IMG/VR virus record: IMGVR_UViG_3300017719_000004
Location: 1-64,000 of that record
Origin: a virus
Taxonomy: Duplodnaviria > Caudoviricetes
DNA: 64,000 nucleotides
Reading direction: 5' to 3' (one strand)
Shown here: piece after piece, positions 1 through 64,000 of the stretch
Numbering within the stretch: the stretch's first letter is position 1
Layout of the letters: the number at the start of each line of letters is the position of its first letter
Position numbers and translations under genes: made by a program
The notes under the pieces: generated by a model
Seen by the model: only the letters and a program-made list of their open reading frames with translations
Told to the model about the DNA's origin: nothing
Database searches by the model: none

Positions 1-298
1 AATGAGATTCTTGAAATTGAGATTGCTCATAGGCGTTCATCCAAATCTCATCAATATATGGACGATCAAATAGTCCAAATTCATCTCTCCATTCTCTTAG
101 AACATCATCATAACGCTTCTTAATCTCTTGAGGGAAAGCTCCTTGAAATTCTGTTCTAACATCACAACTCCATCCTTCGGGAGTTCCATTCATTGAATGA
201 TCTTTCCAAGATGCATACCTATCCAGCATACTTTGTCTTAGATCAGGTGCCTGTAAATTGTATTTGTATAATCGAGTTGGAAATAAATCAGTGTACAT
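1..298 (-). CDS. Putative 2OG-Fe(II) oxygenase-like protein (TIGR02466-like), 3' truncated by the window edge
   Basis: Manual translation from ATG at 298: MYTDLFPTRLYKYNL...IDEIWMNAYEQSQFQESH. The 'LFPT' start and W-x-N-x-Y...Q-x-x-H motif are typical of this cyanophage family. Not in the ORF track. Confidence 0.65.
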   Translation of the reverse strand, partial: MYTDLFPTRLYKYNLQAPDLRQSMLDRYASWKDHSMNGTPEGWSCDVRTEFQGAFPQEIKKRYDDVLREWRDEFGLFDRPYIDEIWMNAYEQSQFQESH

Positions 299-1633
299 TT
301 AACCAAAAATAATGTTTCGTGCGTTTCCAAAATCACCTTTAAGTAATGATTTAAACTGGGGGGAAAGAAATGCTTGGAACTGAGGTTGAGATTTAAAGTC
401 ACCCTTATATCTTAACTCAAGTTCTAAGAGATCTAGTGTACCTGCTCTAACTTTGAAAAATAACTTAGCCGCATTTGATGACTCTGTTTTTGCAGTATCT
501 ATATCAATGGTCTTAGGTTGTCTTTTAAGATAAGCAAGAGCAAGTGCAACGCTATCAATACCAATACAATTACCACTACCTTCCTGAATATTCATGCCGG
601 TAGACTTAGATATTGTAACCTGTCCTACCCCAGTGGTCAAGATAAATTCAAAGTTATTTCTAGTATACTCACTCATCTCATCCATTAATTGTTTCTTAAG
701 GATAAGATTGATTAAGGTATCAGCAAACAATTGCTGATTCGTTTTGATGATAGATAGAAACTGTTTATATAAAGTATTGGGTTGGTTGCCGACTTTACCA
801 AGCCTCATGTTTACATAATCACGCATCGCATTAGTTGTTTTGCGATCAACCTCTTTAGTATTTAAAAGAGCTGGATCACCAATAGCAGATACATCTTTTA
901 GATTAATTAAAGGAACTGTTTGAATCTTACCATTTTTATAGATGCCAATCCTAGTGCTCCAAAGTTTTTCCGGTGGAGCATTTCTAGGATTAGATCCATC
1001 AGGAAGTTGAGCAAGTCCAACTAAAGGACCACTAGTTAATGCGTCCCTAATTACTCCAGCAAAAAAATTCTGTCTAGCTTGCTGCAACTGTGCTTTTATG
1101 GGAGCAAATTGAGGTCCATTCAATACAGTATCAAATGCTTTATTGATTAGAGTCGGGTCCGGTGCAGTTCCTTTTGGTTTTTTCTTTAAAGATACCCCAA
1201 CATAATTAGATCCATACTGAAGAATCAAATCAGAAGAGTTAAAGTCTGCCATACCAAAAGCAGCAAACTTAAATTGCTGAACTTCTTTAGGCCATTGTGT
1301 ACCTGTTAAGTATACCGCATTAGGAGTTGCATTCCCAGATATACCCTTCATTGCAGAATTTGTAGCAAGAAAAGATCTGACTGCTTTTACTGCAGAGATA
1401 CCTACAACAAGATCAGAATAAAACTTATCTTTTTTTGTTGATGGAGTTAAGGTTACTGCTTTCTCAAAATCTTTTTTTACACTACCAGCACCAATAACAG
1501 AGGGACCCGTATACCTCTGATACATGGTGTTGTAAAAGTTTTGAAGGCTTGTCTCATCTTTGACAGCAGCATCCATTTCTAGATTGCTGCATAATGCACA
1601 ACCAGCAAAAAATCCTTCAGACGGTTCGGCCAT
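299..1633 (-). CDS. Hypothetical 444-aa protein with a possible PD-(D/E)XK nuclease-like motif
   Basis: Long ORF containing SSDLILQYGSNYVGVSLKKK (D...SLK pattern), preceded by late promoter CTAAATA. Confidence 0.6.
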   Translation of the reverse strand: MAEPSEGFFAGCALCSNLEMDAAVKDETSLQNFYNTMYQRYTGPSVIGAGSVKKDFEKAVTLTPSTKKDKFYSDLVVGISAVKAVRSFLATNSAMKGISGNATPNAVYLTGTQWPKEVQQFKFAAFGMADFNSSDLILQYGSNYVGVSLKKKPKGTAPDPTLINKAFDTVLNGPQFAPIKAQLQQARQNFFAGVIRDALTSGPLVGLAQLPDGSNPRNAPPEKLWSTRIGIYKNGKIQTVPLINLKDVSAIGDPALLNTKEVDRKTTNAMRDYVNMRLGKVGNQPNTLYKQFLSIIKTNQQLFADTLINLILKKQLMDEMSEYTRNNFEFILTTGVGQVTISKSTGMNIQEGSGNCIGIDSVALALAYLKRQPKTIDIDTAKTESSNAAKLFFKVRAGTLDLLELELRYKGDFKSQPQFQAFLSPQFKSLLKGDFGNARNIIFG

Positions 1634-1634
1634 T

Positions 1635-1666
1635 AAAAAAAGGGAGTACTACTCCCTGTTATTTAG
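1635..1666 (-). promoter_or_regulatory. Late promoter (CTAAATA, 1660-1666) directly followed by a terminator-like hairpin AGGGAGT-AGT-ACTCCCT and T-tract
   Basis: 7-bp inverted repeat 1641-1647/1651-1657 plus a T run just before the ATG at 1633. Confidence 0.6.
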
Positions 1667-1843
1667 ATAGTCCTTTTCAGACTGATACGGTGTTATCTCA
1701 CCTGTCCACAGTCTATACCCTTCCTTAACTTCTGGCAAAAGCCACTGGTCCACACGAACACACTGCTCCCAGTTAACAGGGTGAGCACAACTCACCACTA
1801 CAACAGAAAAGAATGCTCGTAGGTGGATCCAGAGACTAAACAT
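1649..1843 (-). CDS. Hypothetical 64-aa protein with hydrophobic N-terminus
   Basis: ORF abuts the mazG stop (1-nt overlap) and fits the operon packing. Confidence 0.65.
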   Translation of the reverse strand: MFSLWIHLRAFFSVVVVSCAHPVNWEQCVRVDQWLLPEVKEGYRLWTGEITPYQSEKDYLNNRE

Positions 1844-2520
1844 TATCTGTCGCCAGATTTACGATTTTCTGAATAGTAAGCATCAAAGGTTCCCGTGGGA
1901 TAACGCTTTGACAATTTATCAATATTACGATCAAGAACTTCTTCAAGAGAAATATCAAGTGCCATGCATGCCTGAGCAACATACCACATAACATCGCCCA
2001 ATTCAATCTTTAGATGCTCAATGTTATCTTCTTCCCAAGGCTTTCCTTGGAAAATGATCTTCTTAACAATCTCCATGAACTCACCACCTTCAGCAGAGAT
2101 ACCTACAGCAGCAGTTAGAAGACGCTGAATCTCACAACCACCTGCTTGAAGAGCAGCAATTCTAGCAATAAATTGTGAGGGATCTTTAGAGGGAGCACTG
2201 GTTACTTGATCGACAAACTCAAGGTAACCATCCTTGGGAGGGGTTTGAGAAGAAGTCAAGACTACCGGAATGGTAGGTTCAGGGGAAGCTTCAGGGGGAG
2301 CAGGAGGAGTAGGAGGAACAGGAGTGGGTGGATTTTCAATAGCTGGGTTACCAAGTTGAGCACCCTTAGGATCTTCTGGATTATCAGACCAACCCTCAGT
2401 ACCAGGATCACCAGGTTCTACCTCCCAAAACTCCTTGGCACGAGGACGGCGAGGAGGAGTAGCAGTAGGACGCTGTGGATCGGGTGTCCCATCAGCGATT
2501 GCATTAGAATAAGTAGGCAT
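1843..2520 (-). CDS. mazG: MazG-like nucleotide pyrophosphohydrolase with a Pro-rich N-terminal extension
   Basis: RLLTAAVGISAEGGEFMEIVKKIIFQGKPW...ELGDVMWYVAQAC...NIDKLSKRYP is the cyanophage MazG signature. Confidence 0.92.
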   Translation of the reverse strand: MPTYSNAIADGTPDPQRPTATPPRRPRAKEFWEVEPGDPGTEGWSDNPEDPKGAQLGNPAIENPPTPVPPTPPAPPEASPEPTIPVVLTSSQTPPKDGYLEFVDQVTSAPSKDPSQFIARIAALQAGGCEIQRLLTAAVGISAEGGEFMEIVKKIIFQGKPWEEDNIEHLKIELGDVMWYVAQACMALDISLEEVLDRNIDKLSKRYPTGTFDAYYSENRKSGDR

Positions 2521-2522
2521 AA

Positions 2523-3398
2523 TTATGATTGTGGAGAAGTGAATTGTGGGTGATAATTGAATAATGTATCTAGTCGGAAATGCTCCCAGGTATAAGAAAC
2601 AATATCAGCATTTTTTTCTTCAAAGTCTAAATTTTCTGGTTGAATAGAATAAAAAGCAGATAATACTATTCTTTCCTTATCAGAAAACCAGTTAGGTTTG
2701 ATGTAAGGATTATGAATACACCCTGTGGGATAGACCACAAGGCTATTATACATCATAGTAGCAGAACTTTCAAATTTAAAATCCTCATAGTCATGAACTT
2801 GAAACCATTTATCTATTGACTGTTCCTCATGACGATCATAGAAGTTGATTAAGGTATTTTTATCCTCCCTATTAAAGTCTAAGACATTGTTCTTACCCCT
2901 CCAAGACCAAAATCCAGTAGTTACAGGGTCAGAACTTTTTGAGAGATTGATGTTTGCAACAATGCATGGTCTCTCACTCTCAATACTATCAAATGGATCT
3001 GAATCCATATGAGGATAACAACAAAGTCCCCCAGTAACATCTAATCCCATTGTACCGCTCGTAGCTTGAGTGTACATATCAATTATTGACATGTCATTAA
3101 CACCAAAAATTTTCTTAAATTTTTGAGTAAGTTGATGTCCAAGCATAGAGAAAAGATTTGGAGTGAATTGGTGTGTCATTCCAGGACGAACAATATCACT
3201 ATCATCAAAGTCTTTAGTCTCCCAGTAGTCAAGACTTTCTAAAAACTCTTGAACTTTGTCTGGATAAAGAAAAACATTATTTGCAATAAGGATTGGAACA
3301 TTACCAGGCAGTAAATGATATTCAAACTCAAGGTTATTTACCTCTGAGATTTCTTTCCAAATTTTTGTTGATGAGTTAATCAAATTTAAATCCCTCAA
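2523..3398 (-). CDS. DUF6445-like / 2OG-Fe(II) oxygenase-fold protein
   Basis: YPHMD (HxD), TGFW, YNSLVVYP..CIH (distal His) and ERIV (Arg) pattern. Confidence 0.65.
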   Translation of the reverse strand: MRDLNLINSSTKIWKEISEVNNLEFEYHLLPGNVPILIANNVFLYPDKVQEFLESLDYWETKDFDDSDIVRPGMTHQFTPNLFSMLGHQLTQKFKKIFGVNDMSIIDMYTQATSGTMGLDVTGGLCCYPHMDSDPFDSIESERPCIVANINLSKSSDPVTTGFWSWRGKNNVLDFNREDKNTLINFYDRHEEQSIDKWFQVHDYEDFKFESSATMMYNSLVVYPTGCIHNPYIKPNWFSDKERIVLSAFYSIQPENLDFEEKNADIVSYTWEHFRLDTLFNYHPQFTSPQS

Positions 3399-4758
3399 AC
3401 TTATTCTCTTTTGTAAAAGAATCAGCTACATTGTTTTCATCTCCAGAACCAAGTAGAGATCCACCATCCGATTGTTCACAATCGTATAACCTCATCTTAG
3501 CGCGATCTATTCCTACCACAAACCTCTTATTCATTGTTGGATCACCGTATCTATTCTTCAATTGCTTCACCATGATCTGCCCGAGTCCTTCAAGATCTTC
3601 AGATGAAATAAGGGCAAACATAAGATCAGCAGTAGCAGGGAGACCAAAGGACTCACTAGTGTCAGTAATGTCAACATCACTGCTACTATAACCAGAACGA
3701 GTGGTCTGGGTGGCAGAAACGATAGGGACCTGGGCTTCGACAGCCAATCCTCTAAGTTCTTCAGCAATAGCCTTGATATAGCTATAAGAATTGACACCGA
3801 CTGCTCCGCGATACCTAGCGGAAGCACAAATATTAAGGTAGTCAATGAAAATAATATCAGGGCGAAAAGATTTCTTAAGTGCCAGATCGTTGAGAAGAGA
3901 TTTAAAATGGCCACTATGGGCACTTGCTGTTGGATATTCTTTAATTATAAGAGTTCCCTGAGTTTTTGCAGCAACCTTAGATACTTTTGTCTCGAAAAGA
4001 TGACGAGGCAACTCACTCAAATCTCTAATGTTAACATCAAGAAGATTGGCGTCGATTCTCTCAGCAATCTTTTCCTCGGACATCTCCATAGTTATGTAAA
4101 GGACATTCTTTCCCTGAAGAAGTACAGAACTTGCAACATGACACATAAAGAGAGACTTACCAACACCAGTACCAGCTAAACCAATAGTAAGTGTTTTATT
4201 AGGTAGACCACCTTTTGTGATTTTATTAAAGTATTCGAGATCAAATGGAATCTTATTTTCTTTACGATGGTATGATTCGTAGCGTTCCTCATAGTCCGCA
4301 AGATAATCATGTCCGATATGATTATCAAAAGAGACTGCAAGAGCATCCGACAAGATACTGGGAATAGCATCTCTAGTCTTTTTAGAATCTTGCCCGTCAG
4401 CAATTTGAATGGACTCCATCAGAGCCAAATAGATTGCACGGTCGCGACACCACTTCTCAGTAGCATCAAGTAACCACTGAGTATGAGTATCGCTTTGAGT
4501 TAGAACCTCAACCAAATTTAAGGTATCTCTGCATTCCTGTTCAGAAAGATCATCACGATTCTGAACCTCAATACTAAGAATCTCTGGAGTGAGAATCTTA
4601 TCATACTCATTTACAAAAGAACTTATCTCCTCAAAAATAATTTTTTCAGCACGATCATCATAATAATCAGGTTCTATAAAAGGAAGAACCTTTCTGAGAA
4701 ACTCTTCATCATGGATGAGGTTCCTCAGAATAGTCAATTCAATGCGGTCACTCATCAT
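3376..4758 (-). CDS. 41: Replicative DNA helicase (T4 gp41)
   Basis: Walker A LAGTGVGKS, IFIDYLNI, SATQTTRSG, SESFGLPATAD, QLKNRY. Confidence 0.97.
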   Translation of the reverse strand: MMSDRIELTILRNLIHDEEFLRKVLPFIEPDYYDDRAEKIIFEEISSFVNEYDKILTPEILSIEVQNRDDLSEQECRDTLNLVEVLTQSDTHTQWLLDATEKWCRDRAIYLALMESIQIADGQDSKKTRDAIPSILSDALAVSFDNHIGHDYLADYEERYESYHRKENKIPFDLEYFNKITKGGLPNKTLTIGLAGTGVGKSLFMCHVASSVLLQGKNVLYITMEMSEEKIAERIDANLLDVNIRDLSELPRHLFETKVSKVAAKTQGTLIIKEYPTASAHSGHFKSLLNDLALKKSFRPDIIFIDYLNICASARYRGAVGVNSYSYIKAIAEELRGLAVEAQVPIVSATQTTRSGYSSSDVDITDTSESFGLPATADLMFALISSEDLEGLGQIMVKQLKNRYGDPTMNKRFVVGIDRAKMRLYDCEQSDGGSLLGSGDENNVADSFTKENKFEGFKFD

Positions 4759-5759
4759 TCGCCATAGCTAAATTCTTTGCGAGCAATCTCGTCAAGTTGT
4801 TGCATTACTTCTTCAGTAAAATACTTTTCAGGTTCCTTGTAGACTTGCTTGGCATAGACTTTCTTACCATCAATCTCATAACGACCCGCAACATTCTTCC
4901 AGAGACCCCCAAGTTCTCCTAATTCAAGCAATCCATAATGACGATCAAGTCCACGCTCATCATAGTATAAACGAATAGTGACATCCTTGTTCTCCTTACT
5001 CAGACGAGACTTAGCAGTCTTTGCCTTGATAAGGTTTCCAACGACATCGGTGCCATCTTTTTCTTTTTTCTTGGACAAATAAATGATGGTGGATGCAGCG
5101 TACTTGAGCCCACTACCTCCTCCCATTTCTTTTGTAGGTACATATGCGCCGATGACATCGTAAGTGTGATTGGTAACGATCATAGGTATTTTAGCCTGTC
5201 CCAACTTCAATGTCAACATCCTGAAGGCACCTTTGACCAGTTGTGATTTTGTCATATCACGAACCTGCTTCTCGTCAAGAGCATCACGGATCTCTTTCTC
5301 AGTTGAGAGCATGCCAAGAGAATCTAATACAAACATACATGGTTTGCGCTCTCCTTCGGGTTTCTTTAGATACAAATCAACTGCTTTCAATGCTTTACTA
5401 CGAAACTCTTCGATAGTTACAACATTGACAACTACCAAGCGATCAAGAGGTAGTCCACGGCTCTCCAGAAGAGACTTATTAATTGCTGCCTCAGTGTCAA
5501 AGTAGAGACAATAACCGTCAGGATTAGCGTTAAGGAAATTTTGAACGACGGCGAGGCTAAAGAAAGTTTTGCCAGTGCTAGACTCCCCAGCAATGGCAGT
5601 AATCTTATTCCCAGAACAACCACCAAATATACTACCTGAAACGAGTCCGTTAAAAATGTACGAACCTGTGTCCACATAAGTTTCAGTGTCGTCAATATCT
5701 TTTGCCAGTTGAGTATAGTCATCTCCAATCTCTTTTACAATCTCTTTAAGAAAATCCAT
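4755..5759 (-). CDS. uvsX: RecA-like recombinase UvsX
   Basis: AGESSTGKT, FDTE, LDSLG, MGGGSGLKYAAS. Confidence 0.96.
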   Translation of the reverse strand: MDFLKEIVKEIGDDYTQLAKDIDDTETYVDTGSYIFNGLVSGSIFGGCSGNKITAIAGESSTGKTFFSLAVVQNFLNANPDGYCLYFDTEAAINKSLLESRGLPLDRLVVVNVVTIEEFRSKALKAVDLYLKKPEGERKPCMFVLDSLGMLSTEKEIRDALDEKQVRDMTKSQLVKGAFRMLTLKLGQAKIPMIVTNHTYDVIGAYVPTKEMGGGSGLKYAASTIIYLSKKKEKDGTDVVGNLIKAKTAKSRLSKENKDVTIRLYYDERGLDRHYGLLELGELGGLWKNVAGRYEIDGKKVYAKQVYKEPEKYFTEEVMQQLDEIARKEFSYGE

Positions 5760-5927
5760 TCAACTCCATCTCAATGTTTTCAAGTATTCTAGCACATTTT
5801 CACGCACTGACAGCAATTCATTAAAGCATTTTTGGTTATGAGCACAGGATCTAAGTTCTTGATCTGGCTTATGAACGGACTCAATAAAAAGATCAAGTCC
5901 TCTATTCCACTTTTCTTGATCGTTCAT
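5760..5927 (-). CDS. Small hypothetical cyanophage protein (55 aa, MNDQEKWNRGLDLFIESV...)
   Basis: ATG at 5927 overlaps the gp43 stop (ATGA coupling), so it is preferred over the 5969 start in the track. Confidence 0.7.
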   Translation of the reverse strand: MNDQEKWNRGLDLFIESVHKPDQELRSCAHNQKCFNELLSVRENVLEYLKTLRWS

Positions 5928-8419
5928 GAGAAGAAGTCCTCTAAAGTTGCAGTTTTTTCTACAGACCACCCAATAGCATCTAGAATTGTCCTCAAAGGTT
6001 CTAAGAATGCCTTGCTAAATTGAAGATCGTAGTCAACATATCTAGTAATATTTAATTCCTTGGGAAAATCTTGAATGAATGAAATAACATTCTCATGAAT
6101 GATATTCGGTTTCTTCAAATAGCAGAATTTAATCTTTTCACCATTTTGAATGAGCGAATACTTGTTAGTGAGATTCGCTTTCTTAATATAATGATTGTAT
6201 AGAAGAGCTCCACGACAGTGGATTGGTGTTCCCTTAGAATAAATGTCCGAAGAGGATTTATATTTTGCAACATCACTGACAGATCTTGGAAAAGAAATGT
6301 CCTCTGGAGTTAGTTGCTTGAATTTCTTACGGCAGTCATCTATGTAGTCTATCATATTATCTTCTGATCCTGACATCATAATCTTAAAAGAATCTTTAAG
6401 CATTTGACGGCAGGGTGCAGGTGTCGATGACTTGACAGCCTCGATACCCATCACTTTTAATTTTGGTTCAGAGTACTGAACGCCCTCACTGTTCCATACA
6501 TTTAGAATATATCTCTTCTTAGCAGTCCAGATACCGCGATCAGCGATATTCTCCCGCTTCATTTGCATTTTTTGTTCGTATGCTGAGACATAATTCGCCA
6601 GATTTTCATACGACTTATCGATGTATGGCTCCAGCTTGTCTTGACAGATCTTGTCAAGTAACGCCACAACTGCTGCTTTATCGCCAGACTTATTACCAAG
6701 AAATTTAGTAACAAGAGGTCCGAGATTAAGATAAATTGAGTCGGTGTCAGATGCGATAACATAGTCTTCACCATCTGTAGACAAAAGTTTATTTAGATAC
6801 TGATTCATCTTGGTCTCAATCCAGCGAATAGAGACCTGACCAGACAGAGTAATAGCTTCTGCGTTCGCTAATTTGAAGTACCTGAAATATTGATTACCAA
6901 TAGCACCATAAGCAGAGTTAAGAGAAATCTTCTTCGCCATTTGAATGTTGTTACATCTAGCGATTTCCTTTTTAAGTGCTTCAGTAGGCGTCTTCTCATA
7001 CTCCTGCTTGGCTTTGAGCATACGCTTTTTAAAGATGACCCGCTCACCATACATCTTCTCCATCAACTCTGGCAAAAATCCCTTCTTATTTTTACGGAAC
7101 ATAGCACCGTTTGCACAGACGGCATTGTCCTTATACAACTCAAAGTTTATTTCCTCATTAAGAATTTTATCAACAGTTGCTGTTGGATGTTTCTCGTCGA
7201 GGAGGGTCTCTGGAGAGATGTTGTACTGCATAATAAGGTGAGGGTAAAGAGAGTTAAGGTCAAAAGACACAACCCAATCATAAACTCCCGGAATCGGTTC
7301 CTTAACATATGCACCTGCATACTTTTCATCCTTATCAGTTTTTTCTTTGGGAGGAATAACAATACCTTTTTTCTTCAGGTAGTTGTAGATTATAGTATCC
7401 CACATCCTTACCTGATAGAAGACATCATTATAATTTACCTTGGCATCATATGCCATAGTTAATGCTAGCTCGATCAACTTCATCTTGTCCTCAAGACGGT
7501 CTACGAGCTCGACATCGATAATGTTGTATTCTACAAATTTCTGCCAACCATGTGTATAGAAATCTTTAAAGGTATCATACTCAGAGTGGTCAAGTTTTTT
7601 CTGACCGAGTTCTACATTAGCAATATGATCAAGACGATATGATTCCTGATTAGTATAAGTAAATTTCTTATACAGATCAAGATAATCTAACTGAGTAATA
7701 CCACCAATATCATAGAAGACTTGTCTACGACCCTTAATATAAACTTCTTTTTGCGATACTAATCCCCAAGGAGATAACCTTTTAGCAATCTTCTCTCCAA
7801 GAACACGATCAATACGCTTTGCAATAAATGGAATATCGAAAAGCTGAATATTCCAACCGGTAACAACATCAGGTGTATTTTCCATCCACCAGTTGATGAA
7901 AGAACTTAGAAGATCTCGCTCGTTATTGAATTGAATATAGCGAACATTATCTTGCTTGATCTTAAATGGACCTTGCCCCCAAGTTGTGATCTCCTTTGTA
8001 TTATAATCCTGGATTGTAATCAGCAGAATCTCTTGGTCTGCTGCTTCAACATCAGGAAATCCATTTTCAGCACGAGTTTCAATGTCAACAGTAATAAGAC
8101 GAATCTTACTAGCGTCAAATTTAATTTCATCTTGAGGATACTTATCAGAAATATACTGATAGATATACCTTTCATTACCATAGACCTTAAAGTTGTCTAT
8201 CTCACCATAGCTTTTTAAAAACTCCCTACAGTCAGAGACGAAACCAGGTTTAATTGGTTCGACATAATCACCATCGAGAGTTTTATGGTATGTTTTCTTT
8301 TTGGCAGGAACAAATAATGTGGGTTTGTATTTTTCACGAAACTGAATGTACTCACCATTATCATAAGCACGAACGAGGAACTGGTCCCCGATCATTTGTA
8401 CATTAGTGTAAAATTTCAT
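5924..8419 (-). CDS. 43: Family B DNA polymerase (T4 gp43)
   Basis: Exonuclease DIET, SFDLNSLYP, KISLNSAYG, ASDTDS, KKRY motifs; uninterrupted. Confidence 0.98.
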   Translation of the reverse strand: MKFYTNVQMIGDQFLVRAYDNGEYIQFREKYKPTLFVPAKKKTYHKTLDGDYVEPIKPGFVSDCREFLKSYGEIDNFKVYGNERYIYQYISDKYPQDEIKFDASKIRLITVDIETRAENGFPDVEAADQEILLITIQDYNTKEITTWGQGPFKIKQDNVRYIQFNNERDLLSSFINWWMENTPDVVTGWNIQLFDIPFIAKRIDRVLGEKIAKRLSPWGLVSQKEVYIKGRRQVFYDIGGITQLDYLDLYKKFTYTNQESYRLDHIANVELGQKKLDHSEYDTFKDFYTHGWQKFVEYNIIDVELVDRLEDKMKLIELALTMAYDAKVNYNDVFYQVRMWDTIIYNYLKKKGIVIPPKEKTDKDEKYAGAYVKEPIPGVYDWVVSFDLNSLYPHLIMQYNISPETLLDEKHPTATVDKILNEEINFELYKDNAVCANGAMFRKNKKGFLPELMEKMYGERVIFKKRMLKAKQEYEKTPTEALKKEIARCNNIQMAKKISLNSAYGAIGNQYFRYFKLANAEAITLSGQVSIRWIETKMNQYLNKLLSTDGEDYVIASDTDSIYLNLGPLVTKFLGNKSGDKAAVVALLDKICQDKLEPYIDKSYENLANYVSAYEQKMQMKRENIADRGIWTAKKRYILNVWNSEGVQYSEPKLKVMGIEAVKSSTPAPCRQMLKDSFKIMMSGSEDNMIDYIDDCRKKFKQLTPEDISFPRSVSDVAKYKSSSDIYSKGTPIHCRGALLYNHYIKKANLTNKYSLIQNGEKIKFCYLKKPNIIHENVISFIQDFPKELNITRYVDYDLQFSKAFLEPLRTILDAIGWSVEKTATLEDFFS

Positions 8420-8706
8420 TCACTGGTAAGTTCGGTGTATGCTTCGAGAATAAATGTCTCTGGGTTAACTAGAGTTAGAATAGTATCGCTTTGAATTCTA
8501 CACTTCTTATCGGAGGAAATATTCAGCACTTTCCAAGGTGTCAAACGATCCTTGTAGTCTCCATCAAAATCGTCATCTTGAATTACAAACTCATAAGGGT
8601 TTTCTAATTCACAGTCAGGCTCACCAATGTCAGCACCAACTTCCTCAATTCCAGCGATAATACACTTGTAGTCTTCTTTAAATACAATGACTTTAATTTG
8701 TGACAT
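8416..8706 (-). CDS. Hypothetical protein (96 aa)
   Basis: ORF overlaps the gp43 start; it shares an NPY...L.PW pattern with the neighbouring ORF, so they may be paralogues. Confidence 0.75.
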   Translation of the reverse strand: MSQIKVIVFKEDYKCIIAGIEEVGADIGEPDCELENPYEFVIQDDDFDGDYKDRLTPWKVLNISSDKKCRIQSDTILTLVNPETFILEAYTELTSE

Positions 8707-9007
8707 TATCGATTAGCTCCAGGTACATTGACTTGAGATCAGCAACTGGTTCAAAGATAGTTTGAACCGAGTTTGGGTTGACAATAAAGGTTGTCTCTTG
8801 CGTGAGTGGTTGCCAAGTAGCAAGAGATACTTGGGATGTATTTTCTGCGGTCTCTCCTGCATCTTCACTCAGCAACATGGTGGGTTGCATGATAACACGA
8901 TATGGATTGTTGAACATATATTGACGAGCCTTGTCTTCAGGATCAATCAACTCTTTGATGTCAGCAATGATTTGATCATTACCGATAATGGCTACTCTAA
9001 CAGACAT
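8693..9007 (-). CDS. Hypothetical protein (104 aa, MSVRVAIIGND...)
   Basis: ATG at 9007 lies downstream of a sigma70-type promoter and GAGG. The longer track start at 9079 runs through a terminator. Confidence 0.75.
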   Translation of the reverse strand: MSVRVAIIGNDQIIADIKELIDPEDKARQYMFNNPYRVIMQPTMLLSEDAGETAENTSQVSLATWQPLTQETTFIVNPNSVQTIFEPVADLKSMYLELIDNVTN

Positions 9008-9029
9008 AGTATGCTTTTTACCTCTTGGT

Positions 9030-9066
9030 ATTATACCACAAAAATGGGGGGTGAACAACCCCCCGA
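9030..9066 (-). promoter_or_regulatory. hsp20 terminator hairpin overlapping a sigma70-like promoter (TTGTTC-N17-TATAAT, extended -10 TGn)
   Basis: GGGGGG..CCCCCC stem followed by ATTTTT; -10 at 9030-9035, -35 at 9053-9058, 17-nt spacer. Confidence 0.65.
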
Positions 9067-9069
9067 TAT

Positions 9070-9504
9070 TTAGAACCAATCCTTGCGTTGATGATGCTCT
9101 GGAACTATCCTAGCTAGACATATTGAAAGGAGTCCATCCTCAAATTCTACACTCTTCACTTCTACATCCTCAGAGAGCGTCCATACCCTCGTAAAGGACC
9201 TCTGTGCTAGTCCCTTATGCTGATAGGTAGTCTCGGTCTCCTTGTCCTCTTTCTGACCCTCTACAAAGAGTTTGCCATCCTGTGTGTAGACAAACAACTC
9301 TGCCTTTTTAAACCCTGCCAGGGCGATCTCTAGCCTGGACTCTACAGAATTTATGGATACTAGGTTGTAGGGAGGATAGTTAGTAGTGGTCTCATGTAGT
9401 GAGTATAAACGATCAAAGTATTCGTTCATACCAATGCTGTTGCGATGAACACGATCCAAAAATTGGTCAATGTTAGACGCACCATACTTAGTAAGGTCGG
9501 TCAT
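9070..9504 (-). CDS. hsp20: Small heat-shock protein Hsp20
   Basis: YPPYNL, LEIALAGF, HKGLAQRSFTR.W.LSEDVEV..V.FEDGLL (alpha-crystallin domain). Confidence 0.96.
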   Translation of the reverse strand: MTDLTKYGASNIDQFLDRVHRNSIGMNEYFDRLYSLHETTTNYPPYNLVSINSVESRLEIALAGFKKAELFVYTQDGKLFVEGQKEDKETETTYQHKGLAQRSFTRVWTLSEDVEVKSVEFEDGLLSICLARIVPEHHQRKDWF

Positions 9505-9567
9505 TTTTAGCTCCTTTAAAAGCGAGTTTATGTTGTGTGGACCCCGAAGGCATCCATCAATATTTAT
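9505..9567 (-). promoter_or_regulatory. hsp20 late promoter (ATAAATA) and 5' leader with CUUCGG hairpin and AAGGAG Shine-Dalgarno
   Basis: Minus strand reads ATAAATA TTGA TGGATGCCTTCGGGGTCCA ... AAAGGAGCTAAAAATG. Confidence 0.7.
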
Positions 9568-9578
9568 TAGACGACATT

Positions 9579-9602
9579 AAAAAACGGGGTAGCGAACCCC
9601 GT
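9579..9602 (-). terminator. Rho-independent terminator after the ParB-like gene
   Basis: ACGGGGT-TCGCT-ACCCCGT followed by a T run. Confidence 0.8.
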
Positions 9603-9619
9603 AATTTTTTATTCGGTTA

Positions 9620-10654
9620 TCAGTAGTCCGAGATATCTACCAATTTAAAAGAATTAATGTTGTGATTGTCATGGATCTGAGGGATCGCTCCAGCAATAGT
9701 GTATGGTGCAGGATCAGCTACTTTGATCTCTACAGCAGACTGTGCCCTATTTACCATAGCAAATGAAGATGTGTAGTAATACTGGAGGTTTACTGCAAAT
9801 TCAGAAATATACCTCCGAGCTTTAGTACCAGTCTTAGCGTTGGTGTAAAGGATGATGGTTGCTGTGGACTTGTTCTTAGAAAAGTGTGGAAGCAAGTGCT
9901 GACACCATGCCCTCATAGCATAAGTTGGATTGTCAACCGATAGGAGAATATAATCTCCCTTTACATAACCGGCTTTTGCCAACCAAGTTTGCCAATCTTC
10001 ACGACTCCTAACAACAGTGATTCCACCAGATGTACCTTCTTCCAAGACATCATCAAGGATTTTGTTGACAATCTTGGTTATGGCACCTCCACGAGGAGAG
10101 AAGAAGCTCTCAGCTTGCAGTTCATTGTAAACGAGGTCTTCTACTGCAGATCTCTCTGGCAAGCATTCTCCAGCATTAACACAAGCAATCCCTGCCATAA
10201 TAAAATCGTTAATGCATACCCCAGTGGATGCAGGACGCTGCTGACAGGCAAGAGAATTGGAAATGTAGCTAGTGATTGGACTACCGTTGTCATCGTATGA
10301 GAAGATAGCAACAATAATCCACCTCTCTCCAGCACGCTTTGCTGCAAGGATACGAGTCCTACCGTCTCTAGGACGATTGTCAGTACCAATACAAGGGGGG
10401 AAATCGTTATAAAGCCATCCATAGTTAATATATGAAACTTGCATTGCTTCAATCCGAGAGGTATTGTTCTGATCATCCCGGACAGCAAGGTTCCAATAAT
10501 ACTCATCCTCTTCATCGACGGTATCGAGATCAAGGAAAGAAAACTTGATGAATGTTGCGTTTTTTTGCTTAGGCTTGGGTAGGTTCTTTAACTGTGGATT
10601 TTCGAGATCCAGGATATCGCCAAAACCTTTTCTGGTGCGTTCTGTGTTAGTCAT
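9620..10654 (-). CDS. Hypothetical 344-aa protein with a ParB/Sulfiredoxin-like N-terminal motif
   Basis: SY..YGW....PPCI.....RDGRTRILAAKRAG..WIIVAIF matches the ParB/Srx 'DG.xR..A' motif. Confidence 0.6.
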   Translation of the reverse strand: MTNTERTRKGFGDILDLENPQLKNLPKPKQKNATFIKFSFLDLDTVDEEDEYYWNLAVRDDQNNTSRIEAMQVSYINYGWLYNDFPPCIGTDNRPRDGRTRILAAKRAGERWIIVAIFSYDDNGSPITSYISNSLACQQRPASTGVCINDFIMAGIACVNAGECLPERSAVEDLVYNELQAESFFSPRGGAITKIVNKILDDVLEEGTSGGITVVRSREDWQTWLAKAGYVKGDYILLSVDNPTYAMRAWCQHLLPHFSKNKSTATIILYTNAKTGTKARRYISEFAVNLQYYYTSSFAMVNRAQSAVEIKVADPAPYTIAGAIPQIHDNHNINSFKLVDISDY

Positions 10655-10726
10655 TAATTCTTTAGATAAAAATCTACGGTTGTACCGTTAGGTGTCTCGA
10701 TAGCGAAAACTGTTGAGACATTATAT

Positions 10727-10805
10727 TTAGTAGGTTCCTATCGCCGCTACTCCTGAACCTACTAAGGGGAGTACCGCAGTCAAGGTGGTCTCCCTCCCTG
10801 ACCTC
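10727..10805 (-). ncRNA. Structured leader RNA: GNRA hairpin followed by interleaved stems (pseudoknot or switch)
   Basis: GUCAGGG..GG-GAGA-CC..CCUUGAC hairpin. UACUCC/GGAGUA (10768-73/10748-53) interleaves with an 11-bp perfect UUAGUAGGUUC/GAACCUACUAA pairing (10755-65/10727-37). Confidence 0.55.
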
Positions 10806-10808
10806 CAT

Positions 10809-10842
10809 ATTATACACCATTAAAAAAGGGGCGTCAAGCCCC
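10809..10842 (-). promoter_or_regulatory. Sigma70-type promoter TTGACG-N17-TATAAT overlapping terminator GGGGC-TTGAC-GCCCC-T6
   Basis: -35 at 10832-10837, -10 at 10809-10814; hairpin 10828-10842 plus T-tract 10822-10827. Confidence 0.75.
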
Positions 10843-10906
10843 CTATCTACTTTGGTAGCGAATCCGTCGTAGAGAGTCGCGCACGAAAGAGCGACGATCT
10901 ATTTAT
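10822..10906 (-). ncRNA. Candidate ~70-75-nt small RNA between late promoter ATAAATA (10900-10906) and a terminator
   Basis: No convincing ORF; GC-rich; GUCGC..UUUC..GCGAC and CUAC-CAAA-GUAG hairpins; bounded by promoter and terminator. Confidence 0.5.
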
Positions 10907-11346
10907 TAACCTTCTTCGCCTTCAACTTTAACCTTACGACCAATGTTATACTTAGTCTCTAAAGCCCAATTCCCTTTATCTTTGTAGGATAAAACTTTAA
11001 TCTGATTCAAAGGAGCAATATCCTCAATCATTTCAGCCACAACTACAGAAATTAATCCCCAATCAGCAAGGAGTTGTGTAATTCTATTACGGCGTTGAAC
11101 ATCATTAACAGTAAGATTTGCTTTCTTGCCATCAAGAGCAAACAATTCTTTAAAGTGAACAATGAAATATCTACCTTGCTTATGTAAGATATGACAAGAC
11201 TGATATAATTTTTTTTCTTTACGAGATGCAACACCGATTCTAGTCAGAGTTTCTCGCACTTTTAAAAAATCGTCAGGTTCTCCTAGGACAACCTCAATCA
11301 TGTTCTCAGGCGACCACTCAACGGTCGGCTCAATAACGACGCTCAT
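10906..11346 (-). CDS. regA: Translational repressor RegA
   Basis: PDDFLKVRETLTRIGVAS..EKKLYQSCHILHKQGRYFIVHFKELFALDGK. Likely start MSVVIEP at 11346; CTAAATA at 11370-11376. Confidence 0.96.
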   Translation of the reverse strand: MSVVIEPTVEWSPENMIEVVLGEPDDFLKVRETLTRIGVASRKEKKLYQSCHILHKQGRYFIVHFKELFALDGKKANLTVNDVQRRNRITQLLADWGLISVVVAEMIEDIAPLNQIKVLSYKDKGNWALETKYNIGRKVKVEGEEG

Positions 11347-11368
11347 GTCACAAAACAAAAACTTTTTA

Positions 11369-12232
11369 TTATTTAGCTAAACTTCTTTTGATGTCCTCTA
11401 ATGCAGGTTTTAAAGTATCGTATACATTTCTATATGCCATCGTATTAATAGTTCTCTTATACCAAAACTCATCTAACTTACAGTCTTTACCTGTAAAATC
11501 TTCATAGATTCCTAGAAAGACACTAAAGATATCCCATTGACTGTGTGGAAAATATTGTGGAGATAGGCAAACAAAGATATGATCATACTCATAATTACCA
11601 TGATCATATTCTTCTGCCGTAGCAAATCCCCAGTCAGCATACTTACCAACATTATTACAAATAAATCTGTTCACAATACTTCTAGTATCATACTCATCTT
11701 TATCATTATTATGAATCCATGTCATAGCCTTCAATTTTCCTAAAGCATGTAAGTATCCTCCCCAACTACCCTCATCAACTTTCCCATAAGTTTTAGCATA
11801 ATGATATTCAATGAGGTGACATGACAAGAACTGCAACCAAGTGTCCTCATCATCATCATCATTTTTTCCTGATTTATCATGATTAGTGAGTTGATCTAAG
11901 TATGCACCTGCCAGAAAATCATCATGGTGATCAATATTAACAATTTCCAGATCTTCTTTGTCAAGAAGTTCTTCGAGAATATAATCATGATCTAGTCCAA
12001 ATGCAACTGTTGCATTTGGATTTGCATACAGAGCCTTAGTAAAAGTCTCAACCATATAATCAAAACACTTTTCATCTACGATCTCTTCTCTACAATTTAG
12101 ATCAGGATAGGTCTTAAAATAATTTTCCCACTTTGTAAAAGCATGCCACTCATCCCAAAGTTCACCATTTTCATTAGGCCATTTCTCAATAGCAGGAAAA
12201 CAATAATCAACATCAATGCTAAGAACTTTCAT
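11369..12232 (-). CDS. UPF0489/arginase-deacetylase-fold-like metalloprotein
   Basis: VLSIDVDY, HDYI, NIDHHDD, DEGSW and FVCLSPQYFP motifs. Confidence 0.6.
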   Translation of the reverse strand: MKVLSIDVDYCFPAIEKWPNENGELWDEWHAFTKWENYFKTYPDLNCREEIVDEKCFDYMVETFTKALYANPNATVAFGLDHDYILEELLDKEDLEIVNIDHHDDFLAGAYLDQLTNHDKSGKNDDDDEDTWLQFLSCHLIEYHYAKTYGKVDEGSWGGYLHALGKLKAMTWIHNNDKDEYDTRSIVNRFICNNVGKYADWGFATAEEYDHGNYEYDHIFVCLSPQYFPHSQWDIFSVFLGIYEDFTGKDCKLDEFWYKRTINTMAYRNVYDTLKPALEDIKRSLAK

Positions 12233-12606
12233 TTGATACCACCCGTATCCAATTTTTTACGAATAAAGTTTATTTGTTCTGAAGTCAGAATCTTTAAAGC
12301 TTGTTGTGCTTTTTCATTACTATAACCGTAATATTTTTTTACTAACTCAAGATCAACAATCTTGTCTTGCCGCAACCAAGGAGAGAATCTTTTCTTCTTC
12401 CTGATGCTATGTAGTAGGAATTGGTACTGCATATCTTTAGATAAATGAGCGTTCTTATTCATCTCATTTGCAAATAAGATTGCATCCAAATGTCCAGAGA
12501 GACAGCGGTTTATGATGTAAGGAGGATACTTTTTAATATCTTCAGGGTCCTCACTCAGATCTTCTTTGGTGAGGTTAATGGAATTAAGCCAGTCTTTTAA
12601 TTCCAT
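12229..12606 (-). CDS. 62: Clamp loader small subunit (T4 gp62)
   Basis: ELKDWLNSIN..K, YPPYIINRCLS, ANEMN, RFSPW, YYGYSNEKA. Confidence 0.95.
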   Translation of the reverse strand: MELKDWLNSINLTKEDLSEDPEDIKKYPPYIINRCLSGHLDAILFANEMNKNAHLSKDMQYQFLLHSIRKKKRFSPWLRQDKIVDLELVKKYYGYSNEKAQQALKILTSEQINFIRKKLDTGGIK

Positions 12607-14300
12607 AACAAATAATTTCCAATAACGAGATAATCAATATCCATTTTTTTAAAAGAGGAAATGGCATCCTCTGGAGTCTCAATGATTGGTTCTCCACTTT
12701 GATTGAACGAGGTATTCAACAATACTGGTGGTTCAAGTTTAGAAAGAAGTTGATAGATTTTAGCATTCTGTTGCTCATTTACAGTTTGAATTCTACATGA
12801 CTTATCCTTATGAGTAATTGCAGGAAGTTTTTTAGTGATGGAAGTTTGCGAGTACAACATATACGGACTCACAAAACCAGGATCAAAGTACTCACCAACT
12901 TTTTCTTCTAGCATTATACCAGCAAAAGGACGCCAGGTCTCTCTCTTTTTAACCCTATCATTCAGAATATCTTTGTTTTCAGATCTCTTAGGACTCATCA
13001 ACAATGATCTAGATCCCAAAGACCTAGGACCATATTCTGACCTGCCTTGGAACCAACCAACGATCTTATCATCATCCAATTCTTTTGCTAGGAATTCACA
13101 GAGATCATCAAAATTATCATAATGCTTACAATTTTTTTCTTCTGGAACAAAGTCATCATAAGAGTTACCTAGTAGTGCAATGTTATGTGGCAACTCAATA
13201 GTTTCTTTAGATCTATAAACACCCCAAGCTGCTGCACCAAAATGAATTCCAGAGTCATTAGTAAACGGAGGAATATGAATATTACGGAACAATGGTTTCA
13301 GTATAGTATTTGCACATACATTAAGGAAAGTTCCTCCAGCAAAACAATTATCTTCTTCTAGATAGTCTTTTTTTAATTCATGAATAAGATACTCAAGACT
13401 TTTTTCAAACCAAAACTGAACATAGTATGCTTTATCCTCTACAGTTCCCTTCAGATTATTATACAACATTTCATAATCATAGAAATGCACTTCTGGCATT
13501 CCAGTTTCCCAACGATCAATATCAAAATTAGATGTAGGAAACAAGGTAGATATGCATGTGGGAGGTCCTTGCCCTTCTAACAATTTACCATAAGCTGACA
13601 ATCCCATGATCTTACCTTCTTTTGGAGTTACATCAAAGTTTTGAGCAAACTGAATATTTTCTACTACCTCAGGTTTCAATTTAGACTCTTGCTGCATCAA
13701 TTCTTTATGCTTATCATCATAAATCATCTGAGACATATTACAATAGAACTCACCAAATGAGTTCATACCTAGATCACCAGTTCCCCTAAAAAATCTAAAG
13801 ATGCGTTTGCTCTTATCAAAATATCCAATACTATTATTCTCACCACCACGAGGGTGACCACTAGCAAAATCCCAAATCCCACTACCAAGTCCATCAAGAG
13901 TTAAGAAACTACCACTATTGAAAGGTGAAGAAAAGACTGTAGACGCTGCATGGCAAAGATGATGTGACAATAACCAAATCTCAGCATTAGGAAACTGTTC
14001 CTTAATCATCCTACTGCAAGTACCATCTACAAGCTGTTTCTGAAATATATCAGGATAAGCTATAGGGTAACAAACAACATCAATTTCTTCTTTTGTATAT
14101 CCACCAAGAACATATTCAATAGACTTATATGGAAAATTACCGTCATCTTTAATACGAGTCAATCTTTCTTCATTAATGCTTCTAATATGAATTCCATTGA
14201 TAAACAGAGTTGCTCCTGCATCATGAATATAAGTATCACTTTTGTCAAAAAGATTTGCATCCCAATCTAAGGCACCATAGATTCCAATAATTTTCATCAA
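12597..14300 (-). CDS. Carbamoyltransferase (NodU/CmcH/TobZ family)
   Basis: HDAGA, EERLTRIK, HHLCHAAS, DGLG, EGKIMGLSAYG, AGGTFLN, NDSG, GWFQGRSEYGPRSLGSRS, LNTSFN..GEPI. Confidence 0.92.
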   Translation of the reverse strand: MMKIIGIYGALDWDANLFDKSDTYIHDAGATLFINGIHIRSINEERLTRIKDDGNFPYKSIEYVLGGYTKEEIDVVCYPIAYPDIFQKQLVDGTCSRMIKEQFPNAEIWLLSHHLCHAASTVFSSPFNSGSFLTLDGLGSGIWDFASGHPRGGENNSIGYFDKSKRIFRFFRGTGDLGMNSFGEFYCNMSQMIYDDKHKELMQQESKLKPEVVENIQFAQNFDVTPKEGKIMGLSAYGKLLEGQGPPTCISTLFPTSNFDIDRWETGMPEVHFYDYEMLYNNLKGTVEDKAYYVQFWFEKSLEYLIHELKKDYLEEDNCFAGGTFLNVCANTILKPLFRNIHIPPFTNDSGIHFGAAAWGVYRSKETIELPHNIALLGNSYDDFVPEEKNCKHYDNFDDLCEFLAKELDDDKIVGWFQGRSEYGPRSLGSRSLLMSPKRSENKDILNDRVKKRETWRPFAGIMLEEKVGEYFDPGFVSPYMLYSQTSITKKLPAITHKDKSCRIQTVNEQQNAKIYQLLSKLEPPVLLNTSFNQSGEPIIETPEDAISSFKKMDIDYLVIGNYLLWN

Positions 14301-15127
14301 CCCACCTCATAATTCATAAGTACTAATTCTTTACGCTCTTGCTGCTCTTTCATGTACTCACCAACAGAACGCATCGTATAAGTCAGATCAAACTCTGCAG
14401 CATTCCAGTCTTTGAAGCGATGCTTAATAAGCTGACTAGAATTGTAACTGACAAGAGAGTCAAATGAATTAAAATTGCAATCCGAAGCGAATTTGTCATG
14501 GTCAAATCCTTTATGCATTGATCCTTTTTTGCCATATAAATTATCCTTAATTTCGTATGGTGGATCTAGATACATGAATATATCCCTCTCAGAACTCTCA
14601 TCCATAAGATAATCATAGGGATGATTTGTGATAGACCAGTCCTTAATTAGTTCAGAAAATACTGGAAGTTTATCAATACCTCTGAAACTAAAATTACTAT
14701 CCGAAGCTTGTTTAGAGAAAGAAGATGATTCAGTAAGACCACTGAAGGAACATTTATTTATGACATAAAAACTAACAGCTCGATGAAAGTTATCTTTCCC
14801 ATCATTAAGATAATCTTTTGATTCAAGAAACAAAGACTTTGCACTAGCATGGTCAACATGACGATGCTTGAGTTGATTCAACTCATTACGCATCTCAATA
14901 CCAGATGACTGTAGATGTTGCCAAAAGTTTACCAGAGGCTCATAAAGATCACTAACCCATACTGCAGTGTTAGGGTATCTCTTAGTCCATTCAATAGCAA
15001 CAGATCCACCTCCCAAGAAGGGTTCGCGAAACTCATCGTATGATTTATCTGGCAGATAAGCAAACAATTTTTGCACTGCTCTAGATTTGCCGCCAGGGTA
15101 TCTTAATGGAGTTTTATAGGATTTCAT
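14297..15127 (-). CDS. dam: Dam-like N6-adenine DNA methyltransferase (D12 class)
   Basis: LRYPGGKS, EPFLGGGSV, YLDPPY. Specificity is not determined from sequence. Confidence 0.88.
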   Translation of the reverse strand: MKSYKTPLRYPGGKSRAVQKLFAYLPDKSYDEFREPFLGGGSVAIEWTKRYPNTAVWVSDLYEPLVNFWQHLQSSGIEMRNELNQLKHRHVDHASAKSLFLESKDYLNDGKDNFHRAVSFYVINKCSFSGLTESSSFSKQASDSNFSFRGIDKLPVFSELIKDWSITNHPYDYLMDESSERDIFMYLDPPYEIKDNLYGKKGSMHKGFDHDKFASDCNFNSFDSLVSYNSSQLIKHRFKDWNAAEFDLTYTMRSVGEYMKEQQERKELVLMNYEVG

Positions 15128-16068
15128 TTAAAGTTACACTCTACCATAATTTCAGTTAATGCTGCGAGAAGATTAATCTCCTGATCAGCTACGAACGCAA
15201 TTTGATATTGATACTTAGCAATAATGAGCACAGCAGCAGCAATGCTAGGACCGTCCAAGGATGGAACAAGAGCGTCATACACACGACGAAGAAGTACACT
15301 AGAATCGTTGTCCAGATTAGAAACGACCCACTTCCTAACCGCCTGAAAATCTTTGTTCTTAAGTTTTTGAATAAGGTCATTTACTTTTACATCTCCAAAT
15401 TCAGCAAGGATAGCTGAGTCAATTTTACCACCAACAGAGTATCTTTGACACTCATTTAATACACGACGCCAATCAGGGAAGTGCTTGTTAATAAGTTCTA
15501 GAAGAACCTTTTGATCATAGTCAACATTTTCTGTCTCAAGTATAGCCCTGAGACGGTTGAAGAATTCTGCTGCAATTGCTGGTTTTTTATTTCCGGTGAT
15601 TCCAAACTCAATGACTGCACATCTGGAGTGGAGTGGGTCGATGAGTGTGTTTTTGTAGTTACAGGTAAAGATGAATCTGCAATTGTTATAAAATGCCTCA
15701 ATGTTTGCCCTAAGGAGGAGCTGTACATCATGGGTTGTGTTATCAGCTTCGTCAATGATGATGACTTTGTGGTTAGCATCTGACGAAAGTGATACGGTCG
15801 AAGCAAAGTTCTTTGCTTGATTCCGCACCGTGTCAAGAAATCTTCCTTCATCGGATCCATTTATAATTATGTAGTCACAATTAAGTTGCTCACACAGAGC
15901 ACGAGCTATAGTAGTTTTACCACAACCAGCAGGACCGGCAAGAAGAAGATTGGGAATCTCCCCCTGCTTAAGAAACTCACTGAAAGTTTTTTTAGTAGAC
16001 TCAGGAAGGATACACTCATCAATAGTTTTAGGACGATATTTTTCGACCCAAAGAAATTCATTACGCAT
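15124..16068 (-). CDS. 44: Clamp loader large subunit (T4 gp44)
   Basis: LWVEKYRP, GPAGCGKTT, IIIDEAD, LHSRC. Confidence 0.96.
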   Translation of the reverse strand: MRNEFLWVEKYRPKTIDECILPESTKKTFSEFLKQGEIPNLLLAGPAGCGKTTIARALCEQLNCDYIIINGSDEGRFLDTVRNQAKNFASTVSLSSDANHKVIIIDEADNTTHDVQLLLRANIEAFYNNCRFIFTCNYKNTLIDPLHSRCAVIEFGITGNKKPAIAAEFFNRLRAILETENVDYDQKVLLELINKHFPDWRRVLNECQRYSVGGKIDSAILAEFGDVKVNDLIQKLKNKDFQAVRKWVVSNLDNDSSVLLRRVYDALVPSLDGPSIAAAVLIIAKYQYQIAFVADQEINLLAALTEIMVECNFK

Positions 16069-16210
16069 GTTCTTTTTTCACCAAAGTAAATGAGTTGTCA
16101 TCATTAGGAATCCATTCTAACAAATCCCCTTCTTTCCATCCAATCTCTTCAAGAAACTTTTCGGGGAATGTTAGAATTCCGTTTTCATCAACGGTCAAAG
16201 TAGTTTTCAT
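16061..16210 (-). CDS. Small AbrB/MazE-like (swapped-hairpin) protein, 49 aa
   Basis: Manual translation MKTTLTVDENGILTFPEKFLEEIGWKEGDLLEWIPNDDNSFTLVKKEHA; not in the track. Confidence 0.6.
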   Translation of the reverse strand: MKTTLTVDENGILTFPEKFLEEIGWKEGDLLEWIPNDDNSFTLVKKEHA

Positions 16211-16362
16211 TGAGAATAATTAATAACAAATTTATCTTTTAAGTGCCAGTGAATATCATCATGCACTTGTTGCATTGCATTGTGTTTGATTGCCCAGTAA
16301 TCATCATCCTCGTTGATGAGGACAGTGACTTGGGTTTTCACATCAACCCTAATTGCTTTCAT
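16207..16362 (-). CDS. Hypothetical protein, 51 aa
   Basis: MKAIRVDVKTQVTVLINEDDDYWAIKHNAMQQVHDDIHWHLKDKFVINYSQ; start and stop overlap both neighbours. Confidence 0.6.
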   Translation of the reverse strand: MKAIRVDVKTQVTVLINEDDDYWAIKHNAMQQVHDDIHWHLKDKFVINYSQ

Positions 16363-16874
16363 TACACCCACTCAGGTTTACGGTTGGGGAGACGAAGATA
16401 ATTATCGCACACCCATGGTTTAGATGCAACATACATCTTATATTTGTCAAAGATGGATATTGAAGTGTCAAGCTTGAACTCATCAGGTCCTGCAAAGACA
16501 AAAGGAGTGTGATCATCCCACTTCACATAAGGAATGATCTCGTCAGCAGCAAGGAGAGTCCTATAGCAGGTATGGTTTTTTCCATACCGATTGTAATACT
16601 CGTCACATAATGCAACACCATGCTCAAGCAACCAGCGAGCATTTGCTATAGTCTCGTTTGCCCACTTAGTGCAGGGGTGATTACGGAACGCTCCTTTCTC
16701 TGTAGCATAGGCGTTGCCATCTGCCTTAGGCAAAGTACCATAACCATGGCCCCACTTGTCTGAGGCGACTATAGCGAGCATCTGGCAGGTCTCCAGAGGC
16801 ATCTTGACAATGTGCTTGTCGGGTAGAACCTCAGCAGACTTGTGAGGAGATTCATCCGTAACAAAGATATTCAT
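16362..16874 (-). CDS. denV: Pyrimidine-dimer DNA glycosylase / endonuclease V-like protein
   Basis: MNIFVTD..P..SA..LPDKHIVKMPLETCQML, NHPCTKW. Confidence 0.75.
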   Translation of the reverse strand: MNIFVTDESPHKSAEVLPDKHIVKMPLETCQMLAIVASDKWGHGYGTLPKADGNAYATEKGAFRNHPCTKWANETIANARWLLEHGVALCDEYYNRYGKNHTCYRTLLAADEIIPYVKWDDHTPFVFAGPDEFKLDTSISIFDKYKMYVASKPWVCDNYLRLPNRKPEWV

Positions 16875-17383
16875 ACCAAATTAAACGAGATAATGACCCT
16901 TTCTTCTATACTATCATGTGGAGGAGCCATGTGCATCAGGTTAGAAGGGAAGATTATTAAATCACCTTCTTTGCATGCAATGGAATTACATGCATGAGTT
17001 CCAGTCTCGTCATTGAACGGAGAAAAGAAAAGAGTGCCTGAGTGATCCTCAGACATTTTAGCATAAAAAACACAAGAGTACCCTAGAGCCCCATGATCAT
17101 GGGGGACATGATAATCTCTTGCGTTATACCTCTGACACCACATATTAGAGATGCCAGTAAATTTATAAAATGATATCTTACAGAATTCTTGTAGGTATGG
17201 TTCTAATATTTTAAAAATATTTTCCTTGTACTTAGCATCAGTCTCTTCAAAATAATCTGTAAATCCAATATGCTTTTCTGCATCATTTGAAGAAGGGATG
17301 GAAAGGAGAATGCTCTCCTTAACCTGTTCCCATTCTCTAATAAAATATTGAGTTACAGAAATCTTAAACAGATCAACCTTCGT
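16871..17383 (-). CDS. 2OG-Fe(II) oxygenase-like protein (start uncertain)
   Basis: WCQRY...YHVPHDHG..GYSCVFY...EGDLIIFPSNLMH...ERVIISFN. Confidence 0.75.
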   Translation of the reverse strand, partial: TKVDLFKISVTQYFIREWEQVKESILLSIPSSNDAEKHIGFTDYFEETDAKYKENIFKILEPYLQEFCKISFYKFTGISNMWCQRYNARDYHVPHDHGALGYSCVFYAKMSEDHSGTLFFSPFNDETGTHACNSIACKEGDLIIFPSNLMHMAPPHDSIEERVIISFNLV

Positions 17384-18050
17384 ATGTTGAATCTGGTTCA
17401 AGTGCGATGAAGTAATCAAGGTTATAATTTGAATTAGTAAACTTAGAAAGAAGTTTCTTTGAAATTACGACATCGTAAGATCCAGGAATCAACTTGATGT
17501 TTTCAATCTTAAAGTTAAACTCAAAGGTCTTGTCAGTCTGACCAACAATCAAAGCATACTCATTAGAATTATCGTTCTTCTTATCACGGACGGTAAGAGT
17601 AATATTTTTACCATCACCGACAGCAGCTAAGTCAGGTAGTTGATAAACAGAAGATGCTTTCAGAAGCTTAGCAAGTTGTGACGATTCTAATTGAAAACGA
17701 ACATCAATGCTAGGAAGAGAGATTTCTTTTTCAGGGGGAGTGATAATGACATCAGGATCGGCAAAAGCAAACTTAACCTTAGTGCTCTTACCCTCACGGA
17801 TGATCATATAAGAGTCATGCTTGAGATCAATGTCAGGATCATTCATAAGACCCACACCGTTCAAAAACTGAGGTAGATCATAGATACCAAAGTCCTTCTC
17901 AAAGTTTTCGTCAACTTCTGCTTCTGCAAGAATGTTCTTCATTACAGAAATAGTACGGAGCTTAGATCCCTTCTTTACCAGAATAGACTGGTTGATAGAA
18001 GAAAAGTTTTCAAGCAAATCAATAGTTTTATCAGAAAGTTTCATATCCAC
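17373..18050 (-). CDS. 45: Sliding clamp (T4 gp45)
   Basis: MKLSDKT..LLENFSSINQSI, FGIYDLPQFL, YFIALEPDS. Confidence 0.96.
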   Translation of the reverse strand: MDMKLSDKTIDLLENFSSINQSILVKKGSKLRTISVMKNILAEAEVDENFEKDFGIYDLPQFLNGVGLMNDPDIDLKHDSYMIIREGKSTKVKFAFADPDVIITPPEKEISLPSIDVRFQLESSQLAKLLKASSVYQLPDLAAVGDGKNITLTVRDKKNDNSNEYALIVGQTDKTFEFNFKIENIKLIPGSYDVVISKKLLSKFTNSNYNLDYFIALEPDSTYEG

Positions 18051-18501
18051 GCTCGATAGTCTCCTGGTCTAAGCCATAAAAGTGATAGAGAAGAACAGCA
18101 TAATGGATGATCTTCTTGATGTCCATTCTAGCAGATCCCTTCTTGTTATAACGGGATGCATACTTAAGAATGTTGCCACGACAGAACGCAGCACCGTCTC
18201 CACAGGATTCAATCAGATCAAGTGTCTGAATGCCGTTGGAAGCATTGTAGTGAGCACGATATGTGCCACTGATGTATTCTTTTACCTCTTCAAGAATTTT
18301 GTCTTCGTCATACTTATAAACATTCTTATACTGTTTAGGTTTTTCAACCTCATCGTTTTGCTTAGGCCAAGTAAACCCATCTGCAGTCAATTCATAATCA
18401 TTGTTTTCTGGAGTGTATTCAAATCCACCATTTTGTTTTACCCATTCAAGCTCGTCATCTGGACCGTACATTTCATCATATAGAAAAGACCATGAACTCA
18501 T
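18031..18501 (-). CDS. DUF3310-like protein (T7 gp1.7 nucleotide-kinase-related)
   Basis: HY...IQTLDLIE...FCRGNILKYASRY.KKG...DIKKIIHYA. Confidence 0.7.
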   Translation of the reverse strand: MSSWSFLYDEMYGPDDELEWVKQNGGFEYTPENNDYELTADGFTWPKQNDEVEKPKQYKNVYKYDEDKILEEVKEYISGTYRAHYNASNGIQTLDLIESCGDGAAFCRGNILKYASRYNKKGSARMDIKKIIHYAVLLYHFYGLDQETIERGYETF

Positions 18502-18513
18502 TGTAGCACCTCC

Positions 18514-19113
18514 TTAGGTAAATTGCAAGTCGCGTATATTAAAACTCATTGAGATTCTAGTCACATCACTTTTGAATGGATAGACGCAGTGAGGAAGGTC
18601 ACCAGGAAACATGTATAGGTCTCCTGTTTTTGGTGTTACTTTGGCATATCCAGGGCTGAAAGATGATTTACTATGGATAAACTCAAGCATGCCAGCAGCA
18701 AATGTATTAGTTTTATCAACCCACTGTTCCCGCTCTTTATCGATCTCCTCAGGAACATCAATGAATGCTACCACACTCAGATTACCATCATGAATGTGTA
18801 AAGGATTAAACTCATGCTGTTTCATGTAATTAATCCAAGGACCATTACCTAGATTATAAGTGAAATTGCCACCACCATGCCGAACCAGAGTACAGAATTC
18901 TATGATGTGGTATTCAACAAAACGGTTGAACGCAGGTTTGTCGTCTACAATTGCCTCATTTTGAATTTGGATATTGCCAGCAAGATCATAACCGACAGAT
19001 TCACTATCTGTAGATTTGCTAGCAATATCTTTGAGCATTGAAAGATGTTCCTCCGACATAGCAGTGTGATAAATCGGAGGACCAAAAAAGTTAAGAATCA
19101 TTTTCTTCAGCAT
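18514..19113 (-). CDS. 2OG-Fe(II) oxygenase-like protein
   Basis: WINYMKQHEFNPLHIHDGNLS...PKTGDLYMFPGDLPHCVYPF...RISMSFN. Confidence 0.8.
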   Translation of the reverse strand: MLKKMILNFFGPPIYHTAMSEEHLSMLKDIASKSTDSESVGYDLAGNIQIQNEAIVDDKPAFNRFVEYHIIEFCTLVRHGGGNFTYNLGNGPWINYMKQHEFNPLHIHDGNLSVVAFIDVPEEIDKEREQWVDKTNTFAAGMLEFIHSKSSFSPGYAKVTPKTGDLYMFPGDLPHCVYPFKSDVTRISMSFNIRDLQFT

Positions 19114-20161
19114 TAAGAGTAAAATCTACATCAGCGTCAACTTTGTCATAGAGTTCTAGGAACGCCTGTTTTGTCTCATCATCAAAACGATTCACACAAA
19201 CTTCAATAGCTTTCTGCTTATCGTTCCAAATGGAATAAGCACGAGCAATGTGAACCAAACGGCGGGTAGAAATAACCTCCTCAATACCACCATCGTAGAA
19301 GGTCTTACGGATAATGTCTGCCCAGTCACAGAGACGCTTACAGAAGTCCTTATCACTACAGAGTGCTGTAAGAATCTTCTGCTCTACTGTGGATGGGGGA
19401 TAAGACTGCTCAAAGGTTACAGGGAACCTCTCAAGAAATGCTTCATTCAATACATTAGTACCAATAAAACGACCATCTTCAGATCCCTTACCTTTAGTAT
19501 TGGCAGTAGCTATTACATTGAATCCTTTTACGGGTTGAACATACTTACCAATCTTCTTCAAAAACACACCCTTGCCTTCAAGGATGGATTGGAGACAGAG
19601 GATTTTGTTAGATGCAAGATCAACTTCATCTAGAAGCAACACAGCTCCCCGTGAAAGAGCCTCCACGACGGGTCCATTATGCCAGACAGTTTCGCCATTA
19701 ACAAGACGAAACCCACCAATAAGATCATCTTCGTCAGTCTCAATTGTGATGTTAACACGAATGAGTTCTCTATTTAGAGAAGCACATGCTTGTTCGACAG
19801 AGAGTGTCTTACCATTACCAGAGAGTCCTGTGATAAAGCAAGGATAGAATTCACCTGATTTGATAATTTTTTTCACATCGGAAAAGTTACCAAAGGGAAC
19901 ATATTGAGGATCTTTGGGGGGAATAAGATTTTGAATTTCCAAAGAAGGAATGGCTGATGGTGCAGTGTAATTTTCTTCAAGCTTTTCTTGAATAGTCAAG
20001 TCCCATTTTCCACGAGAAACTTTAAACTGATCCAATCTCTTAGTAACTGTTTGATAGTTAGTTTCATTCAAAGCACACCATGCACGAATATCAGAACCAG
20101 TTACATTATCACCATAAAGTGCTTGGAGAGAAGTGCGGATGTAATCAGAAGATAGCGCCAT
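19091..20161 (-). CDS. cobS: CobS-like MoxR-family AAA+ ATPase
   Basis: GLSGNGKT, ETDEDDLIGG, LLLDEVD, ATANTKG, NEAFLERF, ISTRRL. Start MALSSDY at 20161 lies downstream of TATAAT. Confidence 0.9.
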   Translation of the reverse strand: MALSSDYIRTSLQALYGDNVTGSDIRAWCALNETNYQTVTKRLDQFKVSRGKWDLTIQEKLEENYTAPSAIPSLEIQNLIPPKDPQYVPFGNFSDVKKIIKSGEFYPCFITGLSGNGKTLSVEQACASLNRELIRVNITIETDEDDLIGGFRLVNGETVWHNGPVVEALSRGAVLLLDEVDLASNKILCLQSILEGKGVFLKKIGKYVQPVKGFNVIATANTKGKGSEDGRFIGTNVLNEAFLERFPVTFEQSYPPSTVEQKILTALCSDKDFCKRLCDWADIIRKTFYDGGIEEVISTRRLVHIARAYSIWNDKQKAIEVCVNRFDDETKQAFLELYDKVDADVDFTLNAEENDS

Positions 20162-20183
20162 GGTGTCTTTCGTTGATGTAGTT

Positions 20184-20227
20184 ATTATAGGGCAGAGTGG
20201 GGCAGAGTCAGGGGCAGAGTGGTCAGT
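20184..20227 (-). promoter_or_regulatory. Early-type promoter ACTGACCAC-N29-TATAAT containing three ACTCTGCCC direct repeats
   Basis: GGGCAGAGT on + at 20190, 20200 and 20212; -10 at 20184-20189. Confidence 0.6.
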
Positions 20228-20375
20228 CATCAAATCGTCCATACTTGTACTTCATTGCTTGAAGAAACCAAGCATCGGTAAGAGACTTAGGACCATGTAT
20301 TAATATTTGCACTTGTCTTTCTTTGAGAGATGGATCTGCCAGAGCTCTCTTTTTCCATTCCTGAATGTCTTTCAT
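20223..20375 (-). CDS. Hypothetical protein, 50 aa
   Basis: MKDIQEWKKRALADPSLKERQVQILIHGPKSLTDAWFLQAMKYKYGRFDD; ATGA overlap with the upstream gene. Confidence 0.65.
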   Translation of the reverse strand: MKDIQEWKKRALADPSLKERQVQILIHGPKSLTDAWFLQAMKYKYGRFDD

Positions 20376-22486
20376 GCTACCAAAGAAATAAATTCATTTA
20401 AAATTCTCTTGTTCATTTTTTTACTAGACAAGGATCTTTTAAAAGCATTTTTTATAGTTGCCTTTGATGCTCCAGTGTTAACAGCAAACTCAGTACTATT
20501 AGAAAGAGATGAATTACCCACAACAAAGTAGGAATCATATCCAGCATTTTTAATAGTAAAGGTTTTTTCTTTCCTCCAACTACGGATTGCTTTCTCTTGA
20601 TCTTCCCATCTATCAATGTATTGACGGATCATTGCCGAGTAAGACCCTCCGTGTTCCAAAATACGAAATCCAATAAAGTTTGTATTAGGGAAAGTTTCTT
20701 TTAAGTCAGTCAACATACACTTAGTAAACTGAGAGTAGATCCAAGAGAGAGGACGAACCGTTCCAGTTTTAAGATTTCTAAGAATAGTACTGTCACCAAT
20801 CCTACGATTACGAACACTATAATCACATTCCCAACTACGCTTCATCATGACAGTCCGAGAGGGAACTTGTGCTTCACCATCGGTAAGAATAACACAATTT
20901 ATTTTCTGCACTCCATTCCTTTTTTTAAAGTCAGGAATAATATAATGAAGAGTTATGATAGCTTCATTTAAAGGAGTACCTGATAAGTATAGACGAGCAG
21001 GACAAAGCCCAGAATGATCTGTAAAGGAGCTAGCAAGTCTCCAAATATTCATCATTTGACGATTAGCACTAGCATTATTTACATTACTAGTCAAAAGATT
21101 GAGCATGGAAAACTCATCACTAACAGATATCGTACCTTCTTTCTTTTCAATATTAGAGAAACGACCCGCTTTATAATTCCATTCAGAAGTAAATGCATAT
21201 ACATCATAAGGAATACCTACCTTACGACAGAACCAGATCAAATTATAGAGTTGTTTAATAGTTGGGATGAGAGAATTTGCCATAGATCCAGACCAATCCA
21301 AAACAAAAATTAATCCATGGTTCTTACCATCTGGAGTAGTAGTAACTTTTTTAAAAAGATCTTCATTATATTTGTAGGTATGCAGCTTAGAGCAATCCAA
21401 AACTCCAGTACGACTAGTTGTTGCACGAGCATAAGAATCTGCAGACTTCTTACATTCAAATTCTTTAATCAAATAATTAACTTCTTTGTTTGAATCTTTC
21501 TTAAATTTTTTAAATTCATCATCTTGACGAGCTAGCATATCAGTATAGTATGAGTGATATTCTTTACGCTCCTCAAACCACCTTTGCCATTCTTCCTCAG
21601 CATATTCGTGAATTTCTTTAGCAGAAATAACAGTATGATTCAAATCGATCTTAGGAATTGTCACATAATTATTTTCATGAACTTCCATATCAGCAAGATT
21701 CTTTAGATGATTCTCAAATGCCTCAGCAGTTTTAGACTCTTGTTCATCAACGGTCTCATCATCTTCACTTCCAGTTTCATCAGACTCGCTCGGTACTTGC
21801 TCGGTAACTTGCTCGGTCTCTCTATTCTCTTCCTCCCTTTTCGCTGCTTCTTCCAGCATCTCTTCATGCGTCATACCTTCTTGCTCAACTTCACTAGTAG
21901 TATTTCCCACTTGTGGTTGGATTTCTGGAGTGGAAGGTTCGTCATTCACAAAATCATTTAAAAGCTTTGCTGCCATCAAAGCGTCATCAAAAGTCTCAGC
22001 ATTTTCAACGGCATCAACAACTACCATCTCTTTCTCAGAGAATTCAATATTGACATGAGTGCCCAGTTTAAAATGCAAATTTATCCTATCAGCAAAAGAA
22101 AACTTATCTAAATCCTCACCTTCAATATCGAAGAAGTCACTATCATTAAGGTCAGAATATCCACGATAAAATGTCTTACAAAGACCAGCATACCTACGCT
22201 TCATCAACTTTTCAATGCGAGCATCTTCAGTAATGTTCACAAAAGTTTGAGGTACATCACTCCATTCTAATTCTACAGACCAATTCCTAGGGTCTGTGAA
22301 TAGAGCATGACCAACCTCATGAGATACCAAGAGATCATATACATCAACCGAAGATATCTTCCAATTAGGTAGAGTTAGTACACGACGAACTACATCAAAC
22401 TGAGCAGTCTCAACAGCACGATGCTCAACAATTAGATTCTCAGTAGCGAGCAATCGTGCCAGTTTGCCTTTGATCTCGTGGAACAT
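20372..22486 (-). CDS. Metallopeptidase-like (HExxH) plus VWA domain protein, CobT-like partner of the CobS ATPase
   Basis: SHEVGHAL, NITEDARIE, acidic linker, MIDAS LDWSGSM, SGTPL, ILTDGE. Confidence 0.85.
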   Translation of the reverse strand: MFHEIKGKLARLLATENLIVEHRAVETAQFDVVRRVLTLPNWKISSVDVYDLLVSHEVGHALFTDPRNWSVELEWSDVPQTFVNITEDARIEKLMKRRYAGLCKTFYRGYSDLNDSDFFDIEGEDLDKFSFADRINLHFKLGTHVNIEFSEKEMVVVDAVENAETFDDALMAAKLLNDFVNDEPSTPEIQPQVGNTTSEVEQEGMTHEEMLEEAAKREEENRETEQVTEQVPSESDETGSEDDETVDEQESKTAEAFENHLKNLADMEVHENNYVTIPKIDLNHTVISAKEIHEYAEEEWQRWFEERKEYHSYYTDMLARQDDEFKKFKKDSNKEVNYLIKEFECKKSADSYARATTSRTGVLDCSKLHTYKYNEDLFKKVTTTPDGKNHGLIFVLDWSGSMANSLIPTIKQLYNLIWFCRKVGIPYDVYAFTSEWNYKAGRFSNIEKKEGTISVSDEFSMLNLLTSNVNNASANRQMMNIWRLASSFTDHSGLCPARLYLSGTPLNEAIITLHYIIPDFKKRNGVQKINCVILTDGEAQVPSRTVMMKRSWECDYSVRNRRIGDSTILRNLKTGTVRPLSWIYSQFTKCMLTDLKETFPNTNFIGFRILEHGGSYSAMIRQYIDRWEDQEKAIRSWRKEKTFTIKNAGYDSYFVVGNSSLSNSTEFAVNTGASKATIKNAFKRSLSSKKMNKRILNEFISLVA

Positions 22487-22508
22487 GCTACCTCTCTCGT
22501 ATGTACCT

Positions 22509-22552
22509 ATTATAAAACCCCTGACAGTAGTCAGAGGTCTTTAGTGGACAGT
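22509..22552 (-). promoter_or_regulatory. Early-type promoter ACTGTCCAC-N29-TATAAT with internal inverted repeat
   Basis: Inverted repeat 22517-22525/22530-22538; -10 at 22509-22514. Confidence 0.6.
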
Positions 22553-22563
22553 TTGTAATGCGT

Positions 22564-23097
22564 CTACCTACCCATCATACAAGCAACACTAACTCTCCAG
22601 AAAGGAGTATCTACTTTGATAGGAAGAGCATCATGAAGTTCGTTTGATCTAAAGACAACAAAATCTCCAGGCTCAAAAGTATAAGTACGATCCTCTATTT
22701 GTAGTTCACCTCCCCATGAGGGGTCCCATTGAGGAGTAAGAAATCCAACAACGCTCCAAATGTATTTACCTTTAGCATCACCGTCTGTATGGAAGACAGA
22801 AATATTTCCTTTTCTTTGTGCGTTGAATCCAATCGCACCTAGTGATCCAACTGGTAAAGTAAACCCATACTCTTCTTGTATTCTATCACGAAGAACACTC
22901 ATCAAACAAATAAAGTATCCAGATAAGAAAGGACTGTGCATACCATTAGCATCCATAGCCACTGTTCTTGGATAATGCGTAAGTGGATCATCAATACCGC
23001 CATAAGCGCCACCAATTTTCCAAGTCGCTTCTCCCATCAAGTGCCCATATACTTGTTCGACATCAGCTTTAGATAAAAGATTTTTTACAATGTACAT
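22564..23097 (-). CDS. 2OG-Fe(II) oxygenase (prolyl-hydroxylase-like)
   Basis: FHTD, WDPSWGGEL, FRSNELHDA, RVSVA. Confidence 0.85.
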   Translation of the reverse strand: MYIVKNLLSKADVEQVYGHLMGEATWKIGGAYGGIDDPLTHYPRTVAMDANGMHSPFLSGYFICLMSVLRDRIQEEYGFTLPVGSLGAIGFNAQRKGNISVFHTDGDAKGKYIWSVVGFLTPQWDPSWGGELQIEDRTYTFEPGDFVVFRSNELHDALPIKVDTPFWRVSVACMMGR

Positions 23098-23100
23098 AAT

Positions 23101-24831
23101 CTATCCTTCAACGGATGTTTTTTCACTCATGTAAGAGAACCCACCTTTCTTACTGAATTCTACCACATTATTAAATTTGTCCAGCATGTCTGCTTTGTGA
23201 GAAATCACAAAGGTATTTGCATCTTGAATAACGAATCTAATAATCTTAGTAAACTCATCCGTACCTACAGTATCTAGAGAGCTATCAAATACTTCATCTA
23301 GAATTAAGAGATTTGTATTAGCAGAGTTTTTAAACCTGGCAACTTCTCTCCAAGCAAAGAGAAGTGCCAAGTCAATTCTCATTTTCTCCCCCTCAGAAAA
23401 CGAGGAATAAGTGAACTTATCATGGACCGGGCTTTGAATCGTCTCTCCAAATTCTTCGTCAAGATGTAAGTTGACATAAAAGTCCATCATCTGAAGATAT
23501 CGGTTAACTTGCTTATTAATAAGGGGAAGATACTTTTTGATTATCTTTGTCTTTACTCCGCCATCTTTGAGCATAGAGTAAGCAAAATCATTGTATTTGA
23601 CTTCCTCGTTTTTATCGGCAAGTTTCCCAAATACTACTTGAAGATCGTCCTTAAACCCATCTAACTTCTCATGTTCAGAATTTCTGTTTTGTAGCTGACT
23701 GGTAAGAGTTTGAATTTCCGATTGTAAATCTCTGACTTGGCGTTGAAATCCAGAAATCCTAACATTATTCTGAGAAATGTCATGTGTGAGTTCAGTAATC
23801 TCCGTTGATAATTTTTTGAAGTGACGCTCTTTATCTTCTTCTATCCGTATCGACTCCTCCAGTTTTAAGAAACCTTCTTGGAGTTCCTTTGCTTTAAATT
23901 GAGCGTCACTGATTTTATTTATTCTAAAATCTTCTTCGATAGATTGGGTACATGTAGGGCATACCGTATTCTCTGTGAAAAACTTATGCTCTTTAGTAAT
24001 AGTCGCTACCTTATTAGATATCTTTCCTTTTAATCCACCAAGCTCACGAAGTTTTTTAGTTGCATTGTTATAATTACCTAACTCATTCTGCAGAGATTCT
24101 ACCTGTAACGAAAGTTTTTTATTATTTTCGTCTGCTTCCAAAGCATCCTGAATGAGTCTCTCTACCTTTGTTTCGTTCTTATCAATATTATCTTTGTGCC
24201 TGGTCTCTAGATCTTCAATGAAAGATGATTGCATTGAAATCTTATCTTTAATATTAGACTTCTTTAGGGTAAGACTTTTAATAACCTCTCTAGACTGCCG
24301 AATATCCTCCTTCAGCAGGTTGTTCATAGCTGAGAAGATACGAATGTCAAGAAGGTCCTCAATCACCTCTCTACGGTGCGACTGAGACAACTGCATGAAG
24401 GGCACGAAGTTACTACTACCCAATATAACAATCTGAGTAAAAGATTTATAGTTTAGTTTAAGAATCTGATCTTCTACAATCTTTTGATTTGCTCTGTCAT
24501 CAGCTTCTTTATTTTTCATTTCACCATCAACAAGAACATCAAACACATTTGGTTTGATGCCCCTACGAACCATATACTTTTTAGGTCCTACAGAAAACTC
24601 AACCTCAACTAAGCATCCCTTTTCATTGGAACTATTAACTAGTTGTGGTTTGTTAATCTTACGATATGGTTTATTGAATAGTGCAAAACATAATGCATCA
24701 AGCATTGTAGATTTTCCAGCACCGTTTGTACCTATAACCAATGTAGTGGAACTCTTATTGAGTTGAATTTCTGTCCACTGATCTCCAGTAGATAAAAAAT
24801 TCTTCCATCTAATTTTTTCAAATGTTATCAT
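23101..24831 (-). CDS. 46: Recombination endonuclease ATPase subunit (T4 gp46, Rad50-like)
   Basis: GTNGAGKST, CPTC zinc hook, FSEGEKMRIDLA, ILDEVFDSSLD. Confidence 0.97.
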   Translation of the reverse strand: MITFEKIRWKNFLSTGDQWTEIQLNKSSTTLVIGTNGAGKSTMLDALCFALFNKPYRKINKPQLVNSSNEKGCLVEVEFSVGPKKYMVRRGIKPNVFDVLVDGEMKNKEADDRANQKIVEDQILKLNYKSFTQIVILGSSNFVPFMQLSQSHRREVIEDLLDIRIFSAMNNLLKEDIRQSREVIKSLTLKKSNIKDKISMQSSFIEDLETRHKDNIDKNETKVERLIQDALEADENNKKLSLQVESLQNELGNYNNATKKLRELGGLKGKISNKVATITKEHKFFTENTVCPTCTQSIEEDFRINKISDAQFKAKELQEGFLKLEESIRIEEDKERHFKKLSTEITELTHDISQNNVRISGFQRQVRDLQSEIQTLTSQLQNRNSEHEKLDGFKDDLQVVFGKLADKNEEVKYNDFAYSMLKDGGVKTKIIKKYLPLINKQVNRYLQMMDFYVNLHLDEEFGETIQSPVHDKFTYSSFSEGEKMRIDLALLFAWREVARFKNSANTNLLILDEVFDSSLDTVGTDEFTKIIRFVIQDANTFVISHKADMLDKFNNVVEFSKKGGFSYMSEKTSVEG

Positions 24832-25087
24832 CTTGTGAAGGTGGAATTACGATGTCTTGGGAGGTAATCACTGAATACTTATAATTATACAGCTCACAGG
24901 CTTTTATTGCAAGGTCTTCTTCAATCTCAATCGTTGACATTTCAACTCCATGATCTTCTTCAAGTTGCTGTGCATATCTAACTGCATCGTCTTCTTCCTC
25001 AAAGATAAAAAGGACCTTGTTTCCTCTACGATCTTTTACGGCATATGCCCCTTCTTCCTTTTTATCTTTCTCAGTCAATAAAAACAT
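24818..25087 (-). CDS. Hypothetical protein (DUF3110-like)
   Basis: EGAYAV...VLFIFEEEDDAVRYA; lies between gp47 and gp46. Confidence 0.7.
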   Translation of the reverse strand: MFLLTEKDKKEEGAYAVKDRRGNKVLFIFEEEDDAVRYAQQLEEDHGVEMSTIEIEEDLAIKACELYNYKYSVITSQDIVIPPSQDDNI

Positions 25088-26139
25088 TATTCAACTTCAC
25101 AAGCTTTTGAGTATAAAGAACCGAATAGGGTTTTAATTCTAGACTTATCAATATCTGTTTCAGTATCTTCAATACATCTATTTAAAATAGACATCGTATT
25201 CTCTTCTTCACTAATATCTAAATCTTCTCCATGTAACCATCCTTGATTATAATCAAAGTTTTCAATAACTTTGAGTTCTTCTACACCAACAGTATACAGT
25301 TTATCAATAAACTTTTCAAAGTCTTTTGGTTTTGTTTTTTTACGAACAATAACTTTAACGATTTTACCGGCATATTCTGAAGCATTAAACATCTGATGAG
25401 GAGTATCTTCATAATAGATGTTGTAGAACATATGATTGGGATTATCAACCTGTTCTAAATCGTATGTCTCAGTATCAAAGAGATGGAAGCCTCTAGGGTC
25501 GTTAACATCGTTCCAATACAATTCATAAGGATTTCCCAAATAAAAGACTTGACCATCGTTACTACGAGTGTGATAGTGTCCAGTAAATACACGATCAAAT
25601 TTCCTCAAATACTCTGCTTCATATCCACGGTCTTGCATGAACCCACGATAAGCAGCAAACCCGTTAAGTTCTAAATGCCCAACAGCAATTTTTGCAGTGC
25701 TCTTATTAATAAGGTTTAGAGTTTGCTGTTCATTCTCTTTATTAATCCAAGAGATAAATGCAAATTTTGTACCACCAATCAAGTGCTCTGCATAATCAGT
25801 GATAGGGATGATGTTATCATACTCTCGTAATAATAAATCGATTGTATTAATTGAGTTATTATTTTTGTAATAGGCAGTATGATTACCCACAACAGTGTAT
25901 ACAGTGATCCCCATATCACGGAGACGATCGTAGTAATTCTCTTTAGCCCATTTGAGAGACCAGAAGTCAATGCTCCGACGATTGTCGAAAGTATCTCCCA
26001 TATCGATAATAGTTGTGATACCCTCAGCAAGAAGAGTAGGAAAAAAGGTTTCATCATAAAATTTTAAAAAATAATCATGAAACAATTTACTGCCCTTACG
26101 AGCACCAAAGTGCTGATCAGTTATGATTCCAATTTTCAT
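25087..26139 (-). CDS. 47: Recombination endonuclease nuclease subunit (T4 gp47, Mre11-like)
   Basis: TDQHFG, MGDTFDNR, VGNH, GHLE, FTGHYH. Confidence 0.96.
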   Translation of the reverse strand: MKIGIITDQHFGARKGSKLFHDYFLKFYDETFFPTLLAEGITTIIDMGDTFDNRRSIDFWSLKWAKENYYDRLRDMGITVYTVVGNHTAYYKNNNSINTIDLLLREYDNIIPITDYAEHLIGGTKFAFISWINKENEQQTLNLINKSTAKIAVGHLELNGFAAYRGFMQDRGYEAEYLRKFDRVFTGHYHTRSNDGQVFYLGNPYELYWNDVNDPRGFHLFDTETYDLEQVDNPNHMFYNIYYEDTPHQMFNASEYAGKIVKVIVRKKTKPKDFEKFIDKLYTVGVEELKVIENFDYNQGWLHGEDLDISEEENTMSILNRCIEDTETDIDKSRIKTLFGSLYSKACEVE

Positions 26140-26354
26140 TTCAAATGATGTGGTTTGTGTTCTCTATCCATAGGTAAGGATGAAATTACTGGAGATTTAG
26201 TTTTGTTTTTAATGACAATAAATTTATCTGCAGCAAATGTACCAGCTATCTCAATCGCAATTTCATCACCATCATCCCATACTGGATCACCGTTCTTTTT
26301 ACGCATGTCCATGGCACATGCTATTTCATCAATTAGATTTTGAGTCAGTTTCAT
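26136..26354 (-). CDS. Hypothetical protein, 72 aa
   Basis: ORF overlaps the gp47 start (ATGA). Confidence 0.7.
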   Translation of the reverse strand: MKLTQNLIDEIACAMDMRKKNGDPVWDDGDEIAIEIAGTFAADKFIVIKNKTKSPVISSLPMDREHKPHHLK

Positions 26355-26469
26355 TTACTTTACCTTGTTCTAGATCACGAAGTCTTTTACGCCAATACCC
26401 CCTATCAGAATTATCTCGACATGGGTCTGATTCTTTTACTTGCTTAGTAAGACGCTCTCTGTCGTTCAT
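26329..26469 (-). CDS. Hypothetical protein, 46 aa
   Basis: MNDRERLTKQVKESDPCRDNSDRGYWRKRLRDLEQGKVNETDSKSN; ATGA overlap with the gp55 stop. Confidence 0.55.
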   Translation of the reverse strand: MNDRERLTKQVKESDPCRDNSDRGYWRKRLRDLEQGKVNETDSKSN

Positions 26470-26939
26470 CTTGATGTCCTGTATTGAATGTTATCTTTGA
26501 TGGTGTTGTAGTCGCTTGTAGACCCGTTAGCTCCATCTTCAATAACCATTACTTGATCATATCCAGTTCTTTCAATAATTTTTGTTTTAATTTCTAATTG
26601 CTTTTTTTCTTTCTGAATTCTACGAAGAAATGCGTAGTAAATAATCTGAGTAAAATATGCAAAAGGATTTGTTGATTTCTCTGGATTGAAGTTATGAATA
26701 TATTGTACACAATTCTCAATACCATCACCAATCATATCCTCTCGGAACATATAGTTCACGAAGTTAGGTTTGTATGAAAGGTGCGTAGCAATCTTAAGAA
26801 AACAGTCACCCAAATAATTACTAATAGGTGGAGGAGTATCTCCATTCTCTTTAGCAAGTCTTGATTTGATGCGATATTCAACCATCGCATCTAACAATTC
26901 TTTATTATTTACATAATGTTCAGATCTTTTTTTAGGCAT
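26466..26939 (-). CDS. 55: Late-transcription sigma factor (T4 gp55)
   Basis: HYVNNKEL, KPNFVNYMFREDMI.DGIENC, NPFAYFTQIIYYAFLRRI.KEKKQ. Confidence 0.96.
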   Translation of the reverse strand: MPKKRSEHYVNNKELLDAMVEYRIKSRLAKENGDTPPPISNYLGDCFLKIATHLSYKPNFVNYMFREDMIGDGIENCVQYIHNFNPEKSTNPFAYFTQIIYYAFLRRIQKEKKQLEIKTKIIERTGYDQVMVIEDGANGSTSDYNTIKDNIQYRTSR

Positions 26940-26962
26940 ATCTGCTGTAGGTTCATGTTTAT

Positions 26963-27004
26963 ATTATAGCACAACTTGACAAACTATGCTTTTCTCTGTA
27001 GAAT
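26963..27004. promoter_or_regulatory. Divergent promoters: minus-strand TGCTATAAT toward gp55 and plus-strand TTGACA-N17-TAGAAT
   Basis: TTGACA 26976-26981 and TAGAAT 26999-27004 on +; ATTATAGCA 26963-26971 reads TGCTATAAT on -. Confidence 0.65.
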
Positions 27005-27047
27005 AACTTTGTCGAAGTTCAGAAGCACTGTATCTTAGCTTTGAAGC

Positions 27048-27479
27048 TTAAGCATGAGTTGCAATGCCTGCTCTAGGATCACACTCTAACTGTAGAAGCT
27101 GTTCTAGTTTTTCTTTTGCAGACTTAACGCTTCCTCTGTATCCCATTTTTTCAGATGGTTTTACTTTGCCGCTAGATCTAGTGTTGATTCCCATTCTATC
27201 TTCAGCAGCGTCAATTATATAATTTGTATAATAATCAATCATTTCATTATCACTCTCAACTTCTGTCATTGTAATAATTTGTCTCTTGTCAATAAAATAA
27301 AATTGATCATTAGGAACATGCATCCATGGTTCAACTCTTATAAAAGAGCCTCTTGGTCCATGTATTGTTTCAATACAGACAGGATCTTGTAAAATTAAAG
27401 TGTCGTCTTCTGAAGAAGTAATGGCAAAAATTTCTTCACCAGATACTAATTTGATACTCGCGTAAAAGTCATCGTTCAT
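27048..27479 (-). CDS. Conserved T4-like cyanophage hypothetical protein downstream of uvsW
   Basis: FYASIKLVSGEEIFA...PW...MTE...MGY pattern. Confidence 0.75.
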   Translation of the reverse strand: MNDDFYASIKLVSGEEIFAITSSEDDTLILQDPVCIETIHGPRGSFIRVEPWMHVPNDQFYFIDKRQIITMTEVESDNEMIDYYTNYIIDAAEDRMGINTRSSGKVKPSEKMGYRGSVKSAKEKLEQLLQLECDPRAGIATHA

Positions 27480-28944
27480 GCTTTTCCCTCAGGTTGATAG
27501 TTACCATATCATAATTAAATTTTTCTTCTTTGTAAATTTTAATTCTTTCAATGAGATGGTTTAATGTGTAATTTCTTTTGGAACGAAAAGTACAATCATC
27601 AGCAATATCATAAAGTGTTGCGCTAAATTTGTTAGTGCCTTTTCTAAGAACTCTACCAATCGATTGTAAATTTCTAATTCTTGATTTAGATGGAGATGCA
27701 AATATTACATTATGTAGATTTTTAATATTAATTCCAGTAGAAAAAGTTCCGTAAGAAGCAACAATGATTGAGTTGGTTTCAGTTTCAATAATGGAACGGG
27801 CTAGTTCTCTATCCTCAACATCTACTCCACCATGGATAAAGAAGACTTTCCGATTTTCTTCTATGTTTTTATTTATCATATCAAAAAGAACCCTTCCATG
27901 ATCCTCAACTCTTGCAAAGAGTACTAGAGTATTTCCTTTTAAGTCTAAGCTTAAATTTTTAATAAATTTATTTCTTTTGTCGTGAGAAATTAAGTAATCA
28001 ATTTCTTCTAAGTATGAATCAAATACTCTCTCATCATGTTTTAACAAAAGAATCTTAGCATTTAGTTTTGCCAGATACCCTTTGTTCATTAGTTCCTCGG
28101 TACGAACTAACTTGTAAGATGGTCCAAACAATCCCTCTAGCACCCACTTATGAGTTTGTGTTCCGTCTAGTGTGCCAGTAAAACCAAAACGATATTTTGC
28201 TTGATGTAACTTAGTCATGATATTAGTAAGAGACTTTGCCTTAAACAAATGAGCCTCATCGCCAATCACGACATTGAATCGTTCAAAATAACTTTTCTCC
28301 AACTTATAGATAGATTGCCAGGTTGTTATTACGACAGGTGATTTTGCCTCTCGTTCCTTACCTGCATAAATTTTTTGACAATATGAAGAAGCATCCCATC
28401 CATACTCCTCAAAGTCCTTATGCATCTGCTCTACCAGAGATGTCGTTGGAACAACTAGGAGGATATTTTGTTTGCGCTCTGTATAGTACCTCACGATTGA
28501 GTAAATCATCAAAGATTTGCCGGAGGCTGTTGGGCTTATCACTAACCTTCTATTGTGTCTTAGAGCATCGTATACTCCCTCTACTTGATAGTCACGAGGT
28601 TGACGATTACAAATAGTCAGCATATAATCTTTGATTCCTTCTTTAGAGATAAATTCATTCTCTTCGTAAGGTGTACCATAGAATTTATTATCGCAAAATT
28701 CATATTCATATCCTTGTCTTTTACAAAAGGATACCAACTTATCTAATAATCCAACATACAACTCTCTAGTATGTGTTGAGAATAATCTAATTTTTCCATC
28801 CCAGTATCTTTTACGATACTGATTCATGTACTTAGCACCTTCAATATCAAATGAAAAGTGATCAGATAATTCTTGATATACATGAGGCTCAGATTCAATC
28901 TTTAAAAAGACTTCATTCTTCTTGGACACGACTAACTTAGTCAT
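27469..28944 (-). CDS. uvsW: SF2 DNA helicase UvsW
   Basis: PRDYQ, SPTASGKS, GDEAH, GFTGT, QSIGRVLR; likely start MTKLVV at 28944. Confidence 0.95.
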   Translation of the reverse strand: MTKLVVSKKNEVFLKIESEPHVYQELSDHFSFDIEGAKYMNQYRKRYWDGKIRLFSTHTRELYVGLLDKLVSFCKRQGYEYEFCDNKFYGTPYEENEFISKEGIKDYMLTICNRQPRDYQVEGVYDALRHNRRLVISPTASGKSLMIYSIVRYYTERKQNILLVVPTTSLVEQMHKDFEEYGWDASSYCQKIYAGKEREAKSPVVITTWQSIYKLEKSYFERFNVVIGDEAHLFKAKSLTNIMTKLHQAKYRFGFTGTLDGTQTHKWVLEGLFGPSYKLVRTEELMNKGYLAKLNAKILLLKHDERVFDSYLEEIDYLISHDKRNKFIKNLSLDLKGNTLVLFARVEDHGRVLFDMINKNIEENRKVFFIHGGVDVEDRELARSIIETETNSIIVASYGTFSTGINIKNLHNVIFASPSKSRIRNLQSIGRVLRKGTNKFSATLYDIADDCTFRSKRNYTLNHLIERIKIYKEEKFNYDMVTINLREKHER

Positions 28945-28946
28945 CG

Positions 28947-29372
28947 TTACCCCGCACGAAAATTGTGCCAATCGATAATATTTTTAATCAGATATCCCCT
29001 GTTGCTTACCTGTTTGATAATATCTTCCAGGTATGTCAACATGACATCGTAGTATTTAATTTTTAAAGATGCTGTCTGAACTTTTTCATCAGCTAGCATA
29101 TATCTTTGTACTGCATCTTTCTCCCTAACTTTGTAAGGAAAAGGATCGGTCTCATAAACCTTGGGATCTGATTTACCCGTATAATACAAGTGTCTTTCTA
29201 ACTTAATCTTATTCTCTAAAGTTGTTGCTCTTTCTCTTAACAACTTTATATTGTTGTAGATATCAAAATATTTTGCATGAAGAGATGGAATCTTCGCTGC
29301 CTCATCATGTAAGTTGTCTTGATCAATCTGTGAGTCTTTCTCCCACATACTTTGTATAGTCTCAAGATCCAT
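28947..29372 (-). CDS. uvsY: Recombination mediator UvsY
   Basis: W.KDS.ID...IPSLHAKY...YYTGK...RGYLIKNIIDW; position between gp3 and uvsW. Confidence 0.9.
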   Translation of the reverse strand: MDLETIQSMWEKDSQIDQDNLHDEAAKIPSLHAKYFDIYNNIKLLRERATTLENKIKLERHLYYTGKSDPKVYETDPFPYKVREKDAVQRYMLADEKVQTASLKIKYYDVMLTYLEDIIKQVSNRGYLIKNIIDWHNFRAG

Positions 29373-29375
29373 AAG

Positions 29376-29906
29376 TTAAGTCGCAGCTTCAATAGTGTAG
29401 AACAGATACTTAAATGTCACTGTTGCTGTAAAGTATGTATAATCAGTTTCGGTGGCAGTAAATTCGAGAGAACTCAGTGATACTGGGAACAAATCTCTAA
29501 ATTTAACCCTAGCACTTACATTGAAATTGCTATTTAAAATAGCTAGAGTTCCATCACTAAACTGCTCTTTAGTATCTTTAGACCCGTCTGCAGCTGTAAT
29601 TAAAGTCTTAAAGTCATCCACACTCTCAGGATATCCAAGACCATAGATCCAGTTATGAATTTCTAGATAATTTTCTAAATCTTCATCTACAATAAACTGT
29701 AGAGTGAGATCTTCAAATTGAATATTGTCACCAGGAAGGTCAATAGACTTCAAGTAGTTTCCAACCTTTACATTTCCTAATTGGATACCAGGAATCTTTG
29801 CACTGTTAGAAAAGAAATCTACTTTGGGAGTTTTTACAATATTGAATTTAAATCCCGTAGGAGACAGATAATTTTTGTTTTCTATCTGCTTGCCGAGGAA
29901 GGACAT
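29376..29906 (-). CDS. 3: Tail completion / sheath stabiliser (T4 gp3)
   Basis: NYLSPTGFKF, FIVDEDLENYLEIHNW, SDGTL, FPVSLSSL.F; late promoter CTAAATA at 29916-29922. Confidence 0.9.
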   Translation of the reverse strand: MSFLGKQIENKNYLSPTGFKFNIVKTPKVDFFSNSAKIPGIQLGNVKVGNYLKSIDLPGDNIQFEDLTLQFIVDEDLENYLEIHNWIYGLGYPESVDDFKTLITAADGSKDTKEQFSDGTLAILNSNFNVSARVKFRDLFPVSLSSLEFTATETDYTYFTATVTFKYLFYTIEAAT

Positions 29907-29924
29907 TTTTATTTTTATTTAGAC

Positions 29925-29950
29925 AAAAAAAGAGACCCTTTCGGGTCTCT
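29925..29950 (-). terminator. Rho-independent terminator
   Basis: AGAGACCC-GAAA-GGGTCTCT followed by T6. Confidence 0.85.
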
Positions 29951-29979
29951 CACTTCCTTCACACGGAATCTCTATTCTA

Positions 29980-30156
29980 TCATAAAAGCACCTCTTTGCA
30001 TATCCTCTTACATTCCGGCGCACTTAACGAATCGCATTCTATCAAACATTCATAATAGTCATTCTCCCTTTGTTGCTGCTCTACAGCAAAGTCATCAGCA
30101 GTCTGTTCAAAATTTCTCCACTCATCTAATTGAGCTCGAGACAGTAAGTTATGCAT
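29980..30156 (-). CDS. Small Cys-rich protein, 58 aa (CX3C-X7-CX3C)
   Basis: MHNLLSRAQLDEWRNFEQ...NDYYECLIECDSLSAPECKRICKEVLL; AAGGTGG SD, own late promoter (30226-30232) and terminator; not in the track. Confidence 0.75.
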   Translation of the reverse strand: MHNLLSRAQLDEWRNFEQTADDFAVEQQQRENDYYECLIECDSLSAPECKRICKEVLL

Positions 30157-30272
30157 TTGTCCACCTTAAGTTTAGAAATATAATATAAAGGGTTTTCAGA
30201 TCATGGTAGTATCTAATTCTATTACTATTTAGTCAGCGTATGCTAACTTAATGAAGTAAACTAAAAATTCAT

Positions 30273-30298
30273 AAAAAAAAGGACCTCCGAAGAGGTCC
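30273..30298 (-). terminator. gp23 terminator with CUUCGG tetraloop
   Basis: GGACCTC-TTCG-GAGGTCC followed by T8. Confidence 0.9.
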
Positions 30299-30323
30299 CA
30301 GTGTTAAGTATGTGAGATATAAA

Positions 30324-31769
30324 TCACATGAGGTTCTTAACAACAGTACGCTGATAGTAGCGGTTGCTGTTAGAGGTGATGCGACCCAAACCTTGAGCGG
30401 TGCCTTCAGCGAAGGGGTTGGAGACAAGACCGTAGCGGGTCTTGAAGCCAATTTTGGGCTGGAAGCTGTTCTCACCAACGGCGCGAACCATTTGGAGGGG
30501 AACATAAGGACAGTAGAAGAGACCAGCGTCATAAGGGCTAGTACCCTTATAGCCAACAACATAGTACTGATTAGCAGCAGAGTTAGCAGCGAAGGGGTCG
30601 ATGTAGACTCTGTACTTACCGTTGATAGTACCAGCGAAGGTGTTGCCGGTGTCGTCAACCTGAAGGTTAGCGTTAAGGGCAGGGGTGTAATCAAGTACAC
30701 CAGCCATCGTCAGAGCGGAAGCAACATCAGCAGATGTCATGATGATGTTACCCTTCCCTCTACGAGTTCTTTGGGCGATTCTGTTAGCATCTCTTTCGAT
30801 GTTAAACAGAAGACCTTTGAACTTCTCAACAGACCAGCGACCGTTGGAGTCAACATCGAGGTCGAAGAAACCAGCGTTGGCAACATTTGCCTGTGAACCA
30901 GCTTCAGCAGTTTTGTAGATGGTACGAATAACTTCGCGGTTGATTTCAGCAAGGATTTCGCTAGACAGGATGTTAGCGAGTTCTGCTTCAGCGTTAAGAC
31001 CGTGGATAGCACGAAGGTCTTGTGCCAATTCCATGCTGTACTCTGCTTTCAGAGCACGGGACTTAGCGGTAACAGTGACTTTCTCGATCGAGAATGCCAT
31101 CTCGTTGAAGTCGCCATTGCTGCCGTCTCCGAGTGCCTCAGAGTCGCCAGTAGCCATACCTTGACCCAGTGAATACTGAGATTGTACAGCGTCGGAAGCA
31201 GTGCCTTCGAGGATTGCGGGGTTAGTACCACGCTGAACGCCAGTAGAACCGAAACCAACAGTACCGTCGTCATCAACAGCAGAGGTGTAATCACCTTGTG
31301 TTGCCTGACCGATGTTTGTACCTGCCTTGTTGGCAGAGAATGCGGAATCTGGCTCGTCGAAGAACGACTCAGTACCAGCCTGATTGGTGTAGCGTGAACG
31401 CATTGCGAAGATCAGTCCTGTAGGACCGTTCATCGGCTGAACGCCAGCGAGTTCATAAGCAACCAGATTCGGCATCGAGCGGCGAATCAGGCTGATCAGA
31501 ACGGGATCGAAACCGGCGGTAGGACCAGCAGCAGCAGAACCGCCACTGAAAGCACCAGAAGCACCTACAGCGTTGCCGCTGTTAGTAGGAGCAGCTTCTG
31601 AGAGCATACCATTGCCGCTTTCAAAAGCAGATTGCTCTTTGAGGAAACGCTCTTGGTTCTCAAGGAGAACAGCAGTTGTAGAACGACGGTGCGCGTCCTT
31701 AATAGGATCAACGCCTTCGGCGTCGAGAAGTGGACCCCACTTCTCCATTAATGATTCTTGATTGTACAT
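30324..31769 (-). CDS. 23: Major capsid protein (T4 gp23)
   Basis: FDPVLISLIRRSMPNL, GVQPM.GPTGLIFAMR, SRALKAEYS.ELAQDL, YCPYVPL, FQPKIGFKTRYG. Confidence 0.98.
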   Translation of the reverse strand: MYNQESLMEKWGPLLDAEGVDPIKDAHRRSTTAVLLENQERFLKEQSAFESGNGMLSEAAPTNSGNAVGASGAFSGGSAAAGPTAGFDPVLISLIRRSMPNLVAYELAGVQPMNGPTGLIFAMRSRYTNQAGTESFFDEPDSAFSANKAGTNIGQATQGDYTSAVDDDGTVGFGSTGVQRGTNPAILEGTASDAVQSQYSLGQGMATGDSEALGDGSNGDFNEMAFSIEKVTVTAKSRALKAEYSMELAQDLRAIHGLNAEAELANILSSEILAEINREVIRTIYKTAEAGSQANVANAGFFDLDVDSNGRWSVEKFKGLLFNIERDANRIAQRTRRGKGNIIMTSADVASALTMAGVLDYTPALNANLQVDDTGNTFAGTINGKYRVYIDPFAANSAANQYYVVGYKGTSPYDAGLFYCPYVPLQMVRAVGENSFQPKIGFKTRYGLVSNPFAEGTAQGLGRITSNSNRYYQRTVVKNLM

Positions 31770-31799
31770 TAGATTTAGTGTTTAAATTTGCGGAGTTTT

Positions 31800-32846
31800 T
31801 TACTTCATCCCAAGGGCTTTCAAATACTGGGTCATTGAAGCAGATGCCTCAACACCAGTCTCTGAGGTCACGCCCTCAGACAGTGTTTCCACTTTGTTAG
31901 AAACTGACTTTTGCTCACCGGGAAAATACGATTCCTTCAGTGTAACCAGCTTCTCACGATAAGATTCTTCACCCTCAAACTCAACACCTTCAGACAATGC
32001 GATTAGTTTCTCTCTTTGTGTTACAGCAAGACCCTCGGTTACTTCACGGAAAATTCCATCAGCTGTAGATTCGCCAAGGCGCTTGTTAAGAGAAATGTTA
32101 GCTTCGATCTGTTCGTTAAGTCTGCCTTCCATTTCATCAAGTTTGGAGACCATACTCTCCAAGACATCATATTTCTCATCAGGGATGTGTACATAATGAT
32201 CTTCAAATAGACCTCTCATTCCTTGCAGGAACGATTCGGTCATTTCGGTCTTGAGACCGTGCTCAACTTCAATCTTGTTCTCGGAGATCCACTCTTCAGA
32301 AACATACTCAAGGTATGCATCGACGCGCTCTACGAGTTCTGACTTAACAGACTCAAGATGTTCGGTAAGTTGCTCTTCGTATTGTGCAGCCATCTCTTCT
32401 TGGACTTCGGTTACTTTAGCAGTAACTACAGCCTCAAAGATTGTGCGGGCTTTTAATTGAAACTCTTCGGAAAGTTCTTCGCCGCCAAAAAGGGCAGAAA
32501 GATCTTCTTCAATATCAACAGAAGGAGTTGCCTCCTCTTGCGTGGACTCATCTTCAGCTACAACTTCTTGCTCGCCTTCTACTTCGACGGTATCGCCAGC
32601 AGAAAGACTTTGCATTGGTTCGGCAGCTTTAGCGCCACGATTTACGACATCTTTAACAGTTTTAACTTTGGGTTCTGCGAGTTTCGCTGAATCATCGTCG
32701 GCTTTGTAGTTCTCGGGGGTAGGCCCACCAAGATCTTGTACAGCAGCCAAACCAGTTCCAGGATCAGAAAGCTTAGGCATAGCCTCAGCTCCTTTCGCAC
32801 CCCTTGTTACGGGATTTTCCATTTCTTGTAATTCCTTAGCGGACAT
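31800..32846 (-). CDS. 22: Prohead scaffold/core protein (T4 gp22)
   Basis: LSEEF..KA.TIFEA, VDAYLEYV.EEW, LKESYF; perfect T4 late promoter TATAAATA at 32892-32899. Confidence 0.93.
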   Translation of the reverse strand: MSAKELQEMENPVTRGAKGAEAMPKLSDPGTGLAAVQDLGGPTPENYKADDDSAKLAEPKVKTVKDVVNRGAKAAEPMQSLSAGDTVEVEGEQEVVAEDESTQEEATPSVDIEEDLSALFGGEELSEEFQLKARTIFEAVVTAKVTEVQEEMAAQYEEQLTEHLESVKSELVERVDAYLEYVSEEWISENKIEVEHGLKTEMTESFLQGMRGLFEDHYVHIPDEKYDVLESMVSKLDEMEGRLNEQIEANISLNKRLGESTADGIFREVTEGLAVTQREKLIALSEGVEFEGEESYREKLVTLKESYFPGEQKSVSNKVETLSEGVTSETGVEASASMTQYLKALGMK

Positions 32847-32901
32847 TGGTGAACTCTCCGATTAGATCGTTATCTAGATATAATCTATATTTATTTATAA
32901 A

Positions 32902-33552
32902 TTAGAGACTTGACAGGAACTTGTTGAATAATGCCAACTTGTTCTCCTGCAATGCTCTTTCATCAACTAGGGTATTAATTTGCTTGTATGTCTTCTCCAC
33001 GAGTTTTTCGCGGACAATACTACCATCCATTACCCAGTCTTTTCCTTCCATGATTCCCGATACAAATGCATCAGGTGCGGAGGGGTCTGCTACAATATCA
33101 GCAGCAGTTGCAAGCATAAAATCGTTAGAAACGATCTTAATACCATTCTCATTTACCGCTAAAGTTCCAAGACCACGGGAAGAAACTCCCAACTTGACAC
33201 CTTCATCAATAAGATTTTGTGCAATCTTACCCATGGGGGTGTTGAGAATTTTAGCTTTACCTACAAAATTAGTTCCCTCTTCTCTGAGAGATGTAATTTT
33301 ATGAGATACGCGATCCAGGTTGAGGGTAGGTCCTTCAGGATGTCCAAGTTCTCCAAGAGCTCTGCCTTTACCGACAAAACTTTCGTTGTAACGACTGACT
33401 TCCCTACGGAGAGTATCCATAGGATACATCCGACCATTGCGGTTCTGGATGTCACCCTGTAGGAAAACTCCCTCAATATACATTGATTTCACGCCTTTGC
33501 GTTCTTCAACGATAACTTCAACCTGTTCGATTTCTTCCGTGATAAGTTTCAT
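32902..33552 (-). CDS. 21: Prohead protease (T4 gp21)
   Basis: IEGVFLQ..NRNGRMY, ALGELGHP, LGVSSRGLG, DIVADPSAPDAFV. Confidence 0.96.
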   Translation of the reverse strand: MKLITEEIEQVEVIVEERKGVKSMYIEGVFLQGDIQNRNGRMYPMDTLRREVSRYNESFVGKGRALGELGHPEGPTLNLDRVSHKITSLREEGTNFVGKAKILNTPMGKIAQNLIDEGVKLGVSSRGLGTLAVNENGIKIVSNDFMLATAADIVADPSAPDAFVSGIMEGKDWVMDGSIVREKLVEKTYKQINTLVDERALQENKLALFNKFLSSL

Positions 33553-33557
33553 TGTTT

Positions 33558-33827
33558 TTATGCGGTAAATCCTACTTTTGCACCTTTTACTGTTGTGGCA
33601 CTAGCAAACACACATTGCGTTGGTTGTTTTTCCAAAAATTCAACCGAACCTGCTGCCATCGTCATAGAACCAATAGCAGTTCCACTTTGAGTTTCAACAA
33701 GACTTACGACTGCCGTAGCTGCTGCAGTATTTACTAAACGAACAACTGTTGCTTGAGTAAAACTAGTTGCGGCACCAGTTGTTGTCGGACAAGCAATTTC
33801 TGCTCCCTTTAATAAGGTTCTTGCCAT
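33558..33827 (-). CDS. Hypothetical 89-aa protein in the head module
   Basis: ORF packed between the head genes. Confidence 0.7.
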   Translation of the reverse strand: MARTLLKGAEIACPTTTGAATSFTQATVVRLVNTAAATAVVSLVETQSGTAIGSMTMAAGSVEFLEKQPTQCVFASATTVKGAKVGFTA

Positions 33828-33997
33828 TATTCTTGGTCCTCGGTTTCTTGAGATGGTTCACCAAATAAATTAGCTGCAGATGGTTGACGCAAAGCGTCTA
33901 CTTTAGAGGCAGCTTTTTGGTAAAGGAGATCTTTAATTTGGTCACTAATATTCACAGCAGACGAATCCGTCGCAATCATATTTACTAGTTCTTCCAT
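33827..33997 (-). CDS. Small prohead-core-like protein, 56 aa (gp67-like position)
   Basis: MEELVNMIATDSSAVNISDQIKDLLYQKAASKVDALRQPSAANLFGEPSQETEDQE; late promoter ATAAATA at 34021-34027. Confidence 0.7.
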   Translation of the reverse strand: MEELVNMIATDSSAVNISDQIKDLLYQKAASKVDALRQPSAANLFGEPSQETEDQE

Positions 33998-34026
33998 GGA
34001 TATAAGTCAGATATATAACTTATTTA

Positions 34027-35682
34027 TCAGATTTCCCCTTCTGATGCTTTTGGTAATTGGGGTTGCGGAGATTGACCTGGCAATGCATTAGGGTCTTCTT
34101 GTCCCTGTAGCATTGGGTCTCCTGCTTCCATCTCAAGCATTTGTTGATTTGGATCTGGGAGAACTCCAGACGCAATTTCTTCTTCAATTTGTTGATCAAT
34201 CTCAACAATTTCTTGATCTCTTTGGCGCAGAACTTGACGCCGAATATACTCGGTAGAGTAATAGCGTCCTGCATAAGGTTCAATCATTGCAAGAAGTCCT
34301 AAACGACCTTCAAGTAATTCTTTATCTTTAAGCTCTGCAAAGTGATTATCATATAAGAAGTCAAACTGAATGTGCTCAGACATCACTTCCCAATCTGAGG
34401 GAGTAACAACATTCTTAAGGAGTAGTTGTGTCTTGAGCATATCCATAAACATTGCACTAAAACGCTTACGGAGACGACCAACAAACTTAGAGAACTTTAG
34501 TTCATCTCTTAAAATTTCAGAAGAACGACCGAGATTGAAACCATCACCAGAACCAGCGATTCTAGATTCAGGCACACCTAAAGATCTATAGAGTTTGGAT
34601 TGGAAGTATTCAATATCAGCAAGTTCGCCAAGATTTTGACCACCAGGAAGTGTGGTAATTTCTGTGCCACGACCACCCTCACGGCGAGGAAGCCAGAAGT
34701 CTTCCAGCATACTCATCATTTTTTTGTCGTCACGAATCTCACCGCTGTTGGAATCATACACCAACTTATTACGGTAGCGCATCATTACTTCACGAAGGTA
34801 TTGCTCTGCTTTTACCTTAGGAAGATTGCCAACATCAATGTAGAAAATACGGCGCTCTGGTGCGCGTGACAATCTATAGATGACAAGAGAATCTTCAATC
34901 ATTCTAAGTTGATTGAGAGACTTGATTGCCTTGTGAAGATATGAAAGACCTGATCCTTTATTTCTATCTACAAGACCAGAAGTGCAATATGTAATAGCAT
35001 CTTTTGAAATCTTAATTCCCTTCATAGCAGTGCTACCACCAGGGGAAGCAATGTTTGTTGGGTATTGGGGTTTGGGAGTATACATGAAATACTCCTCAAT
35101 TTCTGGGAAGTATACTTTTTGTTCTTCTCTTACACCACCGCTATTGAAAATATCATTCCGATCATCTTTTTTCTTTTCTTTACGCACATAGCGCATTTTG
35201 AGAGGGTCAATATATCTAAGCTCTTGAATACCTTCTTTTGGATTTTGAATGTCAATTACTTTATTGTAGTATAGTCTACCATCGACATACCAATTTCTAA
35301 AAATCTCATGAGACTTGAGATCAAAGTCTAAAAGATCTTTAATGTGCTTAAATTCTTTGCGGATGATATTTTTAATACCATCACTCGCATTAAGATTTTC
35401 TAGATCAATCTCTACTGGAGAATCATTTTGATCCGAAACAATAGCTTCATTTACAACATCTTCGATCGCATTATCCACCTCTGGGTGGAGAGACATCTCT
35501 CTATATCTTCTGATCAGTTCATGCTCTGATTTGTAGATACCTTCAATATCTACAACTTGACTAGAAAAACCCCCTTGGATATAGTAATCAGCCCCACCCT
35601 CACCTGTAGTGGGAATGGGACTGACTACACCCTTGGGGGTCTTTTCATTATCTTCAATAGAAAATCCGAAGAGTTTCGACAT
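34027..35682 (-). CDS. 20: Portal protein (T4 gp20)
   Basis: WYVDGR, YLHKAIK..NQLRMIEDSLVIYRLSRAPERRIFYIDVGNLPK, EDFWLPRREGGRGTEI. Confidence 0.98.
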   Translation of the reverse strand: MSKLFGFSIEDNEKTPKGVVSPIPTTGEGGADYYIQGGFSSQVVDIEGIYKSEHELIRRYREMSLHPEVDNAIEDVVNEAIVSDQNDSPVEIDLENLNASDGIKNIIRKEFKHIKDLLDFDLKSHEIFRNWYVDGRLYYNKVIDIQNPKEGIQELRYIDPLKMRYVRKEKKKDDRNDIFNSGGVREEQKVYFPEIEEYFMYTPKPQYPTNIASPGGSTAMKGIKISKDAITYCTSGLVDRNKGSGLSYLHKAIKSLNQLRMIEDSLVIYRLSRAPERRIFYIDVGNLPKVKAEQYLREVMMRYRNKLVYDSNSGEIRDDKKMMSMLEDFWLPRREGGRGTEITTLPGGQNLGELADIEYFQSKLYRSLGVPESRIAGSGDGFNLGRSSEILRDELKFSKFVGRLRKRFSAMFMDMLKTQLLLKNVVTPSDWEVMSEHIQFDFLYDNHFAELKDKELLEGRLGLLAMIEPYAGRYYSTEYIRRQVLRQRDQEIVEIDQQIEEEIASGVLPDPNQQMLEMEAGDPMLQGQEDPNALPGQSPQPQLPKASEGEI

Positions 35683-35718
35683 TTTAAATATTTTGTCTTT
35701 GATATCAAAGACTATTTA

Positions 35719-36339
35719 TCAAGCGACATCTCCACCATTTCCGGCAGATTCCCACCACTGTACTTGAAGAGTAACTGTGAACTCTTCAACAGCGTCTGCA
35801 GAATCGTAAGATAGGTCTAACTGTGAGATGTTAGTTGGGAAGACACTATAGAATTTATAGGTTCTAAGAACGGGAAGATTTTGATCCGATTCCTGAGAAT
35901 TAGGTGCAACCGCAGATCTGCCTAATTGATAAACATATGCATCTTTGGTGTAGCTTTCAGGATTAGTAGTACCCGAATTATCAGATACTTTCGACATAGA
36001 ATTCATCCATCTCTCAAAAGAAGAGCGGATTGCAAAGTCCGTGTCGTTAATAACTGTAATAGTCCATTCGTCAAAGGTTCTGTCACCAGCGATCTTAAGA
36101 GTACGACCTCTAAAAGGAACACTAATTGGTGCAATGTTTGACGCGGGAAGAGCAGCTGCCTTCACAAGAAATCTTGCTTTTGCATCAAGATCATTTACTG
36201 AGGAATCTACTACTCCATCTGGAAATGCCAAGACCACCTCAAAGAGGTTAGGTCTTGCAATACCACCAGACAGTCTTGACTTAAACTTGTCAATTGTCCT
36301 GTCTGAAGTCTTTGGGGGATTTTGTTGGTTGATAGCCAT
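35719..36339 (-). CDS. 19: Tail tube protein (T4 gp19)
   Basis: GGIARPNLFEV, FRGRTLKIAGDRTFDEW, EEFTVTLQVQWW. Confidence 0.95.
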   Translation of the reverse strand: MAINQQNPPKTSDRTIDKFKSRLSGGIARPNLFEVVLAFPDGVVDSSVNDLDAKARFLVKAAALPASNIAPISVPFRGRTLKIAGDRTFDEWTITVINDTDFAIRSSFERWMNSMSKVSDNSGTTNPESYTKDAYVYQLGRSAVAPNSQESDQNLPVLRTYKFYSVFPTNISQLDLSYDSADAVEEFTVTLQVQWWESAGNGGDVA

Positions 36340-36374
36340 TGTTTGGGTTCTCCTATGAGTTTAGTATAAGGCGA

Positions 36375-38741
36375 TCAAACTCGACCAATAACTTCTTCAA
36401 AACTGACTCCGGTGCGGGTAGCAACGAATGTCAGACCGATGAAGTTAATCGACCTAGCAGGTTTGATAAAGATGTCAGCAACAAATTCGTTGTTGTCAAT
36501 TACCGCAGCAGTGTTATTTGTCTCATCGCAAATTACTACGAAATCGGTAACACCTCTCTTAGATTGTACATCGCGAAGGAAAGGTTCAACAATATTCAAG
36601 AAGTTGAGTCTCGTAATCTCATCGTTGAACTCAAAGAGTTGATCTCTTGCAGCGGCTGAGATTGCTTTCTCTAAGTAAATAAACAGACGACGGACATTGA
36701 TTCTGTCGAATGCTGAGGATTTACCAAGAGCTGTCTTATCACCGAAGAGGACAATACCAGCACCGGGCGAGAAGATTACAGGGTTAACTCTTGCGGAGTA
36801 TAACTTATCTCTTTCAGCTTGTGAGGGGGTGTACGCTAATTTTACAGCGTTGAGGATTGCGCCTCTTGTAGTTCCACCCGGCGAGAACCAGGGGAAGTTA
36901 TTGATATCATTCCTAGCACAAAGGCCAGCAATATCACCATTAAGGGGTACATAACGGAACGCTTTACTAAAGCGATCATACATGTACTTATAACCACTAT
37001 CAAGAATAGCGTAAGAAGATGAGGATACTGAAGAGTAGAATGCAGTTACAGCGGAAGTAACAGTATCGGAACTTAGCGTTAGGTCTTCTCCATCTCCAGA
37101 TGTAGCAAGGAATGCTTGTCTATGGGGAGAGATGCATGCAACACAATCTTTTCTAAGTTCTGCGACTGCAATTAGTTTATTTGCAAGAGCTTGTGATGCC
37201 TCTCTACCGTGAGCAGCAGATCCCATCATCAGGAAATCTAACTCGTATGCATCTTTATTTGCAAGAAGATCATAACCACTAGAAAGGTCTCCTACGCTTA
37301 CGCTAAGAGCACCTGTACTATTGATTCCAGATTTGCCGCCGTAGTTAAGACCATTAGCAAATGATGCTTGATAGTTTCCGATGGAAGCGAAAGAAACATT
37401 CTCAGTGTCTTGATCCCATGCAACATCAGTCTTAGGATCAAAGTCTGCATCCAGGTCTGTTGTTACAATACCTGCAGGAGCTCCACCACCAAATGCATAC
37501 TGACTAGCAACTTCAAGAAGTTTTCTCCAGTAAGAAGAAGAACCAGCAGAGTATACGGAATCTTTTGCTTTAGATGCTGAGATATACTTCTCAAGAAGTG
37601 TACCAGCGTTACCGGTAATTTTACCAGCATCGTCAATTAGGGCAACATGAACTTCATCGTTCTTGGCGTTTCTAGCTGCAGCGAATGAAGAAGTACCGGG
37701 TCTATCTGCAAGGGAGTTCCAAGCAATTGTAGATCCGTTGCTAAGAGTGATGGTTTGACTATCGAACCAATCGGTAGCACCAGTGTAATCAATGTCTCCG
37801 TCATATGCTGCAGCTGCAGTCCAACGAGCATCTCCACTAGTAATACCTGCACCAGTCAGAGCTGTGAAGAAATCACTGGATGCGAAACTAGAACCGTAAG
37901 CAACTGTTCCTGATACCCAACCATTTTTAGAAGCACCTACACTGGACTGAACATGCAGTGAGAATGAACCAGTGTTCTGGAATTCGTAAACTCCACCAGG
38001 AGTATACTCAACAGAAGTTTCTGTTCCAGCAGAACTGACATGTGATACAAGCTTGACTGAAACTTGACCCGAACCAACTTCTGTGATTACACCCTTAAGG
38101 TATCCATCAAGCAGTGAGGTAGCGCCAACACCAGCAACAACTGTTCCAGCAGGTACTGCCTGAGTGACACCCAGACCTACAGTCAGATCAATATCTGAAA
38201 TACCGTTTTCGTATCCGGCAACAGCAGCAAGACCGCCATTAGCAGTAGAAGAAAATCCAAGAACAGCACTAGTGTCAACACCAGTGATGACTTGATCTGC
38301 AAGACCGTCTAGAACGGCAACCTTAATTCCATTTGCCCAGGAACCAGGGTTTCTAGCAGCAAGAACAACATTACTAATGTTGTTTTCAGAATATCCTTTA
38401 TTGATATAATCGTCTACGCTTTTAATCGTGACGCTGCTAGCAGTACCAACAAAGGAGTTCTTGAGCTCTGTATCGTTAGATCTAACAACGCGAAGTACGC
38501 CGCCATATGCTAGGTACGATGAAGCTGTCAACCAATATTCGTAGTGGTTGCTGTCTTTGTATGGTGAACCGAAGGTCTCTAGAAGATCCGCCTCGGTTTC
38601 GATAAGTGTGGGTTTCTCGACTGGTCCTTTTGCAAAGGGAGCTACGATACCTGCAGCTAGAGTAGAAGTGGGGTCTACTCTACCTTGGGTTAGGTCAACT
38701 TCCTTTACGACAATTCCAGGAGATGCTAGGTTGAGCGGCAT
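36375..38741 (-). CDS. 18: Tail sheath protein (T4 gp18)
   Basis: SPGIVVKEVDLT, DSGYKYMYDRF, PLNGDIAGLC, FDRINVRRLF, IKPARSINFI; CTAAATA at 38778-38784. Confidence 0.97.
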   Translation of the reverse strand: MPLNLASPGIVVKEVDLTQGRVDPTSTLAAGIVAPFAKGPVEKPTLIETEADLLETFGSPYKDSNHYEYWLTASSYLAYGGVLRVVRSNDTELKNSFVGTASSVTIKSVDDYINKGYSENNISNVVLAARNPGSWANGIKVAVLDGLADQVITGVDTSAVLGFSSTANGGLAAVAGYENGISDIDLTVGLGVTQAVPAGTVVAGVGATSLLDGYLKGVITEVGSGQVSVKLVSHVSSAGTETSVEYTPGGVYEFQNTGSFSLHVQSSVGASKNGWVSGTVAYGSSFASSDFFTALTGAGITSGDARWTAAAAYDGDIDYTGATDWFDSQTITLSNGSTIAWNSLADRPGTSSFAAARNAKNDEVHVALIDDAGKITGNAGTLLEKYISASKAKDSVYSAGSSSYWRKLLEVASQYAFGGGAPAGIVTTDLDADFDPKTDVAWDQDTENVSFASIGNYQASFANGLNYGGKSGINSTGALSVSVGDLSSGYDLLANKDAYELDFLMMGSAAHGREASQALANKLIAVAELRKDCVACISPHRQAFLATSGDGEDLTLSSDTVTSAVTAFYSSVSSSSYAILDSGYKYMYDRFSKAFRYVPLNGDIAGLCARNDINNFPWFSPGGTTRGAILNAVKLAYTPSQAERDKLYSARVNPVIFSPGAGIVLFGDKTALGKSSAFDRINVRRLFIYLEKAISAAARDQLFEFNDEITRLNFLNIVEPFLRDVQSKRGVTDFVVICDETNNTAAVIDNNEFVADIFIKPARSINFIGLTFVATRTGVSFEEVIGRV

Positions 38742-38823
38742 CTTTAACTCCCAATAGAATCCAATTTTGTCTACTAATATTTAGAGTTTAGACCTTTTTG
38801 AGTGGGGAAACCATACATGAACA

Positions 38824-39054
38824 CTACCAATCTGGATAGCACCAATACAATAATCTATCTTTTTGTTTCCTTGTCATAACTACTCTTTCTTTAGTGCATG
38901 ACTTGCATTCATATGAATATGCTGATGGAGAATCACCTCTATCTTTATGAGTTCTATAAAAATCATTCATCAAATCTTTCATCTTATTGCAAGTCCTACA
39001 TTTCCTTTCAGAAAGATATAGATGACCTAACTCAAATTCATCATCTAGTTCCAT
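38824..39054 (-). CDS. Small Zn-finger-like protein (CxxC...CxxC)
   Basis: ERKCRTC...FY...YSYECKSC; start at 39054 overlaps the gp17 stop. Confidence 0.7.
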   Translation of the reverse strand: MELDDEFELGHLYLSERKCRTCNKMKDLMNDFYRTHKDRGDSPSAYSYECKSCTKERVVMTRKQKDRLLYWCYPDW

Positions 39055-40718
39055 CAATTGTAATCCCACATATAAGACATGTCACCATATGTTGATGACA
39101 TCTCCTTATCTACAGTCCACCTATCTCCACCTTCAACAAATGACTCATCATCTAATCCATCACTGATAAATCCAAAAGGTGCCATATCTTGTTCGATCTG
39201 ATCTTTCTGATCTTCATAGATTCTCTTGCGGACATCATTGTCCGTCATCTCTCTGAAGTAATCTTGAGCCACTAACCATGCAAAAATAACCAAACACATT
39301 GCAAGGTCATCGTGACATCCATCTTCCGCTTCCCACGATTGTTTTTTCTGAATAAATGTTGTCAATTCTGCAATGATATCATAATCACTGGTTACTAGCT
39401 TATCTTCTTCTATTAATGCCTTTAGATTTGAACAACCAGTCTTCTTTACAGCAGCAGTCATTCGGACACCCAGTTGGGTTTTCTTACCACTGAAACCTGT
39501 ACCTACTTGTTGACCTGCTCTACCTCTCATAGAGCACATCAGCATATTCTCATATTCTAGATCGTATTGTAAAATTGATGAAACCTGTTCTCCAATATCA
39601 TTAACCTCAACCAATACATAAGCATTGTTATAAGCTTTCGCCATATCCAAAATAATATTTGGGAATAGCATGGGCTTAATTTCATTATTCTTATATCTTG
39701 CTACAGTTTTATATGGGAACTCTGAAATATCAAAAATTACAAATGCCGAATAGTCATGATCAATGCCACGCGCAGTGTCAACAGTTACGATATAATCACG
39801 ATCCTTCTGTGGTTTTTCATATACCACGAGTCCCTTTCCATTATTCTGTATTGGATCGTCAAAAACAAGGTTTCTTAATTTAGCAACACTAATCAAAGTG
39901 TCAACAGATCCAAGGAATTCACACTCAAACTCAACTTTGAACTGCTGATCTGAGGTGTTGGCAATGGTCTGTGCTTTCCATTTAGCATCCCTACCAGGGA
40001 CTTCAGACCAGTGAACTTCTGTAGCCGTATATTCGTTCTTCCCTCTCTGTGCATCGTGCCAGTATCTGTAAAAATGGTTCATGCCGTGAGGCGTTGAAAC
40101 CATGATTACCTTTGTGCTTTTACCAGAAGTAATAGTAGGATAAACAGAGGCAAAGAACGACTCTGCAATATGATTTGGAACGAACGCAAACTCATCGAGG
40201 AAGATGATATTAAACGACATACCTCGGACAGCACTTGCAGATGTAGATGCTGCCAATATCTTACTGCCATTTTCTAGCTCCATGCTGCCTTTATTCCAGG
40301 ATAGAATACCCTGTTGCATCCACTTTGGCAAGTTCTCGTATGCAGTTTGTAACCTACTTAAAAGCTCTCTTGCTGTTGCTGCTTTGTTGGCAAGTATACC
40401 GACATTGACACTATCGTTAAAAACAATGAAATGTAAAAGATAAGATACGCAAGTTGTAGACTTACCAGTCTGTCTTGGCATCTTACAGATATTAAATCGT
40501 TTCTCATGGAAGTTGCGGATTAATTTTTCTTGAAATCCCCACATCTTAAAAGGTACAAGACCTTCATCCAGAGAAACAATTTTTACATAGTTCTTTGCAA
40601 AATATACTGGGTCATCTTTACATTTTAAATATTCTTTGACATCTTCTTTGGAAAATTCTACAGAAGTATTTGCTTTTTTTAGGTTAGGATTACCTAAGTA
40701 AATTTCATTTGAAGACAT
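39054..40718 (-). CDS. 17: Terminase large subunit (T4 gp17)
   Basis: PRQTGKST, FLDEFAF, STPHGMNHFY, FECEFLGS, HDDLAM. Confidence 0.98.
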   Translation of the reverse strand: MSSNEIYLGNPNLKKANTSVEFSKEDVKEYLKCKDDPVYFAKNYVKIVSLDEGLVPFKMWGFQEKLIRNFHEKRFNICKMPRQTGKSTTCVSYLLHFIVFNDSVNVGILANKAATARELLSRLQTAYENLPKWMQQGILSWNKGSMELENGSKILAASTSASAVRGMSFNIIFLDEFAFVPNHIAESFFASVYPTITSGKSTKVIMVSTPHGMNHFYRYWHDAQRGKNEYTATEVHWSEVPGRDAKWKAQTIANTSDQQFKVEFECEFLGSVDTLISVAKLRNLVFDDPIQNNGKGLVVYEKPQKDRDYIVTVDTARGIDHDYSAFVIFDISEFPYKTVARYKNNEIKPMLFPNIILDMAKAYNNAYVLVEVNDIGEQVSSILQYDLEYENMLMCSMRGRAGQQVGTGFSGKKTQLGVRMTAAVKKTGCSNLKALIEEDKLVTSDYDIIAELTTFIQKKQSWEAEDGCHDDLAMCLVIFAWLVAQDYFREMTDNDVRKRIYEDQKDQIEQDMAPFGFISDGLDDESFVEGGDRWTVDKEMSSTYGDMSYMWDYN

Positions 40719-40801
40719 TATTTTCTATAAGGTAGTGGCCAAGTAATATGCATTGCAAAGCATAGCAATGAGACAAAAGAAAATACAAATATTACACTCA
40801 T
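40718..40801 (-). CDS. Tiny membrane peptide, 27 aa
   Basis: MSVIFVFSFVSLLCFAMHITWPLPYRK; start and stop overlap neighbours. Confidence 0.45.
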   Translation of the reverse strand: MSVIFVFSFVSLLCFAMHITWPLPYRK

Positions 40802-40950
40802 GATCTTAATTTTATATCGCAGGTTAGTTCGCAGTTTTCGCCTTGAAACTCAGAGTCTGGGATAAAGGGAGCAGATCCACAGACAGCACTTCTACACCAC
40901 CGTGTTATGTCACTTTCATATTTCTTTTCAGTATTATTTTGCTCACCCAT
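40798..40950 (-). CDS. Small Cys-containing protein, 50 aa
   Basis: MGEQNNTEKKYESDITRWCRSAVCGSAPFIPDSEFQGENCELTCDIKLRS; coupled to both neighbours. Confidence 0.55.
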   Translation of the reverse strand: MGEQNNTEKKYESDITRWCRSAVCGSAPFIPDSEFQGENCELTCDIKLRS

Positions 40951-41083
40951 TCGATTCTCTTTCATCAACTCCTAGTATATAGTAGATACAATAGAATGCC
41001 CCTGCGAGAGCAAGTGCTACCATAAAGATCACTGACCATACAGGATCGTTTACATTAGTATGTGGTTGTAATAGTAAATTCAT
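40943..41083 (-). CDS. Small single-TM protein, 46 aa
   Basis: MNLLLQPHTNVNDPVWSVIFMVALALAGAFYCIYYILGVDERESNG; ATGA overlap with the upstream gene. Confidence 0.6.
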   Translation of the reverse strand: MNLLLQPHTNVNDPVWSVIFMVALALAGAFYCIYYILGVDERESNG

Positions 41084-43119
41084 GATTTTAACCACCTAAG
41101 TCTAGAAGTATCTTTCCGTTTTTCTTTCATTAGAAATCTATTAAAAGACTTCCCACCATGCTCCTTAATTTTAACACGCTTATTCTTATGATCACCACCA
41201 AATAATTTACCATAGGTAATCACTGGTTTAGGATCTTTAAATGTTTTGGGGTCAGACAGTTCAAGATTTCTCTTCAAAAGTTTTTTAACTCTTGAAGTCT
41301 GCTCTACATTTTCTGGGAATTGATTATCAACATACGCATCATGATAAACATTAGTAGCTCGATTTTTTATTTCTTGCTCTTTATATTTCTTTTGATCTGG
41401 GGGTAGTGCTGCAATTTCTAAAGCAGAAGTAACCTCAAATAACAATACTCTTTTGATTGGTTTGGGAAGTGCTTCTAAAACTTTAGATATAGATTCCATA
41501 TTATTTTGATTCGTGGGTTTTTTATTTTTACTTTTCCACTTTTCAATCAGAGTAGATTCTTTGACATTGAAGTTTGATCCCATCTTTTTTGCACCACCTT
41601 TGATAACTGTCTCAAAGTGAACTACCGGAGCTTTTCTTCCTGGGAGACTGGCGGTTTGACCACCTGATGCTACCCCAGACGCAAGAGCTCCAACAGGACC
41701 TAACTGATCGAAAATTGTTTGTACCTCTTTACTCCATTCTGATCCATTACCACCTAGAGCATTTACAAGCATTTCAGTTGCACCAGCAACTTGTTTAACT
41801 ATTGGTTTATTGGCAATGTCTGCACTATCTCCAAATCCATAGGTATCTTGAAGTACGATATCATCTCCACGAATTACAGCACTTTGAATATTATTATGGG
41901 TTCCTTTTAAACCAAGATTACTACTGCTTGATGTAGACTTATTAATGTAGTCTTTTAAGCTCCCATCAACTGTGGGATTGTAATTGTTTACAGCATCTTG
42001 AAGTGCATTCATAGAACTAGGTGATAACTTAGTTTGAATTGGATTAGATGCAGAACCAGAAGCTCCATCCGCTATAGTTGCACGAACCTCACCGGATTTA
42101 GCTGGTATAATATTTCCTTCTGCTGCATTTTTCTGCAATACCTCTTGGGTCTGACCAAGCAATCCAATCCCATCAATAATTCCACTCACTGCATCTGCAA
42201 TAGGTCCAGAAACATCTGATATACCTGAGGATTCTAAAGCATCTCCAATTGCATTTTCCATATCACTAAGAGTATTTACAATATTCATACCAATATCACC
42301 AACTGCGGATTTTAGAGACTCAAACATCCCCTTAATTGCCCCAGGATAATAACTTGGATCGCCAATACCATCCCGACTTATAACCGAAGCGACTCTTTTT
42401 GATTGCGATCTTACACCTACATCAGTCATTACTGGATGTCCTTTGGGAATCCCACTCCCATCAACTGGAATCAATAATGAATACGCATATAAAACTCTTG
42501 ATGCATGGGGTGCAACATTACTTGTACCAGGTGGGTAATATGCGGCACCACCTCTGCACTGACCAAGCAAACAATCTATACCCGACCACATGTAAATTGT
42601 TTTTTGTGTAAAATTTCCTTCTGAGTAAGCTTGAGCAAATTTTCTAGCAAACTCATTATAACTTACACCAAAAACATTACTCAATTGATATACATGGTTA
42701 TACCCATTCTCATTAATATACCCAAGAGAAGTTCCAGTCAATGCCATACTACCAGAAAATGCCATAGCATATGGTGTTCCATTATAGTTACTGCCATCAC
42801 TGGTTTCAATTTGAGGCATTTCTAATCTAGGTTGGGTAACCCCATTAATATCTGTAGTCTGCAATTGACTAAGATTTGGAAGAACACCCGGAGTACCATC
42901 TCCTTGAGCTGCACTATCCCATACAAAAGAACTTAGGTCAGAAAAATCACCAAGAGGTGCTGGCTCAAATGTTGGTCCAACCTCAAGCACTTCGGGGGAT
43001 GTATCCACTACAGAATACATACCGCCTGTTACCATCTTCTCTTTAAGAAAAGCAATCTTCTCATCAATTTTAACAAGTGGTTTTGTGTATCGTATTGCTT
43101 TTTGATATCTATTCATCAC
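41080..43119 (-). CDS. Hypothetical 679-aa late protein
   Basis: Long ORF; late promoter CTAAATA at 43138-43144; Gly/Ser-rich core and very basic C-terminus. Confidence 0.75.
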   Translation of the reverse strand: MMNRYQKAIRYTKPLVKIDEKIAFLKEKMVTGGMYSVVDTSPEVLEVGPTFEPAPLGDFSDLSSFVWDSAAQGDGTPGVLPNLSQLQTTDINGVTQPRLEMPQIETSDGSNYNGTPYAMAFSGSMALTGTSLGYINENGYNHVYQLSNVFGVSYNEFARKFAQAYSEGNFTQKTIYMWSGIDCLLGQCRGGAAYYPPGTSNVAPHASRVLYAYSLLIPVDGSGIPKGHPVMTDVGVRSQSKRVASVISRDGIGDPSYYPGAIKGMFESLKSAVGDIGMNIVNTLSDMENAIGDALESSGISDVSGPIADAVSGIIDGIGLLGQTQEVLQKNAAEGNIIPAKSGEVRATIADGASGSASNPIQTKLSPSSMNALQDAVNNYNPTVDGSLKDYINKSTSSSSNLGLKGTHNNIQSAVIRGDDIVLQDTYGFGDSADIANKPIVKQVAGATEMLVNALGGNGSEWSKEVQTIFDQLGPVGALASGVASGGQTASLPGRKAPVVHFETVIKGGAKKMGSNFNVKESTLIEKWKSKNKKPTNQNNMESISKVLEALPKPIKRVLLFEVTSALEIAALPPDQKKYKEQEIKNRATNVYHDAYVDNQFPENVEQTSRVKKLLKRNLELSDPKTFKDPKPVITYGKLFGGDHKNKRVKIKEHGGKSFNRFLMKEKRKDTSRLRWLKS

Positions 43120-43136
43120 AACAAGTGACTTTATAA

Positions 43137-43316
43137 TTATTTAGATACCCTTCTAGGTTTATTAAATGGTTCCCAGTGCTGCCATCCATATCTATGTACT
43201 AAATCCATCCCTACAATAGGTACAATAATTAGTAAAAGACTTAATGCTCCAATTCCAAAAGGATTGTTAAGTGTGGCAGCAGCAAAATGTGCTGCCTTGA
43301 GTGCTGCACTGGTCAT
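43137..43316 (-). CDS. Small membrane protein, 59 aa
   Basis: MTSAALKAAHFAAATLNNPFGIGALSLLLIIVPIVGMDLVHRYGWQHWEPFNKPRRVSK; GGAGG SD and ATGA overlap. Confidence 0.65.
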   Translation of the reverse strand: MTSAALKAAHFAAATLNNPFGIGALSLLLIIVPIVGMDLVHRYGWQHWEPFNKPRRVSK

Positions 43317-43522
43317 ACATACCCTCCCCAGGTTTTCCAGAAGTCTAAAAAGTAAAAGTTAATCTCACTTATAGTTCCATTAGGTGCTTCTTCATTCTCA
43401 GTCTCAGACCACTTTTTACAGAATCTAGAAATATCATCTGAAGCCATTACATGATTTACGCCAAACATTCTAGAGAATGCACTCATAGCAAAATCATAAC
43501 GCAGTTTAATGTGCCGTTCCAT
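43313..43522 (-). CDS. Hypothetical protein (~69 aa, MERHIKLRYDFAMSAF...)
   Basis: C-terminal part of track ORF 43313..43639; the upstream part overlaps ndhP in another frame. Confidence 0.6.
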   Translation of the reverse strand: MERHIKLRYDFAMSAFSRMFGVNHVMASDDISRFCKKWSETENEEAPNGTISEINFYFLDFWKTWGGYV

Positions 43523-43643
43523 TTCCATCATAATCATCGCTTTCATAATAAAAATTTTCTCCCCGATACAATGCGAAGAATACTGTCGATAATACAAATG
43601 GGATTGAAATCCACAGTAATATGTGTCCGAATAATCCACTCAT
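43506..43643 (-). CDS. ndhP: NdhP-like subunit of cyanobacterial NDH-1L, 45 aa
   Basis: MSGLFGHILLWISIPFVLSTVFFALYRGENFYYESDDYDGNGTAH: one TM helix plus the C-terminal Y-x-(S/T)-D-x-Y-x-GNG(T/S)AH signature of NdhP. Confidence 0.8.
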   Translation of the reverse strand: MSGLFGHILLWISIPFVLSTVFFALYRGENFYYESDDYDGNGTAH

Positions 43644-43831
43644 AGCTTTAATTCTAACCAAGGTAATAGTGGTGGTATTATGCCTATAAGTCTAAGGAGA
43701 CCCTCAGCAAATAAAGCGAGAACAACCCAACCAACACACATAGAAATAATTGAAGCATTACGGTTGTGTCTACGAATTGCGTCATCGATCATCCCCTGAC
43801 ATTGTTCTTTTGTTATGTAACTTTTGGACAT
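43640..43831 (-). CDS. Small membrane protein, 63 aa
   Basis: DDAIRRHNRNASIISMCVGWVVLALFAEGLLRLIG, one TM segment. Confidence 0.7.
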   Translation of the reverse strand: MSKSYITKEQCQGMIDDAIRRHNRNASIISMCVGWVVLALFAEGLLRLIGIIPPLLPWLELKL

Positions 43832-44155
43832 TTACTCCACATGAATTACGCCTGTCATGCCTGCACCTTGGTGAGGACCACAGAAGAAATTATAGTCACC
43901 TTTATCGGCAAATACAACATCTTGTGATTCGCCAGGAGCAAACAGTAGTGCTTCTCTTGAAAGATCCGCACGACCTTCGACAATAATGTTATGAGGAGGT
44001 AGAGCCTCATTAACAAAATGAACTGTGTCACCTGCAGAGATTGTGATCTCATTCGGTTCAAATACTAAGTTTCCACCAGCACCCATAGAGACATCAACTG
44101 CCCATGCAGGAATAGCAAAAAAGAATGTAACTAGAAAGAAACAAATAGCTCTCAT
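43832..44155 (-). CDS. petE: Plastocyanin
   Basis: Signal peptide ending PAWA; Cu ligands PHN and C-GPH-QGAGM; LVFEP. Confidence 0.95.
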   Translation of the reverse strand: MRAICFFLVTFFFAIPAWAVDVSMGAGGNLVFEPNEITISAGDTVHFVNEALPPHNIIVEGRADLSREALLFAPGESQDVVFADKGDYNFFCGPHQGAGMTGVIHVE

Positions 44156-44226
44156 TGAGTATTATGCAACTGTACTATCTAGCACATTCTTAGTAGTTTA
44201 TTCCTAAAATTATTAGGGTTTCAGAA

Positions 44227-44526
44227 CTAAAAACCCATCTCCTCTCCGAAGTCTCTCATCTTCTCCATAGACTCTCTTTTCTCTTTAATTGCACCAGCAA
44301 TAAATCCCGCTCTATATTCCCAAGTAGTTCCACCTTCTATTCCTTTCGATGGATTGATACAAGTGCCATCACCTAGTTTATTGCAAACAAGACCAGCAAG
44401 ATCTAATTCACTGCCTTCGTTAGCAGTTCCTCTCCAGATATGATTTCCATTGATCCAAGTAGCACCACATTTAGGACATTCTTTTCTCTCAAGTTTTAGA
44501 TTTGACAGCTCCTTATTATCAGACAT
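44227..44526 (-). CDS. Hypothetical Cys-containing protein, 99 aa
   Basis: ECPKCGATWING.H.W...DLAGLVCN...CINP. Confidence 0.75.
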   Translation of the reverse strand: MSDNKELSNLKLERKECPKCGATWINGNHIWRGTANEGSELDLAGLVCNKLGDGTCINPSKGIEGGTTWEYRAGFIAGAIKEKRESMEKMRDFGEEMGF

Positions 44527-44713
44527 TGTTGTCCCTCCGGGTAAAAAATCCCAATTCTTTTTCTAACTTTCTTTTCATAAAATATAGTCTTACTTTTATA
44601 AATGCATATCTGATAGTAAGATCAATATAATGGATTAGCTTCATCGTTTCCTCTATGCCCCCATAGGCAATGAGTAAAACGAAACATGCTACTAGTAGAT
44701 AAAATCCTATCAT
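44519..44713 (-). CDS. Small membrane protein, 64 aa
   Basis: Hydrophobic N-terminus; CTAAATA at 44746-44752. Confidence 0.65.
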   Translation of the reverse strand: MIGFYLLVACFVLLIAYGGIEETMKLIHYIDLTIRYAFIKVRLYFMKRKLEKELGFFTRRDNNV

Positions 44714-44782
44714 AAGAAAGTATCAATACTATACCATTATACGGTTATTTAGAGGCACTTGTCCATACATCAAAAGTTTTTA

Positions 44783-45670
44783 TCAGCATTTCCACTTTCT
44801 TAGTGCTAGAGCTTTACGAGTAGGTTCACCGTTAGGTTTCTTCATTGCACCTTTCATGCCGCCCATACGAGCGCAGAAGGATCTTTTTCTAGGACCACCT
44901 TCAGGTTGAGGTGCTTTGAGATCACTGCCAGGATTCTCACGCTCATAAGACTTACGGCCCTTTTCATTCAGACCACCTTTTTTATTCTTACCTTCACTGC
45001 GTTGCCATGCAGCAGACTTTTCTTCAATATTCTCACCTTCATGCTCGACAGATTGATTGAGCATTTGATTAGTCATCTTATCAATTCTCATCTTTCTATC
45101 ACCAAGCTTGCCAGCAAGTCCTTGATTGCCAGTGGGACCCTTAACTTGTTTCTTAGCAAGTGGGTTTTTAATATCTAGATTTGGGTGACCAATATATCCG
45201 TCTCCAGGTTTTCCACCAACAAATTCATTAACAAGACCCTCTTCTACTTTCTGAGAGACATTCTTAATAGCAAATGCATCCCAATAATCAGGACCATAAG
45301 CACACTCTTCTCTAACTTCCATCTTCTCACACTTAGGACAGAATCTCATATCTGTCTCCTCAATCAACTCACCTTCCGGTTGATATCCAGCCATTTGTGT
45401 GGATGGTTTCTTTTGAGCTAAAGGAAGTTGTGGTCCAGATTTCTTTAAGAACGCATCCCTTTCATTGGGATTAGTTGTACTCTTTCCTTTATTATAAATC
45501 TTACTACCTTTCATAGCACCTTTGTGCCCTGGTCCGATAGTAAAACTTCCCTCTGTAATTTTTACAGAAGAATCGTCAACTTTAGGAGATTCAAAATCCC
45601 CTGTAGTTGACGGTTTCTTTTTCTTTGCTTCTGTTAGAAAGTTAGAAATATCGGAATATGACAGTGACAT
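44783..45670 (-). CDS. Basic late protein with C-terminal DUF6321-like domain (candidate internal head protein)
   Basis: AWQRSEGKNKKGGLNEKGRKSY...RKRSFCARM...ALRKWKC; CTAAATA at 45699-45705. Confidence 0.7.
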   Translation of the reverse strand: MSLSYSDISNFLTEAKKKKPSTTGDFESPKVDDSSVKITEGSFTIGPGHKGAMKGSKIYNKGKSTTNPNERDAFLKKSGPQLPLAQKKPSTQMAGYQPEGELIEETDMRFCPKCEKMEVREECAYGPDYWDAFAIKNVSQKVEEGLVNEFVGGKPGDGYIGHPNLDIKNPLAKKQVKGPTGNQGLAGKLGDRKMRIDKMTNQMLNQSVEHEGENIEEKSAAWQRSEGKNKKGGLNEKGRKSYERENPGSDLKAPQPEGGPRKRSFCARMGGMKGAMKKPNGEPTRKALALRKWKC

Positions 45671-45697
45671 GCCTAAAACTATAGAACCATGATTCTA

Positions 45698-45982
45698 TTA
45701 TTTAGGTTTATCCTCTGTCTTATCCAATGTAGGTGCTTGTTTTGATTCTTCCTTCTTCTTAGAAGGCATGACACCGAAAGTCGCTAGCGTTCCTGTGAAG
45801 ACGCTGGCGATAAAAGTCGGATCGATATTTTTCTGAGGAACACCAGGAACAGTTACATAATTAAGAGTCAGAATTGCTGCTGACCATCCAAGAATAATAA
45901 CTCGGACGAGAGTTGATACACCCTCATCCGCCCACTCAAATTTGTTTTCCTTTTTGGCTTCCTCTTTCTTTGGGGTTTCCAT
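45698..45982 (-). CDS. Two-TM membrane protein, 94 aa
   Basis: LVRVIILGWSAAILTLNY and IDPTFIASVFTGTLATFGV; ATAAATA at 46004-46010. Confidence 0.7.
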   Translation of the reverse strand: METPKKEEAKKENKFEWADEGVSTLVRVIILGWSAAILTLNYVTVPGVPQKNIDPTFIASVFTGTLATFGVMPSKKKEESKQAPTLDKTEDKPK

Positions 45983-46002
45983 AAGTAAAGAGTTAGGCTC
46001 TT

Positions 46003-46209
46003 TTATTTATTTTCAGAAAAGTTATATTCCATTAGCATAGCAAAATATTTTTCTTTCATTTCCCAAAGAAATTCTTGCTCCTCTATCGGTCTGGCAGGAG
46101 ATCCTGGCCACATCTTTATAGAGTAATCTAAATGATTATACATCATACGAACTTCATCAATACCAATATTGACACTGCAATACCACTCGTCAGGATCTAA
46201 TCCTCTCAC
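46003..46209 (-). CDS. Hypothetical protein, 68 aa
   Basis: WPGSPARPIEEQEFL motif; coupled to gp16. Confidence 0.7.
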   Translation of the reverse strand: MRGLDPDEWYCSVNIGIDEVRMMYNHLDYSIKMWPGSPARPIEEQEFLWEMKEKYFAMLMEYNFSENK

Positions 46210-46613
46210 TTGCTTTTATTCATTTCTTTTAACATTTTTTGTAGTTCCGCAGTACTACCTACAAACATAGCATTGTTTGTGACATTGGTTGTACCCTTTA
46301 CTTCTTCTTTTACTTCCTTAATATCTTTCTGAAGCTTCATTAATTTGTCAGTATTATCTGCCACATTTTTGAGTAATTGCCCTGCAACCTCATATGCCCT
46401 AGGAGACTGAGTTTCTTCAGCAAGCTCCATAATACCATTCAATGCTTCTTGACCCTTTTCTATCAAAGAGTATAAGTTTGCTCTGGTGTAGTCATAATCT
46501 TTATCAGTATCGCTTTTTGTTAAACGATCTGGTTTCTCCTTTTTACTAGGAGTTACATCAATAGTTTCACTAGTTGTATTTAATGATGCATCTATCTCGC
46601 TAAAATTATTCAT
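46206..46613 (-). CDS. 16: Terminase small subunit (T4 gp16)
   Basis: DYDYTRANLYSLIEKGQEA, PRAYEVAGQL, NNAMFVGSTAELQKML. Confidence 0.93.
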   Translation of the reverse strand: MNNFSEIDASLNTTSETIDVTPSKKEKPDRLTKSDTDKDYDYTRANLYSLIEKGQEALNGIMELAEETQSPRAYEVAGQLLKNVADNTDKLMKLQKDIKEVKEEVKGTTNVTNNAMFVGSTAELQKMLKEMNKSK

Positions 46614-47410
46614 ACATCCTCTTGTCTAGTAGGACTGTATACTTTACCATCATCAAAGAAAGTAGTAGTCTCATTGAATCCAAAATCATCATCTGCATCC
46701 GCATCAATTGGATCAGGAGTGACAGTATACCTTACCTCGCGCTTGGCAGTTTGTGTATCAGTATCAGAGTAGTAATCCAATTGTACTTTCTTGATAAGTC
46801 CGTCTGTACTTTCTGCAATAGGACCGAATAGATATGTCTTAGCACTAAAGTTTAGTGTATAAATCAGAACTCTTCTTGTAGAAAAATCCCCCTCATACTC
46901 ATCAGTAAATGAAATATTTTCTAATATAATAGGGATATCTCTTTTTTCTCCAATTGAATTGATCAAGTCTACAGTAATATTAAATGATGGTTGGAAGAAT
47001 GGAAGAATCTGCTCTACAATTTGTAAAGCATCGTCATTCAACTTTGTCATAATATTCAGTTCAAACCCAACATTATATGGAACTGGTAAAAATACTTTCT
47101 TTACCCGATCTTGATTATCAATAGCTTTAAATGTCTTTGTTACGGAAGTTTTCCTACTCGGGTCATAAGAAAGACTTGACATCTCAAAAGACATTCTGGG
47201 TAGAGTAATAGCAGTTGCTTTTGCTAACTCTTGTTGTTGCTGTAACTTAGCAAGAAATTTAGACCTAGGACCATATCCTAAAGGAACTTTAATATCGCTA
47301 ATAGTATTTCCGCCTTTGTCTTCTTTTTGAATGTGAATGTCGTTAAATAATGTTCCGAAAGACACAACTGTCTTGCGGAGAATTTCGTGATAAAAATAAG
47401 TGCCTAACAT
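46610..47410 (-). CDS. 15: Tail sheath stabiliser/terminator (T4 gp15)
   Basis: YFYHEILRKTVVSFGTLFN, LPRMSFE, QIVEQILPFFQP. Confidence 0.95.
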   Translation of the reverse strand: MLGTYFYHEILRKTVVSFGTLFNDIHIQKEDKGGNTISDIKVPLGYGPRSKFLAKLQQQQELAKATAITLPRMSFEMSSLSYDPSRKTSVTKTFKAIDNQDRVKKVFLPVPYNVGFELNIMTKLNDDALQIVEQILPFFQPSFNITVDLINSIGEKRDIPIILENISFTDEYEGDFSTRRVLIYTLNFSAKTYLFGPIAESTDGLIKKVQLDYYSDTDTQTAKREVRYTVTPDPIDADADDDFGFNETTTFFDDGKVYSPTRQEDV

Positions 47411-48840
47411 CAGAAGTTGCCAAAGGGATTACGCTCAGTGAAGTCAAGGATACCATCTGCTTCACTTTCAATTTCGTCATTGAAAGTAAATGTGCTTGTA
47501 GTATCAATTCCAGTATGATTTAGAATTTGATATCTAGCAGACGATGCAGTTCCTGTAATAAACTCACCAGGGTAGAACACACCATTATTTATTGAGATTT
47601 CTAACTTTCGGTCAGTTACATTAAATGCTCTCACATATCCTTCAGTTCCAGACTCGGATCCGACTACTCTTTCGTTGAAGAAATATGTTCCAACTCCAAG
47701 AGAAAGAGGATCTCCAATCGTAATTAATGGAGCTTGTTCGTACCCAGATCCAGCATTTGTTAGGAAGATTCTACTTAGACTATCCCCGTCTAAAATTGAG
47801 ATAGCAGTAGCTTGTACCTGACCGGGTTTACTACCAACGGTTGCACCAGTAGTTCCGATAGCAACATTTGCCGGATGTTGAATACTAATTAACGGTGGAC
47901 TTACATAATTTGTTCCAAGATCTGTAATACGGATTGAGGTAATACCGCTGTTTGTAAGAGATGCTGTTGCAGCTGCACCTACACCAGGACCACCAAATGT
48001 AAATGCCGGTGATTCTGTATATGCAAATCCGGGGTTTTGTAGGACTACCTGATCAATAGAATATAAACCGGACCTTTCGGTTGTGAATGCAAAGGCACCT
48101 GCTCTAGATGAAGTAACACCAGCAGGAGAGGGTTCGATAGTGACACTGGGTGCGCTAGTATAACCGTATCCATCATCGTTCAGGAAAATTTGTCCTAATG
48201 CTCCTTGACTAGCGAAGGAATCAACAACCGCTATGGCTGTTGAACCAATGCCTGCCAAAACGACAGTACTGGTCTCACCTTCTTCCATCGCTCTCTCATC
48301 AAGACTAGATATTCCGGTATCAACATACTCATCTTCATAGCGAAACAGTTCGCATTGAAGTTCGTAGATATAATTTTTGCCTAGTTGATAGAATGGGTTT
48401 TCAAATTCTACATGTTTAATTTCAAATATTCTTTCTCCCAAAGGGAAATAAATTAAATCTCCTTCTTTAGGTCTCTCACCAAAAATAATATCTGTGCCAG
48501 CATTTTTGGCATTATGGGTTACAACAAATGGAGCAATAAAATCTTCATATCTTTCTCTGGAAACTGTGAGAGTAATTTCGTTTTGAAGATTAATGCCAAA
48601 CTTGGACATGATATCACTACCTTTTGCATATCCCTCATAGTTATTGAGATAAGCTTCTAAAATATATGCGTCATTAAATTTAGATGACTGAACTTCTCCG
48701 AGCACATCATCAGTGATAATCATTTTTCTTGGAATGTAATAACAATCCAATCCGAACATTTTTAAGTGTTCATCAATAAGTTGTTGAACAAGGCTCTGCT
48801 CGTTTGGAGATCCTTGAAGAAAAAACGGATTTAGTGCCAT
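47410..48840 (-). CDS. 14: Neck protein (T4 gp14) with internal GxGY-repeat insertion
   Basis: NPFF, YYIPR, RPKEGDLIYFP, FYQLGKNYIYELQCELF, DFTERNPFG. Confidence 0.9.
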   Translation of the reverse strand: MALNPFFLQGSPNEQSLVQQLIDEHLKMFGLDCYYIPRKMIITDDVLGEVQSSKFNDAYILEAYLNNYEGYAKGSDIMSKFGINLQNEITLTVSRERYEDFIAPFVVTHNAKNAGTDIIFGERPKEGDLIYFPLGERIFEIKHVEFENPFYQLGKNYIYELQCELFRYEDEYVDTGISSLDERAMEEGETSTVVLAGIGSTAIAVVDSFASQGALGQIFLNDDGYGYTSAPSVTIEPSPAGVTSSRAGAFAFTTERSGLYSIDQVVLQNPGFAYTESPAFTFGGPGVGAAATASLTNSGITSIRITDLGTNYVSPPLISIQHPANVAIGTTGATVGSKPGQVQATAISILDGDSLSRIFLTNAGSGYEQAPLITIGDPLSLGVGTYFFNERVVGSESGTEGYVRAFNVTDRKLEISINNGVFYPGEFITGTASSARYQILNHTGIDTTSTFTFNDEIESEADGILDFTERNPFGNF

Positions 48841-49661
48841 TACCCAATCAAATCAAGGGGTGGAAGTTCGTAGGTAGACAACATTCTATCTTCAATACGC
48901 TGCAATTCCATTACAGCATCTTCGTAAATTTGTCTGCCATTTAATTCAATACCTCCAGGGAGTTTAACTCCTTGGAATTTAGTTAAGTTTGTACCCCACT
49001 GTTTCTTAACCAGTTGAGTAAAATACTTCTTTAAAAAAGAATCATTGTATACGCCAGCATAATTTGCTGGGTCCATAATTCTTTGGCAGTCAATGATTAT
49101 GTATGTACCTTCTGATACTGATCCCCAATCAACATCGAGATACAAACGATTATTTCTTTTGTTATATCTAATCTGCTTGTTTGTTGAAAGTAAGAAATCA
49201 ATATCTTCAATATATGTTTTAGTCATCGCATAACTGAGAAGACCACTATATCCCAAATTAAAAGCTACATCATTTAAAAACAACTGATATTTAAAACTAA
49301 ACATGTTGTTTGAGATAAAGCTAGAATCAAACAAAAATACTTTCTCAACTCCAAGGACCGAATCAGGTACACTCAGATAATTTGTGTTTTCCTCAAAGTC
49401 TCCAGATGTTGTAGTAGAAGTAGTAATACCAAGAGATTCGCCAGCACCTCTTGCTCTGCCTCTTTTGATGTCATCTTCTGAGACCTTATATTTGAGATAA
49501 ACTCTTTCGACGCCATCAAAGTGACGCTCATAAAAAAGTTGCAGAGCATCATCTAATGCATCATCTACTTGCTCATCAGCTACATTTATTTCTAAGACGG
49601 GATATCCAAGTTGCCTTAAAGCGTAATCTTTTAGTCCGTCTCTAGTGGTTGGTTTTGCCAT
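48840..49661 (-). CDS. 13: Neck protein (T4 gp13)
   Basis: LRQLGYPVLEINV, HFDG, QWGTNLTKFQGVKLPGGIELNG. Confidence 0.94.
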   Translation of the reverse strand: MAKPTTRDGLKDYALRQLGYPVLEINVADEQVDDALDDALQLFYERHFDGVERVYLKYKVSEDDIKRGRARGAGESLGITTSTTTSGDFEENTNYLSVPDSVLGVEKVFLFDSSFISNNMFSFKYQLFLNDVAFNLGYSGLLSYAMTKTYIEDIDFLLSTNKQIRYNKRNNRLYLDVDWGSVSEGTYIIIDCQRIMDPANYAGVYNDSFLKKYFTQLVKKQWGTNLTKFQGVKLPGGIELNGRQIYEDAVMELQRIEDRMLSTYELPPLDLIG

Positions 49662-52600
49662 CAGAATGTACCTCCATCAACACTGTTAGACCAAATTGGA
49701 ATGTTATTCTCATCTGTGGTTAGCATGTAATTGGAGGTTGTTAAGAATCCTACAGTGCTAAGACCACTAACCAGTCTTCCATCTGCTTCAAAGAACGCAA
49801 CACCGTTAGGTCCGCTATATCCAATACCAGTTAATCCACCTTGATCTGATCTGTAATAGAGACCGTCGCGGAATGTACCGTAACCGATTATGCTTAGATT
49901 ATCTTGGACAGTTACCTGACCAGCAGCAGAATCAAGAACAAGTTCTCCAGTATTGGTATTTATTTTGGTTGAGGAAGAACCAGCACCAATTGTGACATCA
50001 GAGATCGTTGTTACACCAGTAACTCTAAAGTTGTTAGTGGTGAGAATGCCAGAGACATTGATGTTGATTGCTTCAATACCAGCAGAGCTGGTTACAATTC
50101 CTGTAAGAATTGTTCCTTGATCTACTGTCAGAGTGGAGTGGATGTTTGCATTAGTAGCAACATCGATTGTTCCAGTCTGAGTTACGCCACGAATACTAGC
50201 ACCAATTGCTAGTGTCTCGATCTTAATGCCGTTGTTATAGTATAGAGTAACAGCACCATCAGCAGTAAAGTTGGCAAGAGTTTCGCCAGTGTACTTCTGA
50301 AGTTCTACCTGATTAGAACGGATTGCAAGGGTGCCAGTTCCAGAATCATCAATGTATGAATTGTCGCCATCATGATAGATGGAGAGATCATCATTATCAC
50401 CGAAGTGTGCCTTTACATCATCCTTGAAGGAAACAATTCCAGTGAATACTGCGTTTGTGACAGCAATACCAGTAAGTTTTGCATCAAATGCATCAAGAGC
50501 TTCAGTATCAATTGTGGTAATCGTTGCAGCAGTACCGACAGTATCTGTTACAGCAAGACCAGTAATGTTGACATCTTTAGCATCTAATGTCTCAATGTCA
50601 ACCGTAGTGATGGTTGCGTAAGTACCGACCAGTGAAGTTACAACACCAGCAGTGATCTTAGCGTCAACTGCGTCGATACTAAGATTGAAGTCAACTCTCT
50701 CAGCAAATGTAGATACGCCAGTTACATCGAGTCTCTCAAACTTAGCAGTGTCGAGGACATCAAGTCTCTGTCTAGGTGCAGCAGTGCCGATACCCAGCTT
50801 CTGATTAGCGTCAAGGCGCATGCCCTCAACATTATCAGTATTGAATCTGATAGTGCCGTTAGCACCTGAGTCATCCAGAGCGATAGAAGTATCGTTCTTC
50901 TGGAAAGAGTCAAGTTGGATAGTTGTCGCAGTCAGGATACCCAGGACATTGACATCACCAGTGATGTTGATTGAACCTGCACCAGCTGGATCAATATTAA
51001 TATCACCAGATGTAGATTCAATATTATTTCCAGCAATCTGGATGTTACCGAATGTACCACTTGTAGGAGTAACAGTGCTGCTGTTAGTTCCGTCAGTAAT
51101 CTGAAGTGAAGAAAGTGCTTGGAGGCTAGTTACTTGTTGCGAGAACGATACTGTACCGTTTTCTTGATCAACGAAGAATGCATCTCCAACTCTGAAGTCT
51201 CCTCTCTGGTCAATACTGACGAATGATACATCACCGTTATTAATTTCGGTAACTTCATTAGCTTGAATTGCTAAGTTAGGATCGTTAGAGAAGTCACCAC
51301 CAGCACCAACATGATTGAAGTTGAGAGCAAACAGTCTCAGAGATACGCCATCGCCATCAGCAATGACACCCTTCTGACCATACTCAATAGCACAACCAAC
51401 GGAGCGCATGTCTGCACCAAACTGACTGTAATCAGCAAGGATAACCTTGGTTGCAGTCCCGATACCACCACCCGCTTGAGTGATACGAATATCTTGATTG
51501 CGGATTACATTATCAGTGGTTGTAGTTACTCCACTAGCACCATCAAAGTCAAGTAAAAGAACAGTGTCCTTGTCACCAGTGTGTGCAGCAGTAGGGGCAG
51601 TAAAGTTGGCAGTATATTTGGCAACTCCTCTTTCAATTCTGAAATCGTCGATCCAACCAGTAACATTTTGACTTGCACCGTCGAAGTCGGCACCAATTAC
51701 GATACCTTTAGATGCGCCATAGTTGGTGGTGTCAGAAGTCTTAATGCCTCTCTGAGTACCATCAACAAACAATCTGGTGTCTGTACCGTCTCTAGCAAGT
51801 GCATAGTGCTTCCAGACTCCTGTAGCGATGCCTGCGCCAGATCCAGTAATAGCGGTGGTAGTACCAACCCGCATATCAACTTCACCAGCTGCCCGATACG
51901 CAAGACTAATACCTTCAGCATCTGTGCCATTATCTCTTAAATCAAAGAGAGTTGCGCTAGTCAGACCAGTTGTATTTGAATACGCCCAGAATTCAATTGT
52001 GAAATCTGTATTGGTGCCAAAACCAAGATCGCCGCTAGAAGGAGCACTGATAGAATCATTTGTTCCGTCAAGTGCTAAAGATGCAGTACCAAATTTCTTG
52101 ACTGTAGTGTCTAGTTGAGCACCATCATTAAATGTAATAGCTTTAGCAGTTCTAGCTCCGAGAATTTCAAAACCAGTTTGCTTGCCAGTTACATTAAGAT
52201 ATGTTCCGTCGTAATCAGCAACAATAGCAGTTGCAATACCAGTTGTTCCGTCAGTATCAAAAACGGTAATTGTATTACCAACACCAACAGTTGTAATACC
52301 CGTCAGTCTCAGTCTAGTTTCACCAGCAGAAGATAAACCAACAGATCCAGATATGCCCTTAATACCTTCAGCAGCGAAGTATGAGAAGCAGTTCAGGTAC
52401 TCAGAACGAGCACCGTTGGTCATGATCAGACCTTTACTGTTCGGTACAATGAAAGTAACTTCATTGAACAGGAATGCTGCCTCAAGTGATCCAACAGCTG
52501 CTTCAGAACCATCAATGTAAGCACCACCACCAGCTTTATATGAGGAAGGTGCAGAATCTGCAGAATTATAACCGTATGGGTCAGCAGTAGAAGTATTACT

Positions 52601-55600
52601 ACCTTTGTTGAATACTGTTACGCGCTGAACATAAGGAGATCTGCTTGTAATCGCAATACCAGGAGCAAACTTAAACGCATAACCCTGATTGCCAGCAGTG
52701 TCAAAGAACATATCACCAATCGTGACATCTTCGACGACTGATCTGTCATTCATCAAGAAGCAGTCTTTCTGCTTAGTAGCAACGGTAGGACAAATCTTGG
52801 TAGCACGGAGACCAGCACCCTTAACTGTCAAACCAGCTGGAACAGTTAGTGGAAAGACCTCTTCATAAACACCAGCAGCGATGAGAAGAATATCATTAGT
52901 ACCAATGTTGGAGATCTGAGACAGAGCGTATGCAATCGTTCTGTATGGCCTTTCTTCAGTGCGTCCACGAGATGCATCACCGTCGTCAACACCGTTAGTA
53001 GAAACATACCATGTATCAAGCTTAGCATTGATTGTGGCAATACCAATCTGTGCAGGTTCACGCCAGGTGATCGTGCCATCTGGATTGGTACTCAGCATGT
53101 GCTGAGTGTTCAGACCAACAACACCAGTGGAGTCATACAGAGAGGTAATGAAACCTGCCTGAACAAATGCAGAGGTTGCAATACCAACCGAGACAGTTGC
53201 ATTCAGAATGTCCGCAACTTCAAAGTCAACTGTAGTGATAGTTGCGGCAGTACCAACAATATCAGTGACTGCTAATCCAGTAATATTTGTCTGTCTTGCA
53301 TCCAGGGTCTCGATATCGACCGTGGTGATCGTAGCGTAGGTGCCAACCAGAGAGGTTACGATACCGGCAGTGATCTTAGCGTTAACGATATCACCTTCTG
53401 TGGCGTCAATCGTCGTAATAGTAGCAGCAGTACCGACAATATCGGTAACAGCTAAACCAGTAATATTTGTCTGTCTTGCATCGAGTACATCGATATCGAC
53501 AGTTGTAATTGTCGCGTATGTACCAACTGTCGAATCAACAATCAGATCATCAACACGAGCAACGCCGTCGATGTAGATATCTCGCCACTCTTTAGTAGCA
53601 CTACCAAGATCGAAGGTGTCATCATCGTCAGGAACGATGTCAGAGTCAACTTCACCAGTAAAGATGATGTTGTCTGTAGTAGAGTCACCAAGACCGATTG
53701 TGCCACCGTTAAAGGTTACATTACCAGTAAAGGTTGTAGCTCCACCAACTCTGAGATCACCAGTAACCTCAACATCACCAATGGTGGCAGCAGTGCCAAC
53801 CAAGCTTGTGATGATACCGGCAGTAATCTTGGCATTAACGATATCACCTTCTGTTGCATCAATCGTTGTGATTGTTGCAGCAGTGCCGACAATATCAGTA
53901 ACGGCAAGACCAGTGATGTTTACATCTTTGGCATCAAGAGTCTCAATGTCAACCGTTGTGATAGTTGCATAAGTACCAACCTGACTAGTAATAATACCAG
54001 CAGTGATCTTAGCATCGAGGATGTCAGCAGCATCAAGATGTGCTGTGCCATCAACATAAATGTCTTTCCACTCTCTATCAGTAGTACCAAGATCCAGAGT
54101 GTCATCGGCACTAGGAATAAATTTGAGGTTAGATTCCCAACCCTCTCTTGCCTGATCGTATATGAATTCTTTGTCAGTTGTTCCCTTAAGGATGATACCG
54201 CCGTTATCGGCTGTAGCATCAGCATGTCCACCAGTAGAACTGAATCCAAGTTCAATGTTCTTGTCGGTAATCTGAACAACCGTACTCTGAACAAAACTTG
54301 TAGTTCCGTTGACTGTCAGATCACCAACAACAGTAAGAGCTCCACCAACACGAACATCGTCTTGGAAGTTAGCATCTTGGAAGGTTACATATGTACCTGT
54401 CAGTGAGGTGATGATGCCTGTAGTAATCTTGGCATCAAGTGCATCAAGATTAGCAAAATCGCCAACAGTGTATGTTAAACCATAACCAACAATAGATGTT
54501 ACAACACCAGCAACAGTTTTAAGGGTGTTGATATCACCTTCATTAGAGTCGAAGGTTGTGATCGTGGCATAGGTGCCAACCAGAGATGTGACTAAACCTG
54601 TGGTTACTTTAATATCTCTGAGATCAGCAATCTCAGTATCAAAGGTTGTAATCGTGGCATAGGTGCCGACCATACTGGTAACAACACCAGCAGTAATCTT
54701 AGCTGCCTCAATATCAGCATCAACAAAATCAACTCTAGTGATTGTTGCTGCAGTACCAACAGTGTCGGTAATAATACCTGACTGAATCTTAGCGTTGGTA
54801 ATTGCAAAATCAGTTGCTAAACCAGCAGTGACTTTAATATCCTCAACACCGATATCATTAGCATCGATTTGCGGAACAGATGTTACGCCAGCGATTACTG
54901 TGTTACCAGTGCCTTTATCAACAATTACTACACCACCAACATCCAACAACCCAAAGGGTCGTGTGGTGCCGATACCGACATAACCAAGTTGGTTACCGTC
55001 GATCCAATTAATATTTTGATTACCAATTACGAGCTGGTTATCACTATCTCCGATAGCAACATTTCGCTCATAACCGATGATGACATTGCCACTACCAAGA
55101 GTATCGTTACCAGCAGAGTAACCAATGGCAATGTTCTTACTACCGTCTACACTGAAGAGAGTGTAAGGACCAATAGCAATGTTTCTTTGCTGCTGTCTGG
55201 TTCCTGTACCACCACTCAGGAAGCGACCATTCCTGCTGGTTACGCTACCTGTAAGAGTCTGGAAACCAAACGGCATGGTGAATGTATCACCAACTTCGTA
55301 ACCATCGCCAGGGGCCATGATTTCGATGTTAGTAATAAGACCAGTATTACCAGTCTGTAATCTAACTAAGAGTCCAACACCAGATCCACTGGTCTCGGTT
55401 ACATCTTCTGTCTGATCATAATTTGCAACAGCAGTTTGATCACCAACATTTACGCTGAGAGATACCCCATCAACAACAGGGAAAGTCTCACCATACATCG
55501 ACTGGTTACCCAGAGCAATGTTCTCATCGTTGCCGCTAGAAGATAAGGCAAAACCTACCTTATCACCAATCATCAAGTTCTTAGTACCTTGCAAGCGATA

Positions 55601-56443
55601 GCCTGCAAAGTTACCCATGACGATGTTAGATTCTAACTCGTCACTGCTGGAAAGAATACCAGCATATTGCATTGCACTGGCACCAATCGCAATATTGCGA
55701 CGGTTAAGGACAGTTTGTCCAATACCAGCACCAGCAAAGTCACCAATAAAGATTGAAGAGTCAGCACTGCTAAGACCTACAGCAGCATCACGACCAACTC
55801 TAATAATATCATTGGAGAATGTAATATTACTGAAGGATGATACCCCAGTAATTTCTACATTATTTGCAGTAAGTGCATGTCCTACATTTACTTCGTAGTA
55901 GTCAGCACTTGTACCACTAAGAGTGGTTACAACACCCGCAACTGCACGGAAATCAGTTACACCTAGGGTAGAGAATCCAGCAGCACCAACATCTAATGTG
56001 GCAGCAGTTGCAATACCAGATACATTCCAGTTTCTAGCATTAGCCTCATCATAAACGAGGTCTCCTGTTACATTAAGGTTTCCGCCAACACTAAAGTTGC
56101 CAGCAACTGTACCAACACCAGAAGTATAAAAGTCATCTACGACTGTCCAACTAGCTACTCTTCCAGAAGAGTCTAGGATAACAACTTTTGAAGCTTCGGG
56201 TGTACCGAAAGATGCTGGGTTTTCTGGGAATAGGCTGGTGTAATATTCACCACCAATCGGAATAGGAGCTGCAGTTGGACCTGAAGGGTTGCCAATATAT
56301 AATTTCTTGTATGACTTACCAGCACCTACATTACTGGTATCGTATGCGTATACTAGTTCACCGAACGATACGCCAGTACCAACGGGAGCAATGTTTGGTG
56401 GGGAAGTCCCAAGTGTCCTTTTTAAGAGAATCGTTGCGGACAT
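49661..56443 (-). CDS. Large tail fibre / receptor-binding protein, 2260 aa
   Basis: N-terminal GEL motif, NIAIG repeats, VGIGT..P motifs, ~30-aa T/I/V-rich repeats, a WYVS..G.D...G.T...PYRTI segment and a LamG/ConA-like domain (DFTIEFW...WKHYAL...GWIDDFRI). Confidence 0.8.
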   Translation of the reverse strand: MSATILLKRTLGTSPPNIAPVGTGVSFGELVYAYDTSNVGAGKSYKKLYIGNPSGPTAAPIPIGGEYYTSLFPENPASFGTPEASKVVILDSSGRVASWTVVDDFYTSGVGTVAGNFSVGGNLNVTGDLVYDEANARNWNVSGIATAATLDVGAAGFSTLGVTDFRAVAGVVTTLSGTSADYYEVNVGHALTANNVEITGVSSFSNITFSNDIIRVGRDAAVGLSSADSSIFIGDFAGAGIGQTVLNRRNIAIGASAMQYAGILSSSDELESNIVMGNFAGYRLQGTKNLMIGDKVGFALSSSGNDENIALGNQSMYGETFPVVDGVSLSVNVGDQTAVANYDQTEDVTETSGSGVGLLVRLQTGNTGLITNIEIMAPGDGYEVGDTFTMPFGFQTLTGSVTSRNGRFLSGGTGTRQQQRNIAIGPYTLFSVDGSKNIAIGYSAGNDTLGSGNVIIGYERNVAIGDSDNQLVIGNQNINWIDGNQLGYVGIGTTRPFGLLDVGGVVIVDKGTGNTVIAGVTSVPQIDANDIGVEDIKVTAGLATDFAITNAKIQSGIITDTVGTAATITRVDFVDADIEAAKITAGVVTSMVGTYATITTFDTEIADLRDIKVTTGLVTSLVGTYATITTFDSNEGDINTLKTVAGVVTSIVGYGLTYTVGDFANLDALDAKITTGIITSLTGTYVTFQDANFQDDVRVGGALTVVGDLTVNGTTSFVQSTVVQITDKNIELGFSSTGGHADATADNGGIILKGTTDKEFIYDQAREGWESNLKFIPSADDTLDLGTTDREWKDIYVDGTAHLDAADILDAKITAGIITSQVGTYATITTVDIETLDAKDVNITGLAVTDIVGTAATITTIDATEGDIVNAKITAGIITSLVGTAATIGDVEVTGDLRVGGATTFTGNVTFNGGTIGLGDSTTDNIIFTGEVDSDIVPDDDDTFDLGSATKEWRDIYIDGVARVDDLIVDSTVGTYATITTVDIDVLDARQTNITGLAVTDIVGTAATITTIDATEGDIVNAKITAGIVTSLVGTYATITTVDIETLDARQTNITGLAVTDIVGTAATITTVDFEVADILNATVSVGIATSAFVQAGFITSLYDSTGVVGLNTQHMLSTNPDGTITWREPAQIGIATINAKLDTWYVSTNGVDDGDASRGRTEERPYRTIAYALSQISNIGTNDILLIAAGVYEEVFPLTVPAGLTVKGAGLRATKICPTVATKQKDCFLMNDRSVVEDVTIGDMFFDTAGNQGYAFKFAPGIAITSRSPYVQRVTVFNKGSNTSTADPYGYNSADSAPSSYKAGGGAYIDGSEAAVGSLEAAFLFNEVTFIVPNSKGLIMTNGARSEYLNCFSYFAAEGIKGISGSVGLSSAGETRLRLTGITTVGVGNTITVFDTDGTTGIATAIVADYDGTYLNVTGKQTGFEILGARTAKAITFNDGAQLDTTVKKFGTASLALDGTNDSISAPSSGDLGFGTNTDFTIEFWAYSNTTGLTSATLFDLRDNGTDAEGISLAYRAAGEVDMRVGTTTAITGSGAGIATGVWKHYALARDGTDTRLFVDGTQRGIKTSDTTNYGASKGIVIGADFDGASQNVTGWIDDFRIERGVAKYTANFTAPTAAHTGDKDTVLLLDFDGASGVTTTTDNVIRNQDIRITQAGGGIGTATKVILADYSQFGADMRSVGCAIEYGQKGVIADGDGVSLRLFALNFNHVGAGGDFSNDPNLAIQANEVTEINNGDVSFVSIDQRGDFRVGDAFFVDQENGTVSFSQQVTSLQALSSLQITDGTNSSTVTPTSGTFGNIQIAGNNIESTSGDINIDPAGAGSINITGDVNVLGILTATTIQLDSFQKNDTSIALDDSGANGTIRFNTDNVEGMRLDANQKLGIGTAAPRQRLDVLDTAKFERLDVTGVSTFAERVDFNLSIDAVDAKITAGVVTSLVGTYATITTVDIETLDAKDVNITGLAVTDTVGTAATITTIDTEALDAFDAKLTGIAVTNAVFTGIVSFKDDVKAHFGDNDDLSIYHDGDNSYIDDSGTGTLAIRSNQVELQKYTGETLANFTADGAVTLYYNNGIKIETLAIGASIRGVTQTGTIDVATNANIHSTLTVDQGTILTGIVTSSAGIEAININVSGILTTNNFRVTGVTTISDVTIGAGSSSTKINTNTGELVLDSAAGQVTVQDNLSIIGYGTFRDGLYYRSDQGGLTGIGYSGPNGVAFFEADGRLVSGLSTVGFLTTSNYMLTTDENNIPIWSNSVDGGTF
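53150..54850 (-). repeat. Degenerate ~90-nt (30-aa) tandem repeats within the fibre gene
   Basis: Units such as GTYATITTVDIETLDARQTNITGLAVTDIV and GTAATITTIDATEGDIVNAKITAGIITSLV. The DNA TAATATTTGTCTGTCTTGCATC recurs at 53281 and 53461 (180-nt period). Confidence 0.85.
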
Positions 56444-56655
56444 TAGAAGACACCTCCGTCAATGATGGCAGCAGGGAAATTTTTTGTTGTTATAAACGAG
56501 TTGGAAGAAGATTCGTAAACTAGAATGCTTCCATCCTGTAGATTTGATGCATCAACATCGGCAAGTAAAGTTAATCTTCCGCCAGAGCCGCCGCCGAGGG
56601 CACCGCTGGCAATAACTTTTACTTGATTCGATGTGCCGATTCGTAATGATGGCAT
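56443..56655 (-). CDS. Small virion/fibre-associated protein, 70 aa
   Basis: L.LLADVD.SNL.DGSILVY; ends IDGGVF. Confidence 0.7.
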   Translation of the reverse strand: MPSLRIGTSNQVKVIASGALGGGSGGRLTLLADVDASNLQDGSILVYESSSNSFITTKNFPAAIIDGGVF

Positions 56656-56993
56656 TACCTTGTTACTCCTGCTCTGACTAGGACCATTCCTTCGACGACC
56701 TTATATTTAAATCCGCCAGAGTCTTCAAGTGTCACATCATAAACATATCGCCCTGGTTTAATGTCAACTGTTTCTGTTGAACCCAGTGAAATTTGGATTT
56801 GACCAACTTCGGGGTCAGTAACAGTAGACGCAAAAGATACAGCAGTAGAACTACCAGCCCACTTCCTCATTTGAGAAGTCGCTGTATAGTTCGTTAGGTT
56901 CAAATAAGTGCCTGTGTCGTTATCTCCTAGACTGAAACCGTGTTGAAAATCAACTCCAGAATCAACTTGAAGGTTAGCAATGTAAACTGCCAT
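56655..56993 (-). CDS. Virion structural protein, 112 aa
   Basis: NL.VD.G.DF...SQMRK...GRYVYDV...VVEG.V.VR.GVTR; late promoter at 57022-57028. Confidence 0.75.
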   Translation of the reverse strand: MAVYIANLQVDSGVDFQHGFSLGDNDTGTYLNLTNYTATSQMRKWAGSSTAVSFASTVTDPEVGQIQISLGSTETVDIKPGRYVYDVTLEDSGGFKYKVVEGMVLVRAGVTR

Positions 56994-57016
56994 TCTTTAC
57001 ATCACGGATTATCCTA

Positions 57017-57181
57017 TTAGGTATTTAGTTTCCTTAATTCCTGTAATACCTGATTGAGCGTGAATTTAATTTCTGCAACATCAGCTTTTAGCATATCAAT
57101 GTCTGAGTGATGCATATCTTGAGTATCATGAGTCTCAAATCCATGATACTTTAAAAATTCAGTGTGGGGATTTCTACTCAT
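57017..57181 (-). CDS. Small coiled-coil protein, 54 aa
   Basis: MSRNPHTEFLKYHGFETHDTQDMHHSDIDMLKADVAEIKFTLNQVLQELRKLNT; ATGA overlap. Confidence 0.6.
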   Translation of the reverse strand: MSRNPHTEFLKYHGFETHDTQDMHHSDIDMLKADVAEIKFTLNQVLQELRKLNT

Positions 57182-57381
57182 AACTTATCAACAATTTTAG
57201 ACAACATATTTTTAATATCATCAATATCTTTTTTCATTGAGTCGAGCTCTTCTCTCTCATTTTTCTTTGCAGACTTTTCTCTTAAGTATGAATGATACCC
57301 AGAGTCATCGCCATTGACGATGGCTCCAGTATCAGAATCTCTCCAAAGATTAGAATGTCCTTCTACAGGAATCAAACTCAT
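57178..57381 (-). CDS. Small coiled-coil protein, 67 aa
   Basis: VEGHSNLWRD..TGAIVN followed by a heptad C-terminus. Confidence 0.75.
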   Translation of the reverse strand: MSLIPVEGHSNLWRDSDTGAIVNGDDSGYHSYLREKSAKKNEREELDSMKKDIDDIKNMLSKIVDKL

Positions 57382-60300
57382 GCTACCGCGATTGCTCTCA
57401 AATTCTTAATTACCGGATGTTTTGCTTGATTAGTTCCAGTGAATACAATTTTGATTTGTAATCCATTGAAACTTGGCAAATCATCTACAGAGTATGTATA
57501 CTCTCTGTATTGAGTATCATCAGCACTCACAAAGGAATCCGACATACCATCATTTTGGGTTGGGTCAATTACTTGATCACCAATACCATCTCCATCAGTA
57601 TCAAGAAGATTTCTAAATCCGGGGAATAATTCAAAATCAGGTGTTACTTCACTAGAGTCTGTTTTCATAATACTGTAGAGAACTCTAAACTCACATTCAA
57701 TTGGTCTGCGAGCTTCAAATATAACTTTAATTGAAGTTGCGGGATTCTTAGTATAGATCGGTTGGGACATATAATAAGAAGCATGTGGATCATTAAATCT
57801 AGACTTAACTCTAGGATCCGTTCTATAATCAGAAATAGGATTATTCAATCTGTTTTCATAGAAGAGTGCATTTGCCCCTTCAAGATTTACAGTAGGTGAG
57901 TTAAAGCTATCTCCACTGTTTGCGAGTTCAACAGTAAACGAGAAAGATTTATTTCTAGGTAAAGAACCAAGTCTAGCAGACTCATTGGTTCTAGAAGCAA
58001 GAATTCTCGTAGTCTCAAGAGTGTTGATTCTATTGAGGTTAAGATCTTCAAATCCATTATCGATGAATGAGGTCTCTGATCCATCAGGAGATGTACCTGT
58101 AACGCTTCTCATCTGCAGTGAGATGAAATCGGTAGGTCCAAATGTTGCAGCGTCGAGGAGGGGTCTTACAGCGTCAAATTGGATATTTTTAGATGCGTAT
58201 ACATTTTGACCACCACCAGCAGCTTCTTCTTTGAAAGAAACCTGAGGAATATTATTTGATGTATCATCAACTGATCTACTTGATCCTCTATCAATTTTCA
58301 AGTAGTAATCATCAATACCTCTAAGAACACTGGAGACATCATGTTCAGCATTAACCCTTCTCAAAGAAATGCCGTTGTATTCATACTTTTGAATACTGTC
58401 ATTTTTAAGATGATTCAATGCATTAGTTGAATCTACACCTCTTACAACACCACCCAAACTAGAAATACCTACACTTGTGTAAGAAAGGATCTCACTATTA
58501 ATAAATGCGTATCCAGTATTTGCTGCACTGACTACCGCACCCTCAAAGGTGTTGAATTGTGATGTTGATGCTACAGAAATAGCGGTTTCATTCGATAATA
58601 TATCTACGGTTATTTCCGTAGGTACAACATCAGATTCTACATCAGAAAGAATGACCTTATTCAAAGAACTGTGCATACCATGATTACGATGAGATACTTT
58701 GAAGTACTCCCCAGTGTAAACACTTCCGGTCGCATCAAAACTTACAATATCTAAACCGGTTGCAATTACACTACCAGCTGCGTGATTGTATGTAACTTCA
58801 TTGCCTGCTGCAACATCAAAAGTTTGTGCTTGAACATCTGTCAAATATAGAGTGTCGATACCTCCAAGAGAGTTGATACCAATACGAACACCAGAACCAG
58901 ATCCTCCAACATCTGCAGTAACAAGACCAACTACATCACCAACTTTGTATCCTCTACCGGAAGATGCAATAGAAACTGCAGTAATAGCCGAGATGCCAGC
59001 TCCGACAGTTGCGTTTAATGTGAGTCCATCACCATCACCATTGATGTTATATGTTGTTATGGGGTTAGATGGAGTACCATAGTTGCTACCGCCAGTAAGA
59101 ATTCCGACAGTTCCTAAGACTGGACCACCTTTAGTTTCAATGTATCCATGACGGAATGTAGATGTTTGCTCACTAACTTTTCTACCAGGAGTAAATACCG
59201 TACCAATTAATCCAGAATCAGATGTTGTAACAATGCCAAGCTTTCCTTTTTTAGGAACACCTACAATTGGATCAAATGCTAGTGGAGGAAGAAGACCATT
59301 ATTGGGTTCGATCGGTGGGTTGAAGAATGTCAACAGACCTTGTTCGGCAGTATAATCTGCTCTATACAAAGTAAATGTAAGGTCTTCAAATTGCGTAGGT
59401 GTCCAAGTAGCACCGTTTTGTGACTTGAACAGAGAACCCATTGCGAATTGCTGGGAGTAAATCTTACCCTTAGCAGCTGGAAGAGCTTGAGCATTCAAAG
59501 CTTTTTGACCCATTTCGCCACAATATACCTCATACTCATCACTATCTGACAAGATAACGATGGCATAAGATTCTTCTGGATCTAAGTAGAAAGGAGTGTC
59601 AAATTTAATGTTAGTTGCAACCGATCCATCGGCCGATGTTGTAATATCCGAAGGGCGAATAGTTGCTTGAGCAGCTCTATCAATAACGAATAGAGTTGGA
59701 GTACCCAGTTCAACTGTTCTAACTTCAATCCTTACTGGAGTTGTTCCTTGATTCTTAGATGCAAAGAATAGATCAAGCGAGGTAATCCAAGCTCCTTCTG
59801 GTCCAGTCACAATTGTTTGTGCCAGAGGGTCTCTTCTTCTTACACGAACTCTACGAATTCTATTAATAACTCTAGTTCGGTTTCTAATAATTGTTCTAGT
59901 TCTATCAATAACTCTAGTATTATTGATGATTACTGGCGGTGGTGGTGGAGGAGGATTTGGAATTGTTCCTCTAATATCAATCGTAGAAAGATTGGTAATA
60001 GTTGTGGTTTCAAGAGTGGTGATTCTAATATCAGTTTGAACTACTCTCGTTGTACCAGTCGCAGTATAGCGACCTGTCGCATGAGAGATTAAAGTAGATC
60101 CTGGTAATGGATTTGCATTAGTTTGACTAGAAGTTAATCTAAAGTCTCTATTACCCGATCTAACCCTAACCTGTGGTGTAGGTGTCTGATTGGGGTCTCT
60201 CAAGAAGATAGAACCAATAAGATCACCAAAGTCATCAGATACTAGTCTTACACCTGCTACAGTCGCTTGAGCACCGCTTGTAAGACCCCTCATTACCATT

Positions 60301-63300
60301 CCGGTAGGAGCAAATCCAAAGAAGGCACCTTGTGCCTGAGCAGCTAATGAAGTGGTGTCAATGTTTAAGACAGTTGACGCTTGAGAGTACCCATTTGGAA
60401 GAGTAGCTGCAGGACTGTATGGGTTAACTGTGAATGTTTCTGTAGGAGCATTGAATGGTCCTTTCTTATGGTTTGGAGCAGCTAATCTGAATTCAAAAAC
60501 AGTAGCACCAATTGTTCCACGAATTGTTTCTCCAATTTGGAAGGAACCAGAAACACTACTGACTTCCAATAACTTAGGAATGATATCAACCCCACCCTGA
60601 TTATCAAAGAAGGGATAGAAATTAGTAAATGGTTTTAAACCAATAGCAGTGAATTCGATATTTCTAGAACGACAGAAAGGATCGAAAGTTTCTTCTGCAA
60701 TAAAGGTGTTTTCAGACCTAATGTCATCTCTCTGTACAGTTCTACCAGTTTCTCTAGTAGATACAGAAGCAGAACCACCAAGAGCACCACCTCTAGTCAA
60801 ACTAAAGTTTGCAGCAACTTGATTATTGAATACTGTAATACCAATAGTATTACGAATAACATTCTGAGTCTCTCTGGTATTAATCCAGTTATCTAATGAA
60901 GGATTAAGCTTTAGTTCACCTGTAAATGCAACAACATGGAATGGATTAATATTATTGACTTTGGTTGCAAATTCTTGCTTAATGTATTCCTTTTCTTGAT
61001 ACTTGAGTGATAACAGATTACCCGTCTTTTGGGTATTTCCATCATCTAACAATAAGAAATTAGAGCTAAAGTCGATCTGGGATACTGGAATATCATCTTT
61101 AGGTGCAACCTGAAGTGCCGAAGAATCAAATTCTCTAAGTGGTCTTAGTTCGCCAAGATCTCTATCAATCTCACATGGTGAGCTTGGGTGCATGAAATCA
61201 AAAGTCTTAAAGTTATCAACAAAGAATCCAGATTTGAATCTTGTAAGACCTTGGGCATCTCTAATTTGTAAAGACTCTGCACTCTTCTCTAATAAATTAA
61301 GACTAGTGACAACTTCTAGATTTTCTACTCTGTCGGCAAGATCACCGATATCTCTCATCGTATAACGACGATTATCTTTTAGATAAATTCTTGCTTCCTG
61401 AGTATCTCTAAGATATGCTGGAAGAAGGACTGTCCCAACTTCCATCCCTTTACCAGATACTACTGGGGGAATTGGTTGTCTAGCCGGTTTGCCTTTGATA
61501 AGATCAAAGTTTCCATCTTGAAGTAATACTAACTTATCAATTCTAGGAAGATAGAAGTCATAGTCAAAAGTCATTGACTCGTTAGGAGTCAAAATTCTAT
61601 CTGGCTTTCCTACAAAATCTCTAGATGTATAGAAGAATGGAGATTCTGATGCTGAAGCCGGATTATATGATGCAACTCTAGGTCTAAAATCTAGAACATC
61701 ATGTGCTTCAATTCGAGAAGGTCCAATTTGGGGAATATCTTTTTTATATCTTTCTTCATCATAACTATTAACTGTGAATACATCTCCAGTGTCTCCACTA
61801 GGAACATCATATCTGTTGTAGATAATGTTAAGTTGTCTGTGAGGAATATATGCTCCTCTATTTCTTACGACTCTAGAATAATCGTAATATTGATTTCTTT
61901 GTCCCTTGTCTAGTAAGTAGCTAGAAGTAACATCTCTATATTTGCCAGGAGAAATCCCTTGCAGTACAGCTGTAGTGTTAGACTCTTCAAAACTTAAAGG
62001 TTCTAATGTTGCAAACCTATCTTTAGTTAGATATACAACACTGATTTGATTATTGCCACCATCAATAGAAATTACCTTCGCAATTGCATTAGTTGAAGTG
62101 CCAAAAATATTTTCGCCAATAATAGCACTAGTAAATACATCATCTGTAGATGTGAAATTTAACTTGTCTAAAATAGGAGCAGATGTATCCAGTGATTCAT
62201 AGATAGCTATGATATCGGTAGCATCTGGTTCATTGAGAGAGATATCTCTATCTTGAACTCTCAGTCCATAAAGCTCACTATGATTGAGTCCATCATTAAC
62301 ACTCGTATTTGGGTCACTTCCAGATCTTCTATTGGTTGATCTAGTTACAGCTACTTGCTGACATCGTTTGAATTCTTTTACTTTATTTTTAATATTTGAC
62401 TTAATGACCGTGGCATTAACAGTCATTCCACTTTGTGAAGCATTTAATCCAGTAATAGTTACCTGAGTTGAAGTAACTGTTACTTGATCCTCCTCAATCA
62501 CAGCAATAGTTCCATTGGAATATTGAACTTGATATCTTTCCTCATCAAAAGCGGCAAATGATGTGTCGTCAAGATCAACCGAAGAAATAGGAAGAACTAA
62601 TTGACCAAGGGAATTTGTAGACTCATTCTGAACCTGTGCAGAAAGCAGCAATGATGATCCAGTAAAATCAACACTAGCAACATTGAGATCTGGTAGAACA
62701 GTAATTAAAGATGCATTTTCATTGCTATTATCTTGAAATCCAAGTGAAATTTCACCAACATACCCATTAACACCACCATCAAACAAATTTGCAACTGTTG
62801 TCATAGCTCCAACAGTCATTGACTGAAGATCTGAAGCAATCGAAGTTACAACATTTTGAAACTGAGTCTGTGTGCCGTTCTTAGTGTCGGTATACCTAAT
62901 AATATCACCGGGTTTGAATCTTTGGAAACTATCGATTCTAGGAGCAGTTACTGTTGCCCCAGCACCAGATATTGCAATGGTTACCTGACCAGCTCCCAAT
63001 CTAGGAGGAATTCTATCGTTGAGCTTCTTGTTAGCTGTAAAACTATTACCACTCTGAGCAAACGAGAAAACATCGTTAATACCATAACTAGTGATTGACT
63101 CAATAGTTCTAGGAAGGTCTTCAGAACCATTAATTAAGATTGGTTCGCCTACTCTAAAAGAACCAGATGTTTGGGTAACTTGGATTGAACTAGAACCAGC
63201 ACCTGCAGCAACTGCAAATGCATTAGCCCCACTTTCTTTACCAACAATAAATGCCGATTTAATTAGTTCTGTGGCGCTTACATTATCACTGAGTTTTAAG

Positions 63301-64000
63301 TTCGTATATGTTTGAACATCGTACAAATACAGATCAAATTCTGTAGATGCGTCTTCATACTTCTGATCTCTTAATCCAAAATTGTATACCTTAGCATCAC
63401 CAATTTTATTAGAAGTTCCTGCTACAAGTCTTGTGGAACTCTCAAATGGACCACTAAACAGATCAATTCTGTTGGTAAAAGTTGTAATACCAGTTGTATT
63501 ATTTACAACAAACTTATTTCCCATCTCAAATGGGAATGATTTGCCTTTTACTTCTTCAGTTTCTCTAGGCTTGAAGAAATCAAGTACTGTAGGACCATCA
63601 GTTGATACATCATATCCGTTAACATATGCCTTACCAGCACTGATTTTTAAACACGCAAGATCTTCATCTGGTGTGTTGCCATCAAAAGTAGATTGGTTTG
63701 AAAAATAGACTCCATCATTACCCTGTCTATCGTTAAGACATTCGGTAACATCTAACAGGAACTTATTGACAGTATAGTTACCAGACTCATCAAAAGTTCT
63801 TCCTGCGAGATAATCTCTAATTTTTGAATATTCTGTCTCTTTTTTAATGACTAATACTTCGCCATTACTGACACGAACAACCTCTACAAAATCAGTGTCA
63901 TTAAAATCTGTAATATTTTTCTTAGTAAGAACTAGAGTAATTCTTAATCTATCGGCACCAGGTGCAGCAAAGTTAGAAAATCCCTTGGCATTATCATAAA
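57378..64000 (-). CDS. Giant virion structural protein (DUF4815/VrlC-like), 5' truncated, >2200 aa
   Basis: The frame reads YDNAKGFSNFAAPGADRL at the window edge, in frame with the track ORF; also DFRPR, YLPRIDK, RRYTMRDIG, RFKSGFFVDNF, DPLAQT, GSLFKSQN. Confidence 0.88.
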   Translation of the reverse strand, partial: YDNAKGFSNFAAPGADRLRITLVLTKKNITDFNDTDFVEVVRVSNGEVLVIKKETEYSKIRDYLAGRTFDESGNYTVNKFLLDVTECLNDRQGNDGVYFSNQSTFDGNTPDEDLACLKISAGKAYVNGYDVSTDGPTVLDFFKPRETEEVKGKSFPFEMGNKFVVNNTTGITTFTNRIDLFSGPFESSTRLVAGTSNKIGDAKVYNFGLRDQKYEDASTEFDLYLYDVQTYTNLKLSDNVSATELIKSAFIVGKESGANAFAVAAGAGSSSIQVTQTSGSFRVGEPILINGSEDLPRTIESITSYGINDVFSFAQSGNSFTANKKLNDRIPPRLGAGQVTIAISGAGATVTAPRIDSFQRFKPGDIIRYTDTKNGTQTQFQNVVTSIASDLQSMTVGAMTTVANLFDGGVNGYVGEISLGFQDNSNENASLITVLPDLNVASVDFTGSSLLLSAQVQNESTNSLGQLVLPISSVDLDDTSFAAFDEERYQVQYSNGTIAVIEEDQVTVTSTQVTITGLNASQSGMTVNATVIKSNIKNKVKEFKRCQQVAVTRSTNRRSGSDPNTSVNDGLNHSELYGLRVQDRDISLNEPDATDIIAIYESLDTSAPILDKLNFTSTDDVFTSAIIGENIFGTSTNAIAKVISIDGGNNQISVVYLTKDRFATLEPLSFEESNTTAVLQGISPGKYRDVTSSYLLDKGQRNQYYDYSRVVRNRGAYIPHRQLNIIYNRYDVPSGDTGDVFTVNSYDEERYKKDIPQIGPSRIEAHDVLDFRPRVASYNPASASESPFFYTSRDFVGKPDRILTPNESMTFDYDFYLPRIDKLVLLQDGNFDLIKGKPARQPIPPVVSGKGMEVGTVLLPAYLRDTQEARIYLKDNRRYTMRDIGDLADRVENLEVVTSLNLLEKSAESLQIRDAQGLTRFKSGFFVDNFKTFDFMHPSSPCEIDRDLGELRPLREFDSSALQVAPKDDIPVSQIDFSSNFLLLDDGNTQKTGNLLSLKYQEKEYIKQEFATKVNNINPFHVVAFTGELKLNPSLDNWINTRETQNVIRNTIGITVFNNQVAANFSLTRGGALGGSASVSTRETGRTVQRDDIRSENTFIAEETFDPFCRSRNIEFTAIGLKPFTNFYPFFDNQGGVDIIPKLLEVSSVSGSFQIGETIRGTIGATVFEFRLAAPNHKKGPFNAPTETFTVNPYSPAATLPNGYSQASTVLNIDTTSLAAQAQGAFFGFAPTGMVMRGLTSGAQATVAGVRLVSDDFGDLIGSIFLRDPNQTPTPQVRVRSGNRDFRLTSSQTNANPLPGSTLISHATGRYTATGTTRVVQTDIRITTLETTTITNLSTIDIRGTIPNPPPPPPPVIINNTRVIDRTRTIIRNRTRVINRIRRVRVRRRDPLAQTIVTGPEGAWITSLDLFFASKNQGTTPVRIEVRTVELGTPTLFVIDRAAQATIRPSDITTSADGSVATNIKFDTPFYLDPEESYAIVILSDSDEYEVYCGEMGQKALNAQALPAAKGKIYSQQFAMGSLFKSQNGATWTPTQFEDLTFTLYRADYTAEQGLLTFFNPPIEPNNGLLPPLAFDPIVGVPKKGKLGIVTTSDSGLIGTVFTPGRKVSEQTSTFRHGYIETKGGPVLGTVGILTGGSNYGTPSNPITTYNINGDGDGLTLNATVGAGISAITAVSIASSGRGYKVGDVVGLVTADVGGSGSGVRIGINSLGGIDTLYLTDVQAQTFDVAAGNEVTYNHAAGSVIATGLDIVSFDATGSVYTGEYFKVSHRNHGMHSSLNKVILSDVESDVVPTEITVDILSNETAISVASTSQFNTFEGAVVSAANTGYAFINSEILSYTSVGISSLGGVVRGVDSTNALNHLKNDSIQKYEYNGISLRRVNAEHDVSSVLRGIDDYYLKIDRGSSRSVDDTSNNIPQVSFKEEAAGGGQNVYASKNIQFDAVRPLLDAATFGPTDFISLQMRSVTGTSPDGSETSFIDNGFEDLNLNRINTLETTRILASRTNESARLGSLPRNKSFSFTVELANSGDSFNSPTVNLEGANALFYENRLNNPISDYRTDPRVKSRFNDPHASYYMSQPIYTKNPATSIKVIFEARRPIECEFRVLYSIMKTDSSEVTPDFELFPGFRNLLDTDGDGIGDQVIDPTQNDGMSDSFVSADDTQYREYTYSVDDLPSFNGLQIKIVFTGTNQAKHPVIKNLRAIAVA

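Follow-up and report, generated by a model that had tools for sequence, protein, structure and literature searches.

A mosaic of conserved units behind regA carries a member of a cyanophage-restricted family of pseudoknotted RNAs

Why does a viral genome with almost no room between its genes keep some 250 nt of structured non-coding DNA behind regA? The window (a 64,000-nt stretch of IMG/VR record IMGVR_UViG_3300017719_000004) is 96% coding with a median gap of 0 on a crude ORF map, bearing out an earlier remark on its near-absence of intergenic space, and the spacer behind regA ranks third by size among the 67 gaps of that map. The 251-nt spacer has a folding energy of -80.8 kcal/mol (z = -3.31), and 1 of 200 shuffles was equally stable. 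Terminator-like sites in 9000-12500 numbered 9 against 1.8 expected; promoter-like sites had no overall enrichment (12 found, 10.4 expected). A preliminary description of this spacer had listed promoters, a terminator, hairpins and an interleaved double stem, and had read them as one self-contained module made up of a small RNA, a structured leader and a ParB/Srx-like protein. All of these sequence features are present in the letters of 10655-10905 on the minus strand, to which all coordinates below refer. Most pieces of the spacer are kept in other phages, including the positions of the promoter and terminator motifs with which they align. We conclude that the spacer is a mosaic, in which units conserved independently of one another are placed head to tail, and not one module tied to the ParB-like gene; the part of the earlier interpretation that stands is that of conserved structured RNAs aligned with promoter and terminator motifs, and the part that falls is self-containment.

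Known RNA families do not account for these units. At gathering score, the covariance models of Rfam 15 gave no match in the whole window. With E values allowed up to 10, the interval 10500-11050 returned just SNORD39 (E 0.31) and HOTAIRM1_5 (E 8.2), which are eukaryotic families at chance level. Searches over eight loci of the RNA family described below (E up to 5) placed nothing but chance-level rows on its members. The proposal that the spacer holds structured, conserved non-coding elements outside Rfam is supported, and novelty is not removed by Rfam 15.

The upstream neighbour is regA (10906-11358), identified from the ORF list and by Pfam PF01818 Translat_reg (E 5.4e-45), which encodes a translational repressor. 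Its stop codon (10908-10906) runs into AATAAATA (10907-10900), a T4-type late-promoter-like motif with which the first unit, element B (10845-10906), begins. Late promoters of the T4 type have the consensus TATAAATA about 6-7 nt before the start, and from their letters AATAAATA and a CTAAATA further downstream are the candidates here. The motif is followed by a hairpin (10876-10895) with a 5-bp stem, GUCGC/GCGAC, and loop UCUUUCGUGC, and then by a tail (10845-10875) with a conserved CGGA(A/U) segment, CGGAA in the window, up to an adjoining terminator (10822-10844). Element B with this terminator lies behind regA in 37 of 80 cyanomyovirus regA loci. TAAATA is invariant in all 37 aligned sequences, among them loci (L241, L253, L264, L265 and L280) whose regA stop lies clear of it. 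The distance from TAAATA to the hairpin is 4-5 nt in 32 of the 37. The hairpin is capped by a conserved UUUCGUGC loop, on which a contiguous stem of at least 5 bp stands in 35 of the 37; there are 11 distinct stems, e.g. GAGACC/GGUCUC, GCGAUC/GGUCGC and GUGCC/GGCAC. In the tail, G56, G57 and A58 are invariant and C55 and A59 are kept at 90% or more (alignment A4). A pseudoknot between loop and tail (UUUCGU with ACGAAA) was considered and rejected, judging by eye, since variants with an ACAAAA tail retain the same loop. Element B would be either a putative late small RNA of about 70-80 nt or the structured 3' end of the regA message. The link to RegA that had been suggested for the spacer holds for element B alone, and fails for the pseudoknotted RNA described below.

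Element B gives way to a composite in which a terminator may double as the -35 region of a promoter. An intrinsic-terminator-like hairpin (10844-10826) with a T6 run (the whole at 10822-10844) contains, in its loop and 3' stem, the hexamer TTGACG (10832-10837); 17 nt further on is TATAAT (10809-10814), the -10 hexamer of a predicted sigma70-type early promoter that matches consensus at 11 of 12 positions. The same composite occurs behind regA in P-SSM2 and in several other regA loci. In T4 the spacer between regA and gene 43 is ordered likewise, with a terminator hairpin, TATAAT, and then a hairpin with which the new transcript begins. That T4 hairpin is the gp43 translational operator. It overlaps the ribosome-binding region of gene 43, whereas gene 43 is not adjacent in the window, and it shares no sequence with element A or B.

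Composite terminator/early-promoter cassettes of T4-like phages, the PeSLs, were reportedly described by Arbiol in 2010. As in PeSLs, a U-run stem-loop here is joined directly to a sigma70-like promoter, and the composite behind regA marks a point at which genes have been inserted or replaced between related genomes. The cargo behind the unit of regA, element B and terminator is element A plus the ParB-like gene in the window, the ParB-like gene alone in L226, L294 and L295, hsp20 in S-SM2, element A plus another gene in L209, and manA plus purL in P-SSM2; different phages carry different cargo behind the composite. Unlike PeSLs, the spacer composite has its -35 within the terminator loop. Furthermore, a PeSL is a regulatory DNA cassette, whereas elements A and B are structured RNAs that flank the composite. 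The published PeSLs come from coliphage, vibriophage and similar pairs, and the word cyanophage is absent from Comeau 2014 (PMC4122927); with the composites found here, the modular shuffling attributed to PeSLs reaches cyanophages as well.

Element A (10729-10802), which begins 6 nt past the -10 box, consists of a GNRA-capped hairpin followed by an H-type pseudoknot. The hairpin, P1 (10779-10802), is closed by the pair G10802-C10779 and has a GAGA loop at 10789-10792. With the C of the invariant CUGCGGU as anchor, 126 of 142 members can form a P1 stem of at least 5 bp, compared with 25 of 142 shuffled controls; the loop is often GAAA or GAGA, and P1 of L292 has compensatory differences. The core (10729-10778) comprises an invariant UGCGG linker and the pseudoknot. 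Stem S1 pairs UACUCC (10773-10768) with GGAGUA (10753-10748), stem S2 pairs AGUAGGUUC (10763-10755) with GAACCUACU (10737-10729), and GCGGCGAUAG (10738-10747) is a conserved loop, 10 nt long and invariant in the family. Our model R1 scores the window copy at 75.4 bits (E 3e-17) at 10728-10784. About 30 nucleotides of the core of about 55 nt are invariant, and these are largely unpaired.

The interleaved double stem of the preliminary description proves to be a true pseudoknot. In alignment A3 of 122 sequences, 99.5% of cells were paired against 82.3% in shuffles, none of 500 of which reached the observed value, statistics that are inflated by relatedness among the sequences. When partners were slid by 1-3 columns, pairing fell to 17-50%. 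Double-sided compensatory changes were found in 11 of 15 pairs, and in both helices: 5 of 6 pairs in S1 (99.7% paired) and 6 of 9 in S2 (99.4% paired). The strands thus run a, b, a', b' with covariation in each helix, the arrangement of an H-type pseudoknot. The L1 loop is longer when S2 has 9 bp rather than 8 bp. Spacing to the promoter is likewise kept. In 99 of 142 unique members a -10-like hexamer is placed 6 nt upstream of P1, a count controlled for spacing and not for the chance rate of the hexamer, and a -35 with at least 5 of 6 matches lies 16-18 nt from it in 75 of 129 members against 0 in a shifted control. From this spacing, the first G of P1 would be the 5' end of an early transcript. 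A search of sequencing runs listed six, three of them with 0.11-0.13 of the words sampled from this region; assembled contigs from four runs align to 9663-10170 and 10991-11241, and none covers 10210-10941, where the spacer lies.

Element A is one copy of a large, cyanophage-restricted family of RNAs of about 75 nt. Scanning IMG/VR with a 15-mer of element A gave at least 120 matches, with the full motif in 108 of the 120 listed, and a reciprocal scan that left the last 10 nt free also gave at least 120; both scans sample exact conserved words, with divergent members and the true limits of conservation outside that sampling. The tail is the same in 110 of 165 matches and differs by 1-2 changes in the others, among the matches listed. 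Every matched phage record (49, 57 and 6 records) has the element at a single place, and there is one match in the window's own 82.6-kb record. Isolates that carry it, in a scan of 50,697 phage records, are Synechococcus or Prochlorococcus phages only; two unannotated 'Marine virus' records match as well. An exact-pattern scan of 185,579 bacterial and archaeal species genomes gave 28 matches, of which one was a true copy, on an 832-bp contig.

The usual neighbour of element A is a tRNA gene. In 72 of 111 loci a same-strand tRNA starts 6-11 nt after the 15-mer, mostly 7-8 nt, and it is tRNA-Arg(UCU) in 62 and tRNA-Pro(UGG) in 10. No same-strand tRNA lies upstream in the DNA examined in 86 of the 111. 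A third of copies have no tRNA nearby; in the window and about a third of loci, an ORF begins within 20-80 nt downstream, and these ORFs include purM, purH-like, gp32-like and DUF6561 genes. In ACG-2014f a promoter is followed by element A, tRNA-Arg, manA RNA and a tRNA, in that sequence, and in S-SKS1-type loci another promoter follows directly after element A.

Downstream of element A in the window, the ParB-like gene has its own apparatus. The CTAAATA motif (10724-10730) overlaps the 3' strand of S2 and is a second putative late promoter. It is followed by a leader hairpin, UGUCUC...GAGACA (10693-10720), and by an ACGGU/ACCGU hairpin (10688-10676) that with a T5 run makes a weak terminator-like site (10668-10688). 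The ATG at 10654 opens a 344-aa ORF (9620-10654). L294 and L295, which have a homologous ParB-like gene and no element A, have TTATAAATA at the same distance before the leader hairpin. That hairpin is kept in L294, L295 and L226 with one wobble-compatible change (GAGGCA); the ACGGU/ACCGU hairpin is not kept in L294 and L295, where a different small hairpin takes its place. The ParB-like gene has a late-promoter motif and a leader hairpin of its own, neither of which depends on element A. The name ParB-like was not confirmed: the 344-aa protein had no above-cut-off Pfam match (PF02195 was absent at E values up to 0.01), no PHROG and no PDB match by sequence or profile, and none of its 22 homologues has a Pfam domain. 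Its AlphaFold2 model, with a mean pLDDT of 50.7, was too poor for a structure search. In the ESM Atlas the closest clusters consist of viral proteins that carry PF02195 ParB_N or are named ParB/sulfiredoxin (score 0.94, on only 148 shared features), a look-alike that we treat as a lead only. A DGRTRILAAKRAG stretch resembles the ParB motif.

The distribution of the parts decides against a self-contained module functionally tied to both RegA and the ParB-like protein. Such a module would explain why the arrangement is complete in the window and in close relatives of it (L108 and L291-L293, 93-99% protein identity), and its early and late promoter motifs would yield transcripts with differing 5' structures. 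However, co-occurrence with the ParB-like gene, which the preliminary description had put forward as a check, is confined to that close lineage, with element A in just 3 of 8 ParB-like loci in IMG/VR. At 68-69% identity, L294 and L295 have regA, element B, terminator and leader without element A, and L296-L298 lack all of these. More than 160 copies of element A sit in other contexts, mostly before tRNA genes, and element A lies within 1.3 kb downstream of regA in only 5 of 80 regA loci. The module is already largely refuted by this distribution, and we regard it as very improbable.

The closest company of element A is a pair of orphan structured RNAs of T4-like cyanophages and marine metagenomes, manA (RF01745) and wcaG (RF01761). 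In the published excerpts available to us, these are restricted to marine and cyanophage sequence and are proposed as riboswitch candidates (PMC2864571). The RNA manA shares the neighbourhoods of element A, being found behind the regA composite in P-SSM2 and between tRNAs in ACG-2014f, and abuts element A in L067. In 5 of 10 long element A loci, and also in S-SM2 and S-SKS1, the same strand carries the wcaG RNA 0.3-4.5 kb downstream. Their models hit true copies adjoining element A and never element A itself, at the gathering cut-off and equally with E values allowed up to 10 or 5. Moreover, element A is about 75 nt long against 192 and 98 model positions for manA and wcaG, and is most often fused to a tRNA where they are fused to an ORF. 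The glnA RNA (RF01739) gave no row in the Rfam searches of the window or member loci. T4 itself has small stable RNAs, species 1 and 2 (rnaC and rnaD), that are presumably released by tRNA-processing enzymes. These lie in the tRNA operon adjoining tRNA-Arg (NC_000866 annotation), on its 3' side where element A is 5', measure 119-139 nt and are not known to be pseudoknotted. Homology to them was rejected, the best hit of model R1 in the T4 tRNA region having E 0.41 and falling on a tRNA.

We consider it reasonably probable, and the best explanation, that the cargo of this mosaic spacer is an early stable small RNA. Early in infection, host RNA polymerase would initiate at the first G of P1, and the RNA would fold into the compact pseudoknot. 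In most phages an RNase P cut at the tRNA 4 nt downstream would free it as a stable small RNA; in others it would be freed by a terminator or further processing, and in the window it would head the early message of the ParB-like gene. Its target may then be a conserved protein or RNA, of the host picocyanobacterium or of the phage, contacted by those nucleotides of the RNA that are both invariant and single-stranded. Against this reading, so many invariant nucleotides are more usual in an RNA that binds a ligand or acts as a catalyst than in a small RNA that binds protein, and because an ORF lies within 20-80 nt downstream in the window and about a third of loci, a cis-acting leader fits there as well as a trans-acting RNA.

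One cis-acting role would be that of a riboswitch-like sensor in early-transcript 5' leaders, as proposed for manA and wcaG. The compact, highly conserved pseudoknot suits a sensor, as does its constant place at the predicted 5' end; manA occupies the same genomic slots and replaces element A behind the regA composite of P-SSM2, and the mix of downstream ORFs resembles the genes downstream of manA in the available excerpts of PMC2864571. Yet a tRNA and not an ORF follows most copies, the AU-rich linker to the start codon is variable, and there is no sign of a conserved expression platform, in the form of either alternative pairing or a regular terminator. With one copy per genome and no pathway shared among downstream genes as well, we think a sensor unlikely. 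About equally unlikely, in our view, is that element A protects the transcript from 5'-end-dependent RNases or acts on polymerase in cis. The put RNA of phage HK022 makes RNA polymerase resistant to termination, and resistance of that kind would cover a structured, untranslated tRNA cluster. Element A does sit exactly at the predicted +1 with its 5' G paired, it heads long untranslated tRNA arrays mostly free of upstream tRNAs, and in the window a terminator-like hairpin separates it from the next gene. A protective fold, however, has no need of an invariant pseudoknot, and one would look for it at many early promoters, not at a single place per genome. Terminators are not evident within the tRNA arrays, no Rfam antiterminator RNA is similar, and S-SKS1-type loci have nothing between element A and the next promoter.

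The very high conservation of a small pseudoknot and its tight spacing to the tRNA 5' end could also indicate a small self-cleaving or processing ribozyme that matures the tRNA precursor, and HDV-like ribozymes have reportedly been found adjoining phage tRNAs. But HDV-like folds, theta included, place P3 between P2 and the 3' strand of P1 in a nested double pseudoknot, and element A instead has the order a, b, a', b' with one nt between b and a'. Among the Rfam ribozyme families none matches it, with E allowed up to 10 or 5. The 5' ends of tRNAs are already produced by host RNase P, because the RNA would start at P1 there would be no 5' leader to remove, and a third of copies lack a nearby tRNA; we judge a ribozyme very unlikely. 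Finally, conservation might lie in the DNA, as a PeSL-type recombination hotspot, an origin or a protein-binding site. Element A does move between contexts together with the terminator/promoter composite, and PeSLs are proposed as recombination substrates in the accessible portion of PMC4122927. The helices, however, are kept by compensatory changes and many G-U pairs, which on the other strand are A-C mismatches (pair 13/37 is G-U in 42 of 122 sequences), the sequence varies exactly where pairing permits, and orientation to the promoter is constant. A DNA site is already disfavoured, and we rate it the least credible reading of all.

T4-like cyanophages kill a large share of marine picocyanobacteria, and few of their non-coding RNAs are known. 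Those named in the excerpts available of one account are CfrI, PhotoRC-II, manA, wcaG and glnA (PMC9964418). Neither element A nor element B is described in the accessible text of the open-access literature searched, which includes PMC3037559. Either may already be catalogued among the 10,006 unnamed candidate RNAs that, from the portion available, Fremin et al. 2023 drew from IMG/VR (PMC10690425), one of which, DNAVirus_2961, sometimes overlaps tRNA-Arg. More ambitiously, element A could be a new functional class of compact pseudoknot RNA (ligand-binding, catalytic, or targeting RNA polymerase or an RNase) that cyanophages would express from nucleotide one of an early transcript and that heads tRNA operons, and element B a second new small RNA, late and tied to RegA, a possibility that we hold only tentatively.

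With element B, cyanomyoviruses have a first conserved RNA feature that is physically linked to regA. Element A, for which we favour the role of a stable small RNA made early, seems to add another abundant RNA to those of cyanophages, with clean covariation, one copy per genome, a fixed place at the predicted start of an early transcript and usually fusion to tRNA-Arg(UCU). Its size and conservation therefore make it tractable for structure probing, screens for ligands or partners, and phage genetics, and Synechococcus and Prochlorococcus phage systems already exist for such work. The occurrence of manA between tRNAs of the same operon raises the further question of whether 'cis-regulatory' RNAs of cyanophages are excised as stand-alone RNAs.

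The window is a fragment of a T4-like cyanomyovirus. In a crude ORF map it is 96% coding with a median gap of 0, and the 251-nt spacer 3' of regA ranks third largest among 67 gaps. Gene order on the minus strand is gp62-side genes, regA (10906–11358; Pfam Translat_reg, E 5.4e-45), the spacer (10655–10905), a 344-aa ORF termed ParB-like in the preliminary description (9620–10654), hsp20 (9070–9504) and two DUF6561 genes. Two other big non-coding gaps in the same map, at 16875–17372 (498 nt) and 63525–63846 (322 nt), lacked Rfam matches at gathering score. Between the 344-aa ORF and hsp20, at 9584–9602, lies a terminator-like hairpin of bidirectional form (ACGGGG...CCCCGU, T-runs on either strand).

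The spacer folds at -80.8 kcal/mol (z = -3.31), a value equally low in 1 of 200 shuffles. Each spacer feature of the preliminary description was located in the minus-strand sequence at the position it had been assigned, including the TTGACG-N17-TATAAT promoter, which agrees with the consensus at 11 of 12 positions. Terminator-like sites were enriched over 9000–12500 (9 observed vs 1.8 expected); promoter-like sites overall were not (12 vs 10.4). Rfam 15 gave zero matches across the whole window at gathering score, and at E up to 10 returned just two eukaryotic rows over the spacer, at chance level. ARAGORN called zero tRNA genes in the window.

The spacer is not the single unit that had been proposed. 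Sensitive blastn with 10600–10960 as query found matches in 49 of 50,697 phage records, each covering no more than 80% of the query, and the matches split into separate pieces. The first ~85 nt 3' of regA resembled the post-regA region of S-SM2; we named this piece element B. An 80-nt stretch further along, named element A, resembled unannotated intergenic DNA of ACG-2014f genomes, and 53 nt of it had a 94% match to siphovirus S-SKS1. Element A is independent of the ParB-like gene, to which it had been thought tied: relatives of the 344-aa protein are encoded at just 8 IMG/VR loci, and R1, the element A covariance model, matches only 3 of the 8, all with at least 93% protein identity. Assignment of this protein to ParB/Srx is a lead only. 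Its leader hairpin UGUCUC...GAGACA and the preceding TAAATA motif are common to the window and two other loci (L294 and L295), so the second late-promoter motif noted earlier is conserved in position.

Element A (10729–10802) has the same anatomy in all three cultured homologues: a sigma70-type promoter, then P1 (a variable hairpin), an invariant CUGCGGU and two interleaved helices, S1 and S2. The helices covary; S1 reads UACUCC/GGAGUA in the window, UGCUCC/GGAGCA in S-SKS1 and UGAUCC/GGGUUA in ACG-2014f. A conserved 15-mer had at least 120 matches in IMG/VR, and among the matches listed 108 of 120 carried the full motif; of the other 12, 8 lacked a nearby CUGCGG and 4 were GC-rich coding sequences, removed by eye. 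The reciprocal IMG/VR scan, with the last 10 nt left free, also gave at least 120 matches. Among the matches listed from both scans, this 10-nt tail was identical in 110 of 165, the others differing at 1–2 places.

For the 15 proposed pairs in 122 distinct sequences, 99.5% of cells held standard pairs vs 82.3% when shuffled, and 0 of 500 shuffles reached that level, statistics that overstate independence because the sequences are related. The number of distinct pair types is not affected by kinship in the same way. Double-sided changes occurred in 5 of 6 S1 pairs and 6 of 9 S2 pairs, evidence that the interleaved double stem of the preliminary description does covary, and sliding the partner strands by 1–3 columns dropped pairing to 17–50%. 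A 90-sequence alignment left this picture unchanged. The strand is fixed by the many G-U pairs. The pseudoknot loop L1 is longer in sequences whose S2 comprises 9 pairs instead of 8. The length of P1 varies too much for column-wise counting, and P1 was assessed by anchored stem search: a contiguous stem of at least 5 bp anchored on the C of CUGCGGU occurs in 126 of the 142 unique upstream regions vs 25 of 142 shuffled, commonly with a GAAA or GAGA loop. We are highly confident of the identity and structure of element A.

The family is restricted to cyanophages, with one place per record in every phage record matched by blastn and a single R1 match in the window's own 82.6-kb record. Carriers comprise 57 Synechococcus phage records (ACG-2014f, S-SM2, S-SKS1, Bellamy, S-B05, S-B43, RB11-B, S-H68, S-SCSM2R and SynMITS9220M01), Prochlorococcus phages P-SSM2 and P-SSM5, and two unannotated marine virus records. 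When 185,579 species genomes were scanned for the exact pattern, 28 matches resulted, about the number expected by chance on a rough estimate. The sole true copy in this prokaryote set was on an 832-bp contig (L143) from an Acidimicrobiales-labelled MAG; the contig resembles cyanophage DNA that was binned with bacterial sequence. It also holds a tRNA and an MSLIEKFK-type gene.

Promoter spacing is conserved. Of the 142 regions, 127 had a -10-like hexamer no more than 20 nt from P1, exactly 6 nt ahead in 99; from 129 regions having a -10, 75 had a -35 with at least 5/6 matches at 16–18 nt (0 when the register was shifted by 10 nt), and 23 had a T-run just ahead of the -10, forming a terminator/promoter composite. 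From this placement relative to P1 we infer that the RNA starts at the first G of P1. In some loci P1 overlaps the end of a conserved 157-aa ORF.

Downstream, among the matches listed, a same-strand tRNA starts 6–11 nt past the 15-mer (~4 nt past S2) in 72 of 111 loci; 62 of these tRNAs were tRNA-Arg(tct) and 10 were tRNA-Pro(tgg). Two of the 111 loci had downstream DNA too short for a tRNA call. No same-strand tRNA lay upstream of element A, within the sequence examined, in 86 of these 111. T4 likewise has two small stable RNAs adjoining tRNA-Arg; unlike element A they sit 3' of it, and they have no R1 match. Among the small genes recurring directly after element A or its tRNA (e.g. at L005, L042 and L060, ~96–100 nt past the core; L014, L043, L053, L167) were those for a DUF7212 protein (Pfam E 3.3e-25), a 55–57-aa protein that weakly resembles Phd/YefM antitoxins (E 0.037, short of the cut-off) and a 71–74-aa protein starting MALTEKFK, without a Pfam family.

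Rfam models run over element A loci detected manA (RF01745) and wcaG (RF01761), orphan cyanophage RNAs, in its vicinity and never element A. The ACG-2014f operon (L001 2587–2945) runs promoter, element A, tRNA-Arg, manA, tRNA; a cis-regulatory role confined to 5' UTRs squares poorly with a tRNA-flanked manA. At another locus (L067 1–151) manA and element A are immediately adjacent, ahead of a gp32-like gene. In P-SSM2, manA fills the slot behind the regA terminator/promoter, and element A lies one gene on, ahead of purM. On the same strand, wcaG occurs 0.3–4.5 kb downstream of element A in 5 of 10 long loci, and in S-SM2 and S-SKS1. A tRNA-Sec model match at threshold (47.3 bits vs gathering 47) within a phage tRNA cluster (L037 4062–4147) may be a long-variable-arm tRNA instead.

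Element B (10845–10906, minus strand) adjoins the terminator at 10822–10844. We found TTCGTGCG shortly 3' of regA in 37 of 80 IMG/VR loci encoding RegA relatives, and aligned 37 sequences, from 35 loci plus the window and S-SM2. All 37 carry TAAATA unchanged, and it is not merely stop-codon context, because it is kept in five loci where another gene parts it from regA. The hairpin follows at 4–5 nt in 32 of 37; its stem is contiguous over at least 5 bp in 35, with 11 different stems around one loop. A CGGA(A/U) tail comes after the hairpin and a terminator after the tail, with 56–83 nt from stem start to T-run end. These sequence features fit either a structured 3' end of regA or a late transcription unit of short length. 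In T4, the regA-43 spacer has the window's order of terminator, TATAAT and 5' hairpin, the last being the gp43 operator.

Cargo behind the common regA, element B and terminator differs among related phages: element A plus the 344-aa gene (window, L108, L291–L293), only the 344-aa gene, preceded by a TTATAAATA motif (L226, L294, L295), hsp20 together with a conserved leader specific to it (S-SM2 and many more), element A plus a different gene (L209), or manA plus purL (P-SSM2). Such swapping is reported for PeSLs, stem-loop terminators joined to early promoters, of other T4-like phages (PMC4122927, which does not mention cyanophages); few PeSLs were found in S-PM2 (PMC4503421). The hsp20 leader occurs at 9505–9570 (minus strand), where it has no Rfam match, and at many regA loci (e.g. 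L224, L229, L243, L003:2600–2665). It consists of a TAAATA motif, a hairpin (GGAUGCC-loop-GGGUCC), then ACACAA...CUCGCU...AAGGAG and AUG; its loop swaps stable tetraloops, UUCG in the window (hairpin 9539–9555) and GAAA, GUAA or AACG elsewhere.

A full-text search of open-access literature found no published description of element A or B; both may already lie within the large catalogue of unnamed candidate RNAs in Fremin et al. 2023. Loci without an adjoining tRNA have either another promoter next after element A, as in S-SKS1, or an ORF 20–80 nt downstream (DUF6561, gp32-like, purM, purH-like, deformylase-like, small membrane protein or weak YefM-like genes). A cis-acting sensor is an unlikely reading, and an element acting in cis on polymerase or on stability is improbable to a similar degree; a ribozyme is less probable still. 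We tentatively propose that element A is a trans-acting small RNA. Host RNA polymerase would make it early, from the first G of P1, and the RNA would fold into the pseudoknot. An RNase P cut at the adjoining tRNA would, in most phages, free it as a stable small RNA, whose invariant unpaired nucleotides may act on a conserved partner.

Follow-up and report, generated by a model that had tools for sequence, protein, structure and literature searches.

Marine cyanophages shape Earth's most abundant photosynthetic cells and, to our knowledge, few non-coding RNAs are known from them. The available part of one source lists CfrI, PhotoRC-II, wcaG, manA, glnA and abiF among cyanophage non-coding RNAs and notes the abiF motif in cyanophage S-CREM1 (PMC9964418). 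A second source describes the abiF motif as an antitoxin RNA that acts in trans and binds the toxin, as shown in C. difficile (PMC12373285). Theta ribozymes are described in excerpt as HDV-like RNAs of gut phages that adjoin tRNAs, with L4, J1/2 and J4/2 named as theta/HDV-like parts (PMC10879173). The accessible text on PeSLs presents them as stem-loops overlapping or lying just upstream of sigma-70 early promoters of T4-like phages, and links them to modular shuffling (PMC4122927). The T4 RNAs rnaC and rnaD (species 1 and 2) are small stable RNAs of 119 and 139 nt which lie downstream of tRNA-Arg with a 1-nt gap; because they are packed against this tRNA in the tRNA transcription unit, they are presumably excised by the tRNA-processing enzymes. 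The T4 gene 32 leader consists of a compact H-type pseudoknot at the transcript 5′ end followed by an A/U-rich spacer. In MALAT1/mascRNA, RNase P cuts at a tRNA-like structure and so makes the 3′ end of the upstream RNA, which is protected by a multi-strand structure. HDV-like ribozymes display a P3 hairpin with its L3 loop between the P2 5′ and P1 3′ strands, and a P4/J4/2 region that holds the catalytic C.

The DNA analysed here, referred to as the window, is a stretch of 64,000 nucleotides that forms part of an 82.6-kb record, approximately 43% complete, from a T4-like cyanomyovirus. Synechococcus phages S-T4, S-SM2 and S-SKS1 display approximately 77% identity to the core genes of this phage. 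The minus strand of the 251-nt gap separating regA from a 344-aa ORF contains an element that is apparently an undescribed small pseudoknotted RNA of marine cyanophages. None of the Rfam 15 covariance models reached its gathering score in the whole window, and at E ≤10 the region 10600-10900 returned only SNORD39 (18.2 bits vs 35) and Bp1_162 (14.7 bits vs 50), both chance-level. Similarly, in the 32 related loci scanned the element is free of overlap with Rfam families, the Rfam tRNA model does not match it, no cloverleaf is recognised in it by ARAGORN and no tRNA gene is found by the same program in the window. The first-pass annotation of the sequence had matched it to none of the glnA, Downstream-peptide, wcaG, hammerhead, twister, pistol and HDV consensus structures. 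A description of the motif was found neither in Rfam 15 nor in the literature searched, supplements and most subscription journals being outside reach.

The orphan structured RNAs manA and wcaG (RF01745, RF01761) of T4-like cyanophages occupy the same neighbourhoods but differ from the element by model, and neither overlaps it in the 32 loci scanned; manA RNA lies between two tRNAs with 1-nt gaps in four of five matches (L001, L004, L023 and L047). The abiF-motif RNA (RF03085) was found in 3 of the 32 related loci (L032, L045 and L064), one gene away from the element, where it has its own promoter and lies about 9 nt upstream of tRNA-Tyr. This order of promoter, RNA and tRNA in the three loci is the layout of the element itself. 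However, RF03085 matches neither the element nor any other part of the 82.6-kb record, the L064 ORFs tested include no Abi_2 gene as toxin partner, and neither Abi_2 nor another toxin family was found in the tested ORFs neighbouring the element. The element differs from type III antitoxin RNAs in being single-copy and lacking tandem repeats. In contrast to T4 rnaC and rnaD, with which it has no sequence likeness by eye, it lies upstream of the tRNA and possesses its own promoter and a pseudoknot. With theta ribozymes, as far as the excerpt describes them, it shares a phage origin, interleaved helices and a position beside tRNAs. Nevertheless, a single A stands in place of P3/L3 and a 10-nt linker in place of P4, and it is the 3′ end of the element that abuts the tRNA, whereas in theta ribozymes the cleavage site, at the 5′ end, lies within approximately 5 nt of the tRNA (PMC10879173, in part). 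The overlap of the regA terminator with the −35 hexamer in the window has the PeSL layout but covers only DNA upstream of the RNA. PeSLs, in the accessible text, are multi-copy DNA cassettes ending in a Shine-Dalgarno sequence and a start codon, of which a transcribed P0 hairpin and pseudoknot are not part, while the element is single-copy. The T4 gene 32 leader pseudoknot resembles the tRNA-less copies of the element that stand ahead of an ORF but belongs to a single gene and is linked to the protein of that gene, whereas the element precedes tRNAs and unrelated genes. MALAT1/mascRNA is eukaryotic with a long upstream RNA, and for the element release by RNase P is suggested by geometry alone.

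Covariation and architecture of the pseudoknot

In a single sequence the 11-bp helix is no more than chance would produce. Perfect inverted repeats of 11 bp whose loop does not exceed 40 nt number 2 in the window compared with a simulated mean of 0.9, and at least 2 such repeats occurred in 26 of 100 simulated windows (first-order Markov). The fold of the element has a z-score of −2.61, with 3 of 200 shuffles folding equally well. Homologues were located through a distant blastn search with a 131-nt query, which detected the 50-nt core in 61 phage records, 59 of them from cyanophages or marine single-cell viruses; 2 matches to Pectobacterium (E = 5) were rejected as chance. The core is located in intergenic DNA, at differing loci in differing phages. 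A motif scan of IMG/VR returned at least 120 contigs and, together with the window and 7 isolates, these form an instance set of at least 128 members with at least 115 unique 81-nt versions. Alignment A2 comprises 86 unique cores among the matches listed, and base pairs were counted on it for the structure ..[[.[[[[[[.....(((((((((.]]]]]].]].......))))))))).

The 86 cores of A2, again among the matches listed, display standard pairs in 99.6% of 1417 pair cells. Both sides have changed in 10 of the 17 pairs (238 cells), although three S2 columns mix two length classes and some of the double changes there reflect register and not substitution. A gap-free count of S2 from the helix end finds positions 1–9 paired in 98–108 of 108 copies. 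The covariation score of A2 is 0.480 vs 0.194 in shuffles, a value reached by none of 500 shuffles, and sliding the partners by 1–3 columns reduces pairing to only 14–50%. The two helices are equally strict (99.7% and 99.5% paired), and each of the six S1 pairs is formed in 85–86 of the 86 cores through up to six standard pair types. S1 is recovered independently by RNAalifold, while S2 and the 5′ hairpin P0 are recovered by single-sequence folding. Pairing is also kept in the 30 tRNA-less unique cores among the matches listed, with 473 of 480 cells paired through several pair types. G-U pairs are frequent in A2, amounting to 27 of 86 at one S1 pair, so the constraint acts on the RNA of this strand. 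Comparative pairing and compensatory change thus indicate that both helices are selected at the RNA level, and the element is almost certainly a real, selected, pseudoknotted RNA family. A coding explanation was rejected, since the cores measure 49, 50 or 51 nt, lengths that are not separated by multiples of 3, and the substitutions track pairing.

Two interleaved helices of H-type topology had been proposed on the minus strand at 10727-10781 by the first-pass annotation. Both the string and the positions are exact, and the comparison confirms the two helices through compensatory change in each and through G-U pairs that are valid only on this strand. S2 forms, as described, 11 perfect pairs in the window, where it encloses a 17-nt loop. 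In the family, however, S2 is typically 9 bp long (77 of 108 copies), so that the two outer U-A pairs of the window are extras and L1 is effectively 4 nt long (CCUU). The earlier objection that a 2-nt L1 would be too short to span S2 does not hold for these dimensions. The proposed extension of S1 by CUGC/GCGG across a GG bulge was in the wrong register, as covariation and RNAalifold both pair across a G.G mismatch: in the window C10776 pairs with G10745 and G10775 with C10746, while G10774 faces G10747. The corresponding columns 3–35 of A2 are C-G in 86 of 86 cores and columns 4–34 are G-C in 73 and U-A in 13 of 86, and RNAalifold likewise joins the G of UGCGg to the C of GCGG. The mismatch between S1 and its extension is G.G in 101, A.G in 6 and C-G in 1 of 108 copies.

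About 30 bases of the element are invariant in A2. They cluster at the helix junction, which involves the CC/GG of S1, the single A and the GUUC/GAAC of S2, and further invariant positions are found in CC(U) and in G-N-GG-C-N-AUAG. The CC of L1, at 10767-10766 on the minus strand of the window, is present in 108 of 108 copies, and the linker reads CGATAG in 95, CTATAG in 12 and CAATAG in 1 of the 108. The window copy carries every invariant base of A2 and the full family arrangement, namely P0 abutting UGC, S1 with its G.G mismatch, CC, S2 with GUUC/GAAC, the A, and G-N-GG-C-N-AUAG. The purine-rich linker pointed out by the first-pass annotation is near-invariant, S1 is paired in 85–86 of 86 cores, and copies in other phages, for which that annotation had proposed a search, occupy at least 128 loci of cyanophages (86 unique cores). 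L1 is longer by 1–2 nt in the A2 class with an inserted S2 pair. We read the element from these alignments as a compact stacked H-type pseudoknot, a two-state fold appearing less likely. The 5′-CUU of L1 would run parallel to the 5′-GAA of S2, and the two could possibly form major-groove triples.

Promoter, surroundings and distribution

The complete unit is a near-consensus sigma-70 promoter followed by P0, at the base of which the start is predicted, and the H-type pseudoknot; P0 and the promoter had both been missed in the earlier description. Among the matches listed, a sigma-70 promoter lies upstream in 100 of the 114 unique copies with enough upstream sequence, matching at least 10 of 12 promoter positions in 99 of the 100, and the G that opens P0 is the 7th base past the −10 hexamer in 98 of these 100 promoter-bearing copies. 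Some of the remaining 14 copies display an extended −10 element alone, and approximately 5 lack a visible promoter and occupy the 3′ end of a CDS. From this promoter geometry, the base of P0 is the predicted start of the transcript. Neither the sequence nor the length of P0 (13–52 nt) is constant, yet its pairing is kept, and its loop is usually of the GNRA type. A full promoter intervenes even where another tRNA (tRNA-Tyr) ends directly upstream.

The features of the window locus are collected in Table 1. The first G of P0 is here also the 7th base past the −10 hexamer and hence the predicted transcription start. The loop of the regA terminator hairpin (10844-10826) contains the −35 hexamer of the promoter of the element, an overlap that recurs by eye across many element loci. 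Approximately 150 nt of structured RNA separate the promoter from the ATG of the 344-aa ORF, which belongs to no Pfam or PHROG family and is thus an ORFan. The copy of the window has no tRNA and is followed by an extra hairpin and a terminator-like site ahead of the ORFan; the extra hairpin is specific to this context, with no conserved counterpart at the other loci. If the terminator-like hairpin is used, the RNA of the window would measure approximately 135 nt (10802 to ~10668). Elsewhere in the window the linker has no complement, and an antisense target was therefore not found there.

Table 1 Features of the element, its promoter and its neighbours in the window.
Feature	Position	Strand	Remarks
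regA	10906-11358		upstream of the element; PF01818, E 5e-45
regA terminator hairpin	10826..10844	minus	GGGGGC..GCCCC, 7 pairs, then T-run
Sigma-70-type promoter	10809..10837	minus	TTGACG-17-TATAAT, 11/12 matches
P0, 5′ hairpin	10779..10802	minus	GTCAGGG..(inner GG-GAGA-CC, GNRA-type loop)..CCTTGAC; single-sequence fold
Junction UGCGG	10774..10778	minus	covariation, RNAalifold
S1 5′ strand UACUCC (TACTCC)	10768..10773	minus	pairs with GGAGUA
L1 CCUU	10764..10767	minus	the two U can also lengthen the window S2 to 11 bp
S2 5′ strand, full 11 nt TTAGTAGGTTC	10765-10755	minus	pairs with GAACCTACTAA
S2 5′ strand, family 9-bp core AGUAGGUUC	10755..10763	minus	inner GUUC invariant
L2, one invariant A	10754..10754	minus	between S2 5′ and S1 3′ strands
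S1 3′ strand GGAGUA (GGAGTA)	10748..10753	minus	pairs with UACUCC
Linker GCGG CGAUAG, GCGGCGATAG	10738..10747	minus	L3 = G10744 + CGAUAG
S2 3′ strand GAACCTACTAA = GAACCUACU(AA)	10727..10737	minus	model R1 match
Extra hairpin GUCUC..GAGAC	10694..10719	minus	in MFE and centroid folds
Terminator-like hairpin ACGGUACAACCGU, then U-run AGAUUUUUAU	10666..10688	minus	putative function
344-aa ORF	9620..10654	minus	ATG at 10654; reached by read-through alone
DUF6561 paralogs	8693-9079 and 8416-8706		downstream in the window

The dominant downstream partner of the element is a tRNA gene, which begins 2–4 nt past S2, or 8–12 nt past the last fixed base of the motif, in 83 of the 128 copies among the matches listed. 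This tRNA is tRNA-Arg(UCU) in 72 and tRNA-Pro(UGG) in 11 of these 128 and is usually the first of an array that continues with Gly, Asn or Thr. The other 45 of the 128 loci include several that are truncated by contig ends, of which two still contain the beginning of a tRNA and two a tRNA remnant beside an inserted ORF. The tRNA-less copies precede DUF6561 genes (10 copies), purM (in P-SSM2), a Phd-like antitoxin, a tryptophan-halogenase-like gene and small membrane-like ORFs. In about 20 of the 30 tRNA-less copies the ORF starts 12–30 nt past S2 after an A/U-rich spacer with no visible terminator, while at S-SKS1-type loci a second complete promoter directly follows the element. A Phd-like antitoxin ORF is located within 700 nt in 6 of 115 instances among the matches listed. 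The neighbourhood has a counter-defence flavour through the abiF RNA and the Phd-like antitoxin, which is only an association.

Covariance model R1, built for the family, was used for the copy counts. In the window it aligns over its full length to a single copy at 10778-10729 (73.2 bits, E 4.5e-16), which is also the only copy in the whole 82.6-kb record. Exactly one copy was detected in each of 5 complete genomes chosen for carrying the element and one in S-SM2, making it single-copy in 6 of 6 complete carrier genomes. R1 finds no element in S-T4, S-PRM1, S-CAM9 or Syn1, so that 1 of 5 complete genomes picked without regard to it has one. By these counts, T4-like cyanophages carry the element as an accessory in single copy. 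When 185,579 genomes of prokaryote species were scanned for the exact pattern, 38 matches were returned, a number of the order that we estimate by chance (approximately 70; 17 fixed bases, 596 Gb, both strands). The full motif is present in only 3 of the 38, all on short MAG contigs; no cyanobacterium is among these full-motif matches, and a host counterpart was not found in the genomes scanned. Two RNA libraries of the same study yielded contigs over 10708-10775, perhaps through DNA carry-over or related phages. These contigs do not cover the 170 nt before or the 135 nt after this interval, which is uninformative, and contigs of this type cannot reveal transcript ends, strand or level; as a sign of expression they provide a weak hint.

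A DUF6561 gene follows the element in 10 of the 30 tRNA-less copies among the matches listed, and two DUF6561 paralogs are located downstream in the window. The AF2 model of the 8416-8706 protein (pLDDT 74.7, pTM 0.67) matches the Sm/LSm-like structure 3BY7 (E 1.6e-4, TM 0.68–0.84), which is followed by many Sm proteins. The DUF6561 proteins are a candidate Sm-like partner of the RNA, on which co-occurrence is uninformative. All 10 complete cyanomyovirus genomes (10 of 10) contain the family, with or without the element, whereas the RNA was detected in 1 of the 5 that were picked irrespective of it. The two are therefore not linked phyletically, and their adjacency may reflect synteny.

Function of the element

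We give about even chances to the element being a stand-alone small RNA gene, the product of which would be freed by RNase P or a terminator and act in trans as a folded particle. Host sigma-70 RNA polymerase would start from the near-consensus early promoter at the first G of P0, and the transcript would fold into an H-type pseudoknot in which S1 comprises 6 pairs, the G.G mismatch and 2 further pairs. S2 would contribute 9 pairs, with L1 formed by CCU(U), L2 by the A and L3 by G-CGAUAG. Cleavage by RNase P at the 5′ end of the tRNA would then free an RNA of approximately 70–80 nt, with a 5′ triphosphate end within P0 and a 3′ end 2–4 nt past S2, so that both ends would be placed against helices. 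In the window, transcription would either stop at the terminator-like site, some 60 nt farther downstream, or continue into the ORFan. Release by RNase P is proposed by analogy with other RNAs of tRNA arrays, such as manA, abiF and T4 rnaC/rnaD, and the product would presumably be stable. The folded RNA would itself be the trans-acting product, most likely binding a protein, because the active part would be a conserved fold and not a single-stranded seed; it might, for example, serve as a decoy. The covariation, the one copy per genome, the own promoter, the variable downstream partner and a fold that is kept without a tRNA all count for an RNA gene, as do the abiF-motif and manA RNAs, which are placed likewise in these arrays, and the weak hint of expression. 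Against it, the ~20 tRNA-less copies ahead of an ORF are formally 5′ UTRs for which a role in cis is equally natural, a single copy is also compatible with a leader that serves one tRNA operon, and the 2–4 nt spacing to the tRNA may only mirror the compactness of phage tRNA arrays. The window contains no complementary target and no host counterpart was found among the genomes scanned, which also count against a trans-acting RNA gene.

A cis-acting 5′ leader, in which hairpin and pseudoknot protect, insulate or help process the RNA behind them, has precedents among 5′ stabilisers, for example the leader of ompA and the leader pseudoknot of T4 gene 32. Predicted transcripts always have the element at their very 5′ end, it heads tRNA arrays in which tRNA-Arg is usually first, and some 20 tRNA-less copies stand across an A/U-rich spacer 12–30 nt ahead of a start codon, all in line with such a leader. 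However, a general stabiliser or insulator would be expected in several copies and each genome has one, despite its many early promoters. In addition, a tRNA cut from its leader by RNase P is stable by itself, the second promoter of S-SKS1-type loci makes the downstream gene independent of the element, and the ~30 invariant bases exceed the needs of a passive block. We therefore hold the cis-acting leader to be possible but rather unlikely. Control of the downstream gene by a small ligand bound to the pseudoknot, the riboswitch suggested by the first-pass annotation, would agree with the compact H-type pseudoknot, its many invariant unpaired bases and its 5′ position, features comparable to those of the SAM-II and preQ1-II riboswitch classes. 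This is made very unlikely by the lack, at most loci, of an adjoining terminator or a platform that sequesters the Shine-Dalgarno sequence, and by the absence of a match to any Rfam riboswitch. The downstream partners argue in the same direction, as the main one is the tRNA that follows 83 of the 128 copies among the matches listed, and the others are unrelated genes with no common pathway.

S1 could form first during transcription and then be replaced by S2, acting as a timer or switch, and it is indeed S2 alone that constitutes the MFE fold of the single sequence, with loops that by our geometric estimate are near the minimum for a pseudoknot of 9 + 9 layers. Nevertheless, both helices are equally strict, the invariant bases lie at the S1/S2 junction as expected of stacked helices, L1 gains 1–2 nt where S2 has an inserted pair, and a downstream read-out for a switch was not seen; such an alternation of helices is judged quite improbable. 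A ribozyme, either self-cleaving in the manner of theta or performing other chemistry at the 5′ triphosphate end, is suggested by the interleaved helices, by unpaired bases of very high conservation and by proximity to phage tRNAs, as the available text describes for theta ribozymes (PMC10879173). Self-cleavage, also raised by the first-pass annotation, meets the difficulty that P0 opens with the predicted transcription start, which would leave nothing 5′ to cleave off. There is also a single A between the S2 5′ and S1 3′ strands with no P3/L3 and no P4, no match to the HDV, hatchet, pistol, twister or hammerhead models or to any other Rfam ribozyme, and a contact with the tRNA through the 3′ end and not through a cleavage site as in the theta excerpt. 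A ribozyme thus appears highly improbable. The probability that the element acts solely at the DNA level, as a recombination cassette or protein operator, or is a chance inverted repeat is close to negligible. The promoter and terminator part resembles PeSL cassettes, as the accessible text presents them (PMC4122927), the loci differ among phages and the 11-bp repeat alone is within chance. However, the many G-U pairs (27 of the 86 cores at one S1 pair) would turn into A-C mismatches in a cruciform or on the opposite strand, compensatory changes affect two interleaved helices, and the single copy contrasts with PeSLs.

Returning to the small RNA gene, a more far-reaching and decidedly doubtful extension is that tRNA arrays serve as launch pads for effector RNAs, or that the invariant junction forms a new ribozyme or aptamer active site. 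Under the effector proposal, an RNA of a new class, transcribed early from the consensus promoter and trimmed by host RNase P to a particle that resists nucleases, would inactivate a protein of the host, such as a defence toxin or ribonuclease, and the abiF-motif RNA one gene away in some phages would be a stolen antitoxin.

The element constitutes a well-populated family, with at least 115 unique 81-nt copies, textbook covariation and about 30 invariant bases. Its architecture is unusual, as a promoter is followed by a hairpin from the first transcribed base, as predicted, then by the pseudoknot and then by a tRNA. With approximately 55–76 nt, the RNA has a size that permits direct structural and biochemical study. 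If release by RNase P is confirmed, phages would be using tRNA processing to make other small RNAs, and the manA RNA located between tRNAs would be re-framed as a processed stable RNA and not a cis-regulator.

manA RNA and its tRNA surroundings

The tRNA arrays of the related cyanophage loci (numbered with the prefix L) house manA RNA, with five RF01745 matches detected (table) and tRNA genes lying only 1–2 nt off either side in four of the five. RF01745 is classed as a cis-regulatory motif. The layout of the arrays suggests that manA RNA is a stable RNA released by processing, not an element of a 5′ UTR. Within these arrays manA RNA comes immediately behind the tRNA-Arg that lies downstream of the element, the P0 hairpin and H-type pseudoknot RNA. 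In P-SSM2 manA RNA is flanked by regA and purL.

The tRNA that accompanies the element is disrupted or absent at some loci. In L044 the tRNA-Arg 3′ of the element is cut off past the D-arm, while L095 has no tRNA at all downstream, and in both an ORF of 153–155 aa beginning MNSC..C..C comes next instead. This ORF has the look of mobile DNA inserted in the tRNA gene and may encode a homing endonuclease. A module made of a hairpin and the promoter TTGACT-17-TATAAT, with a phrog_552 gene (MALTEKFK...) behind it, is located 3′ of tRNA-Pro in L025, L029, L103 and L108. The same module and gene directly abut the element in S-SKS1-type loci (about 1555–1610 in L002, S-SKS1). It looks as if the tRNA between element and module has been lost or gained across phages.

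Gene order around regA

In the loop of the regA terminator hairpin (10826–10844) sits the −35 hexamer belonging to the promoter that follows (10809–10837), a composite similar to PeSL, the terminator/promoter stem-loop cassette of T4-like phages. Many Prochlorococcus-phage-like loci repeat this layout 5′ of the element. In the window regA is bracketed by two family-less ORFs, the larger downstream and the 287-aa ORF separating regA from the gp62-like clamp-loader gene; the gp62-like gene and regA are neighbours in S-SM2, S-T4 and Syn1. A carbamoyltransferase gene lies immediately upstream of the gp62-like gene, within the replication gene block. The window also carries two tandem DUF6561 paralogs, a family found at 2–3 copies per genome in all ten complete cyanomyovirus genomes checked. 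The AF2 model of the 96-aa paralog matches 3BY7, an Sm/LSm-like protein, along with numerous Sm proteins.

Coordinates of RNA motifs and protein-coding genes
Feature	Location	Positions	Strand	Remarks
manA RNA (RF01745)	L001	2662-2872		Rfam model match
manA RNA (RF01745)	L004	1633-1843		Rfam model match
manA RNA (RF01745)	L023	76-289	minus	Rfam model match
manA RNA (RF01745)	L047	3782-3991	minus	Rfam model match
manA RNA (RF01745)	L003	290-487		Rfam model match
abiF-motif RNA (RF03085)	L064	2577-2613	minus	model match
abiF-motif RNA (RF03085)	L032	2554-2590	minus	model match
abiF-motif RNA (RF03085)	L045	836-872	minus	model match
DUF6561/phrog_483/phrog_431 paralog	window	8416-8706	minus	96 aa
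DUF6561/phrog_483/phrog_431 paralog	window	8693-9079	minus	tandem with 8416-8706 copy
ORF, 344 aa	window	9620-10654	minus	no Pfam or PHROG family
ORF, 287 aa	window	11369-12232	minus	no Pfam or PHROG family
Carbamoyltransferase, 567 aa	window	12597-14300	minus	PF02543 and PF16861

Antitoxin-like neighbours

The first downstream gene is a Phd/YefM-like antitoxin ORF (phrog_375) in 6 of the 115 unique versions of the element, placed after tRNA-Pro in L006, L065 and L077 and immediately 3′ of the element in L050, L078 and L101. The tRNA-Tyr leader of L064, L032 and L045 contains an abiF-motif RNA (42.6–55.2 bits) with a dedicated TTGACA-17-TACAAT promoter upstream. The tested ORFs of L064 yielded no Abi_2 toxin gene. 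The abiF-motif RNA of these cyanophage loci may act as a phage-borne decoy antitoxin.
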